A stretch of 64,000 nucleotides of DNA, counting the filler, from Stramenopiles sp. TOSAG23-6 (taxonomy: Eukaryota): NCBI GenBank assembly GCA_900128565.1. It is 21 parts of 21 records of this genome, joined end to end, with 100 filler letters (N's around TTAATTAATTAA, not from the genome) between each part and the next. Parts side by side here need not be neighbours in the genome. Positions count along the whole stretch, not along the records: positions 1 to 2,983 come from LT637715.1; 20 more parts are not named here. One strand, 5' to 3'. Numbering within the stretch: the first letter of the stretch is position 1; every line of letters begins with the position of its first letter. The notes beneath the pieces are model-generated. The model was given only the letters and a program-made list of their open reading frames with translations. It was not told the DNA's origin and made no database searches. This document shows, piece after piece, positions 1 through 64,000 of this stretch. The position numbers were made by a program, and so were the translations under genes.

Positions 1-66
1 TTCATACGAAATTTTGTACCTAACAAATTTTAGTTTTTTTTTTTGAAATATTTTTTCAAAATACAT

Positions 67-1309
67 GCATGCTACAAATGCTGGCAATGTCCTAATGGCT
101 ATTGTAAGCCATCAATTACAAAGACAAAATTTTAGAATGAATAATACTAGATTATTAGAAGCAAGTGTTTATAGAAAAACATCGAATGATACAATCAAAG
201 ATGAATCTTCAAATACAGTCTCAAAAGGTTGGAACGAAGCTGTCACGTCTGTATTGAACTGTTCCACTGGCCCTCAAAGCTCACAATATAGTTCACATCT
301 TACCATAAATACGGATTATTTTTCACATAATGAAAATATAGCAGTTGTATATAATACTACTACTAATAATGATAATAGTAAAAGTAATTTGAAACATAAA
401 TTAATAGTTGTAGAAGACAATAATACAAAAGAAACAAAAGAAACAAAAGAAACAGAAAGAGAAAAAACAGAAAAAACAGAAAAAACACAAAAATGTGATA
501 CTCAATTTGATGCATTATTGTGGCCCTCTCGAATTGCTATTTTATCAATTTTAGATTTGTTTCTATGTCGAAACCCAACTACTTCCATCAATTACCTCTG
601 GGAGTATCAACTAGTCAATAAACAAAGTCGAAATTCAGTAGGTACTAAATGTAACACAACTTCTACTATTTCAAATATGCAAAATAGAACGACTCCAATG
701 ATTAATATAAATACAAATAATACAAATATTACTACTACAAATAATTCTAAACATAAAACAAATATTGATATTATATTTGAATTGCTACACGAAAAACGAA
801 CTGCCGAAATTGCAATAGCTATGTTATTCCATATTTTATGTGCAGCTACACAAGCTCCTATAACAATGAGTGATGTAAAACGTGTTGTTACCAATCGAGC
901 ACAAGCAACATGTATGACGAATTTCATATCAATTTTGAATTTATTTTTTTTTTTTTTTGAAAATTTTTTACCTAACAATTTTTTTAATTTTTTTTCCGAA
1001 ATATTTTTTCATAGTCCATTGACAGTAGCTTCGGCGACATCATTAAGTGCGTATGAAACAGCTATGAAATTTTCAGAAGTTTTACTCATCAAACAATTTT
1101 GTCAAAAATTACAAAACATTCAGAAACAAAAATTAGAAATTGTTGTTTTATATATGTTAGCTGGTCTCCGAGCATTTATATCGCGAGATAGATCAATTTC
1201 TAGTATATGGCCATTTATAAATCATAACTCTAATCACTCTGCACCAAATGTACATTTTGAAAATAATCATAAAAATCATAAAAATCATAAAAATTATCAT
1301 CTACCGTCT

Positions 1310-1343
<34 letters not shown>

Positions 1344-2924
1344 CTACTACTACTACTTCTACTACTACTGCTACTACTACTACAACAAAAACAACAAATC
1401 AATACGTATCTGGAGAATCATTAATGTCACAAAGAAAAAACGTCTGGTTAGAGAATAAAATTTATTCTCATCTAGCAAAATTATGTACGGTATATAAACA
1501 TCAAGGAACATTGAATCATTCCAGACTTTTCCGTGAAGTATTAATTTGTTTAATGTCATTGATGAGAGCAAGCTGGCAAGCTCAGCAAAGATTTTCTGAA
1601 GAGGTCGGATATCGTCGCTTACGTCAGCTACTATTAAAAAGTGAAAAAGACCCATCACCGATTTTATGTTCTATGTTAATGTACGTTTATCGTTTTTAGT
1701 AAGAATTTTTAGTACAATTTGTTTTTTATATACAAAATTTCGTACCTAAACGTTATTTGTTTTTTTTAGGTCAATATTTTTTCACACTATATACGTATGC
1801 TTAATGATTGCACTGCTAGAGTTTGTCATGTGAAAATTATTCCACTTTTATTTAAATTATTACCTCATATTAGTGACGTCACTCGTCAATTGGATGTTGT
1901 TGTTCATTTAAAATTAGCTTTATTTGGAAGTCGCTCTATACCAAATATGTCTGAATGTAGTAGAATAGAACCTCCTCTTATAGATCAATTAATTGATGCG
2001 TTACCTAGACTCGATGCAATTGTTCAAAAATCAATGATTTTAGATTTACTTGGGTCTTTAGGAAATTGTATGTTTTATTTTATTTCAATTTCAAATTTGT
2101 TTCTTTCATACGAAATTTCGTACCTAACGATTGTTTTGTGATTTCTTGTTTTTTCACAATACATATTTGCTTACAGTCTCTCAAATGAAACGTTTAATTC
2201 AACTTATGCAACATAGAGGTCAATTTCAAAGTGCATTGGCTCCACTCATAATGGAAGCCTTACAATCAATGATTAGTATGAGACATGATGGTCCTCAACA
2301 TTGGTTTGAATTAGATGGTATTGCTTCCGGATTGGATATTTCATATGTATCATGTCCTACTTGGCAATCCCTCGATATAAAAAAAAACAAAAAAACAGGA
2401 TTACCATTTTGGCCCGTTCGTGGGTATGTTTAATTCTTTTCAATTTCGAATTTGTTTTTTTTTTATTTTTAGTACGAAATGTTGTACCTAACAAAAAACA
2501 TTTTACGGAAAAAAAAAAAAATATTTTTTCACAGTACATGTACTCTTTAGCACTTTGGTTACGAGTTGAACCTCCTGAAAGGGTTATGTCTACAACAATG
2601 AATGTATCGAATATTTTTCGATATCAACATAATAATGATGATAATAATAATAATAATAATCAACAAAATAATAATAATATTAACAATCAACAAAATAATA
2701 ATAATAATAATAACCAACAAAATAATAATAATAATAATCATTTTGAAAATAATAGAAAAGTTTTATTCAGTTGTGGTGATAAAAATGGAAATGGGGTTGA
2801 AGTATTCTTAAATTCTTTACGCATTGGAGTTCGAATTATAGAGTATAAAAAAGATATAATTTTATTGTCACCTCTTGAAGCAGCACTACCCGCATCAAAA
2901 TGGACTTTTGTTGTGATTCAACAT
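67..2924 (+). CDS. BEACH/neurobeachin-like protein, internal fragment with ConA-like domain; introns 912-1019, 1681-~1792, 2068-2164, 2424-2539, 2925-gap
   Basis: Spliced LGNYLLTVSQMKRL, GPQHWFELDG..SGL and WPVRGYSLALWLRVE, KWTFVVIQH resemble the N-terminal region of BEACH proteins. Confidence 0.65.
2424..2539 (+). mobile_element. Family intron, GT..AT (116 nt)
   Basis: cgt gg|GTATGT...CAGTACAT|g tac gives WPVRGYSL; shifting the register by -1 or -2 replaces the Gly with Val or Met. Confidence 0.85.
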
Positions 2925-2983
2925 GTACTTTTTTTTTTTAACAAAAAAATCGATTTTTTTTTTCGTACGAAATTTTGTACCTA

Positions 2984-3083
2984 NNNNNNNNNNNNNNNNN
3001 NNNNNNNNNNNNNNNNNNNNNNNNNNNTTAATTAATTAANNNNNNNNNNNNNNNNNNNNNNNNNNNNNNNNNNNNNNNNNNNN
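2984..3083. other. Artificial contig spacer Ns-TTAATTAATTAA-Ns (first of 20, every ~3.05-3.08 kb)
   Basis: Identical 12-mer with stops in all six frames inside N runs; contigs between spacers shrink steadily from ~2982 to ~2945 nt. Confidence 0.98.
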
Positions 3084-3147
3084 AATTTATTTTTCGTACG
3101 AAATTTTGTACCTAACGATTTTTTTTTTAAATATTTTTCCAAACAAT

Positions 3148-3643
3148 ATGATCCGAAAGGTTTGTACATACGCAGATGGTGTCCTGAGCTTCGTGACAAA
3201 TCTGACTCTCAAATACATGAACGATACACAACAATTACTACAGTTGGACTTCCAGGTATTTTAAATTTATATTTTTTCAATTTCAAATTTATTTTTATAG
3301 TTGGACTTCCAGATATTTTAAATTTATATTTTTTCAATTTCAAATTTATTTTTATTTGTACATCATCATCCAAATGTAGTAAATATTTTGACTAATATAC
3401 CTAACAAAAAAATTTAAATGTGACATATTTATCAAAAATATATGAATACCACCTTTGGAATCAAAATGGAATCCTCAAAGTTCAAAACGTTCTAAAAGTT
3501 CGAAACGTTCAAAGAAGGGTAAAAACACGTGGATCCAGAGGCGNGATGCTGTAAATGTCGGTACTTCAATGAAAAGCGAAGTGACTCAGCAGAGGAATAA
3601 CCGCGGCAAACCAAGGCGTAGAAAAGTTCAAGGTGCTTGGTGA
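3148..3643 (+). CDS. Cryptochrome/photolyase family, C-terminal fragment (probable intron ~3256-3443)
   Basis: YDPKGLYIRRWCPEL...QIH motif of the FAD-binding domain end; last exon frame is inferred. Confidence 0.65.
3242..3355 (+). repeat. ~57-bp direct tandem duplication spanning an exon end/intron start
   Basis: AGTTGGACTTCCAG(G/A)TATTTTAAATTTATATTTTTTCAATTTCAAATTTATTTTTAT twice. Confidence 0.85.
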
Positions 3644-3820
3644 GTCATTGTTTTTGAATAAATAAAGAAATAAATTGTTAATGATTAAAAATGAAATTTC
3701 CAACGGTGGCAGTTATAAAATGTCATTTTTCCAAAAATTCGAATTGCTTCGAATTGTATTGTTTTTTCATATGTAGATTGGTAGTACTTATGCCAGTACC
3801 ATTTCCTCCACAGCCTGTCG

Positions 3821-4471
3821 ATGGCCGACGGGGAACGCCAGCTTGATGAATCAAATGCTGAGGTTAAATACGACCGTTCGGTCTTTGACAGACATGACTA
3901 CTGGTCCGGAGCTGGTTACGATCCTCCTGGCGAGACGAGATTGAGCGATGGTACTAGGCACCCCTTGATTCAAGCACTACGNAATGCCTTGATCCCGCAC
4001 CTTGATGAGGACGACTTTAGAGGGCCATACGGTGATAACGGGCCCGTGACTCCAGAATTCTTCAACATTTTTGCANCAAAAGAGCTTTCAAGTCTGATTA
4101 TGGGTGATGATTGGCTCCAAGATTCTCAAAGACGGNGCCTCGTCAGTAGTGGTGGCAGAGGCGGCGACATCGGCATTGGTGGCGGAGATGGCGATGGAAT
4201 TGATACCTCGATGTTTCCCAGNGGCAACAGTGAAGAGTTATTCGAGATCTTCGATCAGCTCAAGCCGGAGCACATGAGCGATTGGTTTGAAGACATCGAA
4301 AGTGCCGCTGCCATCCAAGCGCTCACACTGCTCAATGGTGCCAAGTCNGGCGNGGCATTCACTTACGTTCGTTACATCAAAAATACTGGCAACCACTACA
4401 GCATTGGGGTCGGTGTAGTTGACAGCGGTGGTTGGGTGGTGGGTTTTAGAGCTTGTCCCGTGATGTTTTGA
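3821..4471 (+). CDS. Intronless acidic hypothetical protein (216 aa), weak NuiA-like C-terminus
   Basis: Clean ATG-to-stop ORF, GC-richer than flanks; similarity judged by eye only. Confidence 0.6.
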   Translation: MADGERQLDESNAEVKYDRSVFDRHDYWSGAGYDPPGETRLSDGTRHPLIQALXNALIPHLDEDDFRGPYGDNGPVTPEFFNIFAXKELSSLIMGDDWLQDSQRRXLVSSGGRGGDIGIGGGDGDGIDTSMFPXGNSEELFEIFDQLKPEHMSDWFEDIESAAAIQALTLLNGAKXGXAFTYVRYIKNTGNHYSIGVGVVDSGGWVVGFRACPVMF

Positions 4472-4922
4472 TAATAGTACTGTGTCCTGCTGTATTACAT
4501 ATCGTTGCCTGTGCGATTTCTGATATGTAAAGTATCCAATTCATCTCTTTACAATCTNTACAATCTGTACTGAAGATCCAATTCATCTCTTTTCTCTTTA
4601 CAATTTTTCAAAGCAACCTTAGCTCTAATAGATGCGGTATTGATTATAGTGAATATTGGGGAAACGGATGAATGAAATATAAAAAAATGATTCAATAGTT
4701 CAAAATAAATAAGAAATGATTCAATGTGTAGTTCAATATCAATAGTTATTATTCTACAAATACGTAGTCAAGTAATTTCACAATATATGTTGTGCATTTT
4801 CCCACAGAGATCTGTAATGATAAAAACTGAAAGAGATAATTTGTATCAATAAATAATGCGATATTTTTATTAATGCATTCATTATACAATTTTTTACATA
4901 AATTATTCTTCANAATTTATGA

Positions 4923-5429
4923 TCAATAAGAGTCCGAAGANTCACCCGAAAAGATCGCCGCGTCATCTGTCCACCATTCACCGTTTATATGTTTCTCGAT
5001 AGCATCGTTTGCGAGCTGATCGGCCTTCCAATTCTGGTTTCGTCCAATATGCTTATATGACACATCATCTATCTGTAACCTTTGAATTAAGTCAATTGCG
5101 TTTTCATACAAGTNTCTGATATTTTCACTTCTAACTTGGTAGACCCCGTCCAATTGNTTGATAGCAATCTCAGAGTCACCTCTAATATAAAGTNTATCCG
5201 CATATAANGAATTTTCATCAAAGTATTCTAAACCAGATATCAATCCTTGGTACTCTGCTTGATTATTTGAAACATCATAACCTAGATACTTTTGACCACT
5301 TGCAATTTTATCCGAAACACTGCCGTTAACGTCCATTTCATAGAGAGTCCAACCACAGCCAGCAGGCCCACGAGGGTTATTCCTTGAAGCACCGTCAAAA
5401 GAAAGAATAACTCGGGAGTAGTATGGCAT
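4923..5429 (-). CDS. Stand-alone ribonuclease HI (archaeal/actinobacterial-like type)
   Basis: FDGASRNNPRGPAGCG, SNNQAEYQGLI.GL, IRGDSE, HIGRNQNWKADQLAN: all catalytic acidic residues present. Confidence 0.9.
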   Translation of the reverse strand: MPYYSRVILSFDGASRNNPRGPAGCGWTLYEMDVNGSVSDKIASGQKYLGYDVSNNQAEYQGLISGLEYFDENXLYADXLYIRGDSEIAIXQLDGVYQVRSENIRXLYENAIDLIQRLQIDDVSYKHIGRNQNWKADQLANDAIEKHINGEWWTDDAAIFSGXSSDSY

Positions 5430-5653
5430 GATAATAGTTTTATAAGGTTGTTATAGTGTGTTTGTAGTCATTCAACAGTCCGAATGACCGACTTCGAATT
5501 CATTTTTTTTTTCATTCATCGGCGTTTTTACGTTTTTTTCATCATGATCCGTTACTTTCTCAATTATTAAAAATTCGCACATGCCATGAAGGCAGCGGAA
5601 ATTGTATCAAGATTTCGAGATTGTGAAGGAAAAGTTTCAACAAACAATCTACA

Positions 5654-6065
5654 GTGATGAGACATTTCATTCTTATATGTTTTATTCTGGCGATTTCATG
5701 CAATGCTGCACATGCTTCAGCAGCTATGGACGTTGATGATGATGGCGGCAGAGATAAAAAGAGAAAAAGACGACATACAAAGAGAAAAAGACAACGCACT
5801 CAGGTTGGACATGCAGCTACGACAGCAACCAGAGGTACAAAGAGAAAAAGACAACGCAACCACGACTCCACACAAGAAGAAAGTCCACCAAGTCCCTCAA
5901 AAAGACACCGTGACACCTGGAACCTTGGCGAACTTGACTGGGAACTTGATCTCCCTGAAGTAGATTTTCCATTGATACCATCTCCGCACAATCACAGTCA
6001 CTGCTCCAATTGTCCCTTTTATGTGCTTAACATACACACAGGCTGGTACGTACACCATTTTTGCA
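5654..6065 (+). CDS. Hypothetical protein: signal-peptide-like N-terminus plus KRKR repeats (3' truncated)
   Basis: Hydrophobic N-terminus, repeated TKRKRQR; no family recognised. Confidence 0.35.
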
Positions 6066-6184
6066 NNNNNNNNNNNNNNNNNNNNNNNNNNNNNNNNNNN
6101 NNNNNNNNNTTAATTAATTAANNNNNNNNNNNNNNNNNNNNNNNNNNNNNNNNNNNNNNNNNNNNGAAAAAAAATAAAACATAC

Positions 6185-6854
6185 ATTCATCGGATTGCAA
6201 GTGAGAATTACAATCCCAGCAATCATGTATTCCTTTTCGTAGCTTGTTATCTGTTTCACCATCTAGGGATTTTGTGTTCAAGTGACAAAAGTTGTACAGT
6301 TCTGGTGAAGAGCTTATATGTATCATATCTGCGCAAAAGAAATCTTTTCGTCCTGTTCTCACAATGTCACCAACGACAACTTTAGCCCAAGTAGTTTCTT
6401 CAAATCCTGTTTTATCAGCTTTCATTATAAACGCTGGATGAGCATTTGCTTTAATATCGGCGTTTCGCTTCTTCTTATTCTCAGATATTGTGATAAAAGC
6501 TTGACAGATTAAAACGAAAGATAGAGGTAAAACTGTTCCTGGCTGACCATTAGTCACCGTAATTTGTGGAATAGTTTGCATAATACAAACACAAAGAAAA
6601 TAAAAATTTGCAAACTTTCTTATAGGATGAAGCTGTTCATATAAGAATAAAGGCAAGAAATTCAGATAATTGTATCTAGCTGTTATAACAAAATTTCCCT
6701 TTGGTGGATTCAATTTCGCCTTGAAATTTCTCGCTTTGTCACAACCATAAACAACCTTAGCATCAAGTTTCGATTTCTTCCTTTTCAAAGTACTTTTCAA
6801 AGTACCTATTGACACAGTGCGTTTCTGATTCGACTGTTGGGTATCTTGATGCAT
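6185..6854 (-). CDS. P4-type ATPase (phospholipid flippase), first exon
   Basis: GNFVITARYN..NFLP.FLYEQ, FANFYFL, W..VVVGDIV, ADM, TKSLDGETDNKLR; ends at a family 5' site GTATGT. Confidence 0.92.
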
Positions 6855-7233
6855 TTCGACCTGATTTTATAAAGATCTTACAATGATTAGGACTTGTGTG
6901 TGTGAAATTGAACTAGTTGCTGAGAAACGTATCTGTAGTATAGCTAATAGATACGTGTTTATAAATAACGGCCAAACGGTTGGGAAAATTGGCTAGGGTT
7001 AGGGTTTGAACCACAAAAAGGTATTGATTTAGTATGACTATATAACCCTACTACTATATAACCCTCGCTTAATTTTACTAGTGCGTGTAATTATTGATAT
7101 TATTAGGTTAGTTCCATGAAAAAGACGTTTTTTTCTTAAAAAAAAAACAAGTTTGATTTACTAATACTATCAATAATTACTCATCAAATTTTTATAATCA
7201 AAATTTCTCAGTCATCCTCGGGAGTAATAATCT

Positions 7234-7859
7234 TTAATTTTTTCGTCTTTCAAAATAAATTGCAATTCCAATAGAAGCCATCAAAGTAAAAAAACTGAGC
7301 ACAAGTAACCAACTAGCAGAGCTAGGATGAGTACTCAGATGTACTTTGCCCATTTATCATGCCAAGCAGAAAATCCGATTATAGTGAGTAAGATACTGAT
7401 ACATGTAATTAACCACCAGAGATTAATAGAGCCACATAGATGTAGTGGGAAAAATATTTTTGAAGTCAAAAAATCGTACGATTTTGTTAGGTACAAAATT
7501 TACAATGAAAAAAAAATGAAATTCATTATGAAAAAAATAAATACAGTCATATTTGGTTTCCAGGAGAGGCATACAAAATTTCCAATTTGAGTGAATATAG
7601 ATAAAATACAAAATGCAAGGTAAGCTTGTCCACCGCTTTCATATTTATCTTTATCGCTGCCCATAGAGTTGTAACTTTGACATGTGCCTCCTTGGTGGCA
7701 AAACTTATCCCACTTCAAGTAATACTTTGTATCTGATATCTTTGTGTAACTCAAATTACCATCCACCATTGCACTGAAATGAAATACAAATGCAAGTAAA
7801 AGAACACCGAAAACAATAATATTGCTTTTGATATTACCCAATATTGCAGTCATGGCCAT
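7234..7859 (-). CDS. Small multi-pass membrane protein (claudin-like topology), intron 7440-7544
   Basis: Hydrophobic segments and W..FC...C motif; frame after ~7340 is uncertain (stop or frameshift). Confidence 0.45.
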
Positions 7860-8063
7860 TATGATAAATTAATTGATAGACTTTTAATTCTAAGAATTCA
7901 AGTAAAAACTAATTTCTTCCCCGTATGTATCTTCAAGGGGGTAGTATCTTCCTTCCCGTGGTGGTTACATAACCGCAAAAAAATCTCGAAAATCTCCGAA
8001 ACGTCGGATTTATTTTGAATTGAACAACTACAACGAAAATAATTCACATATATTATTTATTTA

Positions 8064-9118
8064 TTATTTTGTCTGTTTTTTTTTTACAACAGAATTTGCA
8101 AGCGACATTCCACGACTTGACTGTTTCAGTTTCTTCTTCAGGGCTTTATCAAGTGCATTTTGCACTGAAATTGTTTGTCCCATTTTTACTGGCGATAAAA
8201 CATTTTTATCCATAGCTTCTATGTATTTTGGAAAAATATTTCAAAAANNNNNNNNNNNNNNNNNNNNNNNNNNNGTACAAAATTTCGTACGAAAAAAAAA
8301 TCGAATTTGAAAAAAAATGAAACATACATATTCGCACCATACTGAACTAATGCCGTGACTGCCCCACCACAATTCAATAAGCATGCAATATGTAATGGTG
8401 TTCTCCCCTGATTATCAGTTGCTGAAACAATAGGATGAATAATATCTTTTACTTTTTCAATATCTAGACGATTTTTCTCTTTAAGAATTCGTTTTTCTTT
8501 TTCAGTAAGTTCTTTTGGTTTGTCCCATGGATGACTTTGACTGGATGTAGAGTCATTTAATCTTTCACACATTTTGAAAGTAAGTTTTGGGCTTGATGGG
8601 CTTGATGACAATTTACTATCCTCTTTACTCCCCCCTGCATGTATTTCAAGTAACGCTTCACTCTGTATGTGTGCTAAAAGTGCCCTTGTGAGTTCGTTTG
8701 AATGTGATGCACGATGTAAAGCTGTTAGACCGTCTTTGTCTTTTATAACTAGAGAAGCACCGTGCTTAATTAATCGAAGAGCAACATTTTCATTTCCTTC
8801 ATCACAAGCAACCATTAACGGGGTAGTTCCATTAGGAAGACATGCATTAACATTAGCACCTTTATAATTTTGGAAATCTATTTCATTTAACCAATCTGGC
8901 ATCACTCCAGTGATGTTAAACTCTTCCTCCGCTTGAGCGAGAAGACTTTTTTATACAGTGAAAAATATGTCACAAAAAAATCATTAGGTACGGAATTTGG
9001 TACAATTAATTCTTCATTTGAAATGAATAATGAAAACGTATATCTATCTGCCCTCCATCAAGTAAAATCGAGACTAGATCTATATTTCCTTTTAAACAAG
9101 CAATATGTAATGCAGACC
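8064..9118 (-). CDS. Ankyrin-repeat protein, C-terminal part; introns 8951-9041 (AT..AA) and 8221-8327 (GT..AT)
   Basis: SALHIAC..GN, GTTPLMVAC, GRTPLHIAC; splicing yields YGANIEAMDK. Confidence 0.9.
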
Positions 9119-9550
9119 ATGTATTTTGGAAAAATATTTCAAANNNNNNNNNNNNNNNNNNNNNNNNNNNNNNNNNNNNNNNNNNNNTTAATTAATTAAN
9201 NNNNNNNNNNNNNNNNNNNNNNNNNNNNNNNNNNNNNNNNNNNTCAAATTCGTTTTTTTTTTCGTACGAAAGTTTGTACCTAAGAAATTTTAGTTTTTTT
9301 TTTTTTTGAAATATTTTTCCAAAACAAATGTCCCTCGAGCACTTTTAATGTCTCTCCAATATGCAGAAAAATATTTTTCTAAAAATAATATTGAATTTAA
9401 ATCCACTCAGGAATTTCTTTTACATTACTCATAGTACTATATTATATTTAATAAAAAGATAATCTTGATCAATATATTTTTTGTTACGTATGTTTATTTT
9501 TGCACAACAATTTTTTGTCTCAAATTATTCTTATTAATAAAGTTTTTTTC

Positions 9551-12220
9551 TCAAATCATTCTTATTAAGAAAGTTCTAACATCCATTGGTCGTAGTGTAA
9601 CCGTGGGATAGGAAAACGGAATTTGTTTTTCGTATGAATGCTTTTTTACATTTTCAAAATATTCTTCAGTTTCAGCGTTTGCATATTTTGTTTTCCATTT
9701 ATGTTTCGAATGTTGATACTGCTGCCAATCACGATTACCAGTCAAAGTAGTTTCATGGGCTTCGATAACTTTCATACCTGATTGTGCAAATATATTTTCA
9801 AGATTAACTTTGACGGGAAGTGAAAGAATTGGGTGTTCATTTGCTTCATAAAGATGAGATAAACGCAATAAATATTGTCCGTCATTGTACGATGCATAAT
9901 TCGATGTCAACGTAACAAGTTTGACATTATCAGGCAAAGCAGCAGACACAGCACTAAATAATGATCCATATTTAGACAATCCTTCATTTGTAAAAGTCAA
10001 AAGAGGAGGAAAATTTAATGATTCAGAGAGTTTTCGTCTAATTGAATGTACTGATTTGATTGTATCAAATATTAACCAATGTCGCCCTCGCATAGTTAAA
10101 CCTTCAGACATACAACCACCATCACCTTCATGGCCAAATTCGCCCATTTGGCCAGGAGCTGCATGAATGTCGTTACTACATTTAAAAAAATATTAAAAGT
10201 GTGAAAAGATGAGATATTATGTAAATACAAAAAGAAATAGGTATACAAGTGAATAAATATATGTTAACATACCATCCGGACATTGTTTCGTTCAATGCCT
10301 CTTGAACGCCACGAGCATCATCAGCTTGTAATCTTCTATGAACCATAAATTCAAGTTCTCCATCATGTAGTGATGACCCTCCTTGACTAACATCAGTAAG
10401 AATAGCTAGTTCATGATGTATATCATTAATGGACATGAGTGCATTTACAGGGTAATAATTACCTGCGACTGGCTCAGAGATTAAATATGGATGAGGATAG
10501 GTAGGCCCACGTTTGTTTCTCCTTCGCTTTACCATTTCTTTACCATTTGAGTCAGTGTACCATTCTCCTTTACTCTTGAGTCCACTCTTGTAACGAATAA
10601 CAACCTCCTTGCCCCAATTATTTGGCATTGGCTTTCCATTATTGAACGCGACAGGTGGAAACCATGGTGTATCAACTGGTATTGGTCCTGCGGTCCACTC
10701 TAGCTCGACGTATGGCTTCTCATTGTACAAACGAATTACATGAGATGCCCATCGAGAGAATGATTGAATAACTTCCGTGACGACTTCACCATAATTTACT
10801 GATAATGATGGAGCTACTTTTGGTCCAGGATAAAAAAAATTCAGTCGAATTAGGGCGGAAGATATATGCCCCAGATGCTTGTGAAGAGCATGCAGGTTCT
10901 CTAATGCCTACTGGAATACTTGAGTCGTACTGAGTGCAACCACCTATTGAGCTGTTGTACCACCCCCATTGAATTGATAGATCTGTAGAAATACCTGAAA
11001 TCTTGTTGGTTATCTTAGTGACATGTCCATTTTTAAACTCCAGAGAATACATCTCATTTTCAACTGTTCTATCCAATGTACTTGATGTTTGATTGTGACG
11101 TAATAACTGATTATGCACAACGACTAATGGTGGTTCATTGTGCTGAACTGTTTCTGTTTTCTTTGCATGAAAAGCGGCAAGTCCTACGGGTGGAATTTCC
11201 ATATCAAAGACTAGCACATGATCTGCCTTATTTTCGAGTTTCATCTTTTCCATTTTTATTTCAGTCGAATTCATTCCAAATGAATTTAAGTATAAAAGGG
11301 GAAGAGACTTGGTTCGTTCATCAATAGCTATCACTTGACTAGGTAATAGTTTTCCATTTTCAGTTGTCACTTCCCAAAACTTACCATTAACTGGAATTCT
11401 AGCAATGCTTTTAGCTTTATGTGCCCGAGGATTCCATGCTGCAACACCAAACGTATCTATTCCAGTTGTAGCAGCACACATTGTCATATTTAAGCAATTT
11501 CCAGCAGTATGGCAATTACAGTGTTGTATACTGGTAGCATTAACTTTAAGAATTTTACTGATTGCCAATGAAATTCCAGCTTGTACTTCCACACTTGACT
11601 CAGATATCCTTTGTTCATAGTCATCAGCAACAGATTGACGTTCAGTTCCAGACATACCATCATGATGTGTTGCTACTCCAACAGTACCTTCAAGTGAATC
11701 GGTCCATGAGTCACCCACCGTTGGAGATTTTTTCGCTGTAGGACAATGTACCTCTTTTGCAGTAGTTGTTGTTGCAATTTCAAGTTGCCTTGCTGACATG
11801 AGCAAGTTCGTTGCAAACCGAACTTGTCGTTTTAAAGCAGGTCGACTAGTAAAGTAACCTGACCAATAATTGTGGCTACTGTCCAATAGCGGGAAAATAT
11901 CATCAGGGCGTACATTCCATGAAACATTTGAAAGTTTCTTTTGATCAGTGTATATGTATTTTGGAAAAATATTTCAAAAAAAAAAAACTTAAATTTGTTA
12001 GGTACAAAAAAAATAAAACGTACATGGTTGGTGTAGAATAGAATGCATTCACTGTATTATTTAAGTTTACATAATGAATTAATTTATCCATATTTCTATA
12101 CCAATGATCTACATTTTCTTTTCTTTTTCATTAGTTTCATTTGTATCAGCAAATGGAGGGCACGACATCAATGGGAATATCATAAAAGGCCTCGCTCCAG
12201 AAGAAATTGCAATTACAGCG
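9551..12220 (-). CDS. GH38 lysosomal-type alpha-mannosidase (5' truncated); introns 11954-12023 and 10176-10272; homopolymer frameshift ~10835
   Basis: FYSTPTIYTD, YWSGYFTSRPALK, HHDG.SGTE, SGAYIFRPN, YTDSNG, VAGNYYPVN, ELEFMVHRRL..DD.RGV.EALNE. Confidence 0.95.
11954..12023 (-). mobile_element. Short family intron, GT..AT (70 nt)
   Basis: acc at|GTACGT...GTACCTAAC...AAAATACAT|a tac restores GH38 YSTPTIYTD. Confidence 0.88.
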
Positions 12221-12320
12221 NNNNNNNNNNNNNNNNNNNNNNNNNNNNNNNNNNNNNNNNNNNNTTAATTAATTAANNNNNNNNNNNNNNNNNNNNNNNN
12301 NNNNNNNNNNNNNNNNNNNN

Positions 12321-24682: not shown

Positions 24683-25561
24683 ACAGTTCCCTTGGTGTTT
24701 TCTTCACACACCAAACGTTTTGAAACCAAGGTAATTTTAACTTTGACACTTCATGATTTGGAATTAAATTTTGAATGACAGTGCATGTGATAAGAAGACC
24801 ACCCTCAACGATAGATGGGTCTAAATATAAGACGAGCTCAGGTATTTTATTTTTTGTATCAACGACAATTACTGACGATGCACCAGGAAATGGTGATTCG
24901 GTTAGAAGATCTCGATTTATTTTTAAATCAGGTGCCATTTGTTATAAGTAATTATTTCAAATGTTATGTTGTTAGCTATGTTATATGATTTACATTTTGT
25001 AGAAGGGATTACAAAAATGCAAAAAGAAAACAAAATACAAAACGTTGACAATTTGAATTCACAAAAAAAGGTTAGATTTAAAAAAAATAAACCGTTGAAA
25101 AAATTCACGAAAACGTACATCCCCCATACGAAATCATCCACTCCCCATAGCTCACAACCATGGCGCATTACATAGAAAACATCATCGAAACCATGATCAA
25201 AACCAAGCCTAACAACCATGTTGGGTTTGCCTAGCTTGAGAATGTCTCTTTCTATTTCTTTAGTTGTACGAAATGCATTGATAAACGTTAGAAGTGGTCT
25301 TCCTCCTTCTTTTTTAGGTGGTACAACTACAATAGTCATCGTTCGCATCTTTGCCTTCCATTTTGAAATACGATGTAAACTTTCTACGTAGTATAAATTA
25401 TCTAGTACCTTTATAAGAGGTCCACACGGATTCGGTTCTGAGAAACCGTGCGGGGCTAAATTTGTATCACCATAATGGTTTTGCGTTTTATTCCAAGTAG
25501 AGCGAGTATAACGCTTCGGGTGTTTTTCCTCTGCTGGGGATATAATGTCACTCATTTCCAT
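24683..25561 (-). CDS. Putative metallo-beta-lactamase-fold (DUF4336-like) protein; intron ~24937-25118
   Basis: RTMTIV, LT.INA.R, LG.P..VVRLG..HG.DD.FY, PE.VL, GGLLITC..IQN; family assignment from memory. Confidence 0.5.
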
Positions 25562-25955
25562 TGGTATATTGTTAATTGGATTACTATTTGATGATGTTTT
25601 TTATCATGTACGTAATTTTTGTTTTTTCGATTTTTTCAAAAGGAGCGCCGTCAAAAAACTCGCGATTCGAATTCGAATTCGAATTCGAAGCCGAAAACGT
25701 CGGTTGAGTTTTTGCTTTTTGCAAAATAGCCGTTAAAATTGAAGCAAGAGCCTTCCATCGAGCCTCCGTACTAATTAAGTACGAAATAAGGTCGGTTACT
25801 TTTTCTGCTTCTTTTCCTTAAAAAAGTGTTCGTCTTTCTTGTTAAGTATATATATTTTACAAACAAACTTTACATTCTTTGTAAGTTGTTTGCTATATCT
25901 TGAATAAGAAACAAGGACACAAAAACACAAAACCAACGAGACAAACTATTTTACA

Positions 25956-27461
25956 ATGAAAATAACATGTGTATTGTACATTTGTTTGATGCTTTTTAAC
26001 ACTACAAGTGTTGTATATGCCATTGCCTTGGGAAAAGTAGGAGGACCTAGAGGACGAGGAAAAAGCAAGAGCACAAGGAAGAGAAAAGCAGAACAAAGGA
26101 AAAATGGTAGACGCCGGGACAATCGCAGAGCAGAACGAGCAGCAAAAAACGAAGCAAAAGCAGCAAAAGACGAAGCAGCAGAAGCAGAAGAAGCAGCAAA
26201 AGCAGCAAAAGACGAAGCAGCAGAAGCAGCAAAAGCAGCACACCGATTGAAGATGGAGAGAGTTAGAGGTGAAATTCACGCAAAAGCATTAAAAGCAGCA
26301 GCAGAAGAAGGATTAGACGGATCCGAATGTAAGGATCAATACGGAAACACTGGTCTAGTATATAAAAATTGTAATACCAAACCAGGAAAATATTCCTTCG
26401 TGGCAAAATGGAAAAAACCACCTCGTTGTACCTTCTGTTCACAAACTCGCAAGGAACTCTATTTCTCTGAATATCCAAACGTTAAAAGGGTAAACAACAG
26501 AAACCCCTCAACATTGGAAACACTGCTCGATGGTATATTTTCATTATGAAATATGAATTTCAAATTTATTGTTTTTTTTTTGGTTTTCGTACGAAATTTT
26601 GTACCTAACAAATTTCGAATTTAATTTTTTGTACAATACATGTGTACACCATTGGAGTATTAGTTTCGCAAGTGAGATTCAATCAGACGTGATTCCTTTA
26701 CAGGATAATATTAGTGCACTTGTCGAAGAACTACAAAAACGACAATTTACTGATACAAAAAAATTACAACTACAATGGAAATATCTTTCTAAAGGTATTA
26801 AAAAACTTGAAAAAATGTACACTGACAAATGTATGTTTAATTTTAAAAATTTAATTTTAAAAATTTAATTTTTTTTTTATAGTAAATTTTGTACCTAACA
26901 AAAAAAAATTTACTAAAAAAAAAATATATATTTTCCTACAATACATGTCCAAAGAATGAAAATGGTTCATATTCATTTGTACCAAATCATATATTAGATG
27001 AAATTTCTACTGAGTATAAAGCGTTGATTCCAACTGCAATTCGCTGTGCAAAGGAAGAAATTTTACAATTATCTTTCAAAAGTGAAAATAATGAAAATAA
27101 TGAAAATAATGACAACAAAGAAACAAAGAATTTATTTGAAGATTTACAAGAAGAGTGTTGGGAATTGAGATCTGAAATAGAAATGAAAAATACAAAATTA
27201 AAAAATATACAAGTAAAATATGAAAAAAATTCTTTAAAACTAAAATTATGTACAGATGGAAATGTCATTTTAAGTCAGAAATTAAAATCTGCCCATGAGC
27301 AAATTCAATCCTTACAAAATGAATTAAAACTTTCACAAAATACATTATTAAAAGAAGTCAAAGAGGCACCTGGAAGTCACACACAGATTATTAATAGCAT
27401 GAGGCGGCAAATACGTGAAAGAATGAAATTAACAAAGCCACCAGAACAGGATGTTAGAATT
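25956..27461 (+). CDS. Hypothetical protein (signal-like start, EAAKAAK repeats, coiled coil); introns 26533-26641, 26831-26946
   Basis: Three ORFs join in frame at family GT..AT boundaries; whether the 5' part truly belongs to the same gene is uncertain. Confidence 0.45.
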
Positions 27462-27483
27462 GTATATGATTACTATGAATTTA

Positions 27484-27526
<43 letters not shown>

Positions 27527-27764
27527 TTTTTTCCCTAAAAATTTTTTTTTTTTTTTTTACTAACCAAAAAAAAAAAAATTTTGAAATATTTTTNNNNNNN
27601 NNNNNNNNNNNNNNNNNNNNNNNNNNNNNNNNNNNNNTTAATTAATTAANNNNNNNNNNNNNNNNNNNNNNNNNNNNNNNNNNNNNNNNNNNNTTTTTTC
27701 GTACGAAATTTTGTACCTAACAATTTTTTTAGATTTTTTTTTGAAATATTTTTCCAAAATACAT

Positions 27765-29073
27765 ATTCAAAAAGTATTATTCAATTTCAGTTATTTTGTA
27801 TTGGTTGTGGTTTTTGTACAGTTTTGTGTTTATTATTATCAAGAATACTTTTATCATATACATTTTCTAGTGATAATATTCTTGAAAGAAATGGACAATT
27901 TAGATTAAATGAATATTCTACAAATACATCAAATAGTTTGACTAAAAATACAACATCTTGTGGTTGTTTGTCTTTTCTTGTATCTAATAATAATAATGAA
28001 ACAAAATATTCTACTTCTAGTAGTAGTAGTAGTAGTAGTAGTACTGTAAAAAATCAACAAAATCAACAAAATCAACAAAAACAACAAAATTATTTGTCTA
28101 ATAATAATGAAACAAAATATACTATTGTAAAAAAACAAGAAAATAGTAATAGTATACAAAAATGGTATAATTGGTTTATGTCACATATGTCAATATTTAT
28201 TTATTTATTACAAAACAAAACATTCATGTACGTTTTTCAAATTAAATTTTTATTTTTTTTTCATACGAAATTTTGTACCTAACGATTTTTTTTCTTTAAA
28301 AAAAAATATTTTTTCACAATGTATGACTTTTACAGCAATGAAATTTTTCCAAGAATTAAACTGTTTATTATTTTGGACGTTTACTTCAAATTTCTGCTCT
28401 ATTTTATTCGGTCCTACACAAGAACAAATACAAAATCAAAATAATAATAATTTATTTTCTTTCAAAAATATCAAAAATATCAAAAATATTAATACTGAAA
28501 ATAATAATAATAATTTATTTTCCTCAAAAAGTGTTGGAATCATTATTGGTATATCTTCATGTATGTTTCTTTTTTTCAATTTCAAATTTATTTATTTTTC
28601 GTACGAAATTTCATACCTAACGATATTTTTTTGTGATTTCGTGTTTTTTCACAATACATGTATGCCAATGGTAATGACGTATTATACTGTACAACGAATT
28701 GCAGTGTTGGGTTCACATGAAATTGTCAAAAGATTACTACAATTTCGTATACTTATTATTATGTATGTGTTATTTTTTTTTTTTTTTTTTTTAATTTTTT
28801 TGAATTTTTTTTTTGTACGAAATTTNNNNNNNNNNNNNNNNNNNNNNNNNNNNNNNNNNNNNNNNNNNNNNNNNNNNNNNNNNNNNNNNNNNNNNNNNNN
28901 NNNNNNNNNNNNNNNNNNNNNNNNNNNNNNNNNNNNNNNNNNNNNNNNNNNNNNNNNNNNNNNNNNNNNNNNNNNNNNNNNNNNNNNNNNNNNNNNNNNN
29001 NNNNNNNNNNNNNNNNNNNNNNNNNNNNNNNNNNNNNNNNNNNNNNNNNNNNNNNNNNNNNNNNNNNNNNNNN

Positions 29074-29104
<31 letters not shown>

Positions 29105-29753
29105 GGAAAAAAAATTTCAAATTTAACAAATTTTTTTACTAAAAAAATATTTCTTCACAATACATATCATACTTGCAAGAGCATTGGGAGCAGCTACGTG
29201 TCATATAGCAACACATGTAATATTACCTACCATTGCTGAAGATTGTCAATTTGATGAAAAACAAGAAAATAGTAGTAAAACAAATCAAAATTTAAAAATA
29301 AAACAACAAAAACAAAAAATACAAAAAATACAAAACAAAAATTGTACTACAAAATTGAACATGACACGTGTCAAAGATAATTCAATGGCGACAATTATGG
29401 GATTTTCTCAATTATTAACTCGCCCTGCTCAATCCATTGCTCCTATATTTATTGTATATATTCTTGATATTTCGAAAAAAGGGTTTCTAAACTATCCAAT
29501 AATAACATCATTTAATAGAAATATTCATACAAAAACAAATAGTATGGCGTCATTGTATAGAAATAGTAATATTGGTACAAAAAATCGTACCATTAATATA
29601 AATCAAAGAATACTTCAACAATGTATCATTTTTTGGATTATTGTATTAATACCCGCTTTTGCAGCAATAATTCAATTATGGTTTTGGAGTGGATTAACAA
29701 AAACGTATAAGAAAAAGAAAAAGAAATTAGATGAGACAAAAAAAATACAATAA
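27765..29753 (+). CDS. MFS transporter, TMEM180/MFSD13A-like, C-terminal part; introns 28228-28324, 28561-28659, 28763-gap-29165
   Basis: LLQNKTFMTFTAMKFFQEL and SMATIMGFSQLLTRPAQSIAPIF resemble TMEM180 segments. Confidence 0.6.
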
Positions 29754-29966
29754 AAAAATTATGAATTTCAAATTTAAATTTTGTTTTTGTTTCATAAATT
29801 TACAAATTCGAATGTTCATTTGATTTAGGTTGGAAAAAACGGGAAAAAACGAGTGGTCAAGAATTGAAGAATGAACACGAGTCAGACACACTTGTGGCTG
29901 TACACACACTTTCTATCCACTCGTTATTGGAATCATTATAATAATATATAATACCGTTTACCAATA

Positions 29967-30665
29967 ATGTCAGAGGAACAACAAACTCAAAATAAAAACG
30001 ATATAGAAGCATTGCAGTTCAAATGTTTTCAAGCAACCAAGCCGGAAGAAATCATTAGACTCACTACAGAAATGGTAGAGTTGGTTACACAATCTGATTC
30101 ATGCATCCTTCAAATGTCTCGTCTAAACAAGTTGAAATTACTTTTTGTATTTGGAGGTATTTATACTAAAGAAGTTGAATCTGCTTTGAGTATGCTACAA
30201 AATGTATGTAAAGAGAAACATGACAAATCATACAAAGAAGTTTCAAAAATAAAGCAAATGAGGAAAGTTAATGAAGAATCTGTTGTTGTTTTAGAAGATG
30301 AGATTGAAGAAGACATTGAAATAGCAAAGGCTGCATTTGAACAGGCAAAGAGGAAATTACCAGCAGCAAAGAAAGAATTTGAAGCTGCAAAGAAACGATT
30401 TGAAGCTGCAAAAACTAATTTGGATAAGAAAGAGAGTGCAATTTCAGAAACTAAGAAGAAATATGTCGAAGCTATTAAATCGCAAAAGAAGATTGATCGT
30501 TTGAATGGTTTTAAAAAGTTGACAAAATCATTTAAAGAAGAGGAGACAAAACTATCTTCTGGATTGGATCCAATGGATGATATTGTTGATGAAAATGTAC
30601 CACCTGCAGTATCAAATAGTAGTTGTAATAGTAGTAGTAGTGGAAAAAAACGAAAATCAAGTTCA
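29967..30665 (+). CDS. Coiled-coil protein, paralogue of 41338-42924 lacking the U-box (3' truncated)
   Basis: Shared DIEAL..KCFQA, M.ELVTQSD.CILQ.SRLNKLK, KSFKEEETKL, KKRKSSS. Confidence 0.8.
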
Positions 30666-30824
30666 NNNNNNNNNNNNNNNNNNNNNNNNNNNNNNNNNNN
30701 NNNNNNNNNTTAATTAATTAANNNNNNNNNNNNNNNNNNNNNNNNNNNNNNNNNNNNNNNNNNNNTTTTTCGTACGAAATTTTGTACCTAACAAATTTTA
30801 CAATTTTTTTTTTTCACAATACAT

Positions 30825-31710
30825 GTAAAGTGGAATATCTCTTCTGATTGGCCTATATTTCGACCATCTGCTTCCATTGGTTTTATTGACACTCAATCGT
30901 ATAAAGAATGCAATGGAGTTTTTCTTGCCGGCGATAACTGGCCACTACGTGACGTCCATATTGGTTGCTCAACTCCAAAAATGTGCGTTTTTTCTGTTGT
31001 TTCTTTATTGAATTTTAAAAAAAATTTTAAATTTTATTTTTTTGTTTTTCGAAATTAACGATTTTTTTCAGACAAAAAATATATTTTTAAAGTACAGGGA
31101 AAATCTTAATTCTGAGAATGTGAACATTAGTGTTGTAAAAGGTTCATATTTATATTATCATTATCTCCAAGGAAATGAACGCGACAAGGGTTGGGGTTGT
31201 GCGTATCGGTCTTTACAAACGATTATGTCTTGGTTTCGTGAAAATCATTTTACGAGTTACCCGGTACCGTGTCATATTGATACGCAAAACACATTAGTCG
31301 ATATAGGAGATAAAGAACAATCTTTCATTGGTAGTACAAAATGGATTGGATCCACTGAAATTGGATATTGCTTACACAAATGGATTAATGTAACTTCGAA
31401 ATTTATATTCGTTACCTCAGCGGCTGATTTACCGTCCAAAGCGAGAGAACTCATTGAACACTTTGATACTCATGGAACTCCCTGCATGATCGGTGGAGGC
31501 CAATTAGCTTTTATTTTATTAGGCGTAGCTTTTGATACAGGAACAGGATTTGTTCGTTTTCTCATCCTCGATCCACACTATACAGGTCCGGATGATTTAT
31601 CAATCATTCAAAAGAAAACTGTACGTATGGAAGGGTATAAAGCTATTCCTTGTAGCTGGCGCGGAGAAGACGCTTTTAATAGAAATTCTTCGTATAACAT
31701 TTGCTTATAA
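30825..31710 (+). CDS. UFSP2: Ufm1-specific protease (peptidase C78), C-terminal part; intron 30983-31097 (GT..AG)
   Basis: YYHYLQ, DKGWGCAYRSLQTI.SW, FIGS..WIGS.E, GTPCMIGGG, FLILDPHYTG. Confidence 0.92.
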
Positions 31711-31854
31711 TAAAACAATTGAAAATAAAAAGGTTGAAAAGACAAACAGTTTTTTTGGTTCCATCAAGACAGGAAAGAAGATGGGTGGGATATTACAAAC
31801 TAGTTATTATTATATTCACTACATTTTATTACATCTATAAATCTTCAGCTGAAA

Positions 31855-32112
31855 TTAACGAGCCATATATACTGGTGTCGCCTGGACTGCAACTGGTGTA
31901 GGCTGAGCAACAACGTATTGCGGCTGCGCTTGGGTAACCAAGACTGGCTGTTGCTGTACTACGACTGGCTGTTGCTGATAATGGTGAATGTGCTGTGGGC
32001 GTTGATACGCCATATTACGTTGGTGATTACGTTCTTCTTCAGCAGCGCAACAGCACATACACATACCTAAGCATGCAGTCAAGCAAAGCATATCTCCTAA
32101 TAAATCAGACAT
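31855..32112 (-). CDS. Small Cys-rich membrane-anchored, Gln/Pro/Val-rich protein
   Basis: 85-aa ORF with CLTACLGMCMCCC then QQPVVVQQ repeats. Confidence 0.6.
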   Translation of the reverse strand: MSDLLGDMLCLTACLGMCMCCCAAEEERNHQRNMAYQRPQHIHHYQQQPVVVQQQPVLVTQAQPQYVVAQPTPVAVQATPVYMAR

Positions 32113-32468
32113 TTTGTTTTAGTTTTCTTTGTTTTGAAAGTTAAAAGTTTAAGTGTTTCTGATTGTGAGCTCGCGGAACATCCAAGGAACTGCTTCTGAG
32201 TTCCTCACAGAGGAACTGACTATCTTTTCTTTAGGTACACAAATTTGGTACAAAAGTTAGTGACGAGCCTTGCTGACCGGTGAGAAAAATTTCCATTATG
32301 TTACCGGGTATTTCTATAACACGAAATCTAGACAAAACAACCTTTTTTTTTTTTTTTTTTTTTACTCCGTGTTCATTTGAAAACGATGATGTCTCTCGAC
32401 TCGAAAACTTCTTCGATTTTATTATAAAGTGTAGTTTTAATATCGTCTCCTCTATCCCAATTTACACA

Positions 32469-33690
32469 ATGGGTGTATTATTACAACAGCACGAAGACTC
32501 TAACGATGGCCGAAATACCGATGGTATCAAAAGAACATTATCTGAAAATCCTCCACCTCTGAAGCGGCCTCGTGTTCTTGAACCAGAGACTACTGATAAT
32601 GTTTCCAGCTATAGTCAGACACGTATAGATTTGCCATTACTGCCGGATAGCCACGTAGTTTCCGCAACGTATCAGGCAAATGGTCCAATTGAAGATAAAA
32701 TAACAATATCATCTGATGGTGCATCAGGTACGTCTATATTTGCTGTATTTGATGGACATGGCGGACCTCTTGTTTCAACATTTGCGCGTAATAATTTAGC
32801 ACGTATTATATATGAGAACCTCAACAGCACATCCAGAGTCGGAACCAACCAAATAGATACCGAAAATAATGAAATATCTGCGTCTCCAGTGGACTTGAAA
32901 ACAATGGAAGAAATTCTTCGCGAATCCTTTTTGAAAACTGAGCAAGATTATATAATACATGCAAAAGAGCAACAGCTCAGATTGCGCAGAACTCGTGCTA
33001 ATAATGCGGGGAGTTGTGCATGTATCATTGCGTTACGTGGTGATGACTTATTTGCAATGAATGCTGGAGATAGTCGTGCTATTATGTGCTCAATTCAGGA
33101 AATTTCAAAACAAGATAGTGATGTCAAAAGCGAAGAAGACAATGTAAATGTTATTAATACAACAAAATCAGAAGATATAAAAAATATAAAAGAAACCAAA
33201 GATAAAAAAAATCCTCGACCAGTTCAATTAACAACAGATCATAATTGTTATAATGAAGAAGAAATATTAGCCGTCAAGAAACGGTCAAACGATAGTGATG
33301 CTATTCGACCATCCAGGCAAGATTGTACAGGTTTATTACGTGTTGGTGGTAGTCTCGCAGTGACTCGGTGTTTAGGCGATTTATACTTAAAATTACCAGA
33401 TTTCTCACGTCCTCCGTTTCATGATCATCTTCCATATATCACTGCTGAACCAGAAATAAACCATTACCAATGGTCAGCGAAACAATTTATTGTTGTGGCT
33501 TCTGATGGTCTATGGGATGAATTGACTAATGAAGATGTCCAAAATTTGGTGAATGATTTTTTAAGAAAGAATGATGGAGCCCCGAAGGATTGCATTGGAG
33601 TCACAGTAGCTGATATGCTCATTCTTGAGGTATTAAAAAAAGTTGCCACTCGACATGATTTAACAGTTGAACAATTAAAACGAAAAAAAC
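32469..33690 (+). CDS. PP2C-family protein phosphatase (3' truncated)
   Basis: ANGPIED, FAVFDGHGG, NAGDSRA, QLTTDHN, GSLAVTR.LGD, ASDGLWD. Confidence 0.95.
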
Positions 33691-33906
33691 AATTAAAACA
33701 AAATTTTTTACCAAAAAAAAAAAAAAAAAAAANNNNNNNNNNNNNNNNNNNNNNNNNNNNNNNNNNNNNNNNNNNNTTAATTAATTAANNNNNNNNNNNN
33801 NNNNNNNNNNNNNNNNNNNNNNNNNNNNNNNNAAAAAAATTTTTAGTTAAAAAATTTTTTTACAAAAAAAAAAAAAAAATTCATACAAAAAAAAAATTAA
33901 AACATC

Positions 33907-36742
33907 CACTGCGTAATAAAGATCCTAACAATTTCCAATCAATGACGAGACACTTTGACCATTTATATATCAACCGACCAATTATTTTCGTATTTTCTTT
34001 AATTTGTTTTGATTTCGTGTCAGTTTTTTTACCTTCATACCATACAATACTAATTAAATGGTTTACAAACTTTGTTATTAAATGTGTACAAGAAACTATT
34101 TCTTTCTCCATAGGTACGCAGTGTTTCCAATTACCTAATATAATACAAACATCGCTAATAAAATAATGAAATTCCCGATTCATTCCACAAGATTCTTCTA
34201 CATCAAGCAATAATCGAAGGCAAGGTAATAACCACATGTAATTTGGAAGAATATTTCAAAAAACAATTATTTTTTTGTTCAATTCAAAAAATTCAAAAAA
34301 ATTGTTTCGTAAAAAATAAATTTGAAATTGATGAGGAAACGTACAAACCTGCCCAAGGAGCAAATACTTCTGAACGATTCATTACAATGTTACAAATTAG
34401 AATTCTGGCATTTAATTTTGCAGTTTTATCGTTTAATCGAACATGTAAAAATCTCATCCACTCTGGCATTGGCGGAGGTTCAAATGTCTCATTTTTACTT
34501 TCATCAAAATCATCATATGTCGAAAGTCCCCAAGTTTTGTGAAAAAGTATTTTTAATTAAAAATATCGTCAGGTACAATTTTAGGGTTTTTAGGGTGTTT
34601 AGGGTGTTTAGGGTGTTTAGGGTTTTCATGCAAAAACAAATGTAGATAAAAAACATTCAATTTTGAAAACGTACAATTTTTCCGAAACGTCTTATTCATT
34701 TTATCAATGACACAAAGTAATGGAATTGTGCATGGATGAAGGTTCACTTCGTCCAATACAAAATTACTATTCACCCCAGCGCTCAATAAGCCATCAGTAT
34801 CTTCATCATTGTTTTCATTCATTTCATTTTCAATTTCATTATCACAAATAATATCATTCTCATCGGTGTCTTCAATACTATCGTCAAATTCTTCTTCATC
34901 GTATTCTTTTTGCGAAGTCAATTGTGAAGTCGATTGAGAAAATCCAACACCTGACAGATTTTGGCTGATACTGCTTCCATTGAGATACTGAGATGACAGA
35001 ACTTTTAAATCTGAATTGTTTTGAGATAATGAATTTAACTCAGGCCTACGAAAAGATGATAATTGTCTATGTGTTGCTCTTTTCCAATCAATACTTTGAA
35101 ACTTTGGATTTGACGTGAAGGAATACATGAATAGTAAAAAAATATTTCATTTTTTTTCGTTTTTTTTGTTAGGTACAAAATTCACTACGAAAAATTTAAA
35201 AAAAATGAATTTTGAAAATGTACGTCTCGCCTTTCTTTGCAATATTGTTCCAAAGAAATTCATTTTTGTTTGGTGATTCTTTAAAAATTAAACCCCTATA
35301 ATACTTTTCTTCACTTTGTGTACTGGAAATCACCTGAATTAAACAGTTCAATGCAGCACAACAATATTGTTGAAAATATTCAGATGTTGTACTCGTAGAT
35401 GAAATGGCTGCCAAACGTGAATAACGGGACACGTGAGTTGTAAATTCATTATATTTTTTTTTACCTTTCTTTTCGTTTTCATATTTTTCAGCTGTTTCTT
35501 TATTCAAACCAAGAAAAGAAAAATTGATCTTTTTTTTAATATCATTTTGTTTTAATCGAAGTATCACAAAAAGCAATTCTAAAATACGAAACGCACCTAT
35601 TCGAAGTACAAATTGAGACTCTTGTATTTCATCATTTTTTCTAAATTTTATAGATGCAGCTAAGTATCCTATTATTGATTTTTCCTTTCCCATAAAACGA
35701 CTAATAGTCAGAAAGGGTACATCCAATCGAAAAGGATTCGTTGTCATAATTTCTAACACTTGATTTTTTTCAAATTGTTTTAACATTGGAATACAAATAT
35801 GTTCAATCATTCGAAGTCGTACCACGGACGATTTTGACGAATCAACAAAAATAGAAAAACACCAGAGCCACAAAGTTCTCGAATTCCAATGAGGAAAAGT
35901 CAAAGGAGCAGTAGCAATTGATAAAAGTGTCGACTCAATAAGTGAAATATATTTGTGATTTTTTTCACTCATTGAAGGAATTAATAATTGTAATACAGCA
36001 ATGGCACCAGTATTTTGTAAAAGTTGAAGTACAGCCTCCAATATCAACTGAAAATCTCGAGATTCTGAGGAATTTATATTCAAAGACGTTGATATTATAG
36101 GGAATGTGTTTACAATTACATTTTGTAGCGCATTATGAATGATATCAACAGGTGAAGCAGTCTGCATTGTTAATGAGTTCTTAGATAGGATTGTACCTTG
36201 AATAAATCCAGGATAAAAAAATGGTAGAATTCGTGATATTGTCAATACTTTTACACGAATAGGCGAATTTATGTGTAGAAATTGTGCAATACATATTTGT
36301 ATAAATTTGTTATTTCGAAGTATATCTACAGTGACACTCCCAAGCAATAAAAGACTATGAATAATTTCTACAAACCACATCAAATGTATTTTGGAAAAAT
36401 ATTTGAAAAAAAAAAACTTAAATTTGTTAGGTACAAAATTTTTATAAAAAAAATATTGGATTTGAAAAAAAATAAAACATACATTATTCGCATTGTCTTT
36501 TACGAACTTACCAGGTAACCAAGAGGAGAATATACTAAGATTTTGTAGTAAGTCATCAACAAAATTTCGAGTAGATATACTCTCTGTACATCTTACATTA
36601 TTCGTGACATTCGGTTTTATAGAGTTACTGTTGGGGTTAGATTCATTAGATGTATTATTATTGTTTGTAGCATTATTATCCTCAGATGTTACCAAACAAT
36701 TGTTAGACATAGTTGATACAATAAATGATAATAAAGCCATAC
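33907..36742 (-). CDS. PRKDC: DNA-dependent protein kinase catalytic subunit, internal fragment; introns 36384-36482, 35127-35223, 34532-34674, 34236-34344
   Basis: CAALNCLI, YYRGLIFKE.P.KNE.LW.NI, LDEVNLHPC, PEWMRFLH, N.SEVFAPWA..WL.P, FHYFISDV...L.NW match DNA-PKcs. Confidence 0.85.
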
Positions 36743-36899
36743 ACGTATTGTGAAAAAATATTTCAAAAAAAAAAAAAAATTGTTAGGTACAAAATTTCGN
36801 NNNNNNNNNNNNNNNNNNNNNNNNNNNNNNNNNNNNNNNNNNNTTAATTAATTAANNNNNNNNNNNNNNNNNNNNNNNNNNNNNNNNNNNNNNNNNNNN

Positions 36900-62387: not shown

Positions 62388-63473
62388 ATGGCCACTGACC
62401 CTTCAGAAATTGAGGCTACACGTAGGTTTCACAAGATAGCAATCAACAAGAGCTCCGTGTTTGAGCTTGATGTACGATATAAAAATTTGAAACCTGTAGG
62501 TAGTGGTTCATATGGTCTTGTCTGTGCTGCAGATGACACTGTGACTGGAACCCGCGTAGCCATAAAGAAAGTCGCAGATGTCTTTGATGATTTAGTCGAT
62601 GCAAAACGTATTCTACGCGAAATTAAGTTATTATCTCATCTGGGTTCGCATGAAAATGTTGTAGATATTAAAGATATCATGACGTTGCCCCACGGAACAA
62701 AAGATTTCAAAGATTTGTACATTGTGACAGACCTATTCGAATGTGATTTGGACCGTATTGTATCTTCCAGTCAAGAGCTCACCGATGCACACCACCAATA
62801 TTTCTTGTATCAACTTCTACGAGGTCTCAAATTTATACAGTCTGCAAATGTTTTACATCGTGATTTAAAACCGTCTAACCTTTTGGTGAATTCCAATTGT
62901 GACCTCGCAATTTGTGACTTTGGCTTAGCACGNNNNNNNNNNNNNNNNNNNNNNNNNNNNNNNNNNNNNNNNNNNNNNNNNNNNNNNNNNNNNNNNNNNN
63001 NNNNNNNNNNNNNNNNNNNNNNNNNNNNNNNNNNNNNNNNNNNNNNNNNNNNNNNAGACTACCTAGATCAATTAAGGCTGATTGTTAAACTCCTCGGCCG
63101 TCCTTCTGAAAAAGATATGGAACATTTAGCACATGCAACTGCAAAGAAAGCATTACGTGAAATGGGTAAAGAACGCGCCGATGCTCGTCCGTTTGAACGT
63201 ATTTTTCGAAAGTATACGAGCAATCCTGATGCCATCGACTTATTGAAGAAGATGCTTGTGTTCGATCCAAGGGAGAGGTGTACTGTAGAGGAAGCACTTG
63301 CTCATCCATATCTCGCTGATCTTCATCAAGAGGGTGATGAACCCGTATCTGAAACTGGTTTTGATTATTCCTTTGTGCTCAAGATAAACGATGATAATAT
63401 TGCTTTTGAGTGTGTAGAGAAAGAAGATTTCTGTTTTTGCAGCAGCAGCAAAATACAGATCTCTTTATTATAA
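62388..63473 (+). CDS. MAP kinase (ERK/plant-like group); N gap over the activation loop, 3' end uncertain
   Basis: GSGSYG.VC, VAIKK, DAKRILREIKLL, VLHRDLKPSNLLVN.NCDL.ICDFGLA, EEALAHPYL. Confidence 0.95.
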   Translation: MATDPSEIEATRRFHKIAINKSSVFELDVRYKNLKPVGSGSYGLVCAADDTVTGTRVAIKKVADVFDDLVDAKRILREIKLLSHLGSHENVVDIKDIMTLPHGTKDFKDLYIVTDLFECDLDRIVSSSQELTDAHHQYFLYQLLRGLKFIQSANVLHRDLKPSNLLVNSNCDLAICDFGLAXXXXXXXXXXXXXXXXXXXXXXXXXXXXXXXXXXXXXXXXXXDYLDQLRLIVKLLGRPSEKDMEHLAHATAKKALREMGKERADARPFERIFRKYTSNPDAIDLLKKMLVFDPRERCTVEEALAHPYLADLHQEGDEPVSETGFDYSFVLKINDDNIAFECVEKEDFCFCSSSKIQISLL

Positions 63474-63500
63474 AAGAATATTATTGTGTACATTTTTGTA

Positions 63501-64000
63501 TTATTTTTCTAATAAATCACGTTCAAAAGCTCGCAATTGCAAGGCAAAGTTTGGATTGGGTTGTGCTATTGGTCGCTTTTCCCTCACTAAATCAAGTGCT
63601 GTCAAAAATGGAATATTTTGGGATTTCATTAAATACGCAACTAATAATGCAACAGACCTCGACTTGCCCTGAAAGCAGTGAATTAAAACCCCCCCTTTCG
63701 AGTGTTCTTGTGCAGCTGGATTTAGTTCTGTTTTTGTGTGTGGTGTAACACAACTGCGTAAAACAAGAGACTCCTCGATGAACTTAAAACATGGCTCAAA
63801 ACAGCTGTCCAAGCGTGAAGAGCCATTGTCAAGTAAATTAAAAGATAAGTACTTGAACTCTTCAGGAAATTTGGGAGTCAGATTTGATGCTGCACATATA
63901 ATATGAGTTACACCTAAGCGTCGAAGTTCAGGTAAATTTTCGGCAGCACCAATAGACCCAATGAATATATGCGGAACTACCTCACAAAGTTCTCCGTCTG
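63501..64000 (-). CDS. Dual-specificity protein phosphatase (5' outside window)
   Basis: VLIHCFQGKSRS, AYLM, VREKRP.AQPNPNFALQL. Confidence 0.93.
   Translation of the reverse strand, partial: DGELCEVVPHIFIGSIGAAENLPELRRLGVTHIICAASNLTPKFPEEFKYLSFNLLDNGSSRLDSCFEPCFKFIEESLVLRSCVTPHTKTELNPAAQEHSKGGVLIHCFQGKSRSVALLVAYLMKSQNIPFLTALDLVREKRPIAQPNPNFALQLRAFERDLLEK

What the first reader, a model, noticed from the sequence alone, without database searches (positions are those of the whole stretch)
2424..2539. Protein conservation pins the splice register to GT..AT and shows upstream AGs are skipped
Seen: here a -1 or -2 shift destroys the Gly of WPxxGYS. At 24081 a -2 shift turns PKG into PKD. At 56552 a -2 shift removes the catalytic His. 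At 55984 a +1 shift gives VRRVPF instead of VMRVPF. Only one shared register fits all, and it coincides with the few GT..AG members. Using the AG 5 nt before the end of this intron gives a stop within five codons; the same happens at the AG in 55761-55859. Inference: the acceptor is set by the AATAC-NN motif and/or distance from the branch point, not by scanning to the first AG.
Basis: partly seen in the sequence, partly recalled or inferred. Interest (0 to 1): 0.85.

Follow-up and report, generated by a model that had tools for sequence, protein, structure and literature searches.

The report
Mobile-looking introns that end in AT
Genes of a marine protist are interrupted by many copies of one ~100-base intron that, by reading frame and protein comparison, is cut out at GT...AT instead of the usual GT...AG, apparently at a fixed spot after a motif the intron carries; RNA proof is still missing.

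Summary
Window 2424-2539 is a real intron. It is one of 45 complete copies, plus many cut ones, of a ~100-nt intron family. The window is 21 joined ~3-kb contigs of a marine stramenopile.

- **Frames:** motif-anchored GT...AT excision joins the longest open frames in 30 of 34 unbiased pairs (chance 1/3).
- **Register:** an ortholog (P0121) aligns without gaps across four junctions of the focal gene. The allowed shifts are {-3..0}, {-2..0}, {-4,-3,-1,0} and {0..+4}, so only the GT...AT register is shared.
- **GT/GC...AG alternatives:** every in-frame one tested scores worse.
- **Ends (of 45):** GT-AT 29, GT-TT 5, GT-AG 4, AT-AT 3, AT-AA 2, GA-AT 2.
- **Skipped AGs:** 18 of 39 copies hold unused AGs after the TACCTAAC box.
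- **Boundary repeat:** the last two intron bases tend to repeat the two exon bases before the intron (26/45; all five TT cases). The family therefore looks like an introner whose 3' cut falls two bases after a fixed ...AATAC box.

'Distance from the branch point' is not: it ranges from 29 to 81 nt. No RNA junction could be obtained, and one RNA-library contig is unspliced. The existing gene model reads through these introns. I rate it a new variant of transposon-derived non-canonical introns.

The parts
2424..2539 (+). Focal intron, 116 nt, GT..AT, phase 2, in a BEACH-type giant protein gene
   Evidence: joins WPVRG|YSLALW; collinear with ortholog P0121
2424..2432 (+). 5' splice box GTATGTTTA (family consensus GTAYGTTTT)
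   Evidence: G1 40/45, T2 43/45, A3 44/45, G5 38/45, T6 44/45
2441..2456 (+). Internal family module CAATTTCGAATTTGTT (not a known splice signal)
   Evidence: 16 matches in the window against 0.2 expected
2472..2492 (+). GTACGAAATGTTGTACCTAAC: family core with branch-site-like TACCTAAC (putative branch A at 2491, by analogy with yeast TACTAAC, recalled)
   Evidence: TAC.T.A invariant in 37 aligned copies
2524..2537 (+). T run plus 3' box TTTTTTCACAGTAC
   Evidence: position table; alignment
2533..2534 (+). Unused AG 5 nt before the intron end
   Evidence: stop after 5 codons with donor 2424; in-frame variant with donor +4 scores -14
2538..2539 (+). Terminal AT (the 'NN' after ...TAC)
912..1019 (+). 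Family intron GT..AT, 108 nt, open in frame
   Evidence: 36-aa gap in ortholog; shifts -3..0 best; unspliced scores -47 raw
1681..1792 (+). Family intron GT..AT
   Evidence: shifts -2..0 best
2068..2164 (+). Family intron GT..AT; junction codon TAT (Tyr) conserved in ortholog
   Evidence: shifts +1 and +2 cost 9 raw units
3256..3443 (+). Family intron GT..AT with an internal ~57-nt duplication
7440..7544 (-). Family intron GT..AT
8951..9041 (-). Family intron AT..AA
11954..12023 (-). Family intron GT..AT (70 nt) in alpha-mannosidase gene
12892..12983 (-). Family intron AT..AT
13148..13258 (-). Family intron GT..AT in UVSSA-like gene
16166..16281 (-). Family intron GT..AG
16783..16883 (-). Family intron GT..AT
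17576..17710 (-). Family intron GT..AT with unused AG at -5
18005..18208 (-). Family intron GT..AT, 204 nt
19833..19930 (+). Family intron GT..TT, TT also precedes it
20072..20217 (+). Family intron GT..TT, TT also precedes it
20318..20420 (+). Family intron GT..TT, TT also precedes it
20537..20688 (+). Family intron AT..AT, directly abutting the next copy
20689..20796 (+). Family intron GT..AT, second of the tandem pair (no exon between)
24081..24207 (+). Family intron GT..AT in AMP-binding enzyme gene
   Evidence: profile positions 179|180 meet at the junction
26533..26641 (+). Family intron GT..AT
26831..26946 (+). Family intron GT..AT
28228..28324 (+). Family intron GT..AT
28561..28659 (+). 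Family intron GT..AT
30983..31097 (+). Family-like intron GT..AG
34236..34344 (-). Family intron GT..AT
34532..34674 (-). Family intron GT..TT, TT also precedes it
35127..35223 (-). Family intron GT..AT in DNA-PKcs-like gene
36384..36482 (-). Family intron GT..AT in DNA-PKcs-like gene
40231..40366 (-). Family intron GT..AT
40448..40554 (-). Family intron GT..AT in Vps26-like gene
44405..44501 (-). Family intron GT..AT
44634..44691 (-). Short (58 nt) family intron GT..TT, TT also precedes it
49156..49281 (-). Family intron GT..AT (downstream exon cut by the contig end)
49408..49525 (-). Family intron GT..AT
49803..49926 (-). Family intron GT..AT; an equal-length GT(+4)..AG(+4) reading also exists
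50042..50132 (-). Family intron GT..AG
50252..50405 (-). Family intron GT..AT
55761..55859 (+). Family intron GA..AT in S9 peptidase gene, unused AG at -7
   Evidence: GT/GC..AG alternatives at least 19 bits worse
55984..56076 (+). Family intron GT..AT in S9 peptidase gene, open in frame
   Evidence: length fixed, no in-frame GT/GC..AG alternative within 60 nt
56279..56372 (+). Family intron AT..AT in S9 peptidase gene
   Evidence: GT/GC..AG alternatives at least 32 bits worse
56552..56636 (+). Family intron GT..AG in S9 peptidase gene, splits the GHGG codons
60563..60664 (-). Family intron GA..AT in J-domain protein gene
60709..60803 (-). Family intron AT..AA; a GT(+4)..AG(+1) reading (+1 aa) is also in frame
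60882..60989 (-). Family intron GT..AT in J-domain protein gene

Best explanation
2424-2539 is one copy of a high-copy, ~100-nt, introner-like intron family of a marine stramenopile. The one near-identical gene model in the databases carries a MAST-3-style source name.

Each copy carries its own splicing kit:
- a 5' site, GTAYGTTTT;
- a yeast-like branch box, TACCTAAC;
- a T run;
- a fixed 3' box, TTTTYCAMAATAC.

Exon 2 starts exactly two bases after that box. Those two bases are mostly AT. They tend to repeat the two exon bases in front of the intron, as if the excised piece were the element plus one copy of a 2-bp target-site duplication.

Shown: excision in this register, and no other shared one, restores open frames and gap-free alignments to homologs. 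AG is not needed, and nearby AGs are passed over.

Inferred: removal is by the spliceosome, most likely the major (U2-type) one, because GTAYGT, CTAAC and a T tract 29-81 nt long are its hallmarks. The 3' cut is placed by the 3' box rather than by an AG. The family spread by transposition.
For: Family and copy number
- GTACCTAAC occurs 63 times against 6.3 expected.
- Forty-five complete copies were curated, and 37 of them were aligned.
- Internal non-signal modules are shared across contigs: CAATTTCRAATTTRTT 16 times against 0.2 expected, and AAACAAAAAAATCGAWTTTTTT 10 times against 0 expected.
- Nineteen of 42 contig ends lie in copies.
- In an independent seawater DNA run, the intron segments draw word depths in the thousands while the flanks draw 4-10. 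Unrelated contigs begin to match exactly at 55984 and 56552 and stop matching at 55629.

Excision
- Thirty of 34 motif-only pairs join the longest frames.
- Forty-two of 45 curated copies do so too, though that set was partly picked using frames.
- Intron phases are 15/14/16.

Register
- The four junctions against P0121 share only shift 0.
- The AMP-binding profile meets at positions 179|180 across the 24081/24207 junction.
- In the S9 gene, intron length is fixed at four junctions.
- Four copies are GT..AG in the same register.

No equal GT..AG alternative
- Forty-three of 45 copies have some in-frame, stop-free GT/GC..AG pair within 60 nt.
- All those tested score worse. S9 gene: at least 19 bits (55761), at least 32 bits (56279), none available (55984). 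Focal gene: at least 14, 28, 20 and 21 raw units.

Boundary repeat
- Twenty-six of 45 copies show it, P = 0.003; TT/TT in 5 of 5.
- The within-intron repeat is longer than in shuffled pairings (total P = 0.011).

Existing annotation
- The existing gene model P0001 translates straight through 55984-56076 and ends inside 56279-56372.
Against: - No RNA junction was obtained. Of the RNA-library contigs laid on 55248-58195, none shows a spliced joint. One (X8 record 25, depth 2.6) runs unspliced through 56279-56372. The tool warns that DNA can sit in such libraries.
- The upper bound (shift 0 or less) rests on one ortholog, which is itself a predicted gene model. Shift -1 is excluded by one junction only (2424).
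- A few copies have near-equal canonical readings: 49803-49926 (+4/+4, same length), 60709-60803 (+4/+1, +1 aa), and 2424 and 17576 (+4/-5, +3 aa).
- The evidence for a transposon is modest:
  - the boundary repeat is 2 nt and is driven by five TT cases, three of them in one gene;
  - the downstream repeat is not significant (P = 0.27);
  - the terminal inverted repeat is only GTAY/RTAC;
  - no empty site and no autonomous element were seen;
  - the best pairwise identity is 0.83 and the median is 0.52.
- A U at the last intron position is a poor substrate for the spliceosomes studied so far (recalled).
Confidence: 0.6

Rival explanations
1. Same introns, but spliced by a transformed minor (U12-type) spliceosome that has become the main one. 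This would parallel the Physarum expansion, in which the snRNAs and splice signals co-evolved.
For: - The set of ends (GT-AT, AT-AT, AT-AA, GT-AG; both G and A at +1) is the set the U12 machinery is reported to accept (PMC1557818, passages) and the set enriched in Physarum U12 introns (bioRxiv 10.1101/2020.10.12.336362, passages).
- RTAY....TTT resembles RTATCCTTT at 7 of 9 positions, and ACCTAAC resembles CCTTAAC.
- The Physarum U12 introns also carry short inverted ends flanked by a 2-nt direct repeat.
Against: - Positions +5 and +6 are GT, not CC.
- The branch-like box lies 29-81 nt from the 3' end and is followed by a T tract. U12 branch sites lie close to the 3' end and lack a tract (introduction; otherwise recalled).
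- Practically all introns seen in the window are of this type.
- No snRNA could be examined.
Confidence: 0.15
2. Ordinary, vertically inherited introns that look alike because this organism demands very long, strict splice signals. No mobile element is involved, and the AT before the GT is part of the signal.
For: - No near-identical copies were found; the median pairwise identity is 0.52.
- Most of the AT|GTA resemblance at both junctions is a shared consensus rather than a within-intron match (shuffled mean 2.39 against observed 2.78).
- A crude test for linked 5' and 3' variants was not significant (P = 0.19).
- Earlier scan notes on Ostreococcus show such a trap.
Against: - Shared blocks lie between the signals and come in alternative versions on different contigs.
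- A tandem pair has no exon between its two copies (20537-20796).
- The assembly breaks at copies.
- Intron phases are flat.
- TT/TT matches occur in 5 of 5 cases.
Confidence: 0.12
3. The true junctions are elsewhere. Either the register is AT..AC-like (two bases to the left), or ordinary GT/GC..AG sites nearby are used, as gene predictors assume.
For: - For 26 of 45 copies the -2 register gives the same mRNA.
- Forty-three of 45 copies have some in-frame GT/GC..AG pair within 60 nt.
- The published-style model P0001 uses such sites or reads through.
Against: - The -2 shift costs the conserved Gly at 2424, turns PKG into PKD at 24081, and costs the conserved His at 56552.
- The GT/GC..AG alternatives delete or insert 1-34 residues, and all score lower against homologs at the 7 non-AG junctions tested.
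- P0001 carries intron-coded F/L-rich inserts that are absent from every homolog.
Confidence: 0.05
4. Not RNA splicing at all. Either the pieces are cut out of the DNA (as ciliate internal eliminated sequences are), or they are artefacts of single-cell amplification and assembly.
For: - One RNA-library contig still holds an intron.
- The assembly is fragmented and has homopolymer errors.
Against: - An independent seawater DNA run has contigs running exon-intron-exon with at most 1 difference (X1 record 3, 56126-56589). It shows no joint at any intron boundary.
- The signals are those of spliceosomal introns.
- Genes would be unreadable without removal.
Confidence: 0.03

Closest known systems
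Introner elements (Micromonas pusilla, Aureococcus, dinoflagellates and others): short DNA-transposon-derived intron families (review PMC11282704, passages; PMC12130899, passages)
   Same: - Many look-alike short introns sit in unrelated genes.
- The element carries splice signals.
- A short direct repeat straddles the boundaries, so that excision restores the original coding sequence.
- There is no phase bias.
- The organism is marine.
   Different: - Described introners are spliced at GT..AG, or at other listed standard ends. Here 41 of 45 copies lack AG.
- The 3' end is whatever 2 nt follow the element.
- The duplication here is only about 2 nt and is statistically modest.
Non-canonical MITE-derived introns of the tunicate Fritillaria borealis (AG-AC, AG-AT), as summarised in PMC11282704 (passages) and in the abstract of bioRxiv 10.1101/2025.08.15.670264 (listing)
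   Same: - Recently gained, transposon-like introns outnumber GT-AG ones.
- Their non-canonical ends are processed by the host's main spliceosome.
- AT is a frequent 3' end.
   Different: - There the 5' end is non-GT (AG) and the ends are diverse. Here the 5' end is a textbook GTAYGT and only the 3' end departs.
- The lineage is a different kingdom-level one.
Expanded U12-type introns of Physarum polycephalum (bioRxiv 10.1101/2020.10.12.336362, passages)
   Same: - Tens of thousands of transposon-like introns have short inverted ends and a 2-nt flanking repeat.
- GT-AT, AT-AT and AT-AA ends occur.
- Annotation pipelines had discarded them.
   Different: - The Physarum signals are GTATCYTT and TTTGA, 9-12 nt from the 3' end.
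- There, non-canonical ends are 0.8% of all introns. Here they are 41 of 45.
Yeast-type major-spliceosome introns (GTATGT ... TACTAAC ... AG), recalled
   Same: - The 5' site is GTATGT or GTACGT.
- The branch box is TAC(C)TAAC.
- The spacing from branch to 3' end is tens of nucleotides.
   Different: - The 3' end is AT, TT or AA, not AG.
- An extra conserved 3' box is present.
Nonconventional introns of euglenids and hemistasiid diplonemids (PMC12621601, abstract and section 5; PMC11282704)
   Same: - Non-GT-AG introns dominate in a marine protist.
- A MITE origin is suspected.
- Repeats occur at the junctions.
   Different: - Those lack conserved ends and a pyrimidine tract, and they rely on extended pairing of the intron ends.
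- Here the ends are conserved, a T tract is present, and no conserved structure is predicted.

Membership tests
Major (U2-type) spliceosomal intron | GT (GY) at the 5' end with an extended 5' consensus | tested here: met
   GT in 38 of 45, AT in 5, GA in 2; GTAYGT consensus
Major (U2-type) spliceosomal intron | Branch site of YTRAY type upstream of a pyrimidine tract | tested here: met
   TACCTAA-type box in 39 of 45 copies; T run at -16..-11 in at least 37 of 45. The branch nucleotide itself was not mapped.
Major (U2-type) spliceosomal intron | AG at the 3' end | tested here: not met
   AG in 4 of 45; AT 34, TT 5, AA 2
Major (U2-type) spliceosomal intron | Removed from pre-mRNA as a lariat by U1/U2/U4/U5/U6 | not testable with these tools
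   No genome is held, there are no snRNAs in the window, and no spliced RNA contig was found
Minor (U12-type) intron | 5' site RTATCCTT | tested here: not met
   RTAYGTTT; +5 is G in 38 of 45 and +6 is T in 44 of 45
Minor (U12-type) intron | Branch site TCCTTRAC close to the 3' end, no pyrimidine tract | tested here: not met
   TACCTAAC lies 29-81 nt from the end (median 42) and a T tract follows
Minor (U12-type) intron | Tolerates AT-AN and GT-AT ends | tested here: met
   GT-AT 29, AT-AT 3, AT-AA 2; compare PMC1557818
Introner (transposon-derived intron family) | Many similar copies in unrelated genes | tested here: met
   45 complete copies on 15 of the 21 contigs, in BEACH, S9 peptidase, AMP-binding, DNA-PKcs, mannosidase, J-domain and other genes
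Introner (transposon-derived intron family) | Target-site duplication at the boundaries | tested here: inconclusive
   2-nt match in 26 of 45, P = 0.003; TT/TT in 5 of 5; downstream side P = 0.27; no empty site seen
Introner (transposon-derived intron family) | Terminal inverted repeats | tested here: inconclusive
   Only GTAY...RTAC (4 nt). The ends pair in 3 of 10 single folds, and no consensus structure is predicted
Introner (transposon-derived intron family) | Lineage-specific positions, or presence/absence between relatives | not tested
Two scans of metagenome contigs found no copy
Euglenozoan nonconventional intron | Variable ends, no pyrimidine tract, extended pairing of intron ends | tested here: not met
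   Conserved ends and T tract; RNAalifold predicts 0 pairs; fold z-scores range from -2.65 to +1.15 in 10 copies

The most novel reading that the evidence does not exclude
In this stramenopile lineage the main spliceosome no longer needs AG. It places the second cut at a fixed offset (2 nt) after a box brought in by a mobile element. A transposon family could then seed thousands of GT..AT (also ..TT, ..AA) introns, which now make up nearly the whole intron complement. That implies re-tuned 3'-site recognition (U2AF-like factors, second-step factors or snRNAs) that could be read from the genome.
Probability: 0.45. Interest if true: 0.85.

Novelty: new variant of a known kind. Interest (0 to 1): 0.72.

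Why it matters
- **3' splice-site choice.** If RNA data confirm the junctions, this would be a free-living eukaryote in which about nine in ten introns end in something other than AG while keeping a textbook 5' site and branch box. That is a natural experiment on how the 3' splice site is chosen. It also links the choice directly to the geometry of a transposon insertion: the element plus one copy of its target duplication is removed.
- **Gene models.** There is a practical side. The only existing gene model for one of these genes reads through the introns. Protein sets, completeness scores and functional inferences for such uncultured marine stramenopiles may therefore be systematically damaged.
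- **Assembly.** The repeats also explain why the assembly breaks into ~3-kb pieces.

Tried and rejected
- **RNA evidence.** No spliced joint appeared in three metatranscriptome runs. Parts without RNA cover say nothing.
- **Transcript-derived peptides.** I looked for peptides of this organism crossing 55984-56076 in the protein collection. The best hit had 42% identity, so none was found.
- **More copies elsewhere.** Two pattern scans of metagenome contigs found 0 loci.
- **DNA-PKcs homologs for further junction tests.** The 'longer' length band (925-2640 aa) excluded them, so nothing was found.
- **Whole-genome search for snRNAs.** No genome is held. Rfam and tRNA scans of the window found nothing.
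- **Pfam on the two exons flanking 2424-2539.** No family matched. 'WPxxGYS' as a family motif therefore rests on the ortholog alone.
- **Conserved RNA structure or end pairing.** None was found.
- **Subfamily linkage of 5' and 3' variants.** Not significant.
- **Marine diplonemid origin.** I considered this because of their non-canonical introns. I dropped it because their introns lack conserved ends and the protein affinities are with stramenopiles.
- **Physarum-type U12 motifs (GTATCYTT, TTTGA).** Absent.
- **Earlier scan notes.** None exist for this genome or sequence.
- **Copies left out of the 45:**
  - copies cut by contig ends or N runs;
  - three copies full of long T runs, where length is unreliable (about 50624-50804, 51399-51646, 52707-52978);
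  - the truncated copy at 55585-55628;
  - a divergent intron near 10150-10290.
Full report
**What the window is.** The 64-kb window is not one locus. It is 21 contigs of 2,660-2,983 bases, sorted by length and joined by N44-TTAATTAATTAA-N44 linkers. It is AT-rich (about 30% G+C) and uses the standard genetic code. It encodes eukaryotic proteins: DNA-PKcs, PP2C, alpha-mannosidase, fibronectin-III, an AMP-binding enzyme, a MAP kinase, a dual-specificity phosphatase, Vps26, U-box, UVSSA and an S9 peptidase. DNA nearly identical to contig 19 occurs in seawater metagenome runs. The only near-identical protein in the large collection, P0001 (98%), carries a source name beginning GSMAST32. The next hits are an oomycete protein and other EukProt proteins. 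I therefore take the organism to be a marine stramenopile of the MAST-3 kind. No rRNA was available to check this.

**The family.** GTACCTAAC (up to 1 mismatch) occurs 63 times against 6.3 expected. Around it lies a whole shared element (37 copies aligned). Its order is GTAYGTTTT, then one of two alternative internal modules, then TTTCGTACGAAATTTTGTACCTAAC, a T-rich stretch, and (G)AAATATTTTTYCAMAATAC followed by two bases.
- The two internal modules are CAATTTCRAATTTRTT (16 matches against 0.2 expected) and AAACAAAAAAATCGAWTTTTTT (10 against 0).
- I curated 45 complete copies, 58-204 nt long with a median of 108.
- Left out were copies cut by contig ends or N runs, three copies full of long T runs, a truncated copy at 55585-55628 and a divergent intron near 10150-10290.
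- Nineteen of 42 contig ends fall inside copies, so this repeat is what fragments the assembly.
- In the independent DNA run X1, the intron segments of contig 19 draw summed word depths of thousands against 4-10 for the flanks. Contigs from elsewhere start to match exactly at 55984 and 56552 and stop at 55629. The repeated unit therefore coincides with the intron as defined below.

**Are they excised, and with what length?** I anchored the donor and acceptor by position-weight matrices only, with no frame information. The GT...AT register then links the longest upstream and downstream open frames in 32 of 37 pairs.
- Three of those pairs cross linkers and must be dropped. That leaves 30 of 34, P = 5e-11 if one third is expected by chance.
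- In the curated set the figure is 42 of 45. That set was partly chosen using frames, so it is not an independent test.
- The three exceptions are explained: a tandem copy, an exon cut by the contig end, and an upstream intron that is open in frame.
- Phases are 15, 14 and 16.
- At 24081/24207 the two exons match the Pfam AMP-binding profile at positions 5-179 and 180-224. The match ends and begins at the very last and first residues.
- In the S9 peptidase gene, I scored every donor/acceptor shift of up to 12 nt against a profile of 81 homologs. The intron length is fixed at four junctions, because the best variants all have equal shifts at both ends. The register is left loose by several bases.

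**The register.** A full HMMER search with the exon after the focal intron found a 4,086-aa ortholog, P0121. It is a EukProt gene model. The spliced protein of contig 1 aligns to it collinearly (E = 6e-151). I scored shifts of both ends together:

| Junction | Best shifts | Conserved residue |
|---|---|---|
| 912/1019 | -3..0 | Leu |
| 1681/1792 | -2..0 | - |
| 2068/2164 | -4, -3, -1, 0 (-2 costs 1 unit; +1 and +2 cost 9) | Tyr |
| 2424/2539 | 0..+4 (-1 to -3 cost 9) | Gly of RGYS |

- Only shift 0 is common to all four. That is the register in which the intron starts with the conserved GT and ends two bases after ...TAC.
- Shift 0 also makes four family members ordinary GT..AG introns: 16166-16281, 30983-31097, 50042-50132 and 56552-56636.
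Its other three sites do exclude -2.
- Shift -1 is excluded by the focal junction alone, and the whole upper bound rests on one predicted ortholog.

**GT..AG alternatives.** Forty-three of 45 copies have at least one in-frame, stop-free GT/GC..AG pair within 60 nt of the motif-anchored ends, so gene predictors can always find something. These pairs add or remove 1-34 residues.
- Against the S9 profile they lose at least 19 bits (55761) and at least 32 bits (56279). There is none for 55984.
- Against P0121 they lose at least 14 (2424), 28 (2068), 20 (1681) and 21 (912) raw units. Leaving 912-1019 unspliced loses 47.
- Untested near-equal canonical readings remain for 49803-49926 (same length), 60709-60803 (+1 aa) and 17576-17710 (+3 aa).
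- The existing model P0001 shows what happens in practice. It translates 55984-56076 as protein, skips part of an exon, and terminates inside 56279-56372.

**Ends and skipped AGs.**
- Ends are GT-AT 29, GT-TT 5, GT-AG 4, AT-AT 3, AT-AA 2 and GA-AT 2, of 45.
- Eighteen of the 39 copies with a recognisable TACCTAA-type box contain at least one AG between that box and the 3' end. The AG lies 5-7 nt before the end in five of them, including the focal intron.
- The distance from the putative branch A to the intron end is 29-81 nt. The box CAMAATAC sits at a fixed register (A at -9 in 43 of 45, A at -7 in 42, T at -5 in 40, A at -4 in 38, C at -3 in 33).
- The acceptor is therefore tied to the box, not to distance from the branch site and not to the first AG.

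**Where the last two bases come from.**
- The two exon bases before the intron are AT in 25 and TT in 8 of 45. The window-wide dinucleotide frequencies are 0.10 and 0.13.
- They equal the intron's own last two bases in 26 of 45 copies. Shuffling partners gives 19.9 on average, P = 0.003.
- All five TT-ending introns have TT in front (hypergeometric P = 5e-5). Three of the five are in one gene.
- Extending the comparison to both sides, the within-intron repeats are longer than in shuffled pairings on the upstream side (P = 0.005) but not on the downstream side (P = 0.27).
- Together with the GTAY...RTAC ends, the flat phases, the alternative internal modules and a tandem pair with no exon between its copies (20537-20688 and 20689-20796), this fits an introner. 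That is a short DNA element that lands in coding sequence, duplicates about 2 bp of target, and is tolerated because the element plus one duplicate is spliced out.
- The fit is not proof. No empty site or autonomous copy was seen, and the copies are diverged (best pair 0.83, median 0.52).

**Mechanism.**
- Shown: precise removal in the GT...(N2 after TAC) register is required for the genes to make sense.
- Inferred: removal is spliceosomal. GTAYGT, CTAAC and a T tract are major-spliceosome signals (the yeast consensus is recalled). I think the major spliceosome does it, with second-step or U2AF-type recognition relaxed so that the 3' box positions the cut.
- The minor-spliceosome reading is a serious rival, because the spectrum of ends is exactly the one U12 machinery tolerates. 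However, the 5' site and the branch spacing do not fit it.
- No conserved RNA structure or end pairing was found. That sets the family apart from euglenozoan nonconventional introns.

**RNA evidence.** One low-depth contig from an RNA library runs unspliced through 56279-56372. The tool notes that DNA can be present in such libraries. No transcript-derived peptide of this organism was found either. The junctions are therefore inferred, not observed.

**What is in print.**
- Five searches of the held library found no description of such introns in MAST or other stramenopiles.
- I also read passages of two MAST genome papers (PMC5778133; PMC8163842) and of the Incisomonas paper (PMC12614181).
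- Those papers describe standard GT-AG-oriented gene prediction.
- Large introner surveys start from annotated introns and discard families with unfamiliar ends unless RNA supports them (PMC12130899). They would miss this family.
- The closest known systems are canonical introners, the MITE-derived non-canonical introns of Fritillaria, the transposon-like U12 expansion of Physarum, and Amoebophrya introners (PMC11282704).
- Against these, the present case is a new variant: a canonical 5' half, a non-AG 3' end set by an element-borne box, and near-complete dominance of the intron complement in the sample.

**Verdict.** My confidence in the combined explanation is 0.6, limited mainly by the lack of RNA junctions.

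Noticed in passing
whole window; linkers at 2984-3083, 6066-6165 and so on: The window is 21 contigs sorted by falling length and joined by N44-TTAATTAATTAA-N44 linkers. 19 of 42 contig ends lie within 100 nt of an intron-family motif, so the repeat family breaks the assembly. Any feature that crosses a linker is not real (two such 'introns' passed the frame test by chance).
   Followed up: yes
55248-56400 (protein P0001): The existing database gene model for the S9 peptidase reads through intron 55984-56076, drops part of an exon, and ends inside intron 56279-56372. Gene sets for this organism probably mis-handle this intron family throughout.
   Followed up: partly
20537-20796 (+): Two family copies abut head to tail (AT..AT of 152 nt, then GT..AT of 108 nt) with no exon between. 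Either one copy inserted at the end of the other, or they are removed together or one after the other.
   Followed up: partly
55585-55628 (+): This is a truncated copy. The S9 exon runs straight into GTACCTAAC, so the 5' half of the element is missing. Homolog scoring prefers removal of 41 nt rather than 44. The independent DNA contig (X1 record 1) stops matching at 55582. This may be an assembly collapse or a real deletion.
   Followed up: partly
24354-24369 (+), inside the intron that starts at 24349: A telomere-like repeat, CTAACCCTAACCCTAA, sits just after the 5' splice site of a family copy.
   Followed up: no
about 3242-3355 (+): A ~57-nt tandem duplication includes the exon end plus the start of intron 3256-3443. 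The exon-intron junction is therefore present twice (GG|TATTTT and GA|TATTTT versions).
   Followed up: no
about 10835-10845 (-): The alpha-mannosidase reading frame shifts inside a T8 run (SGAYIFRPNSTEFF / YPGPK...). It looks like a homopolymer error of the assembly, not an intron.
   Followed up: no
2630-2745 (+): An Asn/Gln-rich (AAT/CAA) insertion lies in the exon after the focal intron. The ortholog P0121 has a shorter, unrelated acidic/lysine stretch at that place.
   Followed up: no
56244-56463 (+): A contig from an RNA library (X8, depth 2.6) runs unspliced through intron 56279-56372. Intron-family segments also draw very high summed depth in the RNA libraries. This could be DNA carry-over, nascent RNA or stable excised introns; I cannot tell which.
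   Followed up: no
55761 and 60664 (GA starts); 8951-9041, 12892-12983, 20537-20688, 56279-56372, 60709-60803 (AT starts): Seven of 45 copies lack G-T at the 5' end. Both GA-starting introns are followed by exons that also start with GA. Three of the five AT-starting introns have T at -3, against about a fifth of the GT-starting ones. The numbers are too small to call covariation.
   Followed up: partly
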